From positions 160,001-224,000 of the forward strand of contig CAWAOD010000011.1 of NCBI GenBank assembly GCA_963783575.1: 64,000 nucleotides of DNA. The letters are read 5' to 3'. Of this stretch, positions 1 to 64,000 are shown one piece after another (positions within the stretch are counted from its first letter, which is position 1; each line of letters starts with the position of its first letter). Origin of the DNA: an uncultured Spirochaetota bacterium. Lineage in GTDB: Bacteria > Spirochaetota > Brevinematia > Brevinematales > JAOACQ01. Under the pieces are notes generated by a model, which saw nothing but the letters and a program-made list of their open reading frames with translations, was not told where the DNA came from and searched no databases. The position numbers and the translations under genes are program-made.

Positions 1-276
1 GGGCATGACACATGGATCGGCCATGGGGTTGTAATTATGCCTGGCATCAACGTAGGAAACGGCGCGATTGTCGGAAGTAATTCGGTTGTTACGCATGATG
101 TTCCCCCATATTGTATCGTGGTAGGTGCTCCTGCGCGGGTGGTTCGGCGGCGCTTTCAGAAAGATATAGCCGATGCTGTCGAGAAAACCGCCTGGTGGGA
201 CTGGCCGCATGAAACTATAAGGGAGCGCATTGATGATTTCAAAGATATCCGTATATTTTTAAAAAAATATAATTAA
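1..276 (+). CDS. Hexapeptide-repeat acetyltransferase (CatB/Vat-like, phosphonate-locus type), 5' truncated by window edge
   Basis: Frame is open from base 1: GHDTWIGHGVVIMPGINVGNGAIVGSNSVVTHDVPPYCIVVGAPARVVRRRF...WWDW is the typical xenobiotic acetyltransferase C-terminus; lies directly upstream of phnD. Confidence 0.8.
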   Translation, partial: GHDTWIGHGVVIMPGINVGNGAIVGSNSVVTHDVPPYCIVVGAPARVVRRRFQKDIADAVEKTAWWDWPHETIRERIDDFKDIRIFLKKYN

Positions 277-418
277 ATACCGCGATATCGATTATTCAAA
301 GTTAATATTTAATAATTCACTGAAAATTAATATAAAATTGGTTTTATGCAAATAATAAGATTCTATAATAAAAAAAAGAGAATTTGAATAAATTCAATAG
401 CATTATTGGAGGATAAAA

Positions 419-1450
419 ATGGTTATTAAAAAAATCATGGGGATTTCGAAAGCTGTATCTGCCGCGTCTCTTTTGATTATTGTGTTGCTCGGCGGCTGCG
501 CTCAACAGAAATTCATTACGATGGCCTGGCTGCCCAACAATTCGGGTGATAATGAAAAAGTTATGCGTACCGAGTTTGGAAAAATCATTGAAAACGCGAC
601 GGGCTTTAAAGTAAAGGATAAGCTGACCACTGACTACAATATCGCAATGGCGGCACTAGATTCAGGCGATGCTCAATTGGGCTTTTTCGGTCCTTTTGAG
701 TATATTACCGGTCATGCGAAGAATTCACACATTGTGCCCCTGGTAGTGGAAAGCGGAAATTCGGGCACATTGACAGACGCGATGTATTTCAGCCGCCTTC
801 TCGTTAAAAAGGGCAACGAAGGCAAATATATGACAGGAAATACTTATGCCATCGACAACATAGCTGGAAAGAAAATTTCATTTGTTTCCACGAGTTCGAC
901 TTCAGGCTTTAATATGCCTTCCGCGGCTATTCTGGCTTATTTTCATAGTATGCCAAAATGGAAGGATCTGAAAAAAGATGATCTTATGCAGGGCGGTGAA
1001 GGGAAATTCTTCAGCCAGGTTATGTTTTCAGGTTCGCATCAATTGTCGCTGGTCAATCTGCTGAAAGGCAAAGCGGATATTTCAGCCGTTGATGACATTG
1101 ATGTAAAAAACTATCTTGAGTTGACTTCGGGTGCCGATGAACAGCCAGGCGCTGTTTATACCGTTAAAAAAGACGCCGATGCGCCTTTTACCGATCTCGC
1201 CGGTATGCAATTTGTTATTGTTAAGTCTATTCCGGTATTGAATACTCCTATTGAGGCCAATGATGCATTCCTTAGCCAGGATACTATAAACAAAATAATT
1301 GCTGCGCTGACGGACGACAAGGTGAAGGATAATCAAAATCTGTTTCGGACTGTTGGGTCCTCCATGGCCGGACTTTTTATGCTGCCGCACCGCTTTGTTA
1401 AAATCTCGGACACGGATTATAACGAGATGCGGCAGGTTCTGGGTATTTGA
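419..1450 (+). CDS. phnD: Phosphonate/phosphite ABC transporter substrate-binding lipoprotein
   Basis: Lipobox LLGGC; STSSTSGF and GSHQLSL motifs; GGAGG RBS; first gene of an ABC operon. Confidence 0.88.
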   Translation: MVIKKIMGISKAVSAASLLIIVLLGGCAQQKFITMAWLPNNSGDNEKVMRTEFGKIIENATGFKVKDKLTTDYNIAMAALDSGDAQLGFFGPFEYITGHAKNSHIVPLVVESGNSGTLTDAMYFSRLLVKKGNEGKYMTGNTYAIDNIAGKKISFVSTSSTSGFNMPSAAILAYFHSMPKWKDLKKDDLMQGGEGKFFSQVMFSGSHQLSLVNLLKGKADISAVDDIDVKNYLELTSGADEQPGAVYTVKKDADAPFTDLAGMQFVIVKSIPVLNTPIEANDAFLSQDTINKIIAALTDDKVKDNQNLFRTVGSSMAGLFMLPHRFVKISDTDYNEMRQVLGI

Positions 1451-1489
1451 TAAATACTTTACTTCACGGGGATAAGGCAAGATAAATCT

Positions 1490-1529
1490 ATGAGGGGTGC
1501 TGCCTTTTTAGCGCCCCTCATCCTTTTTT
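1490..1529 (+). terminator. Intra-operon stem-loop / intrinsic terminator-like hairpin between phnD and phnC
   Basis: ATGAGGGGTGCT-loop-AGCGCCCCTCAT followed by CCTTTTTT. Confidence 0.65.
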
Positions 1530-1544
1530 CAGGAGGGTAGCTGC

Positions 1545-2344
1545 ATGGCATTGTTAGAACTTAAAAACGTCACTAAATGTTATATTGGGACAAAACCGGC
1601 CCTGTCAAATGTCAGCTTTTCGGTCAATGAGGGTGAATTTGTCTCGGTTATCGGTTCATCCGGTTCCGGAAAAACTACTCTTTTACGCTGTATCAACCGG
1701 ATGATTGAGCCGACTCATGGGGAAATATTTTTTAACGGTGTTGTGGTTTCCAGGCTGAGAAACATGACCTGAGGAAGATTAGAACCAAGATCGGAATGAT
1801 ATTTCAGCACCACAATCTCGTAGAACGTCTGACTGTCATTGAAAACGTGCTTCATGGAAGGCTTGGCTATAAATCAACCATTGCCGGTATCCTGGGGAGC
1901 TATACTCATGAGGAAAAAAAACAGGCCTGGAAAATTCTGGAAATACTCGGTCTGGAAGAACATGTTTATAAGCGGTGCGATCAGCTCAGCGGTGGCCAGA
2001 AACAAAGGGTAGGTATTGCAAGGGCATTGGTACAGAACCCAAAAATGATACTCTGTGATGAACCAATAGCATCTCTTGATCCGGGTTCATCAAAAATTAT
2101 AATGGATTATCTCAAAAATATCTGCCTGGACCGCGGCATTACCATGATTATCAGCCTTCACCAGGTAAATGTGGCCTTGAACTATTCCCATCGTATTATC
2201 GGGTTCAGCAAAGGCTCCATTCACTTTGATGGGACACCTCTGCAATTCACGCGAAAGAGGATTTCTGAAATTTATGGTACAGAACAGATCGAGGAAAGCT
2301 TTGAACATCAGCCTGACTGCATCCTTAGCGAAGCCATAGGATAA
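1545..2344 (+). CDS. phnC: Phosphonate ABC transporter ATP-binding protein (frameshift at ~1760, probably a sequencing error)
   Basis: Walker A GSSGSGKT in ORF 1545-1772; LSGGQKQRV and DEPIASLDP in ORF 1796-2344; adding one A to agaaac restores ...RLRKHDLRKIRTKIGMIFQ. Confidence 0.88.
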
Positions 2345-2347
2345 GCT

Positions 2348-3133
2348 ATGCAGGAAGATGTCTTTGTCAAAAAAAGAAAAAGTACATTTCTGTTTTTCAG
2401 TCTAATAGCAATTATAACCGTAGGTTCGATGATTATTACCCAATACGACCCCGCAAGGGGTTTCATTAGTATTTTAAAAGCTTTTTTATGGGGTGTGTCT
2501 AATTTCTATCCCGACGGCCCTTCACTGACCCGCTTAGGTGATATTTTAAAAAAACTCCTTGATACGGTCCTTATGGCTATAGCTTCAAGTGTGGCAGCTT
2601 CGGTATTCGCTATGGTATTATCTATAATGGGTTCGCGCAGTACAAGGGTACATGTCTTTTTTACAATCATTGCCAGGGGATTAGCCTCATTTTTTCGGAA
2701 TATTCCGCTGGTGGCATGGGCTATGGTGCTTATGCTTGCTTTCAGCCAGAGTTCCCTCACCGGTTTTCTCGCGCTATTCTTCGGATCGTTTGGATTTCTT
2801 ACACGGGCTTTTATGGAGACTCTTGATGAAGTTGGAGAAAGCAATGTTGAAGCCCTGAAAGCTACCGGAGCGGCCTATCATCATATTATATTCCAGGCTG
2901 TTTTACCTTCAAGCCTGCCTCAGATTGTAAGCTGGCTTTTATTCATGATTGAAACAAATATCCGGGACGCCACCCTTGTAGGATTTCTTACCGGGACAGG
3001 CATAGGTTTTTTATTCGATGTTTATTATAAATCCTTCAATTACCATGTTGCAAGTCTTGTTGTTATCGTCACCGTCATCACTGTAATTGCCGTGGAATTC
3101 ATTTCCAATAAAGTGCGTAGGGAAATATTATGA
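2348..3133 (+). CDS. phnE: Phosphonate ABC transporter permease
   Basis: Multi-TM; EALKATGA (EAA motif), ETNIRDATLVGFLTGTGIG. Confidence 0.88.
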   Translation: MQEDVFVKKRKSTFLFFSLIAIITVGSMIITQYDPARGFISILKAFLWGVSNFYPDGPSLTRLGDILKKLLDTVLMAIASSVAASVFAMVLSIMGSRSTRVHVFFTIIARGLASFFRNIPLVAWAMVLMLAFSQSSLTGFLALFFGSFGFLTRAFMETLDEVGESNVEALKATGAAYHHIIFQAVLPSSLPQIVSWLLFMIETNIRDATLVGFLTGTGIGFLFDVYYKSFNYHVASLVVIVTVITVIAVEFISNKVRREIL

Positions 3134-3981
3134 TGGACCTTATAGCAGTTGTCAATTCCGACAGCACAGAAAATAAAGATCACAGGATGCCGGAAAAACC
3201 GGCGAACCGTGCTGCTATTATTATCCGTATTACACTGGGAATACTCGCGGCTACTGCGCTTTATGGAATTTTGACCCTGGATTACGGAAGCATTAATATT
3301 TCCAACGCGATTGTGGAAACTCTGAATAATTTCAAGGCCATTTTTATCCATCCATACTCTCACCGTCTTTCTATTCTCAACGCTCTGGCTGAAATTGTCA
3401 TAACAATCGGATTATCAGTTCTTATTACCGTTTTCAGCGCGGTTATTGCCTTAATATTAGGCCTTCTGGGCGCGCAGAATCTTGTCCCGAAAAAAGTAAC
3501 TACCGTTGTAAAAGTTTTTGTGGCATTTATACGGGCTGTCCCTTCCATCCTCTGGGTTCTGATTTTTGCTGTATCGGCAGGATTGGGAAGCACCGCGGCG
3601 GTTATAGGACTTTCTTTTCATTCCATCGGTTATTTAACCAAAGCTTACGCCGAGTGTTATGAGGAACTGGACCGCGGGGCAATAGATGCCCTGAAAGCCA
3701 CTGGAGCTAATTGGTGGCAGATTGTCTTCCAGGCAGTCATCCCGTCATCGGCTACCTACCTTTTATCCTGGACATTCCTACGGTTCGAGTTGAATTTCTC
3801 CAACACAGTTGCTATGGGTGCTGCTGCCGGTGCAGCAGGTATAGGCTTCGATCTTTTCATGGCAAGCACTTTTTATTTCGACCTGCACGAAGTGGGACTT
3901 ATCACTTATTTCATTCTGGCTTTTGCTTTCATACTTGAAGTCATTGCGACAAGGGCAAAATCAAAACTCAAGGAAAAATAA
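3130..3981 (+). CDS. phnE: Phosphonate ABC transporter permease (second copy)
   Basis: Multi-TM; DALKATGANW, RFELNF motifs; overlaps the stop of the previous gene. Confidence 0.88.
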   Translation: MMDLIAVVNSDSTENKDHRMPEKPANRAAIIIRITLGILAATALYGILTLDYGSINISNAIVETLNNFKAIFIHPYSHRLSILNALAEIVITIGLSVLITVFSAVIALILGLLGAQNLVPKKVTTVVKVFVAFIRAVPSILWVLIFAVSAGLGSTAAVIGLSFHSIGYLTKAYAECYEELDRGAIDALKATGANWWQIVFQAVIPSSATYLLSWTFLRFELNFSNTVAMGAAAGAAGIGFDLFMASTFYFDLHEVGLITYFILAFAFILEVIATRAKSKLKEK

Positions 3982-4020
3982 AAGGCCAGAATTTTTTTGT
4001 ATTCAATAATCATATATTTA

Positions 4021-5881
4021 GTGCCTGAACGGAAACTCCAATTTTAAAAAATTTCTAAATCAAAAGCTCAGTTATGCTATTTTCCTGATTACAAAAATTT
4101 TTCCTGAAACAAAACTTATTAAATACTTTGCACCGTATCTAAGAATTAATACAAAAAAAACCAAAATATAACATTTTAAAAGCTTATGGGCAGACTATAC
4201 CCTTAGATATCAAATTAGCCGGAAAATCTATGCTGCCTTCATAATTTTCTTTTTTCCCGGGAGGCGTGCCTCTCTTTCCTGCCTCTTTATCTCTTTCTGC
4301 ACAAGGATATGTCCCATAATCTGAATGTTCCTGGCGACAAAAGACAAACTGACATACCTCTTAAACCCAACTATTCCATGGTCAAGGCATCTGTCCAAAC
4401 CATGATTTTCCATGGCGCTGATCCCTGACTCCACAGCTCTATGTGCCCGTTTTGCCACCCGGTACTCCTCTGTTTTTTCCCGCTCCTTTTCATCAATCGT
4501 TAGCTTGCCTTTCCTTGTCATAATCAGTTTATCCACCATTTTTCCCAGTTTGCTCTTGTTTTCAGGACTGTAAAATCCTTTATCATAGCTCACCTGTCTG
4601 ATGTTATTAAATACAGAAATAGTTTCTTCCATAATACTAACTGCCACCGCTTCGTCAGTCTTCTTTTCCATAACCATGTGATTAAGCATAAAACCAAACT
4701 GATCCTGCACCACACAAACCCGGACTCCAAGTTCCTGTGGTACTCCGGCTTTTCCTTTACTGATCCACTCTGTATGAGGCTCGAAAATCGAAAATATTTT
4801 CTCTTCGTGATGGATAACCTCACCTTTCAGTACCCGTCTGTTGACTTGATCCATCAGCTTTAGAGCCAGCCTAATATAATGTTCTAATGTCATTTCCAAT
4901 GGTATATTTGTAACCATCTTTAGAGAATCTGTTACTTTCAAGAGAATATTTTCGATATCCTTGAGATAATTCCTGTATTCCTTTTTTATCCGTTTGTCAC
5001 TTTTACCTATCTTTACTTGATCTTTTGAAGTCGATCGTTTCAGCCTTTGTATGCTCATAACTTTTTTTTAAGCTTCCCGATAGTATGTTTCCCCTGGCGA
5101 AAACCTGTTAGACCTGCATTTTTAAAGAATCCGACTATACCTGTAATTACCTTTCTCATGGCATCAAACAGAAGACTGATATCTGTCGGGAAATGAACGT
5201 CTGTTTCAACAACAAAGGAATCAACCTTCACTTTTAAACCTTTTTTTGCTTTTTCCCCAATAAGATCGTGGCCGGCTTTAACAACCACTTCATTAATCTT
5301 TGATAGTATTTCAGGAGTGAATAGAGAAATGTTCTCCCTGAGTGTCTGCAAAGCATATCTATCGACAGTAAACTCAGTTTTGCCAAGCATCTGCCTTATA
5401 GCTTTGTGATTATTCGCCTGATCCTGGAGTTTGTCATAGTCCCAGTTGCAATTCAATCGCAGCATTCCCATCACAAAGATTTCCCATATACTCATCCCCT
5501 TTCTTCCGATTCTTTTCTTTTTTATCTGGTATCATTTCCTCAAATATCTTGAATATTTTGTCCTTGATTTCAGGATTGCAATATATATATTTCAGGCCCA
5601 TAAGCAGCTTTGGAACCTCGTCACGGCAAGTTAAATCAATCACTATTTCACTGATATCAACTTCACCGATCTTTTTCTGTACTTCTTCGTTTTGTCTCAT
5701 AAATTTTTCCTCGAAGATTTAAAAAATTATATTTTTGTCGGGTTGATGCATGTCCATATCTGATAATATATTATAGCATTTTTATTCGGTTTTGTATTGC
5801 TTTTTTATTCAAATCTTCAATTTTATTTTATGCCATAATTCCCTTGCTAGTACTGCATTATCTGTATTTCCGTTCAGACAC
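4021..5881 (-). mobile_element. IS element, ISNCY (ISDol1-like) group, 1861 bp
   Basis: Terminal inverted repeats GTGCCTGAACGGAAA (4021-4035) and TTTCCGTTCAGACAC (5867-5881); 6-bp direct repeat TATTTA at 4015-4020 and 5882-5887. Confidence 0.85.
4228..5700 (-). CDS. ISNCY-family DDE transposase, in three frames (frameshifts at ~5520 and ~5065)
   Basis: RDEVPKLL, NWDYDKL, DSFVVETDVHFPTD, EKIFSIFEPHTEWISKGKAG, SYDKGF and VESGI motifs; both breaks lie in A-runs. Confidence 0.82.
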
Positions 5882-5901
5882 TATTTAATCATTTGCTATG
5901 A

Positions 5902-7609
5902 CCTAAACTGAGCGATTCTTAACTATCCATAAAAATAGAACCATGCTAAAATAAAATGGGGTAAGGAAATGGTTACAGCCATCCTTACCCCGGAATAACA
6001 CCCATTGGGTGCAAAAGCAGGTAAATTATGACTGAAAAAAATAAAAATCGCAAAATTCAGGGAAATGAGATTCAAAAAATCGGCATAACGAAAGATTGTC
6101 TTACCAGCCGCGGCGGGCTTACGTTTGTCCTGAGATATCTCAAGAATATTAAAGTTATTCCCCTGATCAGCGAAGTATTTCAGGGAATTCGCAAGAGCCG
6201 CAAAGGTAAAGATATAGAAAAAATTATTTCTCAATTGATGCTGTTTTTCATAGATGGAAGCAAATTTACCATGACCCGGTTTGATGAATTGGCAAATGAT
6301 ATCGGGCACAGAAAGGCCATTGAATGCAGCAAAGACAATATGTGCTCATCCCATGTGATAAAGAGATTTTTTCAGTGGTAAAAAAGACAATGTTTAAAGA
6401 GCTTCAAAAGATTCTAATTAAGCTTTTTGTCTGGCGTCTCAAGATAAAGAACCCGAAAGTTATTATTCTCGGACTTGATACGATGGTACTGAATAATGAT
6501 GACGCTAAAAAGCGAAACGGCGTGACTTATACCTACAAAAAGGTTAACGGGTATCATCCGCTGCATATGTATTGGAATGGTTTTATCGTGAACCTGGCGT
6601 TCCACGAAGGAAGCGAATCCCCGAATCACGGTGACGATCTGTTTACAATGCTGGAAGAAACAGTGAAGGAAATCCGGAAATGCTATGACAAAGAGGTGCC
6701 GATTATCGTTGTGTCTGATAGCGGGTTTTTTGACCAAAAGTATTTTAAGAAGCTGGAAGACCTGAAACTGTTCTTTATATGCGGCGGGAGAATACTGGAT
6801 TCAATCAAACTCGATTTGATGAAGCGATTGCCGGAAGAATGGAGAAGGTTTGAGAAAAAAGGAGATGTAATTGAATACCTGGACTTTCGGGACAGACGGG
6901 ATAGCTGGGAAAAGGGATACCGTGCCATTTATACCAAATATGAATGTGAAGACGGGGTTTTCAGATTAGCGTTCGACAGGCCTGAAAATATTATTTATAC
7001 AAATCTTGAAGAAGCGGAAGTATTGAAAGAAAAGGGGCTTGTGAAATATATGACGGCAGAGGAAATAGTGAGGCTCTATCATCTGAGGGCAAAAGATGAA
7101 CTGGTGAACCGTGGAATAAAAGAATTCGTGGATGAAACACTGCCGTTTAAGAGTTTTGTATCAAACGGTGTATATTATTTTTTATCGATAATAGCGTATA
7201 ATCTGCTGTCGGCTTATCAGGCGGATATGGATATACCGGAAATACCAGTGGAAAGTTATCCGGATACGGTCAGGCGAATATTTATTGATATTGCGGGAAA
7301 GATTGTTAAAACAGGCGGGCGGGCTATTTTAAAATTCAGGGAAGAAGTAGTTGACAGGTTTAAATTGTTAGATTTGTGGGAGAAATGCGGAACGGTTACC
7401 CCGATTTAAAGATGCGCTCTGTTTTCATGGATTAATAAGGGGGTATTGCGCCAAAAATTGAAAATATCTCAGAGATTGATGATTTTAGTGCTTTCAAACG
7501 CATAAATTCGGCAAATTAACCGGTGACAAAAAAATATATCCAAATTTTTATAAATTTTGGCTTTTATAAACCTGTTTTTGGTATTTATTAAAAAATCGCT
7601 CAGTTTGGG
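5902..7609 (+). mobile_element. IS1380-family element, 1708 bp
   Basis: Inverted repeats CCTAAACTGAGCGATT (5902-5917) and AATCGCTCAGTTTGGG (7594-7609), CC-starting ends; 5-bp direct repeat TATGA at 5897-5901 and 7610-7614. Confidence 0.88.
6028..7409 (+). CDS. IS1380-family transposase (frameshift at ~6370)
   Basis: LTSRGGL, LGLDT, GYHPL, VVSDSGF, YHLRAKDE, IAGKIVKTGG motifs; one extra T in the gattttttc run joins the two ORFs. Confidence 0.85.
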
Positions 7610-7707
7610 TATGATGAATACCATTTATTAATATTTGAAAGTTTTCAAAATTAGGATTATACTTTTTCTTGTATCAATCGGGTTTATATAGATGCAAAGG
7701 GGCAAAA

Positions 7708-8194
7708 ATGAAAATCGAATACGCATCAATTGACCTTTACAAATCATATTGTGAGGCTGTTAAATCAGTCTGCGAAGAAGAAAAATATTTAGCTAATACA
7801 ACCGGCTTTTCTGAAGAGCAGACAAAATCTTTTGTAGAAAAGATTATATCAAATAATTTTTCACAGTTTTATGCCATTGAAAACGGCCGTGTAATCGGAT
7901 GGTGCGATATTATTCCGAGAGAACAGGAAGCTCCATAGGCACATTGGTGTTCTGGGAATGGGTATAATTCCAGGATTCCGCGGTAGAGGAATCGGGACGG
8001 AACTGATCATCCGCACGATAAGCCATGCAAGGTCGCATGGGATTGAAAGAATCGAGCTGGAAGTGTGTGCGGATAATTCAATAGCACAAAAACTTTATGA
8101 AAAAACCGGTTTTCAAAAAGAGGGTGTTAAACGGAAAGGCAAAAAAATCAAAGGCCGGTATGAGGATGTAATAATAATGGGGTTAATTGGATAA
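7708..8194 (+). CDS. GNAT-family N-acetyltransferase (frameshift at ~7933)
   Basis: VIGWCDI...GVLGMGIIPGFRGRGIG (acetyl-CoA motif A), LEVCADN, LYEKTGF; removing one C in gctccat joins the ORFs. Confidence 0.82.
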
Positions 8195-8244
8195 TGTCGG
8201 ATATTTATATTAAAAACAATTTAGTGATTATGGAGGTAATAATT

Positions 8245-8811
8245 ATGGTAGGAATTAAAGGGTCGGTTATCAACGAAACTATTGAAGCCGTGAGGAAAAG
8301 AAGCGGAGACCAAATATTTAATGATATTATCGGCCATTTAGACAAACAATCAAAACATTTATTTGAGAATATGATATTAGCGGCGGAATGGTATCCGTTA
8401 GATTCCTTTATAAAATTTCTTGAATTTGATATAAAATTAACCACAAACGGTAATGAAAATGAATTAATTGATCGATCGGAAGATTTACTTGGAAAACAAT
8501 TAAAAGGCATTTTTAAGTCATTTGTGAAAGAAGGATCACCAGAATTTGTTCTCGATAATTGTGTTTCAATTATGCATAAAAGTTATTTCAATGGTGTTAC
8601 GATTGAAAAAAAAATGGAAGGGCCGGATAAAGTATTAATAAGATATATCGGTTTTGAAAAACAACACAAACTGATAGAATACAGTATTATCGGATTTTAC
8701 AAAAAAGCCCTGGAACTTTCGGGAGCGAAAAATGTTCAGGCTGAATATTTAACTTCAATTAAAGAAAATAAAGGCTATTGCGATCTTGAAATCTCATGGA
8801 AAAGGGAATGA
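8245..8811 (+). CDS. Hypothetical protein, DUF2378/H-NOX-V4R-like small ligand-binding fold
   Basis: GGAGG RBS before ATG 8245; IKG..., WYP and terminal EISW pattern resemble DUF2378-type proteins (recognised by eye). Confidence 0.45.
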   Translation: MVGIKGSVINETIEAVRKRSGDQIFNDIIGHLDKQSKHLFENMILAAEWYPLDSFIKFLEFDIKLTTNGNENELIDRSEDLLGKQLKGIFKSFVKEGSPEFVLDNCVSIMHKSYFNGVTIEKKMEGPDKVLIRYIGFEKQHKLIEYSIIGFYKKALELSGAKNVQAEYLTSIKENKGYCDLEISWKRE

Positions 8812-8948
8812 ATTATCTAATTTAATTCAAAATTTCCGGAGCAAAAAAAAAGAAAATCTTTATTTATATGTTGATTTACGTTTTTTTATTTCATATCCGG
8901 TTTAAATAAAGGGTATTAATGTCCATCTACCCAGGCCCCTTTGCTTCT

Positions 8949-9073
8949 CTTCGGCAACAGACTGTGTGAAAACTCGGCTTTTTGAAGCGTAATTCTATAT
9001 TTTCCGTTTTGTAACTTCTATAAATACATAATGAAAAATTGTTTTCACACAGCCTGCAAGCTCAGGGCAGGCT
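8949..9073 (+). repeat. REP-like repeat copy A, interrupted by a MITE
   Basis: Removing 8958-9056 and one CAA gives CTTCGGCAAGCTCAGGGCAGGCT, which matches the uninterrupted copy at 52069-52092. Confidence 0.75.
8958..9056. mobile_element. 99-bp non-autonomous MITE with IS1182-type ends
   Basis: CAGACTGTGTGAAAAC ... GTTTTCACACAGCCTG, 15-16 of 16 identical to the ends of the neighbouring IS1182; flanked by CAA direct repeat (8955-8957, 9057-9059); no ORF. Confidence 0.85.
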
Positions 9074-9158
9074 GCTTGACCCGGTTTAGATTTCTTACGC
9101 AACAAAGTTGCGTATAGCTTTGCGGAGTTTATTCCTAGCAAAGCCTGCCCTGAGATTA

Positions 9159-10849
9159 CAGACTGTGTGAAAACACAGTAAATATGCTATAATTATTAGA
9201 ACAAAAATAATCGGAGTAAAAGATGAAGCATATTGAGGGAGAATCAAGGGATCAGATAGTTCTGTTCAATGAAACACTGGAAGATCTGTTAGGAGAAGAA
9301 GATCCGGTAAGGTTTATAGATATTTTTGTTGATAAGCTAAATATGAAAGGAGTTGGTTTTAAAGTAAAAGAAGCATCAACCGGCAGAAGTTCATATAAAT
9401 CCGAAATACTTTTAAAAATCTATATTTACGGATATTTGAATAAAATCAGGACAAGCAGGAAATTAGAGAGAGAGTGCCGAAGAAACACAGAGTTGATGTG
9501 GCTGACTGGACGACTAGCGCCGGATTTCAAGACGATTGCCGACTTCAGGAAAGATAATAAGAAGGGAATACAGTCGATATTCAGAGAATTTTTGAAGATA
9601 TGTCATAAAGCCGGGCTTTTATCATTTGACGTTGTTGGAATTGATGGAACCAAGATCAGTGCGCAAAACCACAATAACAATGTTTATCATAGGAAAAACA
9701 TAGAAGAAATCATACATAGAATAGATCAAAAGATCGAAGAATATTTGAATGAGATGGATAAGAACGATAAGGAAGAAAAGAATGAATTTGAATTTCTTTC
9801 CGGAAAGATAGCGGAACGTTTAAAGAAAATGAAAACAAAAAAGGATAAAGTTGAGGCTATTAAAAAGATTTTTGAGGGAAATCCTGAAATGGAGAAATAT
9901 TATTCAAATGACCCGGAAAGCCGGTTTATGAATGATAAAGGGAAATCCGACATTGCATATAATCTGCAGATGGCAGTAGATGATGCGAATAAACTGATTG
10001 TGGTGATTGATGTGACGAATGAAAACAATGATATCAAACAGATGGCAGGAATGTGTGACCGAGTAGAAGAAATAAAGGACGAGCTTAAGGTAGAGACTGA
10101 AACGGTCAAAGTATCGGATGCCGGTTATTACAGCGAACCGCAGATACTGGAATGTATAGATAAGGGACATAACGTATATATGCCGAATCCGGATGACGGA
10201 CATAAGGCAAGGATTCGAGGCAAAGAAGATAATAAAGGAGTACCTGCTGAAGAATACCAGGTTGATAAATTCAAATATGATCCGGGACAAAATGTTTATT
10301 ATTGTCCGGAGGGAAACCCATTAGTGAGAAATGGGAAAAAAGTAGAGAAGGTCAATGGAGGAAAAGAGATAGTCAGGTACAAGTGCGGCTTATGCAGCCA
10401 ATGTGAAGTAAGAAATAAGTGTACTGAAAGCGTGGAAGGACGAAGTATCAAAGTACCAGTTAGAAAAGAAGAAATTGAGAACTTCAAGAGGAAAATTCGT
10501 TCTGAAGCCGGGAAAAAGATCATAGAGAAAAGGAAAGAGATATGTGAACATCCATTTGGATCGATAAAAAGGAATATGGGTTACAGTTATTTTTTAATGA
10601 AGGGAAAGGATGGCGTTCTGACGGAATCCAGTTTGGCAGGATTCATTCATAATTTAATAAAAGTATTGAATATATTGGGAATAAAGAGACTTATGACTCT
10701 GGTTTGATGCTAATAAACCATCGTTTATCGTATTCGGATAGATTTTTTAAACTAAGATTTTTTTAGCTTGAAAAATATATCAAAAAATGGAGTCTTTGTA
10801 TAATTAATCGATTTTACTATAAAATTTTACTGAGTTTTCACACAGTCTG
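9159..10849 (+). mobile_element. IS1182-family element, 1691 bp
   Basis: Inverted repeats CAGACTGTGTGAAAACACAGTAAA and TTTACTGAGTTTTCACACAGTCTG; 3-bp direct repeat TTA (9156-9158, 10850-10852). Confidence 0.9.
9223..10707 (+). CDS. IS1182-family transposase (intact)
   Basis: IYIYGYLN...SRKLERE, PDFKTIADFR, IDGTKI, DAGY, YYCPEG, EHPFGSIK motifs. Confidence 0.92.
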   Translation: MKHIEGESRDQIVLFNETLEDLLGEEDPVRFIDIFVDKLNMKGVGFKVKEASTGRSSYKSEILLKIYIYGYLNKIRTSRKLERECRRNTELMWLTGRLAPDFKTIADFRKDNKKGIQSIFREFLKICHKAGLLSFDVVGIDGTKISAQNHNNNVYHRKNIEEIIHRIDQKIEEYLNEMDKNDKEEKNEFEFLSGKIAERLKKMKTKKDKVEAIKKIFEGNPEMEKYYSNDPESRFMNDKGKSDIAYNLQMAVDDANKLIVVIDVTNENNDIKQMAGMCDRVEEIKDELKVETETVKVSDAGYYSEPQILECIDKGHNVYMPNPDDGHKARIRGKEDNKGVPAEEYQVDKFKYDPGQNVYYCPEGNPLVRNGKKVEKVNGGKEIVRYKCGLCSQCEVRNKCTESVEGRSIKVPVRKEEIENFKRKIRSEAGKKIIEKRKEICEHPFGSIKRNMGYSYFLMKGKDGVLTESSLAGFIHNLIKVLNILGIKRLMTLV

Positions 10850-10956
10850 TTATCGAAGGGTCGAGGGGATTCCTTTAGAGTTCTTACATAATACCTCACA
10901 GCTTTCTGCAATGTTTATTACCTAGAAGCTCTGCCTCGAGGATCTTTATTACCAAT

Positions 10957-13350
10957 TTATTCTGATATAATAATGTTGGAGTAAGAAGACCACCCAGCAG
11001 TATTTGCATAAACACTTACATATATGTTCGAAACTCTGATGGCTTTCAAATTACCGCAGCTCTGGAATTGCGACCCATCGGCTACAGGCGGTGCAATGGG
11101 ATTTAGTATTACATTCGTCAGGTTGCCGCAGAAGCCAAAAGCGTCAATCCCGATATTCGTGACGCCGGCAGGTATTGCCACATTTGTTACACTGCAGTAT
11201 TCAAAAGCTTCGTCACCGATAGATGTGACGCTGTTTGGAATTATAACGATTGCCAGATTATTGCAGTTCTGGAACATACCGTATTGTATGACTGTAATAT
11301 TGTTAGGGATAGTCACGCTCTTCAGGTTTACACAGCTCTGGAATGCATCGTATCCAATAGACGTAACGCTGTCGGCTATTGTCACATATACCAGGCTTCC
11401 GCAATTCTGGAAAGCAGAATACTCAATCGTTGTGACGCCGCTTTGAATCGTCACATTAGCCAGGCTGCCGCAGTATTGGAATGCTGAATATCCAACAGTT
11501 ATGACACTGCCAGGGATCGTAACACTTGCAAGGCCACTACAGCCCTGGAATGCATTATTCCCTACATTCGTGACACTGGTAGGGATTGTCAAACTTATAA
11601 GACTGCCGCATCCATTGAATGCACTATTCCCGATAGATGTAACACTGCCGGGAATATTGATATTTGTTAGGCTGGAGCAGCCCGAAAACACTTCATTTCC
11701 AATAGATGTTATACTGCCAAGATTTGTTACAATTAAAAGGCTGACACATCCATTGAATGCACCGTTTCCGATAGATATAACACTTGTAGGGATTGTTACG
11801 CTCTGCAAACCTACACAATTTGCGAATGCATTATTTCCAATTGTAGTGACATTGCCAGGGATTGTTATATTTGTGAGGCTTCCGCAGTTCTGGAAAGCCT
11901 GGTCACCGATGGAAGTAACACTGTTCGGGATAGTCACGCTCTTCAGGCTTCCGCAATTCTGGAAGTCCCAACCTCCTATTGTTGTGATGCAATTTGGAAG
12001 TGTTACATTTGTAAGTCCGTTGCAGCCCTGGAATGAAAATGTTCCCATAGAAGTAACGCTGTTTGGAATTGCTATGCTTACCAGGCTGCCACATTGCGAG
12101 AAAACATCATTTCCGATAGATGTAACGCTGTTTGGGATAGTCACGCTCTTCAGGCTTCCGCAGTTCTGGAAGGCCTGATCACCGATGGAAGTGACACTGT
12201 TAGGGATTGTTACATTTGTCAGCCCACTGCAGCTCTGGAATGTATTATTATAGATTGTCGAAACGCCGTTGGGAATTGTAATGCTCGTCAGGCCGCTGTT
12301 TTGGAACGCAGAATATCCTATCGTTGTAACGTTGTTCGGGATACTCAGGCTCCTCAGACTGCTGCAATTTTGAAAAGCGGAATATCCTATCGCTGTGACG
12401 CTATTAGGAATCGTTACGCTTACCAGTCCTGTGCAGCCTTGAAACAAATTATTCCCGATATACGCAGTACCGCTGACGATTGTTGCGTTTGTTAGTCCGG
12501 TACAGTTTTGAAACGTTCCATTCCCGATGGATGCAATATTGGTTGAGATCGTCAAATTCACCAGACCCGAATTCTGGAACGCATTATCCTGAATGGCAGT
12601 GACACTGCCCGGAAAAGTAATATTCTTCAGCCCCGTGCAGTTTTGAAATGCGCTGTTTCCGATATAACTAACGGTGTTCGGGATTGTTATATTTGTTAGA
12701 CTTGTACAGTTTTGGAACCAGTTATTCCCTATGAAAGTAAAATTGTTTGGGAGAGTTATACTTGCCAGGCTGGAACAGTAGGCAAACAAATTATTTTCCC
12801 AGTTCTGAACCATAATGCTGTTAGGGATTGACACGCTTATTAAGCTAGTGCAATATAAAAACACTTCATTTCCGATGGATATAACACTGTTAGGAATTAT
12901 AATGTCTGTAAGGCTGGAACAGTACGCAAACGTATCATTCCCAATGGATGTGACGCTGTTGGGGATAGTAATGTTTGTCAGGCCTGTACAGCCCTGGAAT
13001 GCGCTATCCTCAAGGGAAGTTACACTTGTCGATATTGTTATATCCCTCAAAATAGAACAATTCTTGAATGCGCCATTCCCGATTGACGTAACGATATTAC
13101 TGTTTATTGAGCCGGGTATTACAATAGAGGCTTTTTGTGAATCATTCTGGTTGGACCATAAACTGGAAAGCCCTGTAATTGTACATGTATTGCCGGAAAT
13201 GGTATATGTAAAAATGGAGGTGGCCGGAGTCGAACTTGTTGGATTGCTGGAATTGCCTCCACTGCCGCTGCTTCCCGGGTTAGTACTGCAGCTTGCTGTG
13301 AAGAAAAAGATAACCATAAAGAAAATTGGAACAAAAAGTTTCCTGATCAT
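10957..13350 (-). CDS. BspA/TpLRR leucine-rich-repeat surface lipoprotein
   Basis: RBS GGGGAGGA before ATG 13350; lipobox TASC; Ser/Gly linker; long run of 22-23 aa repeats LxxVTIPNSVTSIGxxAFxxC. Confidence 0.92.
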   Translation of the reverse strand: MIRKLFVPIFFMVIFFFTASCSTNPGSSGSGGNSSNPTSSTPATSIFTYTISGNTCTITGLSSLWSNQNDSQKASIVIPGSINSNIVTSIGNGAFKNCSILRDITISTSVTSLEDSAFQGCTGLTNITIPNSVTSIGNDTFAYCSSLTDIIIPNSVISIGNEVFLYCTSLISVSIPNSIMVQNWENNLFAYCSSLASITLPNNFTFIGNNWFQNCTSLTNITIPNTVSYIGNSAFQNCTGLKNITFPGSVTAIQDNAFQNSGLVNLTISTNIASIGNGTFQNCTGLTNATIVSGTAYIGNNLFQGCTGLVSVTIPNSVTAIGYSAFQNCSSLRSLSIPNNVTTIGYSAFQNSGLTSITIPNGVSTIYNNTFQSCSGLTNVTIPNSVTSIGDQAFQNCGSLKSVTIPNSVTSIGNDVFSQCGSLVSIAIPNSVTSMGTFSFQGCNGLTNVTLPNCITTIGGWDFQNCGSLKSVTIPNSVTSIGDQAFQNCGSLTNITIPGNVTTIGNNAFANCVGLQSVTIPTSVISIGNGAFNGCVSLLIVTNLGSITSIGNEVFSGCSSLTNINIPGSVTSIGNSAFNGCGSLISLTIPTSVTNVGNNAFQGCSGLASVTIPGSVITVGYSAFQYCGSLANVTIQSGVTTIEYSAFQNCGSLVYVTIADSVTSIGYDAFQSCVNLKSVTIPNNITVIQYGMFQNCNNLAIVIIPNSVTSIGDEAFEYCSVTNVAIPAGVTNIGIDAFGFCGNLTNVILNPIAPPVADGSQFQSCGNLKAIRVSNIYVSVYANTAGWSSYSNIIISE

Positions 13351-13590
13351 AAAATTTGTCCTCCCCAAAAAAAATCGTATCGAATGCATTTATTTTATCG
13401 AAAATCAGTTAAATTGTCAAGACCACAGACGGGAGGGAAATTTTAACTTTCTATACATAATAATCCTTCATTTGATTCAAGTTATCTGCGCCGGTTCATT
13501 ATTCCACCATTTATACCCTGTTTTCTTTGCTGTTTTTGATTCTATATATTACAATTTTCCTCAATAAAGTATATTTTGAAGGAGTCATCA

Positions 13591-14616
13591 ATGCGAAAAT
13601 TCGGATTAATTTGTACCGGATTTATTCTAGTATTTCTTACTATGGGGACATCACAAGATAATATATACAAAGTTCAGAAGATTGTAAAAGCAGGAGGCGC
13701 AGGAGGATACGACTATGTCTATGCCGATTCAGATGGCCGGAAATTATATATTGCTCGAACTGGAATACAAAATAGGATTACGGTATTTGATCTGGACACC
13801 CTGGTATTAATAGATGAAATTTCCAACATAAATGCCCATGGAGTCGCTGTTTCGGCAAAATCGGGCCATGGTTTTGCCACCAGTAAACCGGTTGCAATGT
13901 GGGATACAAAAACGTTTAATCTTATAAAAACGATTGAAGTTGACGGTAGTCCTGATGGAATTCTCTATGACGGATTTAATGACCGGGTTTATATTTTCAG
14001 TCATAAAGTTCCTAATGTGACTGTGATTAACGCTTCAGACGGATCGGTTGCGGGCAAGGTTGATCTTGGAGGCGCCCCGGAGCAGGCAGTTTCCGATGGA
14101 AAGGGACATATTTATGTTGACATTGAAGACAGGGATAATATTGCAGTTATTGATGCAAATTCTTCTGTAACCGCTCATTACGATCTGGCCGGAAAAGGTG
14201 GAACCTGCGCAGGCCTGGCAATTGATATGAAGAATCAAATACTTTTTGTTGCCTGCCGTGATCCGCAAACCATGGTAATTCTGAGCGCAGCAGATGGAAT
14301 GATCATCTCTGTATTGCCAATCGGTAAGGGTACGGACGGAGCCGCTTTTAATTCAAATACCATGGAAGTTTTCAGTTCGCAGAGTGACGGTACTCTGACT
14401 GTAATCAAAGAGAACAGCCCAAACAGTTTTGCTGTTGAACAAAACCTGATCACCATGCAGAACGCAAAAACTCTGACTCTTGATTCCAAAACAGATAAAA
14501 TAATCCTAATTGCCGCGGAGTTTGCCCCTCCGCCCGAAGCGCAGAAGCAGGGGAAACGGCCTCAACATGGACCAATGATCCCGGAATCTTTTTGTATTAT
14601 CGAAGTCGGTAAATAA
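13591..14616 (+). CDS. Secreted YncE/YVTN-type beta-propeller protein
   Basis: Signal peptide; repeated blades (GYDY..., PDGILYD..., PEQAVSDG...). Confidence 0.75.
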   Translation: MRKFGLICTGFILVFLTMGTSQDNIYKVQKIVKAGGAGGYDYVYADSDGRKLYIARTGIQNRITVFDLDTLVLIDEISNINAHGVAVSAKSGHGFATSKPVAMWDTKTFNLIKTIEVDGSPDGILYDGFNDRVYIFSHKVPNVTVINASDGSVAGKVDLGGAPEQAVSDGKGHIYVDIEDRDNIAVIDANSSVTAHYDLAGKGGTCAGLAIDMKNQILFVACRDPQTMVILSAADGMIISVLPIGKGTDGAAFNSNTMEVFSSQSDGTLTVIKENSPNSFAVEQNLITMQNAKTLTLDSKTDKIILIAAEFAPPPEAQKQGKRPQHGPMIPESFCIIEVGK

Positions 14617-14718
14617 ACAATACTTTTTCTTTAGTTGACAGACTCTTCCTATATGGGTTTTCCCTTCATTTATTTTTAAAATATCACTGCGCAAATATAA
14701 TTATACCCGGCTATTTCA

Positions 14719-15606
14719 TTATTTTCCATATATAGTATTCAGTAAATAAGCCAATCTTAATCCTCCTTTTTCAATCTGTAAATAAGCTGTCTTTTCATTC
14801 TTTTTCTTATAATCTGAAAAATTAACCATTGTAAGATATGATTTTTTACCATTAGTAATGGAAAAATAATTATAAATTTGAATCCCAATTAAATAGCTCT
14901 TATATGACCAGTCAATCAATGAGCTGTTTGTCCAATTAACTTTTTCTTTTAAAGGCGTTAAATTAATCTTTGAAACCAATTCTTTTCCTTTTTTATTAAT
15001 GGCAGTGATATCATTGGTATTAGCCTCTAAATCCCATAAGATATGGAGATTTATATATTTATTTTTACCTCTGTAAGTATTAAATAAATTGGTAAAAATT
15101 CGGCCATTGCCTCCCCTGTCGCCGTTCAAATCAATATTATGAAGGGGCTGCGTAATATCACCCGCAAAATGTATCAAAAACAATAGGTTTGTGTAAGCTA
15201 TCGGGCTTTTAGTATTTTTATTATTTATTAAGAAGACTATTTCATTTGATAACTGGGAAATAACATTATCATTATTAGCGGGCAGATAGGCCAAGATATC
15301 TTTTCTGGTGTAATTCTTATCTTCGGGTAAATCAATAAAGTGCCAGGGCGCGGTATTCCTGTATTTATTTCTTATAGAATCAGCGTCCGGTGCATGATTC
15401 TTAATCCATAATTTAACTTTTTGTTTCATTGATAATTTGGAATCACTATTAAGATGACTCTTTATTAATTTATAAATATTTGTGCAGGCTGTATCCGTTA
15501 GATATTCACCGGCAATATAGCCTATTAATTTATGGCCGCCTTTTGCCCAGGGAAAAAGTAATGAACAAGGAACAAGAAGAAATAGAATAAGTAATTTTAT
15601 TTTCAT
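14719..15606 (-). CDS. Secreted S1/P1 nuclease
   Basis: Signal peptide then WAKGGH (first Zn ligands W/H); WHFID, HFAGDITQPLH, DRGGN, LHILWD, GGLRLA. Confidence 0.9.
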   Translation of the reverse strand: MKIKLLILFLLVPCSLLFPWAKGGHKLIGYIAGEYLTDTACTNIYKLIKSHLNSDSKLSMKQKVKLWIKNHAPDADSIRNKYRNTAPWHFIDLPEDKNYTRKDILAYLPANNDNVISQLSNEIVFLINNKNTKSPIAYTNLLFLIHFAGDITQPLHNIDLNGDRGGNGRIFTNLFNTYRGKNKYINLHILWDLEANTNDITAINKKGKELVSKINLTPLKEKVNWTNSSLIDWSYKSYLIGIQIYNYFSITNGKKSYLTMVNFSDYKKKNEKTAYLQIEKGGLRLAYLLNTIYGK

Positions 15607-15792
15607 ATATTCCCCAAAATTGATAAATTTTATCAATTAAATTAAATCATAATAATTCTGTATTATTTTAAAGAACAATTAAAAAAATAGTTAGTAAATG
15701 GGCAAGTCTTGAAATATCGATTTATTATATGAATTGAGAATTTTTATAATTGGGGTTACAATTAATGTTATAATTATATTCAGAGGTATTCT

Positions 15793-16431
15793 ATGAAAAC
15801 AATCGCCATTAACGGAAGTCCCAGAAAAGACTGGAACACTGCAATTTTACTGGAAAGCGCTCTTAGGGGAGCGGCCCTGGCGGGAAGTAAAACAGAATTA
15901 ATTAATTTATATGACCTGAATTTTAAGGGCTGTATAAGCTGTTTTAAATGTAAAAAAAACGGAAGTAAAAATTACGGGAAATGCGCTGTGAAAGACGGAT
16001 TAACTCCAGTCTTGAGAAAAATTGAAAAGTCTGATGCGCTAATAATGGGCTCGCCAATTTACATTGGTTCTGTGACCGGTGAAATGAAATCATTTATGGA
16101 ACGGCTGTTGTTTCAGCATCTGCTCTATTCCAGCCCGTCAGGGACTTCTTTTAAGGGAAAATTAAGGGTAAGTTTTATTTACACTATGGGTATGAATAAA
16201 GAACGGTTTGAGAATAGCCAGCTAAAAGCTCATACTGAAGGCATTGAATCAACAATCATAAGAATCTTCGGAAATATCGAAACATTGCATTGTTTTGATA
16301 CTTATCAGATGGATGATTATACAAACATTGAATACGGTATGGATATTGATAAAAAATGGGAAAGAAGAAATACCGAATTTCCAAAAGATTGTGAAAAAGC
16401 CTTTGAAATAGGGAAGAACCTGAATAAATAA
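15793..16431 (+). CDS. Iron-sulfur flavoprotein / NADPH-dependent FMN reductase family
   Basis: NGSPRKDWNT, CISCFKC...C, GSPIY. Confidence 0.85.
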   Translation: MKTIAINGSPRKDWNTAILLESALRGAALAGSKTELINLYDLNFKGCISCFKCKKNGSKNYGKCAVKDGLTPVLRKIEKSDALIMGSPIYIGSVTGEMKSFMERLLFQHLLYSSPSGTSFKGKLRVSFIYTMGMNKERFENSQLKAHTEGIESTIIRIFGNIETLHCFDTYQMDDYTNIEYGMDIDKKWERRNTEFPKDCEKAFEIGKNLNK

Positions 16432-16466
16432 ATTTGTTTAAAATCGGGGATAGGAAGGAGCATAAA

Positions 16467-17084
16467 ATGAAAGTACTGGCATTTAACGGAAGTCCGCATA
16501 AAGACGGAAGTACATACACGGCTATAAATATTGTATCCGAGGAACTTAAAAATTTTGATATTAATGTTGAAATTGTCCAGGTTGGGAGTAAAATTATAAG
16601 AGGCTGTATTGGCTGCTACAAATGCAGGGAACTTAAAAAATGCTTTTATAATGATGATATTGTAAATGAGAATCTGGCTAATATTCAGGATGCCGACGGA
16701 TTGATCTTAGGCTCGCCTGTTTATTATTCCGGTATAGCGGGAACAATGAAATGTTTCCTTGACAGATTATTTTTTGCCGGTCCAGATTTGCGGTATAAAG
16801 TCGGGGCAGCTGTATTAGCCTTAAGGCGTTCAGGCGGCGTTTCCGCTTTCCAGCAAATAAACAATTACTTTAATCTGGCTCAAATGATAATCGCGCCGTC
16901 ACAATACTGGAATGTCATTCATGGCACGAATTCCGAAGAAGTGATAAAGGATGAAGAGGGAGTTCAAATATTGCGGACTCTTGGGAAAAACATGGGATGG
17001 CTGTTAAAATCACTTCATTCCGGAAGAAATGAAATTACTGAACCGGTACAAAGCCAAAAAGTAAGGACCAATTTTATCCGCTGA
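16467..17084 (+). CDS. Iron-sulfur flavoprotein / flavodoxin family (second tandem member)
   Basis: NGSPHKDGST, CIGCYKC...C, GSPVYYSG, RRSGG; RBS GGAAGGAG. Confidence 0.85.
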   Translation: MKVLAFNGSPHKDGSTYTAINIVSEELKNFDINVEIVQVGSKIIRGCIGCYKCRELKKCFYNDDIVNENLANIQDADGLILGSPVYYSGIAGTMKCFLDRLFFAGPDLRYKVGAAVLALRRSGGVSAFQQINNYFNLAQMIIAPSQYWNVIHGTNSEEVIKDEEGVQILRTLGKNMGWLLKSLHSGRNEITEPVQSQKVRTNFIR

Positions 17085-17121
17085 GGTCAGGCTAAACTTA
17101 CGGGTTAATTTATTGATTATT

Positions 17122-18353
17122 TCAATGATCAAAACTATCCGCTTTGAAGAGATCGGGAAAAAGCTTTGTCCAGGCAAGAACCACAGCTATAGTACCGATC
17201 CCTCCGATTACTACGGAGGGTATGGTTCCAAACCAGGCGGCCGTGATTCCGGATTCAAATTCTCCAAGCTGGTTGGACGTTCCTATAAAGAGAGAATTAA
17301 CAGCGCTCACCCTTCCCCTCATATTATCAGGAGTCTTAATCTGAACCAGTGTTTGTCTTATTACAACGCTGATTACGTCAGCGCCTCCCAGAACAGCAAG
17401 CGATGCAATAGACAGGATAAATGACCTCGAAAGCGCAAAAATTAGAGTGGCAATTCCGAAAATAATAACCGCGGTAAACATAGAACGCCCTATATGCCTA
17501 CGAATGGGTTTTCTTGACAGATAGAGCGATATAAGGAGAGCCCCTGCTGCTGGAGCGGCTCTTAAAAGCCCAATCCCCAGGGGCCGGTTGAGAGAATATC
17601 CCGCGCGTAAATCGGCAACAAAGCTGTTGCCCCTCCGAGCAAAACCGCGAAAAGGTCTAAGGAGATTGCACCTAGAATAACAGGTCTGTTAAAAATGAAA
17701 TGTATGCCTCCGAATAAAGCCATATAGCTGAAAGGTTCTTTATTTGCGTGTTTTAGTACCAAATGAATCCGGCTTGTTAGAAAACAAGAAGTCAAATATA
17801 AAAGGCAAATGATTGAATAGATCGTTAATGGGCCGAAAGTATAAAGAATTCCACCCAGTGCTGGACCGATAATTGACGCTGTCTGAAATGCCGACGAGGA
17901 AAGTGCTGCGGCCCGCGGAAAACTTTTAGCCGGCACAATCCCGGGCAGAATCGCCTGCATCGACGGTCCCTCGAAGGCCCTTGCCGCGCCTAAAAAGGTC
18001 AGAACTATTAATATGATTTCAGTATTGAGCCAGCCTGAAAAACTGCCTGCGGCAAGAATAAATAATCCCATGCCTTCCACAGCCTGGCAAACAAGAATTA
18101 TTGACCGCCTGTTGAAACGGTCCGCTGTATGGCCGATTAAAAGTGTTAGAATGAACATGGGCAGGAATTGTACAAGACCTACCATACCGAGGATAAAGGC
18201 GCTTCCTGTAATTGCGTATATCTGCCAGCCCACAGCAACGGCGGTCATCTGAGATGCGAGAGAGGCGGCAGTTCTTACAGTCAATAAAAAAACGAAAGAG
18301 CTGTTTCGGGCCAGGGATTCATCGAACTGCCCGCTTTCTGAAGATTTATTCAT
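17122..18353 (-). CDS. MFS transporter (MFS_3-type), frameshift at ~17565
   Basis: VAVGWQIY, ADRFNRR, LDLFAVLLGGATALLP, MRGRVSAVN; one extra base in the homopolymer restores GLGFLRAAPAAG. Confidence 0.85.
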
Positions 18354-18584
18354 TTAAATATCCGGATTTTCATAACTTTATTCATGAGGGAATATTCTAA
18401 TTCAGAAGCCCGCAAAACTCAAATATTAAACTTTAATGTGTTTTCCGGTTTATTTTGATTTTTGTGTTTTTTTATCAGGTTTATTATAATTTTTTACTAT
18501 AGAAAATGAGAAAGTCTTATTGTGTCAGATGTTCAAGTCCGGTTAAACTGGAAATAGTAATTTTAGATATTTTAGGAGAATAAT

Positions 18585-19304
18585 ATGCCTGATACTGTTC
18601 TTATCACTGGTGCCGGCAGGGGGCTCGGTTACTGGCTCTCAAAGAAGTTTCTTGAAAATAAATATTTTTTGATCGCTCTGAACAAGATAAAAAGCGCGGA
18701 TTTCGATAAACTCGCCGCAGATCACCCCGGTAAAACCGCTGAATTTATCGCTGATATAAGCGACGAACAATCCGTGATAAAGGCCTGCAAAGGATTAAAA
18801 AAGATATCGGAGAAAATTGATATTCTGATTAACAATGCCGGGATTCATCCGGAACCGTCAAATCACAAATGGAAGCATATCGATGACCTGTCCGATGTCA
18901 TCCTGGATACTGTAAAACTTAATTTATCGGTCAATGCATATGGACCCCTGCTTGTAGTAAAGCATTGCCTGCCTTTTTTGAAAAATGGGCGGCAAAAGCT
19001 TATCGTCAATATTTCTTCCGAAGCAGGCAGCATAGCGCAGTGTTACAGAAAAGATGAGTTCGGATACTGTATGTCGAAAGCCGCCCTGAATATGCAGTCA
19101 AAAATCCTTCAGAACAGGCTTTTGGAATTCGATCTGAAAGTCATCGCTGTCCACCCCGGATGGATGAAAACCGATATGGGCGGGCCGGAAGCCTCCGATT
19201 ATCCCGAAGTCTGCGCCGAAAGAATAACAGCCCTCGCCCTCAGGAAATGGAAGAAGGACGATCCCATTTACATGGATAACCTGGGCAACCCCTTAACCTG
19301 GTAG
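18585..19304 (+). CDS. Short-chain dehydrogenase/reductase (CsgA/sniffer-like)
   Basis: TGAGRGLG, NNAG, YCMSK (YxxxK), HPGWMKTDMG. Confidence 0.9.
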   Translation: MPDTVLITGAGRGLGYWLSKKFLENKYFLIALNKIKSADFDKLAADHPGKTAEFIADISDEQSVIKACKGLKKISEKIDILINNAGIHPEPSNHKWKHIDDLSDVILDTVKLNLSVNAYGPLLVVKHCLPFLKNGRQKLIVNISSEAGSIAQCYRKDEFGYCMSKAALNMQSKILQNRLLEFDLKVIAVHPGWMKTDMGGPEASDYPEVCAERITALALRKWKKDDPIYMDNLGNPLTW

Positions 19305-19313
19305 AGGATTAAT

Positions 19314-19967
19314 ATGGAAAATATTAAAATTCTCATAATCGGCGGCGATAAAAAGCATTATCATGAATTTTCAATAATAGGGCCTTTATTCAGCAGGATA
19401 TTATCCGGTAATGGTTTTGATGTCACTCTCACAGACGACTTTAATTATTTTCTGCCTGAAAATATTATGCCATATAAAGTTATATTATGCTTTTCACTTA
19501 AACCCTACCTGAATGCCAGACAGGCTGAAGGGCTTCTTGAGGCTGTAATCGGAAATCCATGGGGCAGAACAGGCGTTCCGAAGGGTTATCTCGGCGTTCA
19601 TGGAGCGTCTGCGAGCTTTATAAATAACAGGGATTATTTAAAAATGCTGGGCGGAAAGTTTCTTACCCATCCGCCAATGGGAGGCCCATACCGGATTCAT
19701 GTAAAAAATCCGGAGCACCCTGTATTGAAAGGAATCACGGATTTTGAGATAAACGATGAATTGTATTTGATGGATACCTACCCGCCGTTTGAAACGCTTT
19801 TGGAGACGGAGTACCTGGGTTTTTCAAGACCGCTTGCATGGGTAAAGCCTTACGGACTGGGCAGGGTCTGCTATCTAGCTCTTGGCCATGGCCCCGACCA
19901 GATGCGGAACCCTTTTTTTGGAAAATTTATAACTAACGCCTTACTCTGGTGCGCGAATATCAAGTAA
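19314..19967 (+). CDS. ThuA-like (class I glutamine amidotransferase-like) domain protein
   Basis: GVHGA, LGGKFLTHP, HPVLKG, DELY, YGLGRVCYLALGH. Confidence 0.8.
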   Translation: MENIKILIIGGDKKHYHEFSIIGPLFSRILSGNGFDVTLTDDFNYFLPENIMPYKVILCFSLKPYLNARQAEGLLEAVIGNPWGRTGVPKGYLGVHGASASFINNRDYLKMLGGKFLTHPPMGGPYRIHVKNPEHPVLKGITDFEINDELYLMDTYPPFETLLETEYLGFSRPLAWVKPYGLGRVCYLALGHGPDQMRNPFFGKFITNALLWCANIK

Positions 19968-19997
19968 GACCGGCAGATTTAAAAGATGAAATCTTTC

Positions 19998-20534
19998 CTA
20001 TTGGTCAGCCTGCCGGACTTTTATCAAATTGGAGAGATTAAATCCGTTGCTTACCGCCGAATCCAGGAGAAATTGGTATACAGAATCATCGAGTTGTGGT
20101 GTTCGGCTGAGAATCCATAGATAATCCTTAGTGGCACTGGTGACCATTGCATACTGATAATTTGTGCGATCGAGCTCAAAAACAATATAATCACTGCCAA
20201 ACCATAGAAAAAAGCTTACAAAAAGTTTTGAGGGGAGTTTCTGATCCTGTACCCTCGCGTTTCCGTGCGCACTTGAACGCTTTTCGCTTTTAATACCTTC
20301 ATTCAGAACGTCCACCTGCCCGTTATTCTTTAAAGTATATGTGGCAGTGACATAATTAAGTCCTTCTTCGAAAGATGTGGGCAGCCTTGCGATCTCGTAC
20401 CATTTTCCCATATACTTATTCACATCAAAATTATCTACCGGTTTAATATCCGCAGTACTTTTGTTTTCAGCCGGCAGTGCGGAGAACGCGCAAAAAACCA
20501 TTGAAAACAATAAAACAGATTTTTTTGTGAACAT
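19998..20534 (-). CDS. blc: Bacterial lipocalin
   Basis: YMGKWYEIARLP, ATY, YLWILSRTP; signal peptide; AGGAG 5 nt before ATG 20534. Confidence 0.88.
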   Translation of the reverse strand: MFTKKSVLLFSMVFCAFSALPAENKSTADIKPVDNFDVNKYMGKWYEIARLPTSFEEGLNYVTATYTLKNNGQVDVLNEGIKSEKRSSAHGNARVQDQKLPSKLFVSFFLWFGSDYIVFELDRTNYQYAMVTSATKDYLWILSRTPQLDDSVYQFLLDSAVSNGFNLSNLIKVRQADQ

Positions 20535-20573
20535 ACATTCTCCTATGTAATTTGTCAAGTTTTATTTTAAGAT

Positions 20574-21573
20574 TCAAGCCTCAGATTTCAGATTCAACAA
20601 CTTATAATATACTTCCACAATAATTTTTCTCGCTACTGCAATGATCGCTTTTTGTTTTCCTCTTCTTGTTCGAATATTCTCATAAAACGATTTCATTTCT
20701 TTATCATATCTCACACGAACCCAGGCTGCTTGTACTATGACCCTTAAAAAAGCACCGTCTACTTTTCGTGTAATTTGACCATTTGTTCCTTTTCCGTCAC
20801 TTTCACTAACTCTTGGTGCTAATCCCATATATGATACAAATTTTTTTGAGGTACTAAAGCGGTCTATATTGCCTACCTTCGTTATGATGTATGCGCCGGT
20901 TGTTGTGCCTATTCCCGTTAATTCTTTAATCTCATTATATCCGGGTCTCTTTATGCTTAAGGCTTCTGTTTCTTTATCCAGTACCTTAATGTCTTCTTTG
21001 AGATTTTCTAACATAACATACATCTGGATTACGGCTCTCTTTATACTCTCAGGTATGTTTTGTTCTTTGACCCAGTTTGTGTTCTTTTCAAAATTGTTGA
21101 ACATTTTGTCTCCGGTTTTAATCCCCCAATACTCCATCATCGCTATTATCTTTGTCTTATAGCTTTTCTTATTGCTAACCATTTCTTCCCTCACAGATAA
21201 TAATCCTCTTATTTCAGCGTCTTCGTCGCTTCTTATCTGACAGGTACTTAGCTCTTCTTTTTCAAATCTTTGTAATATAATCGCCATTCTTTCTGCATCT
21301 TCCTTGTCTGTTTTCCATTAATCTTTTTAAATCAATAGTATTGAAAATAACCGCATCTTTTGCTTTATCTTTTAACCGTTTGATTAAATCCCATGTCCAG
21401 TTTGTCGATTCAATCCCGATTATCGTTTCTTTGTCAATCTCTTTCTCAAATTCCGCTAATTCTTTTTCATTTCTCTCATATTGCTTGATTGATTTTTTAC
21501 CGTTTTCTATAATAATGCAAACGGTAATTTGCTTTTTGTGGATATCAATTCCGATCCACTTTTTTGCGTCCAT
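20574..21573 (-). CDS. IS110-family DEDD recombinase/transposase (frameshift at ~21315)
   Basis: WIGIDIHK, IGIES, KTDKEDA (in the shifted frame), GIGTTTG, GLAPRVSESDG (catalytic Ser region), KAIIAVARK. Confidence 0.9.
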
Positions 21574-21601
21574 CGTTTTCCTCCCTAATTTATTTGGGAG
21601 G

Positions 21602-21795
21602 CCTGAATCTTTTAGTGGTATATTAATCCGGTTGAAAAATTACCATACTCCAATACGAGGTTTATCCTCAAAATGGTGGTTCGGACAAGGATTCGATCAT
21701 ACTCCTAACGGGGTTTATCCCCACAAATTGATTCGATCTTTGTCCTATTCAGAGTCCTCATCTATTTTGATGCGGGCTCTTTTATTTTTCAACCT
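21602..21795 (-). ncRNA. Predicted IS110 bridge-RNA-like ncRNA in the upstream non-coding end
   Basis: 5' hairpin (21752-21779) and two tandem, mutually similar hairpin/internal-loop modules (21683-21745, 21642-21680), enclosed by CTGAAT/ATTCAG; folded by eye only. Confidence 0.65.
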
Positions 21796-21814
21796 TTTTT
21801 ATCATACCACCTCC

Positions 21815-21976
21815 TTATGCTTTTTCAGGGAACCACGGGAAAAATAGCGGTTTACTTTTTTTGTATTCCTCGAAATCTGCCCTTCCGGCGTATTTCTTTT
21901 CCAGAAGCGGTACACCGGATACAAACAACAGGAGAAATGTTATGGTTAAAGGGCTTATAATTGATATCCATCCATA
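21815..21976 (-). pseudogene. C-terminal remnant of a DUF1295 (steroid 5-alpha-reductase-like) membrane protein
   Basis: [23 protein letters not shown]...FEEYKK...FFPWFP is the typical DUF1295 C-terminus; the N-terminal part is absent. Confidence 0.7.
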
Positions 21977-22151
21977 TCGGGAAGAAGCACATAAAATAAG
22001 TATAGACATATTCTTAAGATTCGTCAACAGAAAAAATTATTCCGGAAATAACTTTTCGCCATGAATGAGTAATAAAAGGCCGTCAAATTTCATTTTGACT
22101 TTTCCTATGATCAGGATTATAATTTTCATGGATATAAAGGAGGGCATTTAT

Positions 22152-23822
22152 ATGCCGAAAGTTCTGATTGTTGGCGGCGTTGCGGGAGGTATGTCCGCGG
22201 CCGCAAGGCTTAGAAGGCTGGATGAAGAAGCGGAGATAATTGTATTCGAGAAAGGCGAATATATTTCTTACGCAAATTGCGGACTGCCCTATTACATCGG
22301 CGGTGTGATCAGGGATAGGGAAAAACTTCTGGTACAGACTATCAATTCATTCAAAAAAAGATTCCGGGTGGATATCAGGATCCTAAGTGAAGTGAAGAAA
22401 ATTGGCAGGGTTAATAAAACGCTTTCGGTTAAAAACCTTATTACCGGTGAGGAATATTCTGAAATCTATGATAAATTGATTCTATCCCCGGGCGCTGAGC
22501 CTTTTATACCCAGGCTTCCCGGGATTGACAATCCGAAGATTTTTACGCTGCGGAGCATTGCAGATACCGATAAAATAAAAGCATTTATAGATACTCAGAA
22601 ACCCAAAAGGGCATTAATAATCGGTGCGGGATTCATCGGTCTGGAAATGGCCGAAAATCTGTTCAACAGGGGAATTTTCGTAACAATTGTCGAAATGGCG
22701 GAACAGGTTATGAATGCGATAGATTTTGAAATGGCTTCAATCGTACATCAGCATTTAAGAGCAAAAAAGATAGAGTTTTACCTTAGTGATGCCGTTAAAA
22801 GCTTCGAGGATTTGGGATCTAAGATTAAAACAATTTTGACCGGCGGAAAAGAAATCGTTTCGGAAATGGTGATTTTATCAATAGGAGTCAAACCGGACAT
22901 AAAGCTTGCAAAAGAAGCCGGAATCAAGATTGGAGATAAAAACGGAATAGCTGTGAACGATTATTTGCAGACATCGGACGAGAATATTTACGCAGTCGGC
23001 GATGCCGTTGAGACAATAAACCTGGTAACCGGGAAACCGGGAATATTTCCTCTTGCCGGTCCTGCGAACAAACAGGGAAGAATTGCTGCGGACAATATCA
23101 TCAAAGGGAATAAACACAAATATAGGGGCACAATGGGAACGGCAATTGCCAAAGTTTTCGATCTCGCAGTAGGAGTTACCGGAGCGGCGGAGAAAATGCT
23201 GAAATCAGAGAATATTCCTTATCAGGCACTCATAATTCACCCTTCGTCGCATGCTTCTTATTATCCCGGAAACCTTCAGTTCAGCCTTAAGCTTGTATTC
23301 TCACCCGAAGATGGAAGGCTTTTCGGCGCCCAGGCCGTCGGTTTTGAGGGGGTTGACAAAAGAATAGACGTGATCTCCACGGCTATAATGAATCACAATA
23401 CTATTTATGATCTTGAGGAAATAGAACATTCATATGCTCCGCCTTATTCCTCGGCAAAAGACCCAGTTAATATGGCCGGGTTTGCGGCTGAAAATGCCCT
23501 GACCGGTAAAGTTAAAATCATATATTGGAACCAGATTGACGGTCTTAATCGGAGTGAATATTTTATTCTCGATGTACGAACGCCTGAAGAATACAGGATG
23601 GGAACAATAAAGGACGCGGTGAATATCCCGGTCGAATCGCTTCGAGAAAGGATTAAAGAGTTACCTAAAGATAAAAATATCGCAGTTTTCTGCAGGGTCG
23701 GCCAGCGCGGTTATATTGCGGCCAGAATACTTACCCAGAAAGGGTTTGAAGATGTCTATAATCTTACCGGAGGATATTTAACCTATTCGATGGCTCATCA
23801 GAAACAGGATAACCCTGTCTAG
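22152..23822 (+). CDS. CoA-disulfide reductase / NADH oxidase-like flavoprotein with C-terminal rhodanese domain
   Basis: GGVAGG, SYANCGLPY (redox Cys), GAGFIG, YAPPYS, DVRTPEE, CRVGQRG. Confidence 0.9.
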   Translation: MPKVLIVGGVAGGMSAAARLRRLDEEAEIIVFEKGEYISYANCGLPYYIGGVIRDREKLLVQTINSFKKRFRVDIRILSEVKKIGRVNKTLSVKNLITGEEYSEIYDKLILSPGAEPFIPRLPGIDNPKIFTLRSIADTDKIKAFIDTQKPKRALIIGAGFIGLEMAENLFNRGIFVTIVEMAEQVMNAIDFEMASIVHQHLRAKKIEFYLSDAVKSFEDLGSKIKTILTGGKEIVSEMVILSIGVKPDIKLAKEAGIKIGDKNGIAVNDYLQTSDENIYAVGDAVETINLVTGKPGIFPLAGPANKQGRIAADNIIKGNKHKYRGTMGTAIAKVFDLAVGVTGAAEKMLKSENIPYQALIIHPSSHASYYPGNLQFSLKLVFSPEDGRLFGAQAVGFEGVDKRIDVISTAIMNHNTIYDLEEIEHSYAPPYSSAKDPVNMAGFAAENALTGKVKIIYWNQIDGLNRSEYFILDVRTPEEYRMGTIKDAVNIPVESLRERIKELPKDKNIAVFCRVGQRGYIAARILTQKGFEDVYNLTGGYLTYSMAHQKQDNPV

Positions 23823-23884
23823 ATGAAGAAAGATTCTCTTGAATCGATAGCTAAAAACAGTGCAAGAATGACTGAAGGACTGCA

Positions 23885-24967
23885 ATGACAAAAAAAGAAA
23901 TAGCACATCTGCGTTTGATAAATCATCATATTGCCGCTAATAGTTTCGATCGTCCCGTAGAAGTAGTTCAATGGATGGGCGCCATTCAGGCTCAATTTTA
24001 CCGGCAGGCATTATGGGCGGTCGGCCTGCGCATGAAATCCGCACGCATTGCCGATATAGAACAAGCAATAGCCGGCAGAGAAATTGTCCAGACCTGGCCG
24101 ATGCGCGGTACACTTCATTTTGTGCCGGCAGAGAATGTGAAATGGATGCTGTCACTTTTGTCCCCCAGGAGGCTGGCAGCGGATAAAACACGTCAGAAAC
24201 AGCTGGAAATCAGCGACAAAATCCTTGAACAAAGCAGGTATTTATTTCAAAAAGCATTAACAGGCGGAAAACGGGTTACTCGCTCCGGTATGATGAAACT
24301 GCTGGAGGTTGGGGGGATCAACCCTAAAGGACAGCGTGGATATCACATCCTCTGGAACTTTGCCCTTGAAGGCCTCATTTGTTTCGGCCCGATGCAGGAT
24401 AAGGAGCAGACCTTCGTGCTTTTAGACGAATGGGTGCCGTTCTCCCGGACGCTTTTCCGGGATGAAGCATTGGCCGAGCTGGCCGGAATATATTTTAAAG
24501 GTCATGGGCCTGCGACCGTCTATGATTTTGCGAACTGGACAGGGCTAACGCTTACAGATGCCCGGGCCGGTCTGGAATCTGTAAAACTTAATCTGGTTTC
24601 AGAAAAGAATAATGAAATAGAATTTTGGCAATCTAAAAACACATCCGGTAAGGCAGCCGATACAACCGTCACATACATGCTTCCCGGTTTTGACGAATAC
24701 TTGATCGGCTACAAAAACCGGAGTGATGTTCTGGCTAAAGAAAATGCCTTCAAAGTTGCCCCTGGCGGTAACGGTATGTTCCTGCCAATGATTGTTGTCG
24801 ACGGTCAGGTAGTCGGAACATGGAAAAGTACAATTAGAAAAAACTCCGTCGAAATTCTCCTAAATCCCTTCCCTGGAATTAATATTTCAAAAGAAAGTAT
24901 AACCGGTTCTACCAAAAGATTCTGTGATTTTTTTGGTTTAGCGCTGAAATCAATTGCGGTAAATTAG
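23885..24967 (+). CDS. AlkZ/YcaQ-family (HTH_42) winged-helix DNA glycosylase
   Basis: GAIQAQ (QxQ), WPMRGTLH, HGPATVYDFANWTG, LPGFDEYLIGY. Confidence 0.82.
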   Translation: MTKKEIAHLRLINHHIAANSFDRPVEVVQWMGAIQAQFYRQALWAVGLRMKSARIADIEQAIAGREIVQTWPMRGTLHFVPAENVKWMLSLLSPRRLAADKTRQKQLEISDKILEQSRYLFQKALTGGKRVTRSGMMKLLEVGGINPKGQRGYHILWNFALEGLICFGPMQDKEQTFVLLDEWVPFSRTLFRDEALAELAGIYFKGHGPATVYDFANWTGLTLTDARAGLESVKLNLVSEKNNEIEFWQSKNTSGKAADTTVTYMLPGFDEYLIGYKNRSDVLAKENAFKVAPGGNGMFLPMIVVDGQVVGTWKSTIRKNSVEILLNPFPGINISKESITGSTKRFCDFFGLALKSIAVN

Positions 24968-25043
24968 AGCTCTCGAGAAAAACCTTTGTTAAAATGATGC
25001 TCATATTAAAATAATTTGGATGAAATAAATGAGACAGGGCTTT

Positions 25044-26207
25044 CTATCTTCCACCCTTTTTGATGGCGTCAAGAGAATCAATCGTTTCCTTATCTTCAAT
25101 GATTGTTTCAATCCATCTTTTATCATCATTGATCAGATCGATCTGGATCGGGTATTTTAATAAATCACCCCTTGAGTTGTAATAGATCGCGACTAAAGGC
25201 TTCAGTGCTTCCAATTTAGAAAGCTTGTTCACTTCTGCCTTTTCACCTGTGTTTAAAAGAACATATTGTCCTTCTGAAAAGATGGTTTTTTCAATTAAAT
25301 ATTCAGGCATTTTGTTTATGAATTCTATTGCGAACCTGGGATTAAATTTTACTGCCATATTTTTACGGATCAGTAAAAATGCCCTCCAGAAAGCAATTTT
25401 GTCGCGATAGCTTTTACTGGTCGTAACCGCTTCATAAAAATCGCAGATCGAGAAGATTTGAGACATATCATCAATTTTATCGACGGTAACGCCCAGAGGA
25501 TAGCCGCTTCCGTCGTAGCATTCATGGTGCATTAATGCGATATTCATTATCTGATCCTCAAAGTGGGACTGACCTTTCAGGATATTATAACTGTAAACGG
25601 GATGCTTTTTAATTATCTCAAGTTCCTCTTTTGTAAGCGGTTCCTTTTTTATTAATATCTCTGCAGGTACCATGATTTTCCCGATGTCATGAAGAAGGGC
25701 ACCGATACCCAACACCCTTATCTTGTCTCTTTTCCATCCAATTAATTTACTATATAGCACGGCGATCATGGCGGAATTCACCGAATGGACATACGTCTGT
25801 TCGTCGTAATCCTTTATTTCTATAATGTTTAGAAGGGTACCGCTTTCTGCATCAGAAACTTTTTCGATGAATTTTTCAACAGTCTCCTCAATATCCTTCT
25901 CCGGCAAAGGCGTTTTTTTAATGATAGCGTAACCGATCTGTTCTGATACCGAAAATGCTTTTTCAAGAACCTCTGACGGCATCATCGGATTCTTTTCATA
26001 ACCTGATACTATCAGCGGCTTCTTATAAAAGACTTTTTTTATATTTCGTGAAATCAGGCTATTTATGATTTCCTGCGCAATAGGTTGGTTAGCCGGGTAA
26101 ATCATAATTCCCTGTTCGGTAAACAGGTCACCCTTCAATATCATGCCAGGATACATGCAGTTTACATATAAATCGATTCTGGAAAATTTTTCCTCTTTTT
26201 CATTCAT
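25044..26207 (-). CDS. HD-GYP cyclic dinucleotide phosphodiesterase
   Basis: HSVN, LLHDIGK, HHECYDGSGYP. Confidence 0.88.
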   Translation of the reverse strand: MNEKEEKFSRIDLYVNCMYPGMILKGDLFTEQGIMIYPANQPIAQEIINSLISRNIKKVFYKKPLIVSGYEKNPMMPSEVLEKAFSVSEQIGYAIIKKTPLPEKDIEETVEKFIEKVSDAESGTLLNIIEIKDYDEQTYVHSVNSAMIAVLYSKLIGWKRDKIRVLGIGALLHDIGKIMVPAEILIKKEPLTKEELEIIKKHPVYSYNILKGQSHFEDQIMNIALMHHECYDGSGYPLGVTVDKIDDMSQIFSICDFYEAVTTSKSYRDKIAFWRAFLLIRKNMAVKFNPRFAIEFINKMPEYLIEKTIFSEGQYVLLNTGEKAEVNKLSKLEALKPLVAIYYNSRGDLLKYPIQIDLINDDKRWIETIIEDKETIDSLDAIKKGGR

Positions 26208-26820
26208 ATTAAATTCCTATATTGTTATTGAATGGAAAAATAATTAAAAACAGCCTGATTAATATAATCAATATAATATTTTAACATTGAACAATAAAAT
26301 ATGTGAAATTTTTTAATAAAATAAATATTATACTGATCCACTGAATTTTAAAGATATAATTGTTGTGGTTAACAATAAATTTTTTTAAATTCAACATTAA
26401 AAGAGAATTATTGATAATTCAGATTATTTTTTATTGTCAGATACAATCAGCTTCATAACTGATTCCGGACCGGATTAGTTTTTTTTCTTCATCATCACTA
26501 ATTGGAGGATAAATATTTCATCGCTGTCTCTGCTACCGGGTCACCTGGTATAATTACTAATAAAATATTTTGAAAAAAACTTATATCTTGTTATAATATT
26601 GCTAAAATAATATGGAGAATTAATGCTATAACAATCCGAATATTTGATAAACTTTTTAACATATGAAACTGAAATAAGAAATAAAATTGCATGGTATTTA
26701 ATTGAAACAAAATATAAAAGTAACGAAGCAATTGTGTCCTTGCGGCAACTGAAAGAAATTTAAATACTGTTGAATTGATAAATAATAGAATAAAACTAAA
26801 ATTTCTAAAGGAGATGTTTT

Positions 26821-27069
26821 ATGAGTTCAGAGGAAGAATTAAAAGCCAAGATTGCGGCATTAGAAGCAGAGAATGCGGCATTAAAAAATAAAGGGCCTCG
26901 CTCTATTACCCTTAAAGTAAGTGAAAAAGGGGGTGTTTCACTTTATGGGATTGGAAGATTTCCAGTTACCCTTTATAAAGAGCAGTGGATTAAGGTGCTT
27001 GATTATGGCGACAATATTCGCCATTTCATCCAGGAGAATGATTCCCTATTGAAGAAAAAAGAAAGCTAG
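26821..27069 (+). CDS. Small conserved hypothetical protein (coiled coil plus LKVSEKGGVSLYGIGRFPVTLYKEQW domain)
   Basis: AAGGAG RBS; protein-like composition; motif recognised from uncharacterised proteins, no family name assigned. Confidence 0.7.
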   Translation: MSSEEELKAKIAALEAENAALKNKGPRSITLKVSEKGGVSLYGIGRFPVTLYKEQWIKVLDYGDNIRHFIQENDSLLKKKES

Positions 27070-27121
27070 ATTTAAAATGAAAGTTTGATTTATAATTATA
27101 GAGTAATATTTAATTATGTCC

Positions 27122-27265
27122 TTATCGCCTTTTAGTAACAAACCTTTCCTTGCCGCGGTTTATCTTGTTCTGGTTTCTGCTCATCCAGTCGCTGGACATA
27201 AACAGCCTTTTATCAGGATTATTATTCTTCGTAAAAAGTAACTTAATTATAAAATCAAATGTCAT
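27122..27265 (-). CDS. Putative 47-aa basic small protein (not in ORF track)
   Basis: GGAAGGCGG then ATG: MTFDFIIKLLFTKNNNPDKRLFMSSDWMSRNQNKINRGKERFVTKRR*. Confidence 0.4.
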   Translation of the reverse strand: MTFDFIIKLLFTKNNNPDKRLFMSSDWMSRNQNKINRGKERFVTKRR

Positions 27266-27422
27266 TTATAGACCGCCTTCCTAATATGTAACCGATTATT
27301 ATATCATACTTGCAAGTTAAATCATAATTTTGGAGGGTAGAGAAGTAGAAATTTCTTTGAATCATTTGACTTTCCCACAATTTCATTAGTAAATTACATC
27401 AACCTTTTCACCAGGAGATTAT

Positions 27423-27629
27423 ATGGATTCTCGTTATCTTGAATATAATGGCAAGTTGTACCAGGTGCAAACTAATAAAATATCAAATGGCTATGTAACT
27501 GAAATTCTTGATAATGACATTATTGTCACTTCCATCAATTCAAAATCCCAAGCGACCGATGAACTTATTAAACAAAAGCTTGATGCTAAATTTAAAGATA
27601 TTAAGGTCAATGAAGTGGTGGGGGATTAA
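27423..27629 (+). CDS. Small hypothetical protein
   Basis: AGGAG RBS, ATG start, plausible upstream TTGACT promoter box. Confidence 0.6.
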   Translation: MDSRYLEYNGKLYQVQTNKISNGYVTEILDNDIIVTSINSKSQATDELIKQKLDAKFKDIKVNEVVGD

Positions 27630-28028
27630 TTAATTGAATTGGTGGATGTATTGCCCCTGTTAAATTAGTTTGTATAGAAGTAAAAGTTTTATCCTTTAGC
27701 TCCTCTTCCCGATAAATACTGATTCCAGCGGTTGATTACATCCATGGTCTTGTTCAACAAGTTTCCTAGGTGAAATTTTTTAATGAATAATCCGGCTTTA
27801 TTCCCATACTTTTTTGGAAAAACGCCTTTCCGGTATGATATTCCTCTCGTCTTCTAACTCAATATTAAAAGACATTTGGTTACATTTCCTTTTGTCCGTA
27901 ATTTACTTTGGGAATTTAACTGGACAGGATACAGGTAGATCTTTCTGTGCCGGGATATGCCCTTTATCCGGCCTTGGAGAGATACTGATTTCGTTAAATC
28001 TTTTATACAATCCTGAGGTTTTAAAAAA

Positions 28029-28337
28029 ATGAGCCCTTTTTATATGACGGATCATGGAATATCTGTAAGTAATATTTATGCATATATAATATATTATTTC
28101 ATAGTTTTTCTAACGATAATACTTTCATTGACTGCAGGTAAAAAGTCCTTCTGCCATAATTGTACCAGGAACTGCCCGATGAGCCTTGAAGTTGAACAGA
28201 TGGTGAAAGACGGTTCAATGAATAACAGCGAATGTATCCTTTGCGGTGAATGTGTTGATAGCTGCAAGAGTAAGGCTGTCCAATACGGTTTTGGCAATCC
28301 TAATTTCGGAACAATTCAATATAGGAAACATTTATGA
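28029..28337 (+). pseudogene. Remnant of a membrane 4Fe-4S (polyferredoxin-type) protein
   Basis: One TM segment joined to CHNCTRNCPM and ECILCGECVDSC; the N-terminus and an internal part look deleted. Confidence 0.6.
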
Positions 28338-28869
28338 ATTATTACAAAATACAATTATTATCAATTGTCCTTTTTGTTGCATTGTTAACAGGATGTTGTA
28401 TGGGCTTCCCGACTTGCTCGGAATTCCCCTAGGAAAGTCAGACCTCCTCTCTGGCAAGCCATTAGCGGCTATGATAGGATGCTCATCGTCTGATTCAAAG
28501 TCGAACATCATTAGTGCAGATTCAATAACCCCGGCGGATACGAGCACTTCTTTCTTCGAGTTTATGAGCTTTGTTTGGGTTGTGACGCTTATGCCGATTT
28601 GATCAACAGGAACACTTATATAGGTGATATGAAAATCATAACTATTATAACGGAACCTATAGCCGTTAACTGTATTCTGCGGTTAACAGAGATTACCGGG
28701 TAGAATATTTGGTGGTTCTTCGTTTTTCTCGTCTTTTTTTGTGTTTTTGCACATTGCTGATTATAATTTTTCCTGAGAAGCTTTGTCACTGGGAAGAATT
28801 GCATGGTATTCGGGAGATTTATGGCGATAGCCCGGATAGACTATCACTTCTGTAATAGGAGATCCTCGA

Positions 28870-31800
28870 ATGGAAACACGAGTCAAGGCCCATACAAGGA
28901 GCGAGCGCCGGCTCGCGACTATCCTCTTCGCCGACATTTCGGGCTTTACCTCCATGTCCGAGAAGATGGATGCCGAACTTGTTACACGTACCATGAACGA
29001 GTGCTTTAATATGCTTGGGACCATCGTTCAACGTAACGGGGGTATCATCGACAAATACATTGGTGACTGCATCATGGTTCTATTCGGTGTGCCCAAAGCT
29101 TTGGAGGATTCTGCTCGACGCGCTGTTCAGACCGGTCTGGAGATGCGGGAAGCCATCCGAGAATCACAGCATTTGTTGATCGTGGAAGCAAAACTGGATA
29201 TCCACATCGGAATCAATACGGGAGAGGTCATCTCGGGTGAGGTTGGTTCGGAACAGAAAAAAGAATTCACTGTGATGGGGGATGTGGTGAACATCGCATC
29301 ACGACTTAAAGATGCTGCTCCAAAGGGAAGAATTTATGTCGGGTTACAAACGCATCATAAGACCAGTGAAATGTATGAATATAAAATAATGGAGTCGATC
29401 AAGCTTAAGGGCAAAAAGAATCCTGTTCCCGTATACGAACTCCTTTCCAGGAAGTTGGGTGTGGCTCGAGGTCGAATGATATTTTCCCCCCTTGTGGCCA
29501 GACAGGAGGAACTCAATCTCTTGGAATCTAAGGTCCTGAATGTAATAAGCGGAGAAGGTTCGATAGTACATGTGATCGGGGAAGCAGGACTTGGTAAATC
29601 ACGATTGATTGCGGAGCTGCGGAATAAGGAATGCATTGAGAAGGTGATTCTTTTAGAGGGACGCGCACAGTCCTTCGGAATGAATCTAAGCTTTTATCCT
29701 ATAATTAACCTCTTAAAAGAGTGGACTGCGATTCATGAGGACGACAGTGGAGCGGAAGCTTCCCGGAAGCTCGAAAAGGCGATCCGTTCCGTCAGTCCGG
29801 AAGATATCGATGAGACTCTGCCGTTTATCGCGACTCTGATGGGCATCCCCCTTACGGGAAAGTACGCGCAGAGAATGGAGGGTATAGTCGGAGACATCCT
29901 TGTGAAATTGATGATGAGAACCACGCATGATCTTTTAAGCTGTGCCGCGCAATACCAGCCCTTGGTGATAGTACTGGATGACATGCATTGGGCGGATGAA
30001 AGCACGGTCGAATTCGTGGAGTACCTTTACAGTCTGGCGGATAGAAATCACGTACTTTTTATCAATTTGTTTCGACCGAGCGAGGAGAAAGGTGAGAGGC
30101 TTTCTAAAACGGCTCGAGAAAACCATGGGAGCCTTTATACTGAGATAATGTTATATCATCTTAATGAAGAAAGTTGCACAGAGCTTGTAGGCAACCTGAT
30201 AAAGAATAGTAACGTTCCACCTGCTATCATGGAATCGATCGTTAGCCGAACTGGTGGGAACCCATTCTTTGTCGAGGAGATTATGAGAGCATGCATCGAC
30301 AATGAGGCACTGGAGGTAGAGAAGGATGGCTTCCGGGTGACGGAAAAACTTCAGTCGTTCATTGTTCCATCGACAGTGAACGAAGTGATCATGTCGCGTT
30401 TCGACAGGCTGGACGAGGTATCGGGAGAATTACTAAGGGCCGCCTCGGTTATCGGAAGGAGTTTCTTTTACAGGCTGTTGGTAAATATCGTACAGGGAAT
30501 TGATAAGATCGATGAAAAAATCAATACCTTGAAGGAAATGCAAATTATCCTAGAGCGCAACAGAGTGGATGAGATTGAGTTTCTGTTCAAGCACGCCCTG
30601 GTGCAAGAGACAATCTACGATTCGATTCTCATACAGGCCAGAAAGAATCTGCACATAAGCGTAGCGAATGCAATTGAGTCGATATTTGCGGAGCGCCTGG
30701 GAGAGTTCACTGGGATGCTGGCATTACATTATACACGTGGGGAGGACTACGACAAGGCTGAGAAGTACATGATCAGGGCGGGGGAAGAAGCCCTTAAAGC
30801 CGCAGGGTCGGCGGAAGCATTGAACTATTATCGTGATGCTCTGGAGTTGTATTTGAAAAAACAAGGCAGTAACGCTGATCCCGCAGATGTTGTAATGCTG
30901 AAGAAAAACATCGCACGATCACTCTATTTTAGAGGACGATATGACGAGGCAATTCCCATATATGATTTTGTACTAAGATATCATGGTATCCAGATCCCAA
31001 AGAGCAGGCTTGCACTTCTCTTCTCTGCGGCGGCCGGACTGGTGGAAGTGTTGTTGTGGCTCTATGGTCCAAAGCAGAGTAAGCTGAAACCCTTATCTTC
31101 GAATTTCCGTGAAGGTATCGCGTTGAGCATGGAAAAATCCGAGATGCTCGTAGCCTACGATCCTCCCGGATTTTTTCTTCAGACCCTGGCTCTTGCCAAA
31201 ATAATGCTTCGCTATGATCTAAGCGATTGCGACCCAGGACTTAGGATGTTGGTTGGAATCTCCACGCTTTTCTCCTTCTCAGGCATTTCGCTTTCAGTGT
31301 GTCGAAGAGTGATTGAAAAGATGAGTAGAATCATACGACATGATCAACCCGGCGTATTAATAAATTACCTATCGTGCAAGTCGTTTTATTCCTATCTCAC
31401 TGGCGAATGGAATGAGCGTAGAATCTTCCGCGATCCAATGGTAGGAGGACAAGCGGAGCAAGGGAGCGCTTTCGAAGTCCTGAATCTATTTGCATTTTCC
31501 GGACTTTCCTGCATCGAGTGCGGAGATTGGGAAACCTATTTCGAAGCTCGGGATATGGTCGAAATGATTTCGGATCGTTTTGATAATAACATGGGAAGAA
31601 TGTTCCTGCATTTGTTGATACACAGGTATTATATAAAACGGCGTATGATAAAAGAAGCTACTGCCTCTATGCCAGGTCTATTAATTTTTTTTTCCAGAGT
31701 GTCGTCAAGCCTGGGCGAAACCCAGCCATTCTCAGCACACGCCAGTCTGGCTAGGATCAATATCCTTCGTGGAGATTTCGAATCAGCTGTAAAAAACCTC

Positions 31801-32226
31801 AACGCTATACCTTATGCCGTTGCGGTTTCCCCAAGAGGTCCTTGGCGTAATGGAGTTTTTTGTTGTACTTATGCTGCGATGGCTGTGGAAAAAGCGCTCC
31901 AAGCCGCCAAACAAGGAAAATTGAATCGTCAAACACGAAGGAAATGCCTTTTTGCCCTGAATCGTAACCTGAAGAACTCGAGGAAATTCGCGCCTGATCG
32001 CACGGAAGCTTTGAAATTTGAAGGGAGCTATTGGTGGCATGCCGGCTCATTCCGACGAGCTCTCGAATATTGGAATAGATCGATTAGGGAAGGAGAGCGT
32101 CTCGGTACAGATGTTGAGGTGGCACACACCTTTATGGACGCGGGAAATCTCCTCGGGGAGATAAAGCCAGGACCAGAGTGGCGCAATCGGGGAAAAGAAC
32201 TTTATTCAAAACTCGGGATAAAGTGA
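28870..32226 (+). CDS. Class III adenylate/guanylate cyclase fused to STAND (AAA_16) ATPase and TPR-like region
   Basis: FADISGFT, KYIGDCIM, VMGDVVNIASR; Walker A GEAGLGKS; Walker B VLDDMHWAD; GGNPFF; FKHALVQE. Confidence 0.9.
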   Translation: METRVKAHTRSERRLATILFADISGFTSMSEKMDAELVTRTMNECFNMLGTIVQRNGGIIDKYIGDCIMVLFGVPKALEDSARRAVQTGLEMREAIRESQHLLIVEAKLDIHIGINTGEVISGEVGSEQKKEFTVMGDVVNIASRLKDAAPKGRIYVGLQTHHKTSEMYEYKIMESIKLKGKKNPVPVYELLSRKLGVARGRMIFSPLVARQEELNLLESKVLNVISGEGSIVHVIGEAGLGKSRLIAELRNKECIEKVILLEGRAQSFGMNLSFYPIINLLKEWTAIHEDDSGAEASRKLEKAIRSVSPEDIDETLPFIATLMGIPLTGKYAQRMEGIVGDILVKLMMRTTHDLLSCAAQYQPLVIVLDDMHWADESTVEFVEYLYSLADRNHVLFINLFRPSEEKGERLSKTARENHGSLYTEIMLYHLNEESCTELVGNLIKNSNVPPAIMESIVSRTGGNPFFVEEIMRACIDNEALEVEKDGFRVTEKLQSFIVPSTVNEVIMSRFDRLDEVSGELLRAASVIGRSFFYRLLVNIVQGIDKIDEKINTLKEMQIILERNRVDEIEFLFKHALVQETIYDSILIQARKNLHISVANAIESIFAERLGEFTGMLALHYTRGEDYDKAEKYMIRAGEEALKAAGSAEALNYYRDALELYLKKQGSNADPADVVMLKKNIARSLYFRGRYDEAIPIYDFVLRYHGIQIPKSRLALLFSAAAGLVEVLLWLYGPKQSKLKPLSSNFREGIALSMEKSEMLVAYDPPGFFLQTLALAKIMLRYDLSDCDPGLRMLVGISTLFSFSGISLSVCRRVIEKMSRIIRHDQPGVLINYLSCKSFYSYLTGEWNERRIFRDPMVGGQAEQGSAFEVLNLFAFSGLSCIECGDWETYFEARDMVEMISDRFDNNMGRMFLHLLIHRYYIKRRMIKEATASMPGLLIFFSRVSSSLGETQPFSAHASLARINILRGDFESAVKNLNAIPYAVAVSPRGPWRNGVFCCTYAAMAVEKALQAAKQGKLNRQTRRKCLFALNRNLKNSRKFAPDRTEALKFEGSYWWHAGSFRRALEYWNRSIREGERLGTDVEVAHTFMDAGNLLGEIKPGPEWRNRGKELYSKLGIK

Positions 32227-32543
32227 ATACGTCGGCTTTTCAGAGATTCCAATGCGATTCCACAGATTGAGACTAGCAAGCGTCATTCAAAATAGAGGGT
32301 TGGGATAATACCCTGACTGCAGATAAATTGATTAACATGCAGGAAAATTATAGGTTGAAAGTTAGAATTTGCTATTGACAAGGCATTTTATCTTTCGATT
32401 CAGAAAGTAGATCCGGCTTATATCGAGGTTAAGAGATATGATAAACTTGTTCTGAAGGAACAATTTTCCGGTTTAGGTTTTTCATCGGAGTAAACTCATT
32501 TGTTTGTTATTGTAAATTAATCAATTTTACATAGGAGAAATAT

Positions 32544-34806
32544 ATGGAAGAAACTTTAAGAGCGGGTTTCTGGCGAAGGTTTGCTGCATATCTAATAGAC
32601 GGATTAGCTATTAACATTATGTTAACCGTCAATTTATACGGTTTGTTTTGTATGGGAACGGTTATTGACAAGAGTTTATTAGCCCGCATTCTATCGCTAT
32701 TTTTTCAACTAATTCAATCAGCAATGCTTTTCGCATATGCCATTTTTTCAGTAGCCTATTTCGGGGCGACACCTGGAAAACTTTTACTTGGCCTAAGGGT
32801 GGTTCTGCCGGGATCGAATCGTAAATGCGGTATAGGTTTTTGGAGAGCACCTTCTGAGAAACATTTTATATCTCATATCAGTCTTGCCGCTTGGGCTGGG
32901 GTTTTTATGGGCGGCTTGGGACAAAAATAAACAGACCTGGCATGATAAAATATGCGGAAGCTCAGTTATTATCGCAAAAAAAGGAATGGAAGGTGAAGTT
33001 ATTTATAACGCAGAAGGTGAGGCAACTTTACAGGAAGTGCCGCAACCGGGAGAACAAGCCAAAGCCTGGACGCTTTTATCAATACCGCTTGTCTTTCTCC
33101 TATCTTTTATTTTATTACCAATATTGCAGACACTTATCTTTTCATTTCTAAAAATAAATCTGATGCAACCAGCCATTTTTACCGGTGTTATAAATTATGT
33201 GCGGTTTTTCGGGAATGAATTGTTTCTACCTTCCCTTATAAACACTCTAACACTGGCATTCATGGGCGGTTCAGGCATTTTTACAATATTTCTACCGGTA
33301 TGCATAGCATTCGCTCTTTACCGCTTGCCTGCGGTATCCGAAATGAATTTCCGCAGGTTTTTCAGTCTTTTGTTCTTTTTCGGCATTACTCCTTTACTTG
33401 CGGTAATACTGGCTTATTTGTTTAATCCATCAATAGGTCCCGTAAACGCGCTTCTGGGAATCGAAGGTTTTCAACCTATTGCATTACACGATGCTTTACT
33501 TGTAAAACCCATAATTTCGATCTTTATTACTGCTCAAAACCTTTCAATTTCCTTGCCGCTCGGTGTTTTATTTTACTTAGGAATGCTTCACGGGACGCGA
33601 AAATTCCCACCTCTACCCATTTCAGGCATTAAGATTTGGACTTCAATCGGGCTGTTTTTTGTTTTCTCTCTAGCGTTTTCATTGAAGGAGTTCCCAACTA
33701 CTTTTGTCACAACAAATGGGGGACCTGGATATAGTTCATTAACACTTCTGATGAACAGCTTTCAATCTTTTTTTTCTAGAATGCAGTTTGGAGTCGGTCT
33801 GGCCGGTTCTTTTTTCGATATGATTCTTCTTTTTATCTGCGGTTTTCTTGCATGGCTGCTGCTGAAACATAGCGGCATGAGATTCTATTTTATCGAAGTA
33901 AATGCTAGAACAACTGTGAATGAAAGAAAGAATAAGCTGCTATCTGTTATTGGATGGGCCGGTTTGTTAATATCGCTACTTTTCATTCTCGCTTTACTTA
34001 TATTCCCTTTATTCCTTGCATTAATGAACTCTTTTAAGACAATCTCCGATTTAGTGAAGAATCCGCTGTCTTTCTTTCCGGAGCATTTTACGTTGTGGAA
34101 TTATAATGAATTTACTAAAAATCTTAATATCAGAATTCTGTTTCTCAATTATCTGATCTATTTGATCCCCATTCTAATTATTCAGCTCGGAGTTTCCATC
34201 ATCGGCGGTTACGCTCTCGGCCGGCTGCGATTTGCAGGAAGAAAATTCATTTTCTTCCTGATCTGCCTGGTTATGTTCATCAGCCCTACAGTTTTTCTTC
34301 CAACGTTATATCTTAATGCGCAAAAATTAAATCTATTGAATAATTATATACCGCTGATATTGGCATGGCTTGGCTGTCCTCTTGGTATAGTTCTGTTCAA
34401 GCTCTATTTTGAAGGAACACGGTCAGATATTGCTCAAATAATTATGCTCAAAGATGAATCCGTTAAAAAAAGCTTAAAGCGAAAGATATCAATCAACACA
34501 TGGAAGATGCTGGCCTTTTATGGGATTATTGCCACCCTCATGGTTTTGAATGAGTTTATAGTGGCTCATGTACTGATAAACGATACCAATATGCTCCCTT
34601 TTATCAATTTCTACATTAAAAATGTATTAGTTTCTTTCAATAATCAGATTTCGGTAAAATTTATAGGATATATTTTTAGTCTCATTCCCATGCTGTTTTT
34701 GGCCTTTTTCTTCTTTTTAATGCAAAAAAGGTTTTTTACCGAATTTTATATTCAGATGCCCGGAATTGGAACTCCAAGCCGTAAAATCATAAAAGGACGA
34801 GATTAA
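32544..34806 (+). CDS. RDD domain fused to two carbohydrate ABC permease domains (frameshift at ~32850)
   Basis: AGFWRRFAAYLID, TPGKLLLGLRV and QTWHDK (RDD); LFNPSIGPVN and TNGGPG (MalF-like); NSFKT and GYALGRLRFAGR (MalG-like); removing one C in gcacctt joins the frames. Confidence 0.7.
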
Positions 34807-34953
34807 TCTCATATTATATTTCAGTCATAAGTCATAACCCTGCCCACGCGGGGCGAGGCTTGGAGAAATCCAATCTTAGTTAAAGCATTGCCGGTATTGA
34901 TCAAACAGTAAATGCAATGATAGGAGCGTTATAGTCGGAACTTATCCTCGGGG

Positions 34954-35195
34954 GGTCATCGTGGTCAAAGGATACCTTTATACAATCTTGTCAATATTGA
35001 GGAAAAGAATACAAGGGTAACCGTCAATAGGTATAATCGCGAATGGGCAATAACTGTTTATGCCAATGTATAAGCCGGGAATAACCAGCAGAAGGCACTG
35101 CAAAATGTTGAATAAATATCTAAACGAGTCCTGCCTATTGGCTATTATATTACAATGAGTGGTAGTTCTAAGACTTTCGAAGAATTTTATGTAAT
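34954..35195 (+). pseudogene. Internal remnant of an AcrB/RND efflux permease
   Basis: GHRGQRIPLYNLVNIEEK...NRYNREWAITVYANV*AGNNQQKAL...E*ISKRVLPIGYYITMSGSSKTFEE, with two in-frame stops. Confidence 0.6.
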
Positions 35196-35524
35196 CTTAA
35201 GTGAATATTCAGCTTGTTAGAAACATATATTCTGTCATACTTTTGTTATAAATATCCTTATTTGACTGCCAATAATAACGACTTGATTCCTCCGCCATAA
35301 AGTCAGTATTTAATAAAAAACCATTTTCCTTGGGTATTTTATCAAGACTCTTTCCAAATAATACATTTTATCATTGGCATACTTTGCCCAATATGTTCAG
35401 GTCCTGGAATAGATTGATGGTTTTTTAAATATACTATTTGTTTCTCAATGAAATATTTATTCGTAACTACTCAGTCAGGCGCAAAAAAAAGAAAAAACAC
35501 TCCAGGACACTCAATCTGTAATTA

Positions 35525-38500
35525 TTAGTAGTTAGTAATATTTCCTGGCATATTGTTAATGACACTGCCGTAAATAGTCCCCAATTTGCTGCTTGAATCA
35601 TAATATATTCCCCAGTTGCTGTTACAGGTAACAACTCCCGAACCATAAATTGTGCTGTAGTACGAATAGTCTGTAATAGCAATCCCGCCGCCCATTACTG
35701 CAGAATTGTTGGAGATTATGCCGTTAATACTGTTATAACCTTCTGCATCGATACAGATACCGCCGCCCATTATTCCGGCATTATTACCGCTTAGGGTTGA
35801 AGTTATGTTATTGTATCCCGATAAATTAAGATACAAACCGCCGCCATTGCTGGCTGAAATATTACTTAGGATAGGGCTGCTGATTGTATTATATTCCGAA
35901 TATTGTGCAAGCCATAATCCGCCTCCGCTTCCGATGTTGGTATTACACGAAACCTTGCCGGTTATAATATTACTTATTGAATTGTAAAGATATAGGCCGC
36001 CGCCATTATTCCCGATAACGGAGCCGCTTATTGTGTTGAAATATGATGAACCTAAATATACTCCTCCTCCATAAAGCGAAGCGGATGAATTTCCAGAAAC
36101 ATTACTGCTTATTGTGTTTGAAGAGGATGTAATAATATAAACGCCGCCGCCGCCCAAACGTTCCGAATAATTACTCATAATTATACTATTGATTATATTA
36201 CAACCGGAACTATCTATATAAATCCCTCCTCCGCCATTTACCGCCGAATTGCTGTAAATGCCGATATTTAAAGTATAATTCGTCATATGATAAAAATAAA
36301 CCCCGCCTCCTCCGCCTAAACCCGCATAATTGCCAGTAATATCATGAATTATGTTTTCACTAATACAGGAATCAAAGTACAATCCTCCGGCACGGTAACT
36401 GGTATTATTATACACATGCCCGCTGATAGTGTCAGAGCTTGATCTGGCAATGCTTAAACCACCGCCGTTGTTATCCGAATAATTACTAAAAACATCACCG
36501 CTTATAGTATTATTACCGGAATCCCCGATATACAAACCGCCCCCGCCTGAGGGGAATGATCCGTTGGCATAATCCGAATTGCCATAAACATCGCCGCTAA
36601 TGGTGTTATTGCTCGCGTATTCTAATAAAACACCTCCACCGGCGCCATATACGCTATTGCTGTAAATATTACCCGTTATTTGATTATTACAGGAATTTTC
36701 AATAAATAATCCGCCACCCCAGCCGGCTTTATTGTTATGAATGTCGCCGCTAAAGGTATTATTGATTGAAAAAACAATTTCAACCCCTCCGCCAAACTCG
36801 TCCCCATTATTAAAAATTGAGCCTGTGATAGTGTTATTCCCTGAATTATCAAGATCGATGCCGACACCTGAATTGCTGTAAATATTGCCGGATACAGTAT
36901 TATAGCTTGAGTTGTCGAACTCAAGACCTCCGCCGGAACCCATATTAAGTACTGTATTACTAAAAACAGCGGTACTTATATTATTGTTGGCCGATGTGTC
37001 GAACTCAATTCCGCCTGCTAAAGAATATGCCCCATTACAGCAAACCGAACCGGATATAGTATTATTAGAAGAACAATACAGATATAAACCGCCGCCTTCG
37101 CCAGCGGAATATTCCACCCAGGGGTTTGAACCGCCGAATGCCCCGATAGGCGCCTCATTATTGGATATATTTCCATTTATATTGTTATAAATGGAATAAT
37201 CAAGTTCCAGCCCCGCCCCAAAATCTGCCGAATTGAAGAAAATATTCGCATTTATTGTATTGTAGCTTGAATTCAAAAGATACAGCCCGCCACCTGATCC
37301 ATAGTTAGTGGATTTACCACTGCTGCAGCCGGCAAAATTGTTTGAGATTGTGCAATTCGTTATTAATGAGCCTGTGACATTTATCATCAATATCCCGCCC
37401 CCGTTATTATCAAAACTGTCAGCGCCGCCTGTTTGGTCCATACTATCTGCATAACCGCCGGTTATCTGGAAGCTATTTAAAGTAACGTTGTAAACATTTG
37501 TCATAATAATAACATGATAATTAATCGTGCTGTATTGGCCTTTATTAACATTCAAAATGCTTATGCCGGTTTGGTTGCTGAATACCTGGTCCCAGCCGCC
37601 GGAAATATTCAAATTGCTTGAATTTGAAATTATTAAACCGCAATTGCCGTTATTATTAAGTCCTGAGCCGGGGAGATAAGTCCCCGCCGTTATCCTTATA
37701 TTATTTAAGCCATACTCGGATGCCAGCTTCAGGGCAAACTGTATGGATTTTATCGGCGACGATCTGCTGCCCGAATTACTATCCATCCCATTTGTAGCTA
37801 CATAAACCCCATCAAGCATAGCTATACCTATGTTATAACTCTTCACGGTAACCTTGTCAGGTGCGGTAACCTTTACTGATATATTATTTATGCCTGATAA
37901 TAATGTTAAATTTCCGGATGTATTCCCTGATTTTATTGTGCTATAATTTCCATTATTAATATTGTATTGAATAAACTGGCCGGCGACCGATTGAGCCGGG
38001 GTAATCGTAACATTCGATATTATAACTGCCCCGGCATTGTAATTTGTTATTGAAGAACCGAATGCTATTGTATTGGTTCCGGCGGATATTGCCAGTCCTG
38101 AAAGATTAGCATTGGAGCTATAAAACTCACCTGCGCTGAAAACCCTTACTTGCTGAAGATTACCGTTCTGGTCGATCCACTGGTCGCTGGTTACATTATT
38201 CCATATATTTACTGCTTCCCCGAAAACCCCGGCGACAGTTCCCGAAGGGCCTCCTCTCATAAATGTCATTACAAGGTTATTAATTCCGCTTTTTATGTTT
38301 GTCGCGCCGAATGTTGCCTGGTTATAATTTGTATTTGTCGGACAAACTTTTATTGCGGGGGTTAAATTCGATGAACTTGTACCCGTAATTGTTCCGGATA
38401 TATAATTTATTCCTGCCGATACCGGGAATTGGACTGTAAGATATATATTTCCAGTCCCGCCGCTTTGTGAAAAGATAATTGGTATTGAGATATTCAGCGT

Positions 38501-38905
38501 CGTATTGGCGGTAATAACCTGATTGGATAAAACGCCTGTCCCGGTCACTGAACCGGATAATGTCGCCGTAACCCATATATCCCAGGTACCCACTTCTATA
38601 TTTGAAATAGTTATTAAATTTGTGGATGCTGATATTGAATTGGATATCGTAGCGAACCCATTATGGCTGGTTAATACAATGCGGAAGGTATCGGCTTCGT
38701 TCGTAAAATCCGGAACTACTGTTTTACTGATTCCGCTCAAGGAACGGCCGAGTCCGGGAATGCATACGGTAATACTTCCAGTATCTTTAGTATTGACATT
38801 GCCGCTATTACTCTTGTTATTCTCGTTTTTTCCCTGGGGATTTAATAATGAGCATGAAAATAATACAAAAACTATCGCAGGCAATAAAAAAATTCTCTTA
38901 TTCAT
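35525..38905 (-). CDS. Large surface lipoprotein: Ig/cadherin-like beta-sandwich plus right-handed parallel beta-helix (Pmp-like GGGLY repeats)
   Basis: Lipobox LFSC; VKVTAPDKVTVKSY; YVATNGMDSNSGSRSSPIKSIQ (DUF1565-like start); many ~24-aa GGG[LVI]Y..SSxNTISGxVxxN repeats. Confidence 0.8.
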   Translation of the reverse strand: MNKRIFLLPAIVFVLFSCSLLNPQGKNENNKSNSGNVNTKDTGSITVCIPGLGRSLSGISKTVVPDFTNEADTFRIVLTSHNGFATISNSISASTNLITISNIEVGTWDIWVTATLSGSVTGTGVLSNQVITANTTLNISIPIIFSQSGGTGNIYLTVQFPVSAGINYISGTITGTSSSNLTPAIKVCPTNTNYNQATFGATNIKSGINNLVMTFMRGGPSGTVAGVFGEAVNIWNNVTSDQWIDQNGNLQQVRVFSAGEFYSSNANLSGLAISAGTNTIAFGSSITNYNAGAVIISNVTITPAQSVAGQFIQYNINNGNYSTIKSGNTSGNLTLLSGINNISVKVTAPDKVTVKSYNIGIAMLDGVYVATNGMDSNSGSRSSPIKSIQFALKLASEYGLNNIRITAGTYLPGSGLNNNGNCGLIISNSSNLNISGGWDQVFSNQTGISILNVNKGQYSTINYHVIIMTNVYNVTLNSFQITGGYADSMDQTGGADSFDNNGGGILMINVTGSLITNCTISNNFAGCSSGKSTNYGSGGGLYLLNSSYNTINANIFFNSADFGAGLELDYSIYNNINGNISNNEAPIGAFGGSNPWVEYSAGEGGGLYLYCSSNNTISGSVCCNGAYSLAGGIEFDTSANNNISTAVFSNTVLNMGSGGGLEFDNSSYNTVSGNIYSNSGVGIDLDNSGNNTITGSIFNNGDEFGGGVEIVFSINNTFSGDIHNNKAGWGGGLFIENSCNNQITGNIYSNSVYGAGGGVLLEYASNNTISGDVYGNSDYANGSFPSGGGGLYIGDSGNNTISGDVFSNYSDNNGGGLSIARSSSDTISGHVYNNTSYRAGGLYFDSCISENIIHDITGNYAGLGGGGGVYFYHMTNYTLNIGIYSNSAVNGGGGIYIDSSGCNIINSIIMSNYSERLGGGGVYIITSSSNTISSNVSGNSSASLYGGGVYLGSSYFNTISGSVIGNNGGGLYLYNSISNIITGKVSCNTNIGSGGGLWLAQYSEYNTISSPILSNISASNGGGLYLNLSGYNNITSTLSGNNAGIMGGGICIDAEGYNSINGIISNNSAVMGGGIAITDYSYYSTIYGSGVVTCNSNWGIYYDSSSKLGTIYGSVINNMPGNITNY

Positions 38906-38916
38906 TTTACACTCCA

Positions 38917-39948
38917 TCAGTTCTCAACAGTAATCATTAATGATCCGGAATATTGTATACCATTATATGTAACATAAACATTGATAATATATTGTCCCGG
39001 CTGTAAAGCCGCAGAATTAAAAATGTAAGTGGAAGCCGTTTGAGAAGAATCCTGCACATAATCGACCAGCCATTGCCAGCCAGCCCCGCTTAAATTCGGA
39101 TTAGTGTCAGTTAATGTAAGGGTTTGTCCGAGTTCAACGGTTATATTATTTGTAGCGAATGTTATTGCCTGGTAATCCGGATTGCTTATCGTAAATGAAA
39201 TATCGATATTACCAGAAGGCATAAATGTCGTGCTGATAGTGTGGTTTGCTTGGACATTGCTGAATGTATATGATGTTATCGAGCCCTGGTTCGCTCCGTC
39301 GACAGTCACATTGCTGATCAGGTATCCTGTGTTCGGCGTAATTGAAAAGCCCTGGTTTGTCCCATAGTTTACAGTCACACTGCCCGAAGGGCTGATCGAG
39401 CCGTTAGTTCCTGTGCTTGCCGTGATAGTATATTGGATTGGCAGGAATGATGCGCTGATAGTGTGGTTTGTCTGAATATTTGTGAATGAATACGAAGTTA
39501 TCGAGCCCTGGTTTGCTCCGTCGACAGTCACATTGCTGACCTGGTATCCTGTATTCGGTGTAATTGAAAAGCCCTGGTTTGTCCCACAGGTTGCATTCAC
39601 ATTGCCCGAAGGGCTGATCGAACCGTTAGCACCTGCGCTTGCCGTGATAGTATATTGAATCGCTTTAATGGAGGATGATGACGAACCGGCCTGTGAAGCC
39701 GATTTGGAACTTGAAATACCGCTTGAACTGACTAGAGATGAGCTGGAGGAGAAGGATAAACTGGCACTTGAAAATGAAGAAGAATTTGATAATGATGAAG
39801 CAGATGATAAATTATAAGATGATGAAAATGAGCTAATGCTTGAAGATGTAGAATCTCCGGAAGTTTCGGAACCCGGAGTTGTAGTGCAGGCTGTAATAAA
39901 AGCTCCAAGAGTTACAAGCAGACAAATATAATGCTTAAATTTTTTCAT
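38917..39948 (-). CDS. Lipoprotein with Ser-rich linker and two InlB-B-like bacterial repeat domains
   Basis: Lipobox ITAC; YTITASxGxNGSISPSG...YxVSNVTVDG...NHTIS twice; GGGAGG RBS. Confidence 0.8.
   Translation of the reverse strand: MKKFKHYICLLVTLGAFITACTTTPGSETSGDSTSSSISSFSSSYNLSSASSLSNSSSFSSASLSFSSSSSLVSSSGISSSKSASQAGSSSSSIKAIQYTITASAGANGSISPSGNVNATCGTNQGFSITPNTGYQVSNVTVDGANQGSITSYSFTNIQTNHTISASFLPIQYTITASTGTNGSISPSGSVTVNYGTNQGFSITPNTGYLISNVTVDGANQGSITSYTFSNVQANHTISTTFMPSGNIDISFTISNPDYQAITFATNNITVELGQTLTLTDTNPNLSGAGWQWLVDYVQDSSQTASTYIFNSAALQPGQYIINVYVTYNGIQYSGSLMITVEN
39232..39660. repeat. Intragenic tandem duplication, period 222 bp (74 aa)
   Basis: gctgatagtgtggtttg starts at 39232 and 39454; long identical blocks such as gctccgtcgacagtcacattgctga. 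Confidence 0.9.
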
Positions 39949-40211
39949 CGGTCCTCCCTTTTATCTTTGTAATTAAAAATAACATCAGTTATTCTTATAT
40001 AATACTCAAAAAAATTAATAATTCCGGAAATATTAAAAAAATATTTTTGCGGATTTTCCTGATTTGAATATGTATTGCTTGTTGTTAATGATAGGAAAAA
40101 ATTATAAGCAGCTATTTATAAAAACTCAAAAAAACGCCGAGTATTCTATTTCCAGGATTTTTGGTTTTCAGTAAAACTTCCTAGTTCTACAATTTCAGCT
40201 TAGTTTTGGGT

Positions 40212-41660
40212 TTATTTTCCTGTTTGTGATATTACAATTTTATCAATATAAGCATTACGATCAAAGCCAGGCTTTAAATAATAATCATTTATAAAAGATA
40301 TATCTAAATCATGCTGGCCGGATGTTAGATAGATATCATGAGAGTATTCTTGATACTGGCTGTTTGTTAATTCGAGTATATAATTTTTTGAATCAATACT
40401 AACTGATAATTTGGCATGTCCCTGATAATAATCTTCTTTTCCGGTAATTATTATCTTATATAATCCATTATTCGGAATATTGAACACATCAAAAGTAGCG
40501 TCATCTAGATGAGGCAACTCCCTTACTTTTCCCGTTGAAGCTTTTTTATCGTAGCTATCTTCAATCCTACCTCTCCATTTCATCTTTACCGCTTCTATGA
40601 TAATATTGTCAAAGAAGCTGGTCAGTTCAATATCTTTGAAATCGCCGTCATTAAGGGTTATCAGTGACGTGTTTGTTTTGTCGTCTTTTTTACGAATTTT
40701 AATAAGGGTATGCGGAATTCCCAGGGTCAGGCTGCTGTTTGTCTCCTCTTTTATTGGAACTCCATCCAAAAATGCTTCAAAATCATCCTTGTTCAAGGAT
40801 GCGAAATCCTTAAACCTTAAAGTTCCTGATGCCTTGTATTCCAATTGATTGGTTGAGTTTTCTTTCAAGAAAGACTCGCTATCTATCACAAGTTTGCTGT
40901 CTGATAAACGCCGGACGGAGACGCGGTAATTCCGGTTCGGAAGAACTTTCAGGATTTTGTATATCGATCCTTTTTCAGAATGTTCAATCAAACGTTTATT
41001 GATAATTAGTTCTGACGGCTCTCCCTGAGTATCGGCTTGGATGTTCAGAACGGCAACATTCATTTCCTCATGAAAGACCGATTTGACTATATCGGAAATT
41101 ATAACATCGATTGTATCAAAAAAATCAGCGTCAATCGTGGATTTATATGTATTCGAAAAAATATCACCCGATTCCCGGCTCCATATGAGAAGGGTTAATT
41201 CGGCCAGAGGTTCTGTTCTGGGTCCGGAATAGGTATAATATCCATTAATTATATAATCCGCTTTCTGACTTTTTGCCAGATCTTCAATGTTAAAGGTTGT
41301 AGCGTTTAACTCAAGCAGGGTTTTATCATCGGGAACATTTATCGTGGGAATAATACCGATAAAACAGGTCATAGATTTAAATAAAATAGACCGGGTTATG
41401 CCACTGTTTTTAAATGTGTTTGTATCGGAAAGATTTATGAATGGCATAATCAGAAGTTTTGCTTTACCTTCTTCTTTAATAAATTCCTTTTCTGTGTTTG
41501 TGATGGTTTCCAATTGAACAGCAGGTTTAATTGCATTATCCTTTCGGTTTTCTTGGCAAGAAGTCAATAAAACCAGTGCGGATAACTGTATGAAAAAAAT
41601 TATATAAGCCCGGGAATTCTTGTAAACCGGATACAACCATTTTAAGTTTCCAGAATTCAT
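40212..41660 (-). CDS. Lipoprotein with TolB-N/CsgG-like N-domain and C-terminal CBM60-like carbohydrate-binding domain
   Basis: Lipobox LTSC; LLIMPFINLS...ADYIINGYY; C-terminal ISFINDYY...DRNAYIDKI. Confidence 0.6.
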   Translation of the reverse strand: MNSGNLKWLYPVYKNSRAYIIFFIQLSALVLLTSCQENRKDNAIKPAVQLETITNTEKEFIKEEGKAKLLIMPFINLSDTNTFKNSGITRSILFKSMTCFIGIIPTINVPDDKTLLELNATTFNIEDLAKSQKADYIINGYYTYSGPRTEPLAELTLLIWSRESGDIFSNTYKSTIDADFFDTIDVIISDIVKSVFHEEMNVAVLNIQADTQGEPSELIINKRLIEHSEKGSIYKILKVLPNRNYRVSVRRLSDSKLVIDSESFLKENSTNQLEYKASGTLRFKDFASLNKDDFEAFLDGVPIKEETNSSLTLGIPHTLIKIRKKDDKTNTSLITLNDGDFKDIELTSFFDNIIIEAVKMKWRGRIEDSYDKKASTGKVRELPHLDDATFDVFNIPNNGLYKIIITGKEDYYQGHAKLSVSIDSKNYILELTNSQYQEYSHDIYLTSGQHDLDISFINDYYLKPGFDRNAYIDKIVISQTGK

Positions 41661-42001
41661 ATATACCTCTTCAAAAGATAATTATAGTAAATAAAACGAT
41701 CTTTAAAATTCATTTGATTAAAGTGTGCTTATGTTGAAATAACTGGACAAAGAAGTTACTTTACTTAGGGGTACCGACAACATTACCAACACAAGTCATG
41801 CTAAAAAATCGTTGAAAGTGATTAACTTCTTATATATTCTATAATTGTAATATTTGATAAATTTAGTAATTAAAACTATAATGTAAATAATATTATAATT
41901 GATAAACCCTTATTTTACAATGGTTTTGTTATCTTAAGGATTTTTGTCGGAAATGTTGGCGATAACCCCTTATAAACGAAACACTTAAGGGAAGTGGTTT
42001 T

Positions 42002-43070
42002 ATGAAGTTAGGATCACAAATCCTATGTACAACTGTTATGCTATGCTTGGGAAGTATATTTGTAGTTTTATCCGGCTGTTATAATCCGAATCCAGGGTCT
42101 AGTAGTTCTTCTTCCAATTCGCCTAGTATTTCGAATAATAGTTCAATAGCATCAAACAGTTCTTATTATACTAACATAGTTACATTTGATAATCAGGGTG
42201 GTAATCCCGCAACAAATACTCTATATGTTATTTTTCCTGCGATGATTGTCAGCAACCTTCCTTCATCACCTACTAAAACAGGCTTTATATTTAGCGGCTG
42301 GTTCACTGTCAAAAACGGAGGCGGTACACAGTTTACTGCCAGTACAGAAATAAGGTCAAATATCACAGTTTATGCCTGCTGGAGCAATAATCCGGGATAT
42401 ATTGTTTTTTCTGATTATAATTGGATAATAAAACAAGATGAAAATGAAGTATTTGGTCCTGGTCCAAATTATTTCTCTGCACAAACAAATGATATTTGGA
42501 TCGATGGAAATGGTTATCTTCACATGAATGTGAAAAATAGGGATTTAAAGTGGTATTCAACGGAAGTAATTACGGAACAGTCTTTCGGTTATGGAACTTA
42601 TGTATTTTACCTGGGAAGCCGGGGAGACACACTGGATCAGAATATAGTCCTGGGGCTTTTTACCTGGGATGATAATTCCAATGCCCAGATCAACTACAAT
42701 AATGAGATTGATTTTGAGTTCTCCCGTTGGAATAAACCAACAAATAACAATTTTCAGTTTGTTGTTCAGCCATCAGATTTGACCATTTCAAATATTCACC
42801 GCTTTAATATAGATAATTCGGTGGATTCGCTTACAGTTAGTTATTTTACCTGGAATACCAATTACATTGAGTTTACAAGTGCATATGGCAGTACTTTCCC
42901 TGCTGAGACTACAAATATTATAAATAATTGGACTTATTTTCTGGCCCTGTGATCCGGTACCAGCCCAGGAAAAGGTGCATATCAACTTATGGCTCATAAA
43001 AGGTAATCCTCCGATTAACGGCACCGGTGGTGAAATGATCATAAAAAAATTTGAGTTTCACCCGCTTTAA
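42002..43070 (+). CDS. Lipoprotein with Listeria-Bacteroides repeat and GH16-like glycoside hydrolase domain (frameshift at ~42940)
   Basis: Lipobox LSGC; PTKTGFIFSGWF...TVYACW; GPGPNYFS, FGYGTY, EIDFE (catalytic ExDxE); a shifted frame continues VHINLWL...EMIIKKFEF to a stop at 43070. Confidence 0.75.
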
Positions 43071-43255
43071 ATTAGTTTAATAATGTGCCAGAATAATATA
43101 GATTTAAATGGTAGGTTTGGCTTGATTGGCTAAATAAACACCGGAGAAAAGGGATCCGTAGCGTCTTCGTCGCTATGTCGAATCCCGGCTCTGTTTCTCA
43201 AAGAAATTTTGGAGTAAAATGCGAGGCTTTTGATTACAGATTGTCTTTTTATTAT

Positions 43256-43342
43256 CGGAGAGAGAGGGATTCGAACCCTCGGTGCAATTACTTGCACAAC
43301 ACCTTAGCAGGGTGCCCCCTTCGGCCACTCGGGCATCTCTCC
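43256..43342 (-). tRNA. tRNA-Ser (anticodon GCT)
   Basis: GGAGAGATGCCCGAGTGGCCGAAGGGGGCACC-CTGCTAA-GGTGT, long variable arm, GGTTCGAATCC, TCTCTCCG; CCA not encoded. Confidence 0.95.
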
Positions 43343-43525
43343 TTAATCTTTACTTTCAAGAATGACTGTTGTCATTGTTGAAACTAAAGATACGGGTGCA
43401 GTTTTTTGCGGGAAACTTTTAAAGAACACTCATAAAATTAAGTTTATCATGGTTAAAACATAAATAATCAAGACAAATATAGTAATACAGAGGATTGATT
43501 TTGTCAAAATTAATAGAATTATATA

Positions 43526-43557
43526 GAAAAACCCTTCAATTGAATGAAGGGTTTTTC
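43526..43557. terminator. Intrinsic terminator (potentially bidirectional) downstream of the TPR gene
   Basis: Perfect 13-bp stem GAAAAACCCTTCA / TGAAGGGTTTTTC. Confidence 0.75.
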
Positions 43558-43565
43558 AACCGCCA

Positions 43566-44285
43566 TTATTTTGAAAGCTTTTTTTGAAGATCTTTTAATT
43601 CGCCAATTTCTTTATTTTCAGAAAAGATGTCGCTTTCATCGACAGGTATTGCAAGACCTTTTTCAATAATATCTTTTGCTTTTACCTTATCTTTATCCAT
43701 CAGGAATTCGGCATAAAATCTGAATGTGACACGCTGATTAGGGCCATATTCTATAGCTTTCAGATAATCCGCTTCGGCTTTTTTACTGTCGCCGACACTG
43801 ATTCCACCCGGGGCTTTATGATAAACCCTGCCTCGCAGCATATAGGCTGATCCGTTTTCATACACAGGGTCAATATTTATTGTTTTTGTCGCTTCTTTTA
43901 ATATATCGGGGGCGGTAAAAAGACTTTTAAAAATCCCGTTTGCTTCTGCCCAGGAACCGAGGCTTATTCCCAGATAATAATGTCCTTCAGGTTTATTATT
44001 TTCCATATTTGTTGCCGATTCCGCAGCTTTCTTGGCTTCTGTAAAAATTGTTTTTTTTATATCGGGATTACTCTGAAACTGGTCCGCGTAAAAATGTGCT
44101 GCTCTGGCAAATTTCCATGCAGTTTCATAACTTGATCCGGATTGAAATTGAGCTTTGTAATAATCATAAGCTGCTTTAGCCCCATCCGCCGTGTTCCTGT
44201 TGCTCCAGTAACTGTCATCAATGGCAAAAGCAAAACCCGCCAGAACAAATATGAAAAGCATTATCAAAAGACCGCTCCTTAACAT
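43566..44285 (-). CDS. Exported TPR-repeat protein
   Basis: Signal peptide ending AFA; PEGHYYLG, AYMLRGRVY, KAEADYLKAI. Confidence 0.75.
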   Translation of the reverse strand: MLRSGLLIMLFIFVLAGFAFAIDDSYWSNRNTADGAKAAYDYYKAQFQSGSSYETAWKFARAAHFYADQFQSNPDIKKTIFTEAKKAAESATNMENNKPEGHYYLGISLGSWAEANGIFKSLFTAPDILKEATKTINIDPVYENGSAYMLRGRVYHKAPGGISVGDSKKAEADYLKAIEYGPNQRVTFRFYAEFLMDKDKVKAKDIIEKGLAIPVDESDIFSENKEIGELKDLQKKLSK

Positions 44286-44319
44286 AAAAAATCCTCCTTT
44301 TATAATCCATTCTATATTT

Positions 44320-46077
44320 CTATAATTCTCTTGCTATACAAATAACGAATTCAACTTCATCATTATCATCCAGTTTAGGGATTCTCATTATGGAAAATGT
44401 TTTTTTTTCTTTTTTGAAATTCTTCATGGTTTCTTTAGAGATTGTAATGGTTTTCATTTCAAATGCCTTTTTATTGGCCGATGAAAATAAATTTGCTTCA
44501 CGCTTTGAGAATATATCATAAAAATTCTTGGATTCCATTTCATATCTGTTTTTACCTAGGAAATCCAGATATGTTTGATTTAAAATGCCGAAAGTTTCGG
44601 GAGAGGTTAAAGTCCAAGAATAAACGCATAATTTATCAAGGATTAGCATTAAGTCTATATTTCTCTTTAAGAAGTAATCTTCGGCTTTTTTATGCTCGGT
44701 TATATCGATTATAACGTCGACAATACCTGCCAGACTATTGTCCATATTAACAAAAGTAGCCTTATTAAAGACAACCTTTCTAATCGATTGATCCTGATGT
44801 TCCGTTGTGGTTTCATAAATTTGAACACCCGGATGTTCCAGGAGTACCTGGTCCATTTTTTTTTCTTCTTCGGCTCTCTTCAAATTAAACACATTGAAAA
44901 TATCTTTCCCGATAATTTTGTCATTAGAAATATTGAAAAATGACTCAAAAGCCTTATTGCATCCTAAAAAGATTCCATTCTTATCTTTATAAAATACCGG
45001 GTTCGGAATGACATCTATTAATTGCTGAAATAGATAGAGCTGCTGCTGTATTTTTTCTTCGGCTTCTTTGTGCTCAAAATATGTTTTTATCAGATCGGTT
45101 ATTGAATTGAGCAGATTCTTTTCTTCCTGTATAAATGGTCCTTCATAGGCAACCGGTTTATCATCAAGATAATATACTTCAAGACGTCCCTCTGTATAAT
45201 TTTTAGTTTTGAATTTAGCCTCAAGAACATGAGGGCTTTTAGAAAAGCTGATATTTTTATATTCTTTTTTATTTATTATAAGCCTCGCAGTAGTAATATT
45301 CGGATATTGAAATCCGTAAGGTATAAAAGATACCAATTCATCCATCAATTCATCAACAGGACGGCTGTAATTCTGCAGTAAGCCGGTAATATTATTAATT
45401 AATGAAAGCTCTTTTACGCGGACTCGTAAAGCGTCAAATACTTTCTGCTTGGCTTCTTTCATCTGGTCATGCTCAAGGTGAGACCGGAGCATTTCACTTC
45501 TCATTATTTGAGCGCTGTAGCTGACCGATGTGAGTTCTTTAATCTTTTCATTGAGTTTCAGGAGGGTTTTCTCCATTGATTGTTCCTGTTTTTCCCTTAT
45601 TGCTATTTCCATTTCCAGCTTCTGATTGGTTTTTTCCAATTCCATGGTTCTTTCTTTGACCTTTTTTTCAAGTTCAATATTGGTTTTAATAATGTTCTGG
45701 CTTATTTTATGTTTATGATGGGCAACTTCAATAACATTGCGCAAATCGGTGTTTTCGAAGGGTTTAATCAGATAACCGAAAGGTTCTGCTTTGACGGCAT
45801 TCTTTAATGTTTTACTATCGCTATATGCTGTCATAAAAATGACGGGGATATTATAGAATTTAAATACTTTCTCCGCAGTATCTATCCCGCTTTGACTTCC
45901 CTGAAGCATAATATCCATCAAAACCAGGTCTGGCTTTTTCTTCTCGACCGAAATGATGGCGCTTTCTCCTGATCTTACACATTCAGTAACGTCATAACCT
46001 AAATTTTTCAAGTTATTTTCAATATCTTTAGCAACTATCGATTCATCCTCAACGACCAAAACACTGATTTTTTTCAT
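44320..46077 (-). CDS. Response regulator receiver plus coiled coil plus two PAS domains, no output domain
   Basis: VVEDE, LMDI, FMTA, YLIKPF; IPNPVFYKD...GCNKAF (PAS); second PAS-like domain at the C-terminus. Confidence 0.8.
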   Translation of the reverse strand: MKKISVLVVEDESIVAKDIENNLKNLGYDVTECVRSGESAIISVEKKKPDLVLMDIMLQGSQSGIDTAEKVFKFYNIPVIFMTAYSDSKTLKNAVKAEPFGYLIKPFENTDLRNVIEVAHHKHKISQNIIKTNIELEKKVKERTMELEKTNQKLEMEIAIREKQEQSMEKTLLKLNEKIKELTSVSYSAQIMRSEMLRSHLEHDQMKEAKQKVFDALRVRVKELSLINNITGLLQNYSRPVDELMDELVSFIPYGFQYPNITTARLIINKKEYKNISFSKSPHVLEAKFKTKNYTEGRLEVYYLDDKPVAYEGPFIQEEKNLLNSITDLIKTYFEHKEAEEKIQQQLYLFQQLIDVIPNPVFYKDKNGIFLGCNKAFESFFNISNDKIIGKDIFNVFNLKRAEEEKKMDQVLLEHPGVQIYETTTEHQDQSIRKVVFNKATFVNMDNSLAGIVDVIIDITEHKKAEDYFLKRNIDLMLILDKLCVYSWTLTSPETFGILNQTYLDFLGKNRYEMESKNFYDIFSKREANLFSSANKKAFEMKTITISKETMKNFKKEKKTFSIMRIPKLDDNDEVEFVICIAREL

Positions 46078-46334
46078 TATAAAGACACCTCAAAATTAAA
46101 CGCGCATATTATTCATTATGATGTGTAGAAGAATCGGAAGATTATTTAAATTATAGTTTATGGCTGAGAAAAGTCAATACTTTTTTAAATAAAATAAATT
46201 TATCCATACTATAATGAATCAAAAGCTAAAATTAATTGGGGTTAATCTATTTAATAAAGCAGGGTTTCTTTATTTTTCTGATAAAAAATGCTATAATAAT
46301 TATACTATATTTAAGCTTAATCGGAGGGGACATT

Positions 46335-48305
46335 ATGAGCAAGGGGAGAGAATATTCGGCAGAATCGATTGTGGCTCTAAATTATCCGGACGGTATAAGA
46401 AAAAGACCGGATATGTATATCGGCGACAGAGGGATGGACGGATACCATCATCTCGCTTATGAAATTATTGATAACTCTGTGGATGAACACCTTGCCGGTT
46501 ACGCCAGGAATATCAGGGTTTCTTTACTTGATAATTCAGTTATCGAGATCGAGGATGACGGCAGGGGGATACCTGTGGATATGCATCCTACCGAGAAAAT
46601 ACCGGCTATAGAAGTTGTTTTGTCAAAGCTGCATGCCGGTGGTAAATTTGACAGGAATTCTTATAAGGTTTCCGGAGGGCTTCATGGAGTCGGCCTTTCG
46701 GTAGTGAACGCATTATCGGATTTTCTTGAAGTTGAAGTGTTTACAGGCAGTAAACAATATTATATCCGTTATGAAAAGGGGGTAAAATCCTCAAATCTAA
46801 AAATAATGGGTTCATCAGATAAAATCGGGACTTTAGTCCGTTTTAAACCGGACCTTTCAATATTTCAGGTAGATAAATTCAGTACCAGCGCAATTTCTTC
46901 CAGATTGCGCGAAATAGCATTCCTCAATCCCGGCCTTACCGTTATTTTTGAAGACAGAATGACCGAGGATCCGGATAATCCCGAAACTTTTGTCAAAAGG
47001 GTATATAAATACGATAACGGTATTGTCGAATTCATCAAAAATGAGTTAAACAAAGAGTTTGAGGTTATTTTTGATGATCCAATCAAAATAGAAGGCTCAC
47101 TGGATGATATCGATGTCGAGATTGTTTTTCAATACAGGAATACCGGAGATGAGCCGGAAATTTACAGCTATGTTAACAGTATTCATACAAAAAATCATGG
47201 AATTCATGTGGATGGTTTCTGGCTGGCTTATGAAAAAGTAATGCAGAAGTTCGCCGTCCGTTTAAACCTTGATAAAAAAGTAGAAAAAGTGGACAAAAAA
47301 ACTCTTTCATTTGGTCTTACCTGTGTAATAAATACCAAAATACCTAATGCCGAATTTAAAGGGCAAACAAAAGACAAACTTACCGAGCCGGTGGAAGCGC
47401 GGACAACAATCCGGAATATTGTGGAAAAAGCGCTATCCATCTATTTTGAAAAAAACATCTCCCTGTCCGAAGAGATTATCAAAAAAGCAATTATGGAACT
47501 TAAAGCCCTACAGGAAGCCGAAAAAACAAGAGAAGGCATTAGAACCGGGCTTGGCAGGGGAAAGAGAGGCAGCGCCGCGATCATTGCCGGGAAACTTGCA
47601 GATTGCTCTACAAAGAAAAAAGAACTCCGCGAGCTTTTTATAGTTGAGGGTGATTCGGCCGGCGGTTCCGCCAAACAGGGCAGGGACAGGGAGTTCCAGG
47701 CAATTCTACCGCTTCGCGGTAAAATCCTCAATGTTGAAAAAAAGATGGAAAAGAATTCCCTGAATACAGTTCTGGCCAATGAAGAAATTAAAACAATGAT
47801 TGCAGTTCTTGGAACCGGATATTATACAAATTTTGAATTGGATAAACTGAATTACCATAAAATTATAATTATGACCGATGCTGATGTTGACGGCGCTCAT
47901 ATAAAGACTCTTCTGCTCACATTTTTTTACAGGTTTATGAGACAACTTATTGAAAATGGGAATGTATATATCGCGCAGCCCCCTCTTTACAGGATTGCCG
48001 GTGGTAAAACAGTTGAATACGCTTTTTCCGATTCTGAAAGAGACAAAGTTATAAAAACAAAATTTAAAAGTGGGAAATGCGAGGTTCAGCGTTATAAAGG
48101 CCTTGGGGAAATGAATCCGGAACAGCTATGGGAAACCACAATGAACCCGATGTCCAGAAAAATGCTTAAGATTTCAATTACGGATTTTGATGAAGCGGAA
48201 AATATGATTAAGGTTTTAATGGGTGAGGATAATAATACGGGTGACAGGAAACGCTTTATCCTATCGAATGTGAATTTTGTCACAAACGTGGATGATATAG
48301 GCTAG
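46335..48305 (+). CDS. Type IIA DNA topoisomerase subunit B (GyrB or ParE)
   Basis: EIIDNSVDE, DDGRGIP, LHAGGKF, GLHGVG, VEGDSAGGS, PLRGK, MTDADVDG, RYKGLGEMN; GyrB versus ParE not resolved. Confidence 0.93.
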   Translation: MSKGREYSAESIVALNYPDGIRKRPDMYIGDRGMDGYHHLAYEIIDNSVDEHLAGYARNIRVSLLDNSVIEIEDDGRGIPVDMHPTEKIPAIEVVLSKLHAGGKFDRNSYKVSGGLHGVGLSVVNALSDFLEVEVFTGSKQYYIRYEKGVKSSNLKIMGSSDKIGTLVRFKPDLSIFQVDKFSTSAISSRLREIAFLNPGLTVIFEDRMTEDPDNPETFVKRVYKYDNGIVEFIKNELNKEFEVIFDDPIKIEGSLDDIDVEIVFQYRNTGDEPEIYSYVNSIHTKNHGIHVDGFWLAYEKVMQKFAVRLNLDKKVEKVDKKTLSFGLTCVINTKIPNAEFKGQTKDKLTEPVEARTTIRNIVEKALSIYFEKNISLSEEIIKKAIMELKALQEAEKTREGIRTGLGRGKRGSAAIIAGKLADCSTKKKELRELFIVEGDSAGGSAKQGRDREFQAILPLRGKILNVEKKMEKNSLNTVLANEEIKTMIAVLGTGYYTNFELDKLNYHKIIIMTDADVDGAHIKTLLLTFFYRFMRQLIENGNVYIAQPPLYRIAGGKTVEYAFSDSERDKVIKTKFKSGKCEVQRYKGLGEMNPEQLWETTMNPMSRKMLKISITDFDEAENMIKVLMGEDNNTGDRKRFILSNVNFVTNVDDIG

Positions 48306-48463
48306 CTGTCAGCCGCTAATCACTGGTTGCTAGCTGAAAATTTCTGATTTCTTTCCTGTGTATTAGGTTCAGTTAATTTCGAATAAATCAGGATTTGATT
48401 TTTTTTCTTCTTTCTGATATAATTTTTTCCTTAAATACTCAAAGACACTTTTGGAGGAATTCG

Positions 48464-48655
48464 ATGTCCAGAAAATGTGATATTTGTGGAAAGGGTCCTA
48501 TGTATGGAAATAATGTATCCCATTCCAATAGAAAGACCAGAACCAGATGGGAACCGAATTTGAAGAAAATCAAAGCAAAAGTGAATGGGGAAGTTAAAAG
48601 TATTAAGATATGTATGGGCTGTCTCCATTCCGGTAAGGCTGAAATAACATTTTAA
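48464..48655 (+). CDS. rpmB: 50S ribosomal protein L28
   Basis: [33 protein letters not shown]...C..C; GGAGG RBS. Confidence 0.95.
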
Positions 48656-48661
48656 AATATC

Positions 48662-48699
48662 AGGCTCTTGGGGATGTATTACCTGAGAGCCTTTTTTTT
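48662..48699 (+). terminator. Intrinsic terminator of rpmB
   Basis: AGGCTCTTGGG...CCTGAGAGCCT followed by a T run. Confidence 0.75.
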
Positions 48700-48890
48700 A
48701 TTAATATAAGCCTTCTGATCAAAAATTTACCTCAATTCCCCAAATGGACTTGGTGATTGAGCTTTCTTCAGGTTAATACGGAGTCTGTCCGCCGATTCAA
48801 CCTAAAGCAGTTTTAATTTTGTAATGATAACGGATTATCAATACCGGTTTATACCGGATCTATAATATATTGATGGGTTTTGCAATTCAT

Positions 48891-49565
48891 ATGAAAAAAC
48901 TATTATTTCTATCGAATATATTAGTATTAATAGCCGCATTTATATTATCTGGAATTAATTCTATACAATCCCAAGATTATACAGTCCACAAGAATATTAC
49001 AGTTACAATATTCTGGATTGGGGAAAATCTAAACGAAAATAACAGGTATACAAGGAATGATGTAAGCGCATGGGATAATAAATGGATTGAGCATTACGGA
49101 GGTATAGATTATCCGGATAAGAGGAATGGATTCTATCCGGCTGGATTTAAACCCCTGGAAAATCCTTTTTATTTTGCACTTCCATATAGTGATTTTGACC
49201 TGTCCGGAAAACGTAAAAACAAAGTTTATAGTAAAATTCCATGGATAAAAGAGAAAAATTGGAATAACACAGAATCTATGTGTAAAAATCGGTGGATAAA
49301 AATAACCAGAGGATCGAATATAGCTTATGCGCAATGGGAAGATGTAGGTCCTTTCAAAATGAATGATGCCGGTTATGTTTTCGGTATGGCAAAACCGGTT
49401 AATAAACTTAATAATTCTGCAGGTCTGGATGTTTCCCCGGCTGTCAGGGATTATCTGGGATTGAACGGGATGGATCGTATCGATTGGCAGTTTATTGATA
49501 ATAATAAAGTACCATCCGGTCCCTGGAAACAAATTATATCAACAAATCAAATCTTTTGGGAATAA
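48891..49565 (+). CDS. Secreted conserved hypothetical protein, possible DPBB/RlpA-like fold
   Basis: Signal peptide; ENPFYFALP, KNRWIKI, AQWEDVGP, GLDVSPAV. Confidence 0.55.
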   Translation: MKKLLFLSNILVLIAAFILSGINSIQSQDYTVHKNITVTIFWIGENLNENNRYTRNDVSAWDNKWIEHYGGIDYPDKRNGFYPAGFKPLENPFYFALPYSDFDLSGKRKNKVYSKIPWIKEKNWNNTESMCKNRWIKITRGSNIAYAQWEDVGPFKMNDAGYVFGMAKPVNKLNNSAGLDVSPAVRDYLGLNGMDRIDWQFIDNNKVPSGPWKQIISTNQIFWE

Positions 49566-49770
49566 TTAATAAGTAAGTCGCTTACCCTGGCAACGCTTAT
49601 TAATCAAATCAGGTTGTCTAAAAACCAAATGGTGAATATAGTTTTAAAATAATTGACAAAATATTGCCGTATTAATAAACTTAAAAGGTAATATATAAAG
49701 AGAATTAATCATCATAAGACGCTTTTTATTCTGAATATTATGTGTTAAAATGGTTTTAAAGGAGGTTTTT

Positions 49771-50832
49771 ATGTTAAGAATAATATTTGTGGGATTTATA
49801 ATATTTTTTCTGGCGCTTGTAATTACAAGCTGCAATATATATAGCGGTCTGGCTCCTTCCGATATTAATTCAGTAAGTGACAATACTACTCTCATTGCCA
49901 TGGCCCAACAGTTTATGAGGGCTGGGAATTATCAAAAAGCATATGATGCATATAATAAAGTAGTTCAAAATGACCCAAAAAATTCCGTGGCGATTGAAGG
50001 ACTCTGTACGGCGTATTTCTACAAAGAGATAAATGCAGCGGATTTTATTTCTAATATTGGGGCAAATGGCAAAGCCGGTTTGGCACCAATGGCTAACGAC
50101 CTTTACAGGATTTCAGGGTTTATCAAAAATAACCTCAGGACGATAATAGATCAAAATGCCGATGGTGTTGTGGATTATAAGAATATAAATGTTAATCTTA
50201 ATTTTTATATCTTTAACACCATATATGCCGTTTTCAGAATTTCCGATTTTGACCAAAATGGTATTATAATAAATGATCCGAAAGATATTTTGACTTTTGA
50301 CAATAACATGAACACTATTAATAACCTTGGGAACGGTAATTTTACAAATAATATTATCCAGGCTTTAAAAACATATAATATATTGATTAACAATATGCGA
50401 AACTTCGATAATGATTTTGCCTTAACATTAAGAAGCGATGGCTATATCGAATCTCAGCTCAGCAGTACCAATGTCAGGCAGTATTTTCACACTATAACAT
50501 CTAATATATTAAGTATTAAAGAAAGCCTGGATGATACGCTGTCAAATATTACTAAAAGTACGGATTACACTCTTTCATACGGTTCTTTCCTGTCAAATAT
50601 GGGTGTAACGAACGTTAGCCCTAGTAATGTGGATGCTACTATCTCAAATTATCTTGCATTAAAATATACTCCGGATCATCCGGGTTATTCGAATTTTCTC
50701 AGCGATACCACTGTTAATACCGGCGGCACAAATGTTAGCGATTTTGTGAGTCTAATGACAAACACCTTCCCGGATTTGAGTACAAATGTTGGCGGCATAT
50801 ATCTGAGTGTGACAAATTATTTTGGTATATGA
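49771..50832 (+). CDS. Lipoprotein with N-terminal TPR
   Basis: AGGAGG RBS; lipobox ITSC; GNYQKAYDAYNKVVQNDPKN. Confidence 0.7.
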   Translation: MLRIIFVGFIIFFLALVITSCNIYSGLAPSDINSVSDNTTLIAMAQQFMRAGNYQKAYDAYNKVVQNDPKNSVAIEGLCTAYFYKEINAADFISNIGANGKAGLAPMANDLYRISGFIKNNLRTIIDQNADGVVDYKNINVNLNFYIFNTIYAVFRISDFDQNGIIINDPKDILTFDNNMNTINNLGNGNFTNNIIQALKTYNILINNMRNFDNDFALTLRSDGYIESQLSSTNVRQYFHTITSNILSIKESLDDTLSNITKSTDYTLSYGSFLSNMGVTNVSPSNVDATISNYLALKYTPDHPGYSNFLSDTTVNTGGTNVSDFVSLMTNTFPDLSTNVGGIYLSVTNYFGI

Positions 50833-50876
50833 CTAATTAATGATTACAAGATTGAATGCATTAAATAGGAGGTTTT

Positions 50877-52048
50877 ATGATTAAGAAGATATTTTTAATA
50901 AATCTGGTTTTATTATTTTTTGCAGGATTTGTTTTCGGAACCGATGAAAAGAAACTGGATTATCCTGTAGATATAATGGGCGAAGGCGGAGCAGGCGTGG
51001 CAAGCTATGGAAAGCTCAGTATGGTTTATATGAATCCGGCTTCAGTCGCCGCGTCTCCGGATTTTTCGAAGATTCCTATACTTCAAATCGGTGCAAGCGT
51101 TAATCCGGGCTCTTTCAGCTTTATCAGCAATTGAATAATACTAAAAACGGCGGTGATATACCATGGAACTCTCTCCTAAATCTGCAAGCTAATGCCGGGA
51201 TTCAAGGCCCGTTTCAAACAGGTTTTGTGAAAAATATTGACGGCAATGGAATAACAATCCTCCTATATAATAATTTTGATCTTAATGCAGATGTTGTGCC
51301 GTTTGTCGGCTTGCCTTATATTGATTTTGGGGCGTATGAAGATTTAGGTATTATAGCCGGTTATTCTAAAGATCTGACGGCTTTTATTCCTCAGGATGTC
51401 CTGACAGCGATATATTTATCGCAATTATCCGTGGGGGCTAATTTTAAGTTTGTCAGGCGTTACAAATTGGAAAACCATACAATGGATGTTTTGACTGCGG
51501 CTAATTTAGGAGATGAATTAAATAACAGTAATCAAGGGATATTGGCGGGAAACTCAATTGGTATGGACCTGGGAATTCTGGCAAAAAGCTACCAGCTTGG
51601 CATCGGCGATCTAGGCGTGGGAATTGTACTGAGAGATTTATTTCTGCCATTCAGCTGGGAAGAGGAAAGTGTGAATCCTTTTCTGCAGAAAATGACAAAT
51701 ACGGTTACCAATGTATCGTCATTTGCCCCAGCTTTTGATATTGGCTTCAGCTATAAATTTCCCGACTTAAGCTTTATTTTATCAGATAATTTCTTTTACC
51801 TGGATTTTGCAAACCTGACAGCTAATATGAATTTCTTGAATAAGATCAAATACGGCATTGAGGTTCGTCTGTTTAAGGTAATTCCAATCCGCCTGGGAAT
51901 AAACGCAGGGTGGCCTTCTATCGGGCTTGGCCTTGAAATTCCGATTTTGAAAATCAACCTTGCCTATTATACGGATGAACTTGGAATATATCCGGGGAAT
52001 AATCCCGAACAAAAGATTGTGGCTGATATTGATCTGATGATTTTTTAA
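50877..52048 (+). CDS. Putative outer-membrane beta-barrel protein (TraF/FadL-like), frameshift at ~51115
   Basis: Signal peptide; MGEGGAGVA...YMNPA; amphipathic strands; C-terminal Phe; one extra T in tctttcag joins the ORFs. Confidence 0.65.
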
Positions 52049-52058
52049 CAAGAGTGAT

Positions 52059-52106
52059 CCTTTGGTTTCTTTCGACAAGCTCAGGACAGGCTTCTTGACC
52101 AGGTTT
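52059..52106 (+). repeat. REP-like repeat copy C (uninterrupted)
   Basis: CCTTTGGTTTCTTTCGACAAGCTCAGGACAGGCTTCTTGACCAGGTTT aligns with reconstructed copy A, CCTTTGCTTCTCTTCGGCAAGCTCAGGGCAGGCTGCTTGACCCGGTTT. Confidence 0.8.
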
Positions 52107-52139
52107 AATCCCTCGCAGTCTTGCTACTGGATAGTTTAT

Positions 52140-52165
52140 CCCCCGCTTTATGCGGGGGTTTTTTT
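52140..52165 (+). terminator. Intrinsic terminator
   Basis: CCCCCGC-TTTAT-GCGGGGG followed by T7. Confidence 0.75.
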
Positions 52166-52305
52166 AGCAAAATAATATAATAGTACTAAAGAAAGGGCAA
52201 TACTGAATAAATATTTCCGGTCTTTTTTTTGTATAGAATGAAAGAATAGCCTATAATATAAGATGTTGTTTTTAGACAGAGCAAAAAAAATATTGGAGTA
52301 AGTAA

Positions 52306-53796
52306 ATGAATAATTCTAAGAAGTTCTTTATTTTGATCATATTTTTGACAGGCTTCCTTTTTGGACTCGGCTTATTAACCGTAAGTAAATTCTTTTTTAC
52401 CGGGGCGCCTCTTTACGCCGATACAAACTCAACAAACGCTGAAAACGTTGCAAATCCTGATGATGATAACTATTTTAAATTCTTTCCGATGTTCAAGGAA
52501 GCTTTTAATATCCTCAAAAGGGAATACTACGATAAAAATATGGTGGTTTCAAAAAAGCTGATCTATGGCGCTGTGAAGGGTATGATGGAAAGCGTTGATG
52601 ATCCTTATACTACTTTTATGGATCCCACTGTTTCAAAAGAGTTCAGTATCGATATGACGGCTTCATTCGGCGGTTTGGGAATACAAATAGATATCAGGGA
52701 CAATTGGCTTACTATAATTTCTCCGATTGAGGATACGCCGGCATGGAAAGCCGGTCTTAAATCGGGTGATAAAATTGTTGAAATAGAAGGAAAATCCACT
52801 AAAGGTATATCGGTAAAAGAAGCGGTGGATAAAATGAGAGGTAAGCCAGGAACATCGATTACAATTACAATTGTAAGAGAAGGTATAAAAGATCCCTTCC
52901 AGGTTACAATGAAAAGGGAAGAAATTAAACTCAAAAGAGTAAAGTCTGATATTATCGAAAGCCATAATAAAAAAATCGGATATATTAAGGTTGATGAATT
53001 CAGTATTACAACAGCCGAAGAACTCAAGGATCAATTGACCGGAACACTGAATAAAAAACCGGATGGGCTTATTATAGATTTGAGGAATAACCCCGGCGGA
53101 TATCTTAACATAGTAGTGAGCTGTGTAAATTACTTTCAGAAAGAAGGATTAATTGTTTATACAAGGGGAAGATTAGCGGAAAATAATACCGATTTCAGAG
53201 CATCGGCGGGAAATGGATTTGTGCCGGTGGACCTGCCGGTAGTAGTTATGATCAACCAGGGGAGTGCAAGCGCCAGCGAAATATTTGCCGGCGCTATGCA
53301 GGATACCGGCAGAGCTGTACTCATAGGTATGAAGAGTTATGGAAAAGGTTCTGTACAAAAAACATTTACTTTTCCGGATGACGGTTCTTTAATTAAATAT
53401 ACGGTAGCGAAATATTTTACCCCATCCGGGCGAAGTATTGATAAAGTCGGATTAACCCCGAATGTAGAAGAAAAAATGTGGTATGAAACACTGGCCGATG
53501 ATGAGAAGAATTCATTGATAAAAATACAGAATACCAATTTTATAAAGGAGTTTCTTGCAGAAAATACAAATTATGATTCGCAAAAACTCAGTAATTTCCA
53601 GAAATCTCTTGAAGAAAAAAATTATAAAATCGGAACAAAGTCCTTAAAATGGCTAATAAAAATGAAGACAACCGAAAATTCCCTGCCTGAAATTTATGAT
53701 GCCGAATTTGATAACCAGCTTGATAAAGCTCTTGAGGTACTTGAGCATTATAAAGATTATAAAAAGCCTTTAACGAATTTTAATGAAGCAAAATAA
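52306..53796 (+). CDS. ctpA: S41 carboxy-terminal processing protease
   Basis: DPYT, GGLGI (PDZ), DLRNNPGG, SASASEI, YGKGSVQ. Confidence 0.92.
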   Translation: MNNSKKFFILIIFLTGFLFGLGLLTVSKFFFTGAPLYADTNSTNAENVANPDDDNYFKFFPMFKEAFNILKREYYDKNMVVSKKLIYGAVKGMMESVDDPYTTFMDPTVSKEFSIDMTASFGGLGIQIDIRDNWLTIISPIEDTPAWKAGLKSGDKIVEIEGKSTKGISVKEAVDKMRGKPGTSITITIVREGIKDPFQVTMKREEIKLKRVKSDIIESHNKKIGYIKVDEFSITTAEELKDQLTGTLNKKPDGLIIDLRNNPGGYLNIVVSCVNYFQKEGLIVYTRGRLAENNTDFRASAGNGFVPVDLPVVVMINQGSASASEIFAGAMQDTGRAVLIGMKSYGKGSVQKTFTFPDDGSLIKYTVAKYFTPSGRSIDKVGLTPNVEEKMWYETLADDEKNSLIKIQNTNFIKEFLAENTNYDSQKLSNFQKSLEEKNYKIGTKSLKWLIKMKTTENSLPEIYDAEFDNQLDKALEVLEHYKDYKKPLTNFNEAK

Positions 53797-53822
53797 TAAT
53801 TAATAAGGGTAGGTACGGAAAT

Positions 53823-54662
53823 ATGGCTTGGTTTGTAAAACCTAAATATAATGTAAAAAGTAACAGCGGGATTAAATTGAATGAAGGATTATGGCGGAAA
53901 TGCCATAAATGCAATACAATCATCTACAACAAGGATTGGGAGGAAAATTTACATGTCTGCATTCATTGCGGGTATCACGACCGCTTAAGCGCTCCAGAGA
54001 GGATACAAACATTGATTGATGCCGGAACCTTTGTTGAAACTGAAATGGAAATTACTTCATCGGATCCATTAAACTTTCATGACGGTAAAGTTACATACGT
54101 GGAAAAAATAAGAAAAGAAATGGAAAAAACAAAACTTAACGAAGCCGTAATTACAGGATACGGTGAATTAAGCGGAAAGACGGTAGATATAGCAGTAATG
54201 GAGTTTGCTTTTCAAGGCGGCGGCATGGGTTCGGTTGTCGGTGAAAAAATAACAAGGACGATTGAATCCGCCGACCGTAATAAAAGACCGCTTATTATCG
54301 TATCTGCATCAGGCGGGGCAAGAATGCATGAAGGCATCCTTTCGCTTATGCAGATGGCAAAAACTTCCGTGGCGTTGAAGAGATTCAGCCAGAATGGCGG
54401 ACTTTATATATCGGTGATTACCGATCCGACTTCAGGCGGGGTTACGGCTTCCTTTGCAATGCTGGGCGATTTTATCCTGGCGGAAAAGGAGGCTTTTATC
54501 GGTTTTGCCGGGCCTATTGTAATCGAGCAGGCAATAAGGCAGAAATTACCCCCTGAATTTCAGCATTCCGAATTTGTTGCCGAACATGGATTTATTGATA
54601 TAGTGCTTGAAAGAAAAGACCTGAAGAATACCATTTCCAGGCTGATTGATTATACTCAATAA
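53823..54662 (+). CDS. accD: Acetyl-CoA carboxylase carboxyltransferase beta subunit
   Basis: LWRKCHKC...CIHC zinc ribbon, MGSVVGEKI, SGGARMHEG, SLMQMAK, GGVTASFA. Confidence 0.95.
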   Translation: MAWFVKPKYNVKSNSGIKLNEGLWRKCHKCNTIIYNKDWEENLHVCIHCGYHDRLSAPERIQTLIDAGTFVETEMEITSSDPLNFHDGKVTYVEKIRKEMEKTKLNEAVITGYGELSGKTVDIAVMEFAFQGGGMGSVVGEKITRTIESADRNKRPLIIVSASGGARMHEGILSLMQMAKTSVALKRFSQNGGLYISVITDPTSGGVTASFAMLGDFILAEKEAFIGFAGPIVIEQAIRQKLPPEFQHSEFVAEHGFIDIVLERKDLKNTISRLIDYTQ

Positions 54663-54673
54663 GGAGCATCTGG

Positions 54674-55438
54674 ATGGAAATAATCGGCAACGAAGATGTA
54701 GAGCAATATTCCGGAAGCGGAATTGTTGTCAATAATCTTGAGAAAATTTACAAGAAAAGAAAAGTTGTCAACGGCGTCAGTTTTCATATTAAAAAGGGAG
54801 AGATTGTCGGTTTGTTAGGTCCGAACGGCGCCGGTAAAACGACTACTTTTTATATGATTGTCGGGCTTATAAAGCCCAATAATGGTAAGGTTATGCTTAA
54901 CAATGAGAATATTGCGGCTTTTCCGATGTATAAAAGGGCTCGTATGGGAATAGGCTACCTTCCCCAGGAAATGTCGATTTTCAGAAAGCTTACCGTTGAG
55001 GATAATATAAAAGCGGTTCTGGAATTGGAGGGGAAGAGCAAAGAGGATATAAACGATACCACCAACCAGCTTATGAAAGAGCTTGGCCTTGATAAAATCA
55101 AACATCAAATGGCTTATACACTTTCCGGAGGCGAGAAAAGAAGAACTGAAGTAGCCCGCATATTAGCTATCCAGCCGAATTTTCTTCTTCTTGATGAGCC
55201 ATTTACAGGGATCGACCCGATTGCTATCGCGGATATACAAAAGATCATCCTGCAGTTGAGAGATTCAAGAGGGCTGGGTATTTTAATAACAGATCATAAT
55301 GTCAGAGAAACTTTGAAAATTACCGACAGAGCGTATATTATTCATGAAGGAAAGATTTTAGTAAGCGGTACTTCGACAGACCTGATCGGTCATGAAGAGA
55401 CCCGAAGAATTTATCTCGGAAGAGATTTTACAATGTAA
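54674..55438 (+). CDS. lptB: LPS export ABC transporter ATP-binding protein
   Basis: GPNGAGKTTTFYMIVG, YLPQE, LSGGE, DEPFTGIDPI, ITDHNVRETL. Confidence 0.93.
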   Translation: MEIIGNEDVEQYSGSGIVVNNLEKIYKKRKVVNGVSFHIKKGEIVGLLGPNGAGKTTTFYMIVGLIKPNNGKVMLNNENIAAFPMYKRARMGIGYLPQEMSIFRKLTVEDNIKAVLELEGKSKEDINDTTNQLMKELGLDKIKHQMAYTLSGGEKRRTEVARILAIQPNFLLLDEPFTGIDPIAIADIQKIILQLRDSRGLGILITDHNVRETLKITDRAYIIHEGKILVSGTSTDLIGHEETRRIYLGRDFTM

Positions 55439-55537
55439 TTATATTAATAAATTCTGACTAAGTTTGTAAGGAATGACAAACGGCTGAATAGATACAATAA
55501 ATATTAATGAATACATTTCAAAAAAAAGAGGAGGGAT

Positions 55538-56203
55538 ATGAATCCCTATGAAGTACTTGGTGTGCCTTATGACGCAACAATTGAAGAAATAAAAGATAGA
55601 TTCCGCAGTTTATCCAAAAAATACCACCCTGATATTTCAAAAGAACCGACGGTTGATTATGTTGAAATTATCGATTCTTATAAGATTCTTGCTGACAGCA
55701 GGAAAAGAGATGAGTTCGATCTTCTTCACAGAAAGGAAATTCTTAAGAAAAAGCTTTTAAAAGAGAATCTTGAATCCAATTTGTTTATACTTCCTGTAAA
55801 CCGGATTGAATATACGTTTTCCCTGGGAAATATTCTGAAGGAAGGCATAAGAATCGGCAAATCTTATAAACACAATGATCTGATAGATCATATGGGCCAG
55901 GATATAGTTATATCTGTGAGACCGTTTGAGGTAAAAATCGGTGCTGTTGCGATTCTTGAACTTCCGGTTAAACTGCCATGCCCTGTATGCAGGGGAAGTA
56001 ATACAACCTGCTATAGATGCAAAGGAAGCGGATTTATTAAAACTATTGAAAAAATTAATTTTCTAATACCGCAAAGCGTTAAAGACAGTGAAGTAATTGA
56101 ATTTAATCCCGGTGATTATTATGCACTTTATTCAAATCAAAAAAATAATATGATTTATTTTAAATCCAGATCCATTAGATTAAGAATTGTTTTTATCGAA
56201 TAA
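55538..56203 (+). CDS. J-domain (DnaJ-like) protein with partial zinc finger
   Basis: NPYEVLGV, KYHPD, CPVCRG...CYRCKGSG. Confidence 0.85.
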   Translation: MNPYEVLGVPYDATIEEIKDRFRSLSKKYHPDISKEPTVDYVEIIDSYKILADSRKRDEFDLLHRKEILKKKLLKENLESNLFILPVNRIEYTFSLGNILKEGIRIGKSYKHNDLIDHMGQDIVISVRPFEVKIGAVAILELPVKLPCPVCRGSNTTCYRCKGSGFIKTIEKINFLIPQSVKDSEVIEFNPGDYYALYSNQKNNMIYFKSRSIRLRIVFIE

Positions 56204-56284
56204 TATTATAAATTATATAAAATTTGATTATTTTCATACATAAGACGATTACCATGAAAAAAGCCTTTTGAATGATGGTTATTT

Positions 56285-57352
56285 ATGATAAAAATTGTTT
56301 CTATTCTTAACCTCCTTCTAAGTCTATTATTTGTTTTTTATAATAGTGCTCTTTCAACAAGCCCTTCAAAAATAATTGTTGAGTCTTTTAAAATATCAGA
56401 TATTGAAACTAATATGCTGTTTTATGACGCCGCAGAAAATGTCAATCACTGGCTGGCCGATAGTTTGTCATCCAACTGGAATTTGCAGATCATTCCAGGG
56501 GATTATTCGCATTATTCAAAAAGCAGTGCAGATAAAAATCCGAATAAAGATAATATTGATATTCAGAACGGCCCGATCTATGTATTAAAAGGCATGGTAT
56601 TTTATTATGATGAAGAAATTGTTGTAAATATAGTTATGACTGATATTTCTGCAAGCAACCTGGTATTCGAGGATGGCGTTTATACTTATGATCTTTCGGG
56701 AGAAAAAGGTCTTAAGTATGCCGTTGTCCAATTATCGGACAGGATTACAAAAAGGATGCATGGCGAGACCCCTGATATTTATAGAACAGATAAAGATGAA
56801 ACCGATCAGGAACCCGATAATATTAATTCCGAGGGTTCCGAGAAAAAAAGGCTTCCAGGAGTTGTCAAACAGATTTCTCTTGCAAACTTCGGGTATTTTT
56901 ATAATACCGGGGCGCAATTGGGGGTGATTCAAGCTTTCAATATTTGGTTTAAACCTGATTGGCATATCGGTATAGGAATTGGAAGCCAGCTTGCGAAACT
57001 TTATTTGAATTTTCCGGGGTATACAAATACTACAGGAACAATATTACCTATTCAGGTATATATTCCGATATATATTCAGCCTGAATATGATAAAATAAAT
57101 GATTTATCATTGTCAATAGAGTGGGCATGGTATAATCCCGGCGGTGTGAATGCTTCCGATACCAATGTGACAACGAATACAAACGTGACATATCTGATAA
57201 ATAATCCATTGAACTATGTAGATATCAGGCTGAATTATTATTTTTCCGGATTTTCATCGATTTCCGCAGGCTGTATGATTAATTATTTAAACGGAAGCTA
57301 TAATTTTTATATTGGCGGTGCTATTTATCTCGGCTATTATACCAAGGAATAA
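56285..57352 (+). CDS. Exported hypothetical protein (TolB-N-like N-domain, possible C-terminal beta-barrel)
   Basis: Signal peptide; aromatic alternating strands at the C-terminus. Confidence 0.55.
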
Positions 57353-57432
57353 ATAAAGTATTATACTTGAGTAATTTTAGCAGTATTGTTAAAATATACA
57401 TTGATTTTTGCAATTTAATAAAGGGAGAAATT

Positions 57433-58461
57433 ATGAATATCTTTACTGTAATAAAGGACGCATTTATTAATGATCTTGCTATTGATCTTGGTACGGCCAA
57501 TACATTGATTTATGTTAAAGGTGAGGGCATTGTGCTTTCCGAACCTTCAGTAGTTGCGATACAAACAGGAACGGGTAAAGTTATGGCAGTGGGAAGGGAA
57601 GCCAAGAACATGCTTGGAAAAACACCGGGGGATATAGTAGCCATACGTCCTATGCGTGAAGGTGTTATAGCGGATTTTGAAGTTGTCGGTAAAATGATGA
57701 AATATTTCATTTCAAAAAGCCAGATACATAAAAAGTTAGTTCATCCAAGGGTTGTAATCGGTGTTCCTTCAGGGGTAACTGAAGTTGAGAGAAGAGCTGT
57801 AAGAGAAGCCGCAGAACAGGCGGGGGCGACCAAAATACACTTGATTGAAGCCCCTAAAGCAGCCGCTCTGGGCGCCAATATTCCGATAGATGAACCCGCC
57901 GGGCACATGGTTATAGATATTGGCGGCGGAACAACCGAAGTAGCGGTATTATCTCTTGGCGGTATTGTAATTAGCAATTCGATAAGGGTAGGCGGTGATA
58001 AATTCGATGAAGCGATTATGGGTCATTTAAAGAAGTATCACAACCTTATAGTCGGGGAAAAGACAGCAGAAGAATTAAAGATAAAAATTGGAAGCGCATA
58101 TCCTTTGAAAACGGTTGAAACAATGGAAATTAAAGGCCGTGATGCAATCAGCGGACTTCCCAGGATTTTAAAAATCGACAGCGTTGAAGTCCGGGAAGCT
58201 TTACAGGAAACCGTAAATAAGGTTCTGGATGCCGTCCGTCAGACTCTTGATCAGACGCCACCGGAACTTTCTTCTGATATTATCGAACGAGGAATCGTAA
58301 TGGCCGGCGGCGGATCACTACTGCGCGGCCTTTCAAAGTTTATTTCTAAAAATACCGGAGTTCCGGTCTTTCTGGCTGAAAATCCTCTTACGTGCGATGT
58401 TTTAGGCGCCGGAAAATATCTTGAGCATATTAAAAAATATGAAAACCAGTATTTTGGATAA
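57433..58461 (+). CDS. mreB: Rod shape-determining protein MreB
   Basis: [40 protein letters not shown]. Confidence 0.96.
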
Positions 58462-58476
58462 TAATCGAGCTGATTA

Positions 58477-59358
58477 ATGCAAAACCTATTCCTTTATAAA
58501 AATAAATCGTTTGTTGCTCTTATTTTGTTTTTAGTGGTGTCATTATCTCTGATGTTTTTTAATGTCCGCTTTCCCACATTTAATATCAGGTCTATTTTTT
58601 TCTTTTTAACATATCCGATTCAGTATTCAGTATCATCGGTAGGTAGTTTTTTTGTAAATTCGGCGACAAGCATCTCAAAGATCCAGCAGTTGGAAAACGA
58701 ACTGAAATTTACAAAAGAGAGGCTTATCAAATACCAGGAAGCGCTCCTTTTATCTTCTCAAATAAATAAAGAAAATGAAGAATTGAGAAATGCGCTTAGT
58801 ATGAAATCCAGGATCAACCAGATTACCAGATATGCCAGGATTATATTCAGGGATCCAAGTTTAACGGGAGATTATTTTATAATTGATAAGGGAGTTTTTG
58901 ATGGCATCAAGCAGAATATGCCTGCAGTCTCGTATAATTCCGATGGCAAAATATATTTAGTGGGAAGGATTTCCGAAGCGAATGTTTCCGCTTCAAAAGT
59001 TAAACTTATAACTGCCGCCGATTCTTATGTCGGTGTTACATTAAAAAATAGCGGATATGTGGGTATACTGAAGGGTAACGGTTCCTGGAACCAGAATACG
59101 GATGTTGAATATATTCCGTTTGAAGCAAATGTAGAAGTTGGAGAGGAAGTGGTTACTTCCGGGGAAAGTGATATATTTCCGGCAGGAATTTTAATCGGTA
59201 ATATTATTGCTATTGATACCGGTTCAACTGAAGATTTCTTTAAAAAGCTTTATGTCAAACCGGAATATAAATATAATAAAATCAATGATGTTTTTATTAT
59301 TGAATGGAAACCCGGTATTGAAATAAAAGATTTGATAGAAAACGCGGAAGATCATTAA
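58477..59358 (+). CDS. mreC: Rod shape-determining protein MreC
   Basis: N-terminal TM, coiled coil ENEELR, IDKG, VTSG...FPAGILIG; follows mreB. Confidence 0.92.
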   Translation: MQNLFLYKNKSFVALILFLVVSLSLMFFNVRFPTFNIRSIFFFLTYPIQYSVSSVGSFFVNSATSISKIQQLENELKFTKERLIKYQEALLLSSQINKENEELRNALSMKSRINQITRYARIIFRDPSLTGDYFIIDKGVFDGIKQNMPAVSYNSDGKIYLVGRISEANVSASKVKLITAADSYVGVTLKNSGYVGILKGNGSWNQNTDVEYIPFEANVEVGEEVVTSGESDIFPAGILIGNIIAIDTGSTEDFFKKLYVKPEYKYNKINDVFIIEWKPGIEIKDLIENAEDH

Positions 59359-59359
59359 T

Positions 59360-59860
59360 ATGAAAAACAAGATTTTACGAAATGTAATTTATGGAATATT
59401 TGTCTTTATTTTTATGGCTTTACAGTCTTCGAACGTTATGGCAATATTTGATATCAACCCGGATTTTCTTTTGATTATTATTATTCTTCATAGCTTAAAT
59501 TATGGCGAATATAAAGGTGTTTGGTTCGGTTTTATAATAGGACTTCTTGAAGATGCTTTATCCGGAACATTATTTGGCTTGAATGCTTTTATTTTCACAC
59601 TTATCAGCTGGCTGACCGGCGTTTATAAAAGATATATTTTTATTTCAGATATCGTTGCTTTCATAATTTATATTATTTTAGCAACAATAATAAAATATAT
59701 TTTTTATATTTTATTTTACTGGATATTTAAAAAGTCAGGACTCCTGGACTGGTATATTTTATTGAAAATGGCAGGAGAGATCGGTTATAATGTTATTATA
59801 GGAATAGTTTTCTTCTATCTGGCGCCCTTTGTATACAAAAGAGAAGAAACCACATTTTAA
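59360..59860 (+). CDS. mreD: Rod shape-determining protein MreD
   Basis: Hydrophobic; PDFLLI, GLLEDALSG; follows mreC. Confidence 0.9.
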   Translation: MKNKILRNVIYGIFVFIFMALQSSNVMAIFDINPDFLLIIIILHSLNYGEYKGVWFGFIIGLLEDALSGTLFGLNAFIFTLISWLTGVYKRYIFISDIVAFIIYIILATIIKYIFYILFYWIFKKSGLLDWYILLKMAGEIGYNVIIGIVFFYLAPFVYKREETTF

Positions 59861-60019
59861 TATTATTTTATACTTTTTTCCCTTTAATTTTCTTAAGTAA
59901 AAATGTTTTCTTTTCGTTAGAACCTTTCACTTGTTTGATCTTTTCTTGGTTCTTTATTAGTATTAGTTGTTGGGGAAGGAATTCTCTAACTAAAATATCG
60001 TAGTTGTTTAGAGGTAAAT

Positions 60020-61849
60020 ATGTTAAAAGCTTTTATGAATCTAAGAATTCAATTTAGGCTTTTGATGCTTCTGATTCCGTTTATTATCGGGTTTCTGATT
60101 TTCGCTGTTTCGCTTTTTCAAGTTATGAATACAGTGAAAGTCAATGGCCCTGTTTATGAAAAAATCGCCCAGGGAAAGGATCTGATGGCCGATATTCTGC
60201 CTCCTCCGGAATTTATTATCGAACCATATTTGTCAGTTTTAGAAATTGAAGCGGATAATGATCCGGAAAAAATACAATATTTCGTGGATAATGAAAGACA
60301 CTACCGGAAAGTTTATGAAGATAATCACAAGTTCTGGGAAAAGAACCTTCCGGAAGGGACGATTAAAACAATTTTAATCAGGGATTCCTTCCAACAAGCG
60401 GAAGATTTTTTTGATATCCTGGAGAAGAAGGTTATTCCATTGATTCAGGCCGGTGATAAAGAAAATGCCCACTTATTCATCTCGGGAATACTCAAGTCGA
60501 AATATCTGGCGCACTGGGCAAAGATCAATCAGGTGATTACTCTGTTATCCACCGAAAGTAAAAAGATTGAAACTGAAGCCGCCGATTATGTATCCGGAAA
60601 CACTGTCAGGATGATTCTGACCGGGGGGATTATTTTTGTTTTTGTGATAGCCTTTTCTTTCTTAATCGCTTGGACCATCATAAGCCCGCTGCGGAAATTA
60701 ACCAATGCATTACCAGCCATTACCGGCGGGGATTTTACAAAAAAAATCGAAATCCATTCCAGGGATGAGACCGGAATTCTGTCGGAAGCTTTCAATAAAC
60801 TGCTGGTCCAGCTGAACGGGGATTTAATCCGGGTGGAAAAGTCATCGGAAAAAATCCAGGAGACCTCCGGCCAATCCACAGAGATTGTAAACCAAAGCGT
60901 AAAACTTATTGAAGCTGTCGGATCGAATGTCCGGGACATAGAAATCCATGTAGACAGGTCAACTTCCGGAGTCGAAGTATTAATGAGTACCCTTGAAGAA
61001 ATTTCCAGGAATATAGATGAGATAACGGCCAATATGATCCGCCAGTCCTCCTCGGTCGAAGAGGAGGCGAGTTCCATTGAGGAAATGGTTCGGAATATCC
61101 AAAAAACGGCTTCCATGTCTAACAAAAGCCATGAAATATCGAACAGCCTGAATCAGCTGGCACTGGAAGGAGGAACAGCCGTGAAAAATTCCGTACTTTC
61201 AATTAAAGAGGCGGCTGAGAATTCCAACCGGATCCTGGAACTTCTCAAAATCATCACAAATATTGCCGAACAAACCAATATGCTGGCAATGAACGCGGCA
61301 ATAGAATCCGCTCATGCAGGTGAAGCCGGTAAAGGCTTCTCAATAGTGGCTTCCGAGATACGAACACTCTCCGAAGATACCAATAAAAATACCAAAGACA
61401 TCAACGATGCGGTTCATTCTATTCTTTCCAGAATTGATGAATCGGTTAAGCTCGCGGAAAAAGCGGGTTCCGGCCTGGAGTCCATTATTGATTACTCCCG
61501 GCAGAATGAAGAGATTGTAAAACAGCTTAATATCGCAATGGTGGAACAGGATAATGGGTCGAAAGATATTTTAAGAGCCACGGAGGAACTGGTCAGGATA
61601 ACGGAAGAAGTAAAGCTGGCGATGGCTGAACAGAAGAAAGCGACTTCCGAATTTGCGGGATCGCTCCGGGAAATCCGGGACCAGACTCTTTCCAACCGGG
61701 GAAGCATTAAAGAGCATGTCGAAAATCTGCATAATCTTCTGTCCGTGATGGAAAAATCCAAAGAACTCATTGAAGAGAATAAAAATCAGGCCAATGTTCT
61801 TAGGGGGCTGGTCGACAAATTCATGCTGGAGGATAAAGGAACGGTTTAA
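60020..61849 (+). CDS. Methyl-accepting chemotaxis protein
   Basis: Two TMs, HAMP (GDFTKKI...DETG), IAEQTNMLAMNAAIESAHAGEAGKGFSIVASEIR. Confidence 0.93.
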   Translation: MLKAFMNLRIQFRLLMLLIPFIIGFLIFAVSLFQVMNTVKVNGPVYEKIAQGKDLMADILPPPEFIIEPYLSVLEIEADNDPEKIQYFVDNERHYRKVYEDNHKFWEKNLPEGTIKTILIRDSFQQAEDFFDILEKKVIPLIQAGDKENAHLFISGILKSKYLAHWAKINQVITLLSTESKKIETEAADYVSGNTVRMILTGGIIFVFVIAFSFLIAWTIISPLRKLTNALPAITGGDFTKKIEIHSRDETGILSEAFNKLLVQLNGDLIRVEKSSEKIQETSGQSTEIVNQSVKLIEAVGSNVRDIEIHVDRSTSGVEVLMSTLEEISRNIDEITANMIRQSSSVEEEASSIEEMVRNIQKTASMSNKSHEISNSLNQLALEGGTAVKNSVLSIKEAAENSNRILELLKIITNIAEQTNMLAMNAAIESAHAGEAGKGFSIVASEIRTLSEDTNKNTKDINDAVHSILSRIDESVKLAEKAGSGLESIIDYSRQNEEIVKQLNIAMVEQDNGSKDILRATEELVRITEEVKLAMAEQKKATSEFAGSLREIRDQTLSNRGSIKEHVENLHNLLSVMEKSKELIEENKNQANVLRGLVDKFMLEDKGTV

Positions 61850-61989
61850 TTCCACTTAATTTTATAACCATCCCAATTTAATTATAAAAAACGAAGTGCG
61901 GATATCATACTAATTAAGGACAAAAAGCGAATCCGCTTATAACAATTGAAGCGGTTGAATGTTGAAATTAAAAAAATAGCTTATGTGTG

Positions 61990-62105
61990 TTAATTCCTGA
62001 GGCCGTATTCCCATGACTTCGGCTTTTGTAGTTGGTTCGGGTATAGGTATACCGCCTTCAGCCAGGCTTTCGATGTGAAATTCTATTACCTCATAAATCA
62101 GCTGT
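61990..62105 (-). pseudogene. C-terminal remnant of a HicB-family antitoxin
   Basis: LIYEVIEFHIESLAEGGIPIPEP matches the HicB EAIxxHIExLxxxGxPIPEP pattern; the N-terminal half and hicA are missing. Confidence 0.55.
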
Positions 62106-62343
62106 GCCGGAATTGTCTGTGGCTTCCTTTTTGTCTTATTTGCTGCCATCCATCCGACTGTAGCATACCTGATAAAAGCTGTCCGGATAGGGCAGGCTTT
62201 ATTTTTTGTACAATATTTGTACTTTATTTTATAATCTATAAGAATAATTAAGCAAAAAAGTAATACCGCTAAAATTATTGGCGCATAAAAGAAACAGCTA
62301 TTTTGTTTATTTGATATGTAATATTGGTATATAGAATTAACCA

Positions 62344-62417
62344 GCGCCTATAGCTCAGCTGGATAGAGCGTCGGCCTCCGGAGCCGAAAGTCAGAGGTTC
62401 GAATCCTCCTAGGCGCG
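62344..62417 (+). tRNA. tRNA-Arg (anticodon CCG)
   Basis: GCGCCTATAGCTCAGCTGGATAGAGCG-TCGGC-CTCCGGA-GCCGA...GGTTCGAATCC...TAGGCGCG; CCA not encoded. Confidence 0.95.
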
Positions 62418-62424
62418 AATTAAA

Positions 62425-62450
62425 CAGCGGCGGGATGATGATCCGCCGCT
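62425..62450 (+). terminator. GC-rich hairpin after tRNA-Arg
   Basis: CAGCGGCGG...CCGCCGCTG; no strong U tract on the + strand. Confidence 0.5.
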
Positions 62451-62458
62451 GAAAATTT

Positions 62459-64000
62459 ATGAATAATATGCAAAAAAAGAATAAATTGATTGAACTCCTT
62501 GCTCCGGCAAAAGATCTGGAATGCGCGATTGCCGCAATTGAATGCGGCGCTGATGCCGTTTATATGGGCGCCCCGAAATTCGGAGCCAGGATTGCCGCAG
62601 GCAACAGTGTTTCGGATATAGAAAAATCCGCAGCGTTTGCTCATGGATTCCGTTCAAAATTATATATCGCATTGAATACAATATTATTTGATAATGAGCT
62701 TCCTGAAACTGAAAAAATAATCCGGGATCTATATAACGCGGGGATTGATGGTCTCATCATCCAGGATTTGGGTTTGCTGGAGCTGGATATCCCCCCGGTT
62801 CCTCTAATCGCCAGTACACAAATGAATAATTCAACCCCGGAAAAAGTAAAATTTTTGGAAGAAACAGGGTTTTCCCGTGTAATTCTGGCAAGGGAACTAT
62901 CATTAAACCAGATCAGGGAAATTTCTGAAAAAACCGGTATCGAGCTTGAGTTTTTTGTACATGGTGCGCTTTGTGTTAGCTACAGCGGGCAGTGTTACTT
63001 AAGCTATGCTAATGAAGGAAGGAGCGGAAACCGGGGCGAATGCGCTCAACCCTGCCGTATGTCTTATAATTTAATGGATTCAAATAACAATATAATTGTT
63101 AAAGAGAAGCATTTATTATCCCTCAAGGATTTAAACCTTTCAAATGAACTGGAAAATTTAATCAATTCAGGTATAACAAGCTTCAAAATCGAAGGCAGGC
63201 TCAAGGATACCGGGTATGTTAAAAATGTAGTCGTTTTTACAGGCAGAAACTGGATAAAATTTTGGATGGTTCTGGTGCCGTAAAATCTTCCAGTGGAAAA
63301 ATCAGTTTCTTTTTTGTACCGGATCTTTTCAAAACCTTTAACAGGGGTTACACGGATTATTTTTTGAATGAAAGAAAAATCGATTCTGCATCAATATATA
63401 CTCAAAAATCTACCGGCGAACCCATGGGTATTGTAAAATTTATTGGTAATGATTATTTTATTATGGATTACGAAAACAGGAATAATGATAATCTCTTATC
63501 GAACGGCGATGGAATCTGCTTCTTTGATAAAGACTGGAAACTTTGCGGTATGAATATAGACCGTGTTGAAGGAGAGAAGATTTTTCCGCATGATATCAGG
63601 TGGATAAATCCCGGATTATATATATACCGTAATTATAATCACAAATTTATGAAAATGCTGAAGGGCTCCGCGGCAGAAAGAAAAATCCTGATTGATATGG
63701 AATTCACGGAAGCCTTAAATGGATTTAATTTAGGAATTACCGACGAGGATGAAATTAAAATTAAATATAATATGGCATATGAAAAAATCCCGGCGAAAAA
63801 TTCAGAACAAACCTTGAAAACAATTCAAAAACAGTTGTTAAAATTGGGCAATACGATTTATGTTTGCAGAAATTTAGTAATAAATCTGCCTGTTAATTAT
63901 TTTCTGCCGGTTGGAATTTTAAACGAAATCAGGCGTATCGCGATACAAAAGCTGGATTTTGAAAGGGCAAAACAATTTTTTAGAGAATCAATAAAAATTG
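62459..64000 (+). CDS. U32-family protein, RlhA-like long form; frameshift at ~63235; runs off the window
   Basis: ELLAPA, GADAVY, ASTQM, LARELS, FVHGALCVSYSGQC, NRGECAQPCR, KIEGR; a shifted frame continues FYRQKLD...KTFNRGYTDYF to the window end. Confidence 0.88.

Follow-up and report, generated by a model that had tools for sequence, protein, structure and literature searches.

Insertion of an IS1182-family element and a MITE at one register of a REP-like repeat: likely recognition of sequence and not merely of a hairpin

Most DDE transposases have short, loose targets. REP-targeting ISs are known from several families. In the available text of Tobes and Pareja (2006, PMC1525189), IS1397 and ISKpn1 (both IS3) recognise two distinct types of palindromic unit, a difference for which the transposase is held responsible. 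The same text places all copies of ISPsy8 (IS3) and ISRm22 (IS4) at one REP position on the symmetry axis, with a 3-bp duplication for ISPsy8 and imperfect duplications in some copies of ISRm22 (PMC1525189). An IS481 case at a REP also appears in the accessible part of bioRxiv 10.1101/2024.06.02.596822. Within the IS1182 family, IS1272 and TnSha1 are described, in the passages of PMC5678879 and PMC4923244 consulted, as inserting in either direction at inverted repeats; with IS1272 the hairpin is lost, the target is not duplicated and there is no specificity for primary sequence. In those passages, both papers cite Siguier et al. 2015 for some IS1182 members targeting palindromes, without detailed data.

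REP-targeting ISs with a fixed insertion point and palindrome-seeking IS1182 members are already known; what is added here is a test of sequence against structure and a specificity switch. In the literature searched we found nothing on the present target or on sequence-specific REP choice by an IS1182 member; ISfinder, TnCentral and the Siguier reviews lay outside that search, and an entry may exist.

The window locus and insertions across the genome

The window is the whole 64,000-nucleotide stretch of DNA analysed here; its genome is referred to as G000, and G001, G011 and similar labels denote relatives' genomes. It holds two inverted copies of a REP-like hairpin repeat, one split by a 99-bp MITE and the other by an IS1182-family element (Table 1), and both duplicated triplets form the centre of the 5-nt loop of CxCTTCG-N5-CTCAGGG. 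A preliminary description had placed the MITE with CAA, the IS with TTA/TAA and an empty copy at 52070-52092, and these coordinates proved exact. Mosaics related to the spacer between the two copies are found again in the genome, and the TATAAT of the -10-like motif is also present in relatives of the IS.

Table 1. Features of the window locus
Feature	Position	Strand	Details
Target repeat copy 1, split by the MITE	8947..9073	+	CTCTTCGG[CAA]GCTCAGGG plus CAGGCT tail; from sequence
Parts of copy 1	left arm 8947-8954; right arm 9060-9067; tail 9068-9073	+	from sequence
CAA 3-bp target duplication flanking the MITE	left 8955..8957; right 9057-9059	+	
99-bp MITE	8958..9056	none	TIRs 8958-8973 and 9041-9056, 15/16 complementary
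Mosaic-repeat spacer between the two inverted target copies	9074..9141	none	
Target repeat copy 2, split by the IS	9142..10860	-	minus-strand CCCTTCGA[TAA]TCTCAGGG plus CAGGCT
Parts of copy 2	9142-9155; 10853-10860	-	from sequence
TTA (TAA on the minus strand) 3-bp target duplication flanking the IS	left 9156..9158; right 10850-10852	+	
IS1182-family insertion sequence	9159..10849	+	1,691 bp
IS inverted repeats	9159-9182; 10826-10849		24 bp, 23/24 match
TG-C-TATAAT, putative extended -10-like motif	9185..9193	+	upstream of the transposase gene
Transposase gene	9223..10707	+	494 aa; DUF772 N-terminus, Tn5-like fold
Candidate target-reading module	10171..10464	+	Cys-rich beta-stranded insertion domain, residues 317-414
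Weaker, empty target repeat copy	52067..52092	+	

On either side of the locus are convergent genes. One (8194-8811) is a 205-aa ORF without matches in Pfam or NCBIfam; the other (10957-13389) encodes a BspA-type leucine-rich-repeat protein of 810 aa whose start is lipoprotein-like. The neighbouring interval 4228-7409 is also IS-rich, with a split ISNCY-like transposase (4228-5700, minus strand) and an IS1380-like one (6028-7409), both of which fall under their own model cut-offs.

In the window's genome the terminal repeat was matched 88 times when up to two mismatches were allowed; a stricter pattern removed five two-mismatch hits. The resulting 83 ends comprise 40 paired elements (33 IS-sized and 7 MITEs) and 3 unpaired ends, namely two ISs truncated at contig ends and one lone end, all with target-like flanks on the surviving side. 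At the lone end (C16:129111), a REP-like start follows. The IS-sized elements measure 1,691 bp (27 copies), 1,690 bp (2), 1,619 bp (3) and 977 bp (1), and the MITEs 99 bp (6) and 58 bp (1). In the 27 copies of 1,691 bp the ORF is intact with 0-12 differences, which indicate recent spread only. Three IS copies (C5:218207, C9:587581 and C14:477676) share an identical in-frame internal deletion of 72 bp, near IS position 819-880, and two of these have no matching duplication. Sixteen weaker tblastn loci in the genome belong to several distant DDE transposase families (23-33% identity).

When the flanks were tabulated genome-wide, all 40 paired elements were found in a single register of CCCTTCG-N[NNN]N-CTCAGGG or a worn version of it, as had been proposed from the two elements of the window; this is the association classed as type 1 REP targeting in the available text of Tobes and Pareja (PMC1525189). 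Beyond the repeat, the flanks are unrelated (40 clusters, or 39 if one common flank is enough), so the 40 insertions are independent events, as suggested earlier for the window's two. A perfect 3-bp duplication is present in 29 of the 40 elements, including 6 of the 7 MITEs. Of the earlier statement that both elements make the same duplication, the length holds but the sequence does not, since nine triplets occur among the 29 (CAA 11, CAG 5, TAT 3, TAA 3, CAT 2, TCA 2 and three others). The suggestion of oriented insertion must be dropped: relative to the asymmetric repeat, orientation is random for the IS (18:15, binomial p 0.73) and the MITE (4:3), and the equal orientation of the window's two elements is a coincidence. 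Only 3 of 40 sites lie within an ORF of at least 100 aa, against 87% coverage by such ORFs.

The reading that we favour, and hold to be probable, is insertion in either orientation at a fixed register of the CCCT-stem REP, likely by a two-fold symmetric transposase complex that reads the duplex directly, probably via a Cys-rich domain.

Sequence and structure of the target

With the 80 half-sites read towards the element, positions -9, -8 and -7 hold C (in 77, 78 and 68 half-sites), position -6 holds T (76) and position -3 holds G (75); positions -5 and -4 divide between the two arms. Such a symmetric half-site consensus, together with random orientation, is as expected from a symmetric transposase complex. 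After removal of the elements, the perfect 19-bp core occurs 29 times, against 0 expected in an order-4 Markov simulation (2 Mb). About 10 of the 40 sites are degenerate; on a matrix trained on these sites themselves, nine sites score 12.6-19 bits and one below 8. The symmetric motif matches 31 sites, 22 of them filled. The minimal motif CC-N-T-N11-A-N-GG was discarded as a sufficient target, with 32 filled among 864 sites. The window's empty copy is a worse target, with T at -9, T at -7 and A at +9, and its emptiness fits this poorer match.

Sister copies of the same core, of CGTCATACTGAG type, occur in the genome with a CGTCA tag, an AT-starting 8-bp stem and a 5-nt loop, in keeping with the CGTC/TGTC tag, AT-starting stem of 8-9 bp and loop of 4-5 nt of CGTC-tagged REPs. 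Set beside the description of family CGTC-2 of the CGTC-tagged REPs (AT-starting stem, 5-nt loop; available text of Di Nocera et al. 2013, PMC3733652), as opposed to its consensus, the CGTCA-tagged copies resemble that family. Most filled sites, unlike the CGTC-tagged REPs of that text, carry GCCTG (28), and 4 carry GTCA. The four supplements of PMC3733652, as far as they were available, gave no sequence matches to the repeat. No RAYT or repeat-associated nuclease gene flanked by the target repeat was found among the genes inspected (3 of 5 small GIY-YIG genes and both Y1 genes). Two small GIY-YIG genes (C11:87583 and C3:144592) lie between hairpin repeats of a related but different type in an Ssn-like layout, the latter apparently, as judged by eye, among cas4/cas1-like reading frames.

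The sites with a perfect CCCT/AGGG stem are filled in 21 of 29 cases (72%), compared to 0 of 36 sites with the same core and another complementary 4-bp stem (Fisher 7e-11). The empty variants include TGGT (0/8), CACT (0/8), TACT (0/8) and TCCT (0/3); about five of the 36 are probably chance matches, and a looser core gives 0/39. These counts bear on a structure-first account modelled on IS1272, in which an extruded hairpin or cruciform offers its loop to attack by the transposase, the loop centre is duplicated and stem strength matters over sequence. We consider this account rather unlikely: besides the 36 empty same-core hairpins, none of 329 perfect stems of at least 8 bp around a 5-nt loop is filled, and the outer stem is broken in 12 of the 29 duplicated sites, which were hit regardless. 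The duplicated triplet is indeed the centre of the hairpin loop, and loop duplication is one pathway of the model as given in the accessible part of PMC5678879. Filled sites also fold slightly better than the empty variants (19-mers, -0.83 vs -0.55 kcal/mol, p 0.044; 31-mers, -3.53 vs -2.51 kcal/mol, p 0.029), so that stem strength is partly confounded in the window's genome. The predicted folding of the 19-mer, however, amounts to about -1 kcal/mol, and a sister IS favours the weaker TGGT stem (see below). From these genomic counts, the target is likely read as sequence, over about 10 bases within 19, and not merely as a hairpin. In a mixed form the sequence may be read within the folded stem; duplex and folded-stem reading are not fully separable because nearly all matches to the symmetric motif are REP copies.

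The transposase, its relatives and their targets

The transposase is a single ORF that matches NCBIfam NF033551 (IS1182) at 347.1 bits (cut-off 270) as well as PF05598, PF01609 and PF13751 of Pfam. The earlier proposal of a sequence-specific IS1182 DDE transposase aimed at a genomic repeat is supported. Its predicted structure (pLDDT 88.7) aligns with Tn5 transposase 1mm8_A (Z 15.7, rmsd 4.3, 263 aligned), and D141, D299 and E442, invariant in 120 homologues, are likely the DDE catalytic triad. The family model, the DDE residues in an RNase H/Tn5-like fold, the TIRs and the target duplication establish the element as a member of IS1182. Searches gave no sequence relative in the PDB and no solved structure for the IS1182 family, and a search of the ESM Atlas gave PF13751 clusters only.

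Between D299 and E442 lies a beta-rich insertion, whose borders were set after viewing a dip in a sliding window. Five of its cysteines (C361, C388, C391, C394 and C400) are conserved in at least 90% of 120 homologues and presumably bind zinc; folded alone from a single sequence, the domain reaches pLDDT 50.4. Close relatives of the transposase were found in G001, G011 and G004 only, among 40 relatives at E 1e-40, and in G011 and G104 only, among 400 genomes of the phylum (E 1e-100; in each genome 3 candidates were scored). Between G000 and G001, 48 of 98 insertion-domain residues differ (49%), compared to 70 of 396 elsewhere (18%). In 263 family pairs of similar distance the mean identity in this domain is 75% (SD 6, minimum 52), which places the G000/G001 pair at the bottom of the range. 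The domain is a likely candidate for a specificity module, on the strength of one close pair and in what is the most variable region throughout the family. In a 32-protein tree the window protein joins P0002 and then G001 (96/92), and the users of CACAGAG (described below) fall on two separate branches; the points are too few to set the order of events. In the insertion domain P0002 shows 85% identity.

The sister IS of G001 (a 57% complete genome) encodes a transposase with 76% amino acid identity and has 16-bp ends identical to those of the window IS. Its target is the TGGT/ACCA stem variant in the same register: of 15 ends, 14 have T at -9, all 15 have G at -8, 11 have G at -7, 13 have T at -6 and 14 have G at -3. 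A duplication is present at 4 of 7 two-ended loci; the empty sites of that genome comprise five of GCTT type, one of CCCT and none of TGGT. In G011 the transposase is 54% identical, and the insertions fall in a CACAGAG-type repeat whose half-site is likewise symmetric but distinct (all 14 ends have G at -7 and C at -2; duplication in 5 of 7); 7 CCCT and 25 GSTT sites are empty there. A TCA register within the same REP core is used at L064 and L070 and in G077, where 9 of 9 ends fetched (of 16) end in TCA or TGA. CACAGAG/CGCAGAG repeats are found at the ends in L066, L067, L069, G005 and G063. In five genomes with the same ends the transposase is not assembled, so their targets are not assignable to a protein. 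A second, diverged IS of the clade occurs in record 8 of public run X1 (compared with window 10509-10830), the same run as the window IS.

The MITE is short and non-coding, occurs in 7 copies, and has 16-18 terminal bases and the duplication length in common with the IS. As the preliminary description held, it is a non-autonomous element with the ends of the autonomous IS. An origin by internal deletion of the resident IS was excluded, the interior being without similarity to it and having a homologue in another genus. That homologue, in G011, shares 83-84 of 99 bases (6 compared), and 13 of its 16 copies lie in TGGT-like sites (two with common flanks, which may be one event), 2 in sites like those of the resident IS and 1 in an unclear site. 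At L059 of G011, a CCCT site is occupied by an 86-bp MITE with the same ends; this MITE (L059:61-146) itself bears a CGTC-type REP hairpin. MITEs carrying REP hairpins could spread REP copies. In G071, MITEs with the same 15-bp ends (L082-L084, L087 and L088) have 4-bp duplications at GGTC[GATA]GACC-type palindromes and carry GTAG-like hairpins.

As the same MITE family is found at different targets depending on the genome, the target is not fixed by the DNA of the MITE itself. One host, G011, has elements with the same ends at three targets, most simply explained by a transposase that makes the choice in trans. Searches of G011 gave no TGGT-type transposase, and the mover of its TGGT-site MITEs is accordingly inferential. 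Placement by a host repeat-binding protein that is specific for the CCCT variant and recruits or positions the transposase sits poorly with these three target classes in one host, and we deem it very unlikely. REPs in other bacteria are bound by host proteins, and the two GIY-YIG genes between other hairpin repeats would be in keeping with such a partner. CGTC-type repeats with a dedicated nuclease family, Ssn, are described in the available part of PMC11893778; the SRM motif given there matches 0 of 40 filled sites at 0-1 mismatches and 4 of 40 at 2.

We therefore place target choice, by inference, in the transposase acting in trans. On our favoured reading of direct duplex recognition, the transposase would bind the 16-24-bp ends of the IS or of any MITE with those ends, and a two-fold symmetric complex would read duplex CCCT-NN-G-N[NNN]N-C-NN-AGGG through contacts at +/-3 and +/-6 to 9, probably with the Cys-rich insertion domain taking part in target reading. 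The element ends would be joined with a 3-base stagger at the site centre, and repair would then produce the 3-bp duplication. That a dimer reads the duplex is suggested by the Tn5-like fold and by what is generally known of DDE transpososomes; the targeting account as a whole rests on comparison of genomes. As safe places to land, intergenic repeats would likely allow the element a high copy number. More broadly, and at somewhat less than even confidence, the IS1182 clade with near-identical ends may constitute a panel of protein-only, sequence-specific integrases with symmetric sites of about 15-19 bp (CCCT-stem REP, TGGT-stem REP, the TCA register of that REP and CACAGAG repeats), retargeted through an exchangeable Cys-rich domain of about 100 residues, with the MITEs recording past transposases.

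Other accounts and comparison with known systems

It could also be argued that the repeat arms belong to the element, or that duplication, gene conversion or mis-assembly carried the flanks along with the copies, so that the common register would not reflect a choice of target. IS copies do share variants mosaically, and 11 of the 40 elements have no matching duplication, 10 of these with normal arm order. Recombination between randomly oriented copies should scramble about half, and so leaves this arm order unexplained. The 11 mismatched duplications would be compatible with gene conversion across the junctions or with consensus error and, together with the mosaic variants, suggest one or the other. 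As an explanation of the targeting, however, this account is highly improbable and is largely refuted by the random orientation of elements relative to an asymmetric repeat and by the variable matching triplets, nine of them at 29 distinct loci. Moreover, outer flanks are unrelated, empty copies exist, and two junctions, both already in the genome, were seen in contigs of public sequencing runs; the contigs and reads of these runs gave no new insertion sites. The chances of an IS-encoded guide RNA, as in the IS110 bridge recombinases, are negligible: long, changeable targets are typical of IS110 (PMC12288879, available text), but the protein belongs with the Tn5-like DDE transposases, symmetric recognition and the duplication of 3 bp are as expected from staggered strand transfer, and the non-coding ends (64 + 142 bases) contain no target half-site within one mismatch. 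An identity as an IS110 bridge-RNA recombinase was rejected on the IS1182 DDE protein, the lack of a target match in the ends and the lack of any Rfam match.

Within IS1182, the transposases of ISPa7, ISPa22 and ISPmo1 are 35-37% identical to that of the window IS, and their terminal repeats are similar (ISPa7 ends are present in L073). ISPa7 at L073 has GGCC on both flanks and differs from the window IS in branch and target. In a viral collection, IS1182 members were distant only and no CTCA-arm junction was found; paired ends there have a 4-bp duplication in 11 of 16 cases, mostly of GRCC/TGCC type.

Recognition by the best-described IS1182 member is taken to depend on hairpin shape and not on sequence; the control of same core and different stem in the window's genome points to sequence. 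The switched specificity of the sister, at 76% identity, points to one domain, and bears on the question of how a transposase made of a single protein recognises a long target and changes it. If the insertion domain is modular, it offers a lead for site-specific DNA insertion tools. The element also shows a route by which ISs reach high copy number without gene disruption.

IS1272, on the descriptions available to us, belongs to the same family and likewise inserts in both orientations at inverted repeats; the window IS differs in that 3 bp are duplicated, both arms are retained and sequence is discriminated. Transposition of the IS1272 type, with replacement of the stem-loop, was excluded on the retained arms, the 3-bp duplication and the contrast of 21/29 with 0/36 and 0/329. 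ISPsy8 and ISRm22 share the single REP position with the window IS, ISPsy8 also the 3-bp duplication and ISRm22 the occasional imperfect one, but they are of other families, and IS1182 is absent from the five families covered in the text of PMC1525189 available, where no comparison between stem variants is given either. The closest precedent there is IS1397/ISKpn1, with related ISs, different REP types and a choice set by the transposase (PMC1525189). Those are IS3 elements with a two-ORF transposase, whereas here a single-ORF, Tn5-like IS1182 protein acts at a repeat that resembles the CGTC type and, unlike in that pair as described, at least four targets occur in one clade with the same ends and a different candidate specificity domain. 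The window IS works like IS1397 and ISKpn1, and unlike IS1272.

What the first reader, a model, noticed from the sequence alone, without database searches (positions are those of the whole stretch)
20532..21820. IS110 element inserted precisely in a Shine-Dalgarno sequence
Seen: both ends share AGGAG on the minus strand (plus-strand CTCCT at 20540-20544 and 21811-21815). Removing the element gives AAA GCA TAA GGAG AATGT ATG TTC: the stop of the DUF1295 gene, the RBS and the lipocalin start codon. The element's own end supplies CAT-AGGAG, so the lipocalin keeps an intact RBS and the upstream stop codon survives. Established: IS110 recombinases (e.g. IS621) recombine at a short core shared by donor and target, guided by a bridge RNA. 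Inference: this element may be programmed to hit RBS motifs, an abundant intergenic target that never breaks a coding sequence but can uncouple or re-drive operons. One insertion cannot prove specificity.
Basis: partly seen in the sequence, partly recalled or inferred. Interest (0 to 1): 0.85.

Follow-up and report, generated by a model that had tools for sequence, protein, structure and literature searches.

The report
Insertion sequence homing to ribosome-binding sites
This is a small RNA-guided jumping gene (IS110 family) whose guide RNA spells the ribosome-binding motif GGAG, so every copy sits just in front of a gene's start codon and rebuilds the motif behind itself; mycobacterial relatives were already known to aim at the same signal, so it is a well-documented new variant, not a new kind.

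Summary
CTCCT lies at 20540-20544 and 21811-21815 and bounds a 1271-bp IS110-family element whose transposase is on the minus strand. The window copy is defective: an 11-nt deletion frameshifts the transposase.

The genome has 6 copies, 2 with an intact 336-aa transposase. In 6 of 6, the left flank ends in AGGAG and the right end (CATAGGAG) is followed 5-7 nt later by the ATG of a real gene on the same strand. Relatives with 45-50% transposase identity (one at 87%) in three related genomes and eight metagenome contigs do the same:
- 17 of 17 left junctions end in GGAG.
- 16 of 16 right junctions have an ATG 3-11 nt on.

The upstream non-coding region folds as a two-loop bridge RNA with covariation support. 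The 3' strand of loop 1 spells the target (xxAGGAG). The 3' strand of loop 2 spells the element's own right end (AUAGGAG).

This guide order is the reverse of IS621. No right-hand guides could be identified.

Restriction to working ribosome-binding sites can be explained by motif, AT-rich flanks and loss of gene-breaking insertions. IS900 and IS901 are precedents, and this scan noted the habit in other genomes. Verdict: real, a new variant of a known kind.

The parts
20540..21815 (-). IS110-family element with both copies of the shared AGGAG core. The element proper plus one core is 1271 bp here and 1282 bp in intact copies.
   Evidence: Ends defined by alignment of 6 copies in the genome.
21811..21815 (-). 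Left-junction AGGAG: the host Shine-Dalgarno motif, here overlapping the stop codon of the DUF1295 remnant. It now sits 5 nt before the ATG of a 7-codon mini-ORF supplied by the element's left end.
21801..21806 (-). TATGAT in the left end: the -10 half of the promoter that forms only when the two ends are abutted. It is invariant in 10 of 10 element types and contains the mini-ORF ATG.
21574..21810 (-). Non-coding region encoding the bridge RNA: a 5' hairpin, two internal-loop modules, and a hairpin that sequesters the transposase's own Shine-Dalgarno motif (21580-21601).
   Evidence: Single-sequence fold on the intact C16 copy z = -7.1. Consensus structure has 51 pairs, 13 with compensatory changes. 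93.5% of cells are paired against 35-51% in slid controls.
21702..21708 (-). [quoted passage not shown]
   Evidence: Positions before GGAG co-vary modestly with the targets.
21648..21655 (-). Loop 2, 3' strand, UAUUGGAG: candidate left donor guide, matching the element's right end CATAGGAG with one mismatch. In 8 of 10 relatives it is AUAGGAG, a 7 of 7 match.
21262..21573 (-). Transposase N-terminal fragment (103 aa), ended by a frameshift.
   Evidence: The 11-nt deletion lies between 21314 and 21315.
20574..21287 (-). Transposase C-terminal fragment (237 aa).
20553..20558 (-). TTGACA in the right end: the -35 half of the junction promoter, 17 nt from TATGAT once the ends are abutted.
20540..20544 (-). 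Right-end AGGAG: the Shine-Dalgarno motif now serving the lipocalin gene. The CAT before it comes from the element.
19998..20534 (-). Lipocalin (Blc-like) gene. Its ATG at 20532-20534 lies 5 nt after the right-end AGGAG.
   Evidence: The orthologue in G006 also has AGGAG, 5 nt, then ATG.
21815..22027 (-). DUF1295 3' remnant (70 aa). Its stop codon overlaps the left-junction AGGAG.

Best explanation
The element is an IS110-family, bridge-RNA-guided insertion sequence. Its guides carry GGAG, so it recombines into (A)AGGAG Shine-Dalgarno sequences in the same orientation as the gene.

Inferred cycle, by analogy with IS621:
1. The element excises as a circle.
2. Abutting the ends creates a TTGACA, 17 nt, TATGAT promoter that drives the bridge RNA and transposase.
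3. Loop 2 holds the circle junction (CATAGGAG followed by RTGG).
4. Loop 1 holds a target whose left half reads xxAGGAG.
5. Conservative exchange within GGAG leaves one GGAG at each end.

Consequences:
- The host's motif now precedes a 5-14-codon mini-ORF in the left end.
- The right end hands the downstream gene a fresh CATAGGAG at the original spacing.
- No terminator-like site lies inside the element, so host read-through can carry both the element's genes and the downstream gene.

The right half of the target seems barely specified beyond A/T-richness. Restriction to working ribosome-binding sites most likely results jointly from motif, AT-rich context and loss of gene-breaking insertions.

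The window copy is non-autonomous because of the 11-nt deletion. It was probably moved in trans, since the C12 copy shares the deletion.

Shown: anatomy, junctions, RNA structure and guide matches. Inferred: circle, promoter use, strand exchange and read-through.
For: Family membership. It is a distant relative of the IS621 and ISCro4 transposases (E about 2e-7).

Copies and junctions:
- 6 copies at 98.8-99.9% identity, 2 with an intact 336-aa transposase.
- 6 of 6 junctions fit: AGGAG to the left, CATAGGAG then 5-7 nt then ATG to the right. The downstream ORFs are 151-474 aa, three with Pfam domains.
- Relatives with 45-50% identical transposases occur in 3 of 11 other genomes of the family and in 8 metagenome loci. 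Across these, 17 of 17 left junctions end in GGAG.
- 16 of 16 right junctions have an ATG 3-11 nt on, opening ORFs that are 149 aa or longer, or run to the contig end.

Empty sites: uninterrupted orthologous sites with the motif in place exist in G006 and G003.

Junction promoter: present in 8 of 9 element types.

Bridge RNA: structure and covariation. The loop 3' strands equal the target left half and the right end. One target reads TTGGAG, and its element's loop 1 reads UUGGAG. In a shuffle test on the 3 nt before GGAG, 31 of 51 positions matched against a mean of 24.1, and 295 of 20000 shuffles did as well.

Other support:
- In G011 an element is cut off exactly after the loop-1 AAGGAG and joined to a 6-nt spacer and the ATG of a lipoprotein gene. 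This is as expected if guide-coding DNA acts as a pseudo-target.
- The 16S rRNA ends in CCUCCUU.
- No terminator-like site was found in 20300-22100.
Against: - No circle junction, transcript or empty allele of the same strain was seen. The public runs hold only small contig pieces.
- Right guides (RTG, RDG) could not be identified. Only CCAU in loop 2, complementary to the left end's first four bases ATGG, is a candidate.
- The guide order is the reverse of IS621, so the IS621 mechanism is transferred by analogy only.
- Two sites of one element (L053, L054) have AAGGAG targets against a UUGGAG guide. G000's loop 2 mismatches its own right end at one base.
- The guide-target covariation rests on 10 element types and is modest.
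- The G006 orthologue of the window site has about 70 bp more spacer. The left flank here may therefore have been reshaped.
Confidence: 0.85

Rival explanations
1. The element actively recognises whole translation-initiation regions, meaning the Shine-Dalgarno motif plus the start codon or spacer, through a right target guide. An example would be the AUCAU/U-rich 5' strand of loop 1 pairing with the A-rich spacer and ATG.
For: 16 of 16 right junctions have an ATG within 3-11 nt. Even among crude 'non-coding' AGGAG sites with AT-rich flanks, only 70-76% are Shine-Dalgarno-like, which leaves a mild excess. The 5' strand of loop 1 contains CAU in 8 of 10 element types. A scan note on another genome reads a guide as 'RBS plus ATG' (unchecked).
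Against: The spacing from GGAG to ATG varies (5, 6, 6, 5, 5, 7 in G000; 3-11 overall), which fixed base pairing cannot follow. AUCAU pairs with AUGAU as a conserved stem of loop 1. Predicted pairings of the 5' strand with the first 4 nt of the right flank match only 0-3 of 4 (my reading). For G000 alone, 0.75^6 is 0.18, so no extra recognition is needed.
Confidence: 0.1
2. The flanking AGGAG is an ordinary target-site duplication of an unspecific insertion, and the location in front of genes is chance or assembly artefact.
For: A 5-bp direct repeat flanks the element.
Against: The same repeat recurs at 6 of 6 own sites and 17 of 17 family-wide sites. At L050 the two ends share only GGAG: TTGGAG on the left, ATAGGAG on the right. 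The chance estimate is about 8e-6. Copies lie in long contigs with unique flanks and differ by SNPs.
Confidence: 0.01
3. The copies are domesticated leaders kept by the host to regulate the downstream genes, and are no longer mobile DNA.
For: Each supplies the downstream gene's Shine-Dalgarno motif. The transposase's own motif is masked in a conserved hairpin. 4 of 6 copies have a broken transposase.
Against: The downstream genes are unrelated (lipocalin, hexapeptide transferase, nitroreductase-like, lipoprotein and others). Orthologous sites in relatives lack the element. Copies are 98.8-99.9% identical, two are intact, and the deletion variant occupies two loci. All of this fits recent mobility.
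Confidence: 0.03

Closest known systems
IS621 / ISCro4 / ISEc21 (IS110-type bridge-RNA or seekRNA elements; Durrant 2024 PMC11208160, Hiraizumi 2024 PMC11208158, Siddiquee 2024 PMC11187229; passages read)
   Same: A DEDD plus Tnp-domain transposase. The non-coding region lies upstream of the gene. The RNA has a 5' hairpin and two internal-loop modules. A promoter forms only when the ends are abutted. A short core is shared by donor and target, and there are no inverted terminal repeats. One loop matches the target and the other matches the element's own ends.
   Different: In IS621 and ISEc21 the segment that pairs with the bottom strand (LTG, LDG) lies 5' of the inner stem-loop. Here the top-strand-identical segments lie 3' of it, which is the order reported for IS1111-type seekRNAs. 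The core lies within GGAG, not CT. No right guides containing the core complement were found. The specified target is only about 5-8 nt, against 11 for IS621. The protein is only remotely similar (E 2e-7).
IS900 / IS901 of Mycobacterium avium (IS110 family). Target motif CATGNNNNNNTCTCCTT (PMC8141618, passages). [quoted passage not shown]
   Same: An IS110-family element that homes to the ribosome-binding site and start-codon region of host genes, in one orientation, rarely breaking genes.
   Different: As that paper writes the IS900 motif, the Shine-Dalgarno motif lies on the strand opposite to the transposase. That the motif is written in transposase sense, and that insertion falls between the motif and the ATG, is partly my recollection. 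Here the transposase is co-directional with the gene, the exchange is inside the motif, and the element rebuilds it. IS900 carries a long complementary-strand ORF (hed) that borrows host signals. No such ORF exists here: the longest antisense ORFs are 97 and 168 aa. The host is in a different phylum, and phylogenetic relatedness to IS900 was not tested.
IS1111-type elements (ISEc11, ISKpn4; Siddiquee 2024)
   Same: Guide order: the top-strand complement comes before the bottom-strand match. The transposase length of 336 aa falls in their 330-350 aa range.
   Different: [quoted passage not shown] Here the region is upstream. The only conserved inverted repeat (TTTCAAGCC and GGCTTGAAA) flanks the transposase gene, about 200 nt from the left end.

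Membership tests
IS110 family (RNA-guided DEDD transposase elements) | Transposase with DEDD_Tnp_IS110 and Transposase_20 domains | tested here: met
   Pfam E 4.9e-16 and 3e-19. NCBIfam NF033542 scores 190.5 bits against a cut-off of 140.
IS110 family (RNA-guided DEDD transposase elements) | No terminal inverted repeats; donor and target share only a short core, with no variable duplication | tested here: met
   The left end begins RTGGTATGAT and the right end finishes CATAGGAG. GGAG is shared at all 17 left junctions.
IS110 family (RNA-guided DEDD transposase elements) | A sigma-70-type promoter is created when the right and left ends are abutted | tested here: met
   A TTGACA-like hexamer lies 17 (once 18) nt from TATGAT in 8 of 9 element types. 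This is sequence only; activity was not tested.
IS110 family (RNA-guided DEDD transposase elements) | Circular intermediate | not testable with these tools
   No joint was seen in the contigs of 4 public runs. Raw reads of the source sample were not available.
Bridge RNA (two-loop guide RNA) | Structured RNA with two internal loops in the non-coding region, supported by covariation | tested here: met
   51 pairs, 13 with compensatory changes. 0 of 500 shuffles reach the observed values, and slid controls pair 35-51% against 93.5%. Rfam has no matching family.
Bridge RNA (two-loop guide RNA) | One loop matches the target and the other matches the element's own ends | tested here: met
   The loop 1 3' strand is xxAGGAG, equal to the target's left half. 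The loop 2 3' strand is AUAGGAG, equal to the right end, in 8 of 10 types, with 1 mismatch in 2. The shuffle test gives about 0.015.
Bridge RNA (two-loop guide RNA) | Right guides complementary to the top strand of core plus right flank | tested here: inconclusive
   The 5' strands are U-rich. Only CCAU in loop 2, complementary to the left end's ATGG, is a candidate, and no complement of the core was found.
IS621-type bridge RNA layout | Order within each loop: stem, left guide (pairs with bottom strand), stem-loop, right guide | tested here: not met
   Here the segments identical to the top-strand left half lie after the stem-loop.
IS900-like RBS-targeting elements | Target is a Shine-Dalgarno motif followed by a start codon | tested here: met
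   against the motif.
IS900-like RBS-targeting elements | Long complementary-strand ORF (hed) that acquires host translation signals; transposase antisense to the target gene | tested here: not met
   No antisense ORF spans the element. The transposase is co-directional with the downstream gene at every one of the 15 right junctions read from sequence here.
IS900-like RBS-targeting elements | Phylogenetic grouping of the transposase with IS900, IS901, IS902 | not tested
   No IS900 sequence was available through the tools used.

The most novel reading that the evidence does not exclude
This clade would represent a distinct bridge-RNA architecture:
- The left guides lie on the 3' strand of each loop, and the right guides are almost unprogrammed.
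- The specified target therefore shrinks to the 5-8-nt Shine-Dalgarno core.
- The donor junction is itself a mimic of a translation start (AGGAG, 5 nt, ATG).

Homing to ribosome-binding sites would then be a life-style. It guarantees landing in transcribed DNA in the sense orientation. Integrated copies have lost their junction promoter, so they would be expressed by host read-through. Meanwhile the rebuilt motif keeps the downstream gene translated.

The guide-coding DNA, being identical to a target, would act as an internal pseudo-target that spawns miniature remnants.
Probability: 0.3. Interest if true: 0.7.

Novelty: new variant of a known kind. Interest (0 to 1): 0.55.

Why it matters
- It links an old observation, that some IS110-family elements sit at translation starts, to the 2024 bridge-RNA mechanism. 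The guide itself spells the ribosome-binding motif.
- It gives a natural example of a bridge system with a very short, abundant target. About a fifth of long ORFs in this genome have AGGAG within 20 nt upstream.
- Its guide order differs from the solved IS621 complex, which is useful for understanding how flexible bridge-RNA design is.
- For genome annotation, such elements split operons without destroying coding sequences or ribosome-binding sites. They also leave small remnants that can be mistaken for leaders.

Tried and rejected
Searches that gave little:
- Rfam scan of 20400-22000 at E up to 1: no family matched.
- Public runs: no RNA holder is listed. The four runs laid hold only short contig pieces. 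No contig joins across the element and no abutted-ends joint was seen. They gave two extra half-junctions and nothing else.
- Pattern scan of genome contigs: 21 loci, of which only 4 are real. These are the same three related genomes already found; the other 17 lack the left-end motif.
- Protein search over 401 genomes of the phylum: 4 with a match at E 1e-40 or better, all in the window's own family.
- Earlier-findings look-ups by sequence and by place: nothing.

Guide ideas that were dropped:
- ACCACC in loop 2 as a right donor guide. It is perfectly complementary to the left end in G000 only, and its positions co-vary as a stem in relatives.
- AAUUUGU in loop 1 pairing with ACAAATT of the right end. 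This is not conserved in relatives.
- Recognition of the ATG. The spacing varies.

Other points:
- The hybrid -35 (right end) plus flank -10 at 20558-20530 would start transcription inside the lipocalin gene, so it does not explain expression of that gene.
- The exact empty allele of the window site was not recovered.
- One hand-made table of flanks was not run. The same table was produced from the stored loci instead.
Full report
**Observation.** The window shows CTCCT at 20540-20544 and 21811-21815. On the minus strand the region reads as follows:
- the end of a DUF1295 reading frame, whose stop codon overlaps AGGAG;
- a 1271-bp insert ending in CATAGGAG;
- a 5-nt spacer and the ATG of a lipocalin gene.

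The insert encodes an IS110-family transposase (Pfam DEDD_Tnp_IS110 and Transposase_20; NCBIfam NF033542 at 190.5 bits). The protein is remotely similar to the solved IS621 and ISCro4 proteins (E about 2e-7). In this copy the gene is split into 103 and 237 aa.

**Copies in the genome.** The window is G000:C11:160001-224000, and the assembly has 18 contigs and 4.9 Mb. There are six copies at 98.8-99.9% identity.
- The full length is 1282 bp, counting one GGAG.
- Two copies (C16, C9) have an intact 336-aa transposase.
- Two carry a stop codon.
- The window copy and the C12 copy share an 11-nt deletion, so the defective form has probably been moved in trans.
- The C12 copy is also interrupted by a 2.5-kb IS21-type element (IstA/IstB-like ORFs), which has about a dozen copies in the genome.

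**Junctions in the genome.** In 6 of 6 copies the left flank ends in AGGAG. The right end, CATAGGAG, is followed after 5, 6, 6, 5, 5 and 7 nt by an ATG on the same strand as the transposase. These ATGs open ORFs of 178, 209, 474, 151, 361 and 228 aa. Three of the six have Pfam domains: lipocalin, hexapeptide transferase and nitroreductase.

**Chance.** The genome (37% G+C) has 6551 AGGAG sites. Of these, 919 (14%) are followed at 4-9 nt by an ATG opening at least 100 codons, so six of six by chance is about 8e-6.

**Relatives.**
- DNA and protein searches found elements with about 70% identical non-coding regions and 46-50% identical transposases in 3 of 11 other genomes of the family. None turned up in the other sampled genomes of the phylum: 4 of 401 genomes matched, G000 included.
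- Record titles label these three as Brevinematia, Brevinematales and Spirochaetota MAGs.
- A metagenome scan gave eight further loci of this clade and three distant ones that I did not use.
- From all of these, 17 of 17 left junctions end in GGAG (16 AGGAG, one TTGGAG). All right ends read (A/T)CATAGGAG and all left ends begin RTGGTATGAT, once with an extra G.
- Of the right junctions, 14, one truncated copy and one loose end of a public contig make 16 of 16 with an ATG 3-11 nt after GGAG.
- The ORFs behind them are 149-255 aa when complete, or run open to the contig end (at least 6 to at least 500 aa).
- A second loose end gives an 18th left junction ending in AGGAG.

**Empty sites.**
- In the same-genus genome G006, the orthologue of the C14 site (74% protein identity) has the same upstream gene end and terminator hairpin. 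AGGAG, 6 nt and the ATG follow, uninterrupted.
- The G003 orthologue of the second C11 site has an uninterrupted AGGAG-containing motif before the ATG.
- The G006 lipocalin gene has AGGAG, 5 nt, then ATG. Upstream it has a full-length DUF1295 gene and about 70 bp of spacer.
- In G000 only the last 70 codons of DUF1295 remain, matching profile positions 182-234 of 235.

**Contrast.** A different IS110-family element in the same genome (about 1.43 kb, 3 copies) has other ends and no AGGAG/ATG flanks. The habit therefore belongs to this element, not to the genome.

**Anatomy of the ends.** If the two ends are abutted, as in the circular form of IS110 elements, a TTGACA-like hexamer in the right end comes to lie 17 nt (once 18) from the invariant TATGAT of the left end. 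This holds in 8 of 9 element types. The same principle is described for IS621 and ISEc21. In the integrated state the host's AGGAG stands 5 nt (once 6) before the ATG inside TATGAT, which opens a mini-ORF of 5-14 codons of no conserved sequence. No terminator-like site lies in 20300-22100.

**The RNA.**
- The 237-nt non-coding region of the intact C16 copy (L005) folds far better than shuffles (z = -7.1).
- On ten element types the consensus has 51 pairs, 13 of them with compensatory changes. 93.5% of cells pair against 35-51% when partners are slid, and 0 of 500 shuffles reach the observed values.
- The structure has a 5' hairpin and two internal-loop modules. A long-range helix (CUUGAA with UUCAAG) shows a compensating one-base loss on both strands in G000. 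A further hairpin pairs the transposase's own ribosome-binding motif.
- Rfam has no matching family.

**Guides.**
- The 3' strand of loop 1 reads xxAGGAG: UUAGGAG in G000, UCAAGGAG, UUAAGGAG or AUAGGAG elsewhere, and UUGGAG in two types.
- The 3' strand of loop 2 reads AUAGGAG in 8 of 10 types, identical to the right end, and AUUGGAG in G000 and its closest relative.
- These segments are identical to the top strand of the left half plus core, so they would pair with the bottom strand. That is the role of the left target guide and left donor guide of IS621.
- The single TTGGAG target belongs to an element whose loop 1 reads UUGGAG. The UCAAGGAG guide sits at a CTCAAGGAG site.
- In a shuffle of guides among elements, 31 of 51 positions in the 3 nt before GGAG match, against a mean of 24.1. 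295 of 20000 shuffles do as well.
- Against this, the two sites of another UUGGAG-guide element are AAGGAG.
- A natural deletion supports the reading. In G011 one copy stops exactly after the loop-1 AAGGAG and continues with a 6-nt spacer and the ATG of a lipoprotein gene. This is expected if the DNA that encodes the guide, being identical to a target, recombined with the right end.

**Difference from IS621.** In IS621 and ISEc21 the bottom-strand-pairing segment lies 5' of the inner stem-loop and the top-strand-pairing one lies 3'. Here the order is reversed, as reported for IS1111-type seekRNAs, although the non-coding region is upstream. The second IS110 element of this genome shows the same placement: AAUAGACGG after the inner hairpin equals its own right end.

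I could not identify right guides.
- The 5' strands are U-rich.
- CCAU in loop 2 is complementary to the first four bases (ATGG) of the left end.
- Nothing complementary to the core was found.

A 2026 preprint notes that many bridge-RNA models deviate from the IS621 structure (passages).

**Why only real ribosome-binding sites?** With a crude six-frame ORF mask:
- 1158 AGGAG sites are Shine-Dalgarno-like;
- 4581 lie in long ORFs;
- 812 are neither.

Shine-Dalgarno-like sites make up 18% of all sites and 59% of non-coding ones. If AT-rich flanks are required, these fractions rise to 44-55% and 74-76%. For G000 alone (0.75^6 = 0.18) the pattern needs no more than motif, AT-rich context and loss of gene-breaking insertions. 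Over all 16 junctions a mild excess remains, but my classes are crude and the figure is borrowed from one genome. Variable spacing argues against recognition of the ATG. The 16S rRNA ends in CCUCCUU, and 614 of 2969 long ORFs (21%) have AGGAG within 20 nt upstream. The target is therefore abundant.

**Known or new.**
- IS900 has the target motif CATGNNNNNNTCTCCTT (PMC8141618, passages).
[quoted passage not shown] I did not read Doran 1997 or Inglis 2003 themselves.
- Six full-text searches found no paper that links a bridge-RNA guide to the ribosome-binding motif or describes this clade. Supplements of the bridge-RNA papers were not read and may list such targets.
- Notes of this scan report the same habit in at least four other genomes (unchecked AI notes). 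The phenomenon looks widespread.

**Verdict.** I rate it a new variant of a known kind: solid, mechanistically readable and moderately surprising.

Noticed in passing
G000:C12:18644-22461 (L018/L019): This copy of the element is interrupted at the position equivalent to window 20761 by a 2.5-kb IS21-type element with 520-aa and 249-aa ORFs. That element has about a dozen near-identical copies across the genome.
   Followed up: partly
G000:C16:220241-221670; also C13 near 279733 and C5 near 69226-70655: A second IS110-family element of about 1.43 kb with 3 copies and a 361-aa open frame. Its ends differ and it has no AGGAG/ATG flanks. Its non-coding region carries AAUAGACGG after an inner hairpin, matching its own right end, so it shows the same reversed guide placement. 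Its exact boundaries and target were not resolved.
   Followed up: partly
window 21815-22027 (minus strand): The DUF1295 gene is only a 70-aa 3' remnant next to a divergent CoA-disulfide-reductase-like gene (22065-23822). The same-genus genome G006 has the full gene and about 70 bp more spacer before the lipocalin gene.
   Followed up: partly
L013 / L033 (G011), around locus position 1500-1660 of L013: A roughly 130-nt remnant of the related element: left end, 5' hairpin and half of loop 1. It ends exactly at the guide's AAGGAG, which now serves as the ribosome-binding motif of a lipoprotein gene.
   Followed up: yes
L056 and L055 (two contigs of one metagenome): A 623-bp internally deleted derivative that keeps the non-coding region and both ends. 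It appears at one site in L056. The same internally deleted transposase match and the same right end appear at a second site in L055. This suggests that miniature non-autonomous forms are mobilised.
   Followed up: partly
window 21596-21610 and 20572-20582; all relatives: A conserved 9-nt inverted repeat (TTTCAAGCC upstream of the transposase's motif hairpin, GGCTTGAAA at its stop codon) flanks the transposase gene. The upstream copy can also pair with CUUGAA after the 5' hairpin. That pairing crosses the outer helix (GGUUUGAA with UUCAAACC), so the two are alternative or pseudoknotted folds.
   Followed up: no
window 21801-21806 and 21690-21701; all relatives: TATGAT is invariant both in the left end, where the -10 consensus would be TATAAT, and directly after GGAG in loop 1 (GGAGUAUGAU). 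The 3' strand of loop 1 thus resembles the left junction of an inserted copy minus 4 nt. The meaning is unknown; it may be a handshake-like contact or a need for the mini-ORF ATG.
   Followed up: no
window 21801-21828 and 20530-20558 (minus strand): Hybrid promoter-like sites form at both junctions of the window copy: flank CTGAAA, 16 nt, then the element's TATGAT; and the element's TTGACA, 17 nt, then flank TATGTT, which overlaps the lipocalin ATG.
   Followed up: no

What the first reader, a model, noticed from the sequence alone, without database searches (positions are those of the whole stretch)
21602..21795. Bridge-RNA-like ncRNA built from two near-duplicate loops that both carry GGAG
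Seen (minus strand): a 5' hairpin, then module 1 GGACAAAGATCGAATCA-ATTTGT-GGGGATAAACCCC-GTTAGGAGTA-TGATCGAATCCTTGTCC and module 2 ACCACCA-TTTT-GAGGATAAACCTC-GTATTGGAGTA-TGGT. The modules are a ~33-nt imperfect direct repeat with period 54 (catactcc at 21644 and 21698), and the inner hairpin shows a compensatory change (GGGG/CCCC versus GAGG/CCTC). Candidate guides: module 1 CGTTAGGAG matches target CATAAGGAG at 7 of 9. Module 2 GTATTGGAG matches circle-junction donor ACATAGGAG at 6 of 9 plus two wobbles, and ACCACC is the exact complement of donor GGTGGT. Inference: a target loop followed by a donor loop as in IS621, possibly arising by loop duplication. The guides would read the strands in the opposite sense relative to the recombinase gene. 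The second target guide match (ATTT versus ATTC) is weak.
Basis: partly seen in the sequence, partly recalled or inferred. Interest (0 to 1): 0.8.

Follow-up and report, generated by a model that had tools for sequence, protein, structure and literature searches.

The report
Swapped-guide bridge RNA targeting ribosome-binding sites
This stretch likely encodes the guide ("bridge") RNA of an IS110 jumping gene whose six copies in this genome all sit in a ribosome-binding-site motif just before a host start codon; its predicted guides lie in the reverse order to the textbook IS621 case, so it is a variant of a system known since 2024, not a new kind.

Summary
In detail: two look-alike hairpin modules, 54 nt apart, beyond chance (0 of 300 shuffles). 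They lie in the left end of a 1.28-kb IS110 element present in six copies. In relatives with other targets, a 7-nt word on the 3' side of loop 1 tracks the upstream flank plus a 2-nt core. The same word in loop 2 tracks the element's right end, and the 5' sides track the downstream side. So this is very likely a bridge RNA, target loop then donor loop, with IS1111-type guide order in an IS110-type position, shared with the ISLin1 branch. All 6 copies sit in AGGAG 6-8 nt before a long ORF (10.9% of such sites qualify), and the right end rebuilds the motif. Corrections: the ACCACC donor register is wrong (CCAU covaries); the window's target guide matches all sites only at AGGAG; recent loop duplication is unsupported. 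The window copy is decayed (11-bp deletion, stem mismatch). No RNA data exist. IS900 targets such sites, and this scan noted SD-targeting and swapped-guide IS110s before on other DNA. New variant of a known kind.

The parts
20540..21810 (-). IS110-family element, window copy (1271 bp counting one copy of the shared end motif; other uninterrupted copies 1282 bp)
   Evidence: six copies 98.8-100% identical, ends fixed by comparing flanks
21602..21795 (-). predicted bridge RNA region: closing stem 21794-21784 with 21640-21630, 5' hairpin, target loop, donor loop
   Evidence: transcription itself not shown
21752..21779 (-). 5' hairpin; the window copy alone carries a mismatch at 21755 (-11.8 against -19.0 kcal/mol)
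   Evidence: relative L038 and one contig of run X4 carry the pairing base
21683..21745 (-). module 1, predicted target-binding loop; inner hairpin 21722-21710
21702..21708 (-). 3' target guide (TTAGGAG), identical in sense to upstream flank plus core; 5-6 of 7 matches at the six sites, 7 of 7 in 9 of 18 families
21723..21731 (-). 5' side of target loop, predicted to pair with the downstream flank; no signal in the SD-targeting families, clear signal in the others
   Evidence: p 0.75, n 4; p 0.0014, n 11
21642..21680 (-). module 2, predicted donor-binding loop; outer helix 21680-21677 with 21645-21642; inner hairpin 21669-21657
21648..21654 (-). 3' donor guide (ATTGGAG); 6 of 7 to the right-end word here, 7 of 7 in 16 of 18 families
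21673..21676 (-). 5' donor guide (CCAU), predicted to pair with the first four bases of the element (21810-21807), one G-U wobble
21656..21714 (-). IS621-like scaffold marks: A at 21714 five bases before G at 21709, A at 21661 five bases before G at 21656
   Evidence: present in 14 of 16 target loops and 14 of 16 donor loops; IS621 A67/G72 and A150/G155 (PMC11208158)
21811..21817 (-). upstream target flank: split Shine-Dalgarno motif; inferred 2-nt core AG at 21812-21811 (CT on the other strand)
21801..21806 (-). -10 hexamer (5 of 6 consensus) in the left end
20553..20558 (-). -35 hexamer (6 of 6) in the right end; 17 bases from the -10 hexamer once the ends join in a circle
20540..20547 (-). 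right-end donor word (20546-20540) that rebuilds an AGGAG motif for the host gene; 4-bp inverted repeat 20547-20544 with 21806-21803
20574..21573 (-). IS110 recombinase gene, frameshifted in this copy by an 11-bp deletion near 21315; two other copies (C9, C16) encode the whole 336 aa
19998..20534 (-). host lipocalin (Blc-like) gene; start codon 6 bases after the core

Best explanation
[quoted passage not shown] Inferred cycle: the element circularises, which brings the right-end -35 and left-end -10 hexamers 17 bases apart and would transcribe the RNA from about 21795. In each loop a 7-nt 3' guide reads the upstream side plus a 2-nt core, and a short 5' guide reads the downstream side. This is IS621 geometry applied to the opposite DNA strand (core CT on the bottom strand). 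Insertion splits the host AGGAG, and the element's right end supplies a new one at the same distance from the start codon, so translation of the host gene would survive and host read-through could express the element. In this subclade RNA-encoded specificity seems to be little more than AGGAG in an A/T-rich setting; the rest of the bias to true gene starts is likely survival of harmless insertions or a protein preference. The window copy itself is probably inactive in cis.
For: Shown in sequence: six copies, all in AGGAG with ATG at +6 to +8 and an ORF of 151-474 aa, against 710 of 6538 genomic AGGAG sites (10.9%) or 386 of 1461 in A/T-rich context (26.4%). Relatives: ATG at +6 to +8 in 9 of 9 and 16 of 17 right junctions of two other families, against 2 of 24 in families with other guides. 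Covariation, 33 sites in 18 families called without using the RNA: upstream flank word 6.44 cognate against 5.36 non-cognate; right-end word 6.89 against 5.96 (both p 5e-5); complement of downstream flank 5.76 against 5.25 (p 2e-4). An upstream-pairing helix precedes the word in 17 of 18 target and 17 of 18 donor loops. 5' target window 3.9 against 2.55 of 9 (n 15, p 1e-4); 5' donor window 3.12 against 2.29 of 4 (n 16). The two bases after the target guide equal the first two element bases in 10 of 16 families each (p 0.044), as IS621 handshake pairing predicts for the flipped sense. Catalytic D10, E55, D93, D96 and S262 are invariant.
Against: No transcript, circle or binding was observed. 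The window's own target guide is among the three weakest of 18 (mean 5.6 of 7). The 5' target guide shows no signal in the four SD families tested (p 0.75). The 5' donor guide does not cover the core (match about 0.1 at both core positions), unlike IS621's 8-9-nt left guides. The handshake fails in all four members of the window's subclade. A free search over the whole left end did not separate the two guide orders (11.75 against 11.36) and found no signal for the 5' donor guide (p 0.11); opposite-sense controls were also slightly above chance (p 0.009 and 0.02). Families are related, so p values overstate. Structure covariation rests on 4 double changes in 27 pairs among 8 close sequences.
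Confidence: 0.85

Rival explanations
1. The RNA is a bridge RNA, but it only specifies AGGAG; the element inserts at any such site and the link to gene starts is purely survival of insertions that do no harm.
For: Only five guide letters match all six sites; the 5' target guide has no signal in SD families; start-codon spacing varies from +6 to +8, so a fixed guide cannot read the ATG; some junctions in relatives have only short ORFs (6 of 26 fail the ORF rule). Half-match recombination is reported for IS621 (10.64898/2026.08.31.748434, abstract).
Against: Guides track flank variants among close relatives (G205: 8 of 10 flanks match all 7 letters; G240 main family 3 of 5 and its variant L029 1 of 1, each with its own guide; read by eye). 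All six window-family sites have T at +5 (p 0.013 given an SD site).
Confidence: 0.4
2. Both modules are target loops made by a recent duplication, and the donor is read elsewhere, for example by the 7-nt complement of the left end at 21621-21615.
For: Significant self-repeat; SD families have more similar loops (scores 14-26) than the others (6-14); a perfect 7-nt complement of the left end lies 3' of module 2 in this family.
Against: Module 2's word equals the right end in 16 of 18 families and changes with it while targets differ; the 7-nt complement is not conserved (3-6 of 7 in the other 17 families); within-element loop similarity does not exceed between-element similarity in the subclade.
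Confidence: 0.05
3. The structure is a cis-acting 5' leader or DNA hairpin array that controls recombinase translation, and the GGAG words are decoy ribosome-binding sites, not guides.
For: Both strands fold equally well; the loops carry SD-like words.
Against: The same loop positions carry non-SD words that equal each element's own flank in 9 of 18 families at 7 of 7.
Confidence: 0.05

Closest known systems
IS621 bridge RNA and recombinase (Durrant 2024, PMC11208160; Hiraizumi 2024, PMC11208158)
   Same: RNA in the left end behind a junction promoter; 5' hairpin, target loop, donor loop; 2-nt core; 7-nt 3' guides; A five bases before a G ahead of the 3' guides; short inverted repeat; DEDD plus catalytic serine.
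   Different: [quoted passage not shown] The core reads CT on the strand opposite the gene. The 5' donor guide is 4-5 nt and misses the core. The protein is only distantly related (E 8e-7).
IS1111-group seekRNAs: ISEc11, ISKpn4, ISPa11, ISPst6 (Siddiquee 2024, PMC11187229)
   Same: Top-strand match lies 5' of the bottom-strand match; junction promoter; recombinase of about 340 aa.
   Different: Their RNA is usually downstream of the gene, with 7-17-bp subterminal repeats; here it is upstream, with a 4-bp repeat. The paper notes a few IS1111 members with an upstream region (ISMtsp17), untested for guides in what I read.
ISLin1 of Leptospira interrogans (named hit; locus L226)
   Same: Same branch (99/98), same end layout, same right-end word and loop scaffold; labelled family IS110 in the source data of PMC11187229.
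   Different: About 27-28% protein identity; its target guide is not SD-like, and 0 of 6 right junctions of its relative's family precede a start codon. I found no description of its RNA.
IS900 of Mycobacterium avium subsp. paratuberculosis (PMC8141618; Doran 1997 seen as a title only)
   Same: IS110-family element whose target motif is the reverse complement of an SD-spacer-ATG; rarely disrupts genes.
   Different: IS900 carries the hed frame on the strand opposite its transposase; here the recombinase gene runs in the host gene's sense and no frame crosses the element without stops.

Membership tests
IS110-family bridge RNA system (IS621 type) | DEDD RuvC plus Tnp recombinase with catalytic serine | tested here: met
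   PF01548 and PF02371, NF033542 above cut-off, invariant D10/E55/D93/D96/S262; met by the C9 and C16 copies, broken in the window copy
IS110-family bridge RNA system (IS621 type) | long non-coding left end and a sigma-70 promoter formed only across the joined ends | tested here: met
   237-nt left end; -35 (6/6) and -10 (5/6) 17 bases apart on the circle; promoter activity not tested
IS110-family bridge RNA system (IS621 type) | 5' hairpin plus two stem-loops with internal loops, conserved in orthologues | tested here: met
   (96.7% of cells paired; 4 of 27 pairs with double changes; 8 close sequences)
IS110-family bridge RNA system (IS621 type) | loop segments covary with target and donor | tested here: met
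   all four segments in the wider branch
IS110-family bridge RNA system (IS621 type) | second target guide active in this element | tested here: inconclusive
   SD families 4.0 against 4.07 of 9, p 0.75, n 4; low-complexity A/T flanks give little power
IS110-family bridge RNA system (IS621 type) | 5' side reads the left flank, 3' side the right flank (IS621 order) | tested here: not met
   left-flank word on the 3' side of the inner hairpin in 17 of 18 families
IS110-family bridge RNA system (IS621 type) | 2-nt core, preferably CT | tested here: inconclusive
   five letters are shared at both junctions in the window family, so the crossover cannot be placed from it; relatives share two letters (AG, CG or GG on the gene strand)
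IS110-family bridge RNA system (IS621 type) | handshake bases after the 3' guide | tested here: inconclusive
   10 of 16 families at each base, p 0.044; 0 of 4 in the window's subclade
IS110-family bridge RNA system (IS621 type) | RNA is expressed, binds the recombinase and is required for recombination | not testable with these tools
   no RNA run holds the stretch
IS1111 group (seekRNA type) | top-strand match 5' of bottom-strand match | tested here: met
   definition from PMC11187229
IS1111 group (seekRNA type) | long non-coding region downstream of the gene | tested here: not met
   34 bases after the stop codon, 237 before the start
IS1111 group (seekRNA type) | subterminal inverted repeats of 7-17 bp | tested here: not met
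   4 bp in the window element; 10 bp by eye in the G285 relative
IS1111 group (seekRNA type) | recombinase falls in the IS1111 clade | not tested
   no verified IS1111 reference was in my trees; ISLin1 is labelled IS110 in the source data of PMC11187229
IS900-type RBS-targeting elements | insertion between or within SD and start codon | tested here: met
   6 of 6
IS900-type RBS-targeting elements | open frame (hed) spanning the element on the strand opposite the transposase | tested here: not met
   all six frames of the intact copy hold 6 or more stops

The most novel reading that the evidence does not exclude
The ISLin1 branch is a third bridge-RNA architecture: left-end RNA, IS1111-type order, and 5' guides cut to 4-5 nt that leave the core unread on one strand. 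Its SD-targeting lineages arose when the target loop took on a copy of the donor loop's guide. The donor word is SD-like even in relatives that do not target SD sites, so overwriting the target guide with it (identical words in L039, L040 and G205) would at a stroke send the element to ribosome-binding sites that its own end rebuilds: a route from self-recognition to a genome-wide safe harbour.
Probability: 0.25. Interest if true: 0.65.

Novelty: new variant of a known kind. Interest (0 to 1): 0.45.

Why it matters
It supplies a natural set of reprogrammed bridge RNAs outside the IS621 branch. The set shows that guide order is not tied to which end carries the RNA, and that recombination may work with one long and one very short guide per loop. 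That bears on specificity rules for bridge-recombinase engineering. It also gives a testable RNA-level account of how an IS110 element can land at hundreds of gene starts without breaking translation, a habit known from IS900 before bridge RNAs were found. Intact natural copies in the same genome make the tests direct.

Tried and rejected
Rfam scan of 20300-22100 at E up to 1: no match. Sequencing runs: no RNA holder listed, which says nothing on expression. Contigs of four DNA runs showed no joint, so no circle junction was seen (contigs cannot show absence). No terminator-like site in 20400-22100. No uninterrupted copy of the target site was found in the genome for the five sites checked, four of them the genome's own. 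The metagenome and genome scans returned mostly distant IS110s (3 and 2 close loci of 80 each). The free joint guide search could not tell the two orders apart, so a structure-anchored test was used. The first automatic inner-hairpin call failed for several target loops; it was tightened and, by eye, still misplaces about five of 16. A first DNA alignment had one wrong coordinate (redone). Whether SD targeting is one origin or two, ancestral or derived, is unresolved: the base of the tree is open. A hed-like pass-through frame was rejected. The 7-nt left-end complement at 21621-21615 was rejected as a conserved guide. G205, G240, the Leptospira-like families, L011, L040, L124 and two own copies are outside the permutation tests because the RNA-blind junction rule did not call them; they are cited by eye only. 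No structure or complex prediction was run.

Full report
Observation. The region reads as described. The minus strand folds into a closing stem, a 5' hairpin and two stem-loops with internal loops (z -5.1, 0 of 200 shuffles). The repeat is real: period 54, 27 of 32 aligned columns, self-repeat score 44 against at most 28 in 300 shuffles. The plus strand folds equally well, so the strand is assigned from the promoter, the scaffold marks and the guide geometry below. Rfam has no match.

The element. The region is the left end of an IS110 element, window 20540-21810. The genome holds six copies, 98.8-100% identical. Two encode a whole 336-aa recombinase; the window copy and the C12 copy share an 11-bp deletion; two others have early stops. 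The intact protein passes NF033542, holds both Pfam domains and keeps D10, E55, D93, D96 and S262 in 28 of 28 close and 15 of 15 wider homologues. A perfect -35 hexamer in the right end and a 5-of-6 -10 hexamer in the left end come 17 bases apart when the ends join, as for IS621 (PMC11208158, legend). The window copy alone has a mismatch at 21755 that weakens the 5' hairpin. The closest named homologues are from Brevinematia and Brevinematales assemblies, so the host is probably a spirochaete of that group (inference).

The target is the ribosome-binding motif. All 6 copies sit in AGGAG, with ATG at +6 to +8 and an ORF of 151-474 aa in the element's own sense. Of 6538 genomic AGGAG sites, 710 meet that rule (10.9%); 386 of 1461 do in A/T-rich context (26.4%). 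The right end ends in the same motif, so the host gene keeps an SD at the old distance. Two distant families do the same: 9 of 9 and 16 of 17 distinct right junctions have the ATG (7 and 13 with an ORF of at least 80 aa or open to the locus end). In families with other guides, 2 of 24 do. One contig of run X3 adds another right junction with ATG at +7 (single contig).

Test of the guides. A tree of 115 representatives put the element in a branch of 30 with ISLin1 (99/98 with one outgroup row inside). Junctions were called by a rule blind to the RNA but designed after I had seen the end layout: consensus hexamers, shared core, short inverted repeat (225 loci, 164 distinct). A fixed filter kept 33 sites in 18 families. 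The upstream 7-nt flank word occurs in the cognate left end better than in non-cognate ones (6.44 against 5.36), as do the right-end word (6.89 against 5.96) and the complement of the downstream flank (5.76 against 5.25). Against my reading, the left-end complement was not significant (p 0.11), opposite-sense controls were mildly raised (p 0.009, 0.02), and the joint score did not separate the two orders. The best target hit lay 5' of the best donor hit in 16 of 18 families; the window family and L039 are ambiguous because both loops carry nearly the same word. Folding with the words held open put an upstream-pairing helix directly before them in 17 of 18 target and 17 of 18 donor loops (loop order was imposed in that call), so these words are on the 3' side. 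Two families (L024, L035) were then dropped as ambiguous. The 9-nt window before the inner hairpin matched the complement of core plus downstream flank (3.9 against 2.55, n 15, p 1e-4, best of three registers). The signal is all in non-SD families (p 0.0014); the four SD families give none (p 0.75). For the donor, one of seven registers stands out (3.12 against 2.29 of 4); it is CCAU at 21676-21673. Families are kin, so all p values overstate.

Geometry. [quoted passage not shown] Here the sides are exchanged, which is the order reported for IS1111 seekRNAs (PMC11187229). Read on the opposite strand, the fit to IS621 is close. The core becomes CT and the 3' guide covers seven positions from the core. 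A G stands two bases before it in 16 of 16 donor and 13 of 16 target loops, and an A stands five bases before that G in 28 of 32 loops, as with IS621's A67/G72 and A150/G155. The next two bases of the target loop equal the first two of the element in 10 of 16 families each (p 0.044), as handshake pairing would require. The window's subclade departs from this: no handshake (0 of 4), a target guide that all six sites match only at five letters, one mismatch in the donor guide, and 5' guides that miss the core.

Why the loops look alike. Part is scaffold common to both loops in every family and in IS621. Part is that target and donor are both SD-like here. SD families do have more similar scaffolds (14-26 against 6-14), and one (L012) is more like itself than like any other. 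Within the window's subclade, though, self-similarity (26, 20, 14, 18) does not exceed cross-similarity (18-32). An old copying event is possible; a recent one is not supported; the tree cannot give a direction.

Mechanism, shown and inferred. Shown: ends, copies, SD placement, rebuilt motif, conserved fold, covariation of all four loop segments in the branch. Inferred from IS621: circle, junction promoter, RNA, base pairing, strand exchange. Inferred further: that insertion spares translation, and that host read-through gives the low expression needed for excision, as reported for IS621 (PMC13626964, passages). Open: whether gene starts are chosen or merely survive.

Prior knowledge. Bridge and seek RNAs, the reversed order in IS1111, and IS900's SD-ATG target (PMC8141618) are published. 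I found no paper on a left-end RNA with this order, on ISLin1's RNA, or on a bridge-RNA guide spelling an SD (searches; open-access library only). What I saw of each paper: PMC11208160, outline, sections 6 and 12, part of the extended legends, passages and a supplement search in which file 3 was cut; PMC11208158, passages; PMC11187229, passages, part 1 of section 5, section 14 and supplement rows; PMC8141618, passages; Doran 1997, title in a reference list; 10.1101/2025.10.25.684509, part 1 of 5 and one passage; 10.1101/2025.05.14.653916, 10.64898/2026.08.14.744561, PMC13626964, PMC7823733 and 10.1101/2024.01.24.577089, passages; 10.64898/2026.10.21.760802, passages and sections 8 and 37; 10.64898/2026.08.31.748434, abstract. 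Figures and bioRxiv supplements were not visible and may already show this layout (86 bridge-RNA models in the last-named atlas preprint). Earlier notes of this scan report SD-targeting IS110s and a swapped-guide left-end RNA in other genomes; they are unchecked, came after my reading and are not counted as support.

Verdict. A real, well-supported bridge RNA of a decayed copy of an IS110 element that has two intact-looking copies; a new variant of a known kind; interest 0.45.

Noticed in passing
window 21755: Only the window copy has the base change that breaks the 5' hairpin stem; the other five copies, L038 and a contig of run X4 keep the pair.
   Followed up: yes
G000:C12:19690-22245 (between L006 and L007): A 2.5-kb insert splits the recombinase gene of the C12 copy; it has ORFs of about 520 and 255 aa that look like an IS21 istA/istB pair (label recalled, not tested). 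A contig of run X1 leaves the element at the same place (20761).
   Followed up: partly
L220, L222, L224 (G000 C13, C16, C5), plus a fragment in L317: A second IS110 family of the same branch in this genome, three copies, core CG, G-rich downstream target, with well-matching guides. One copy lies about 1 kb from the C16 copy of the first family.
   Followed up: partly
window 21621-21615: A perfect 7-nt complement of the first seven bases of the element lies 3' of the donor loop. It is not conserved beyond the window family; it could pair only in read-through transcripts.
   Followed up: yes
window 21805-21782: The -10 hexamer contains an ATG six bases after the split SD, opening a 7-codon frame that stops before the 5' hairpin; similar short frames occur in relatives. 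Possibly incidental.
   Followed up: no
window 20558-20530: The right-end -35 hexamer and the host bases around the start codon form a 10-of-12 promoter-like site; its start would fall inside the host ORF.
   Followed up: no
window 21815-22027: The gene upstream of the element is only the C-terminal 70 aa of a DUF1295 protein; its stop codon abuts the split SD.
   Followed up: partly
P0001 residues 262-263: The catalytic serine is followed by Asp in all 28 close homologues, not by Gly as in the usual SG motif.
   Followed up: no
L023, L027, L124 junctions: The two core letters differ between left and right junctions; in L023 and L027 the left one matches the RNA. L024 points the other way. Such cases could map the crossover.
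   Followed up: partly
G205 and G240 families (L017, L029, L251-L274): Only one base separates the core from the -10 hexamer, so the obvious -35 hexamer is 12 bases away; G240 holds two variants with different target guides that each match their own flank.
   Followed up: partly
L285, L287, L291, L295: Leptospira-like copies carry other repeats inserted inside the loops of the predicted RNA.
   Followed up: no
L126: Two right-end-like junctions in one locus, each before a start codon; a relative of L124.
   Followed up: no
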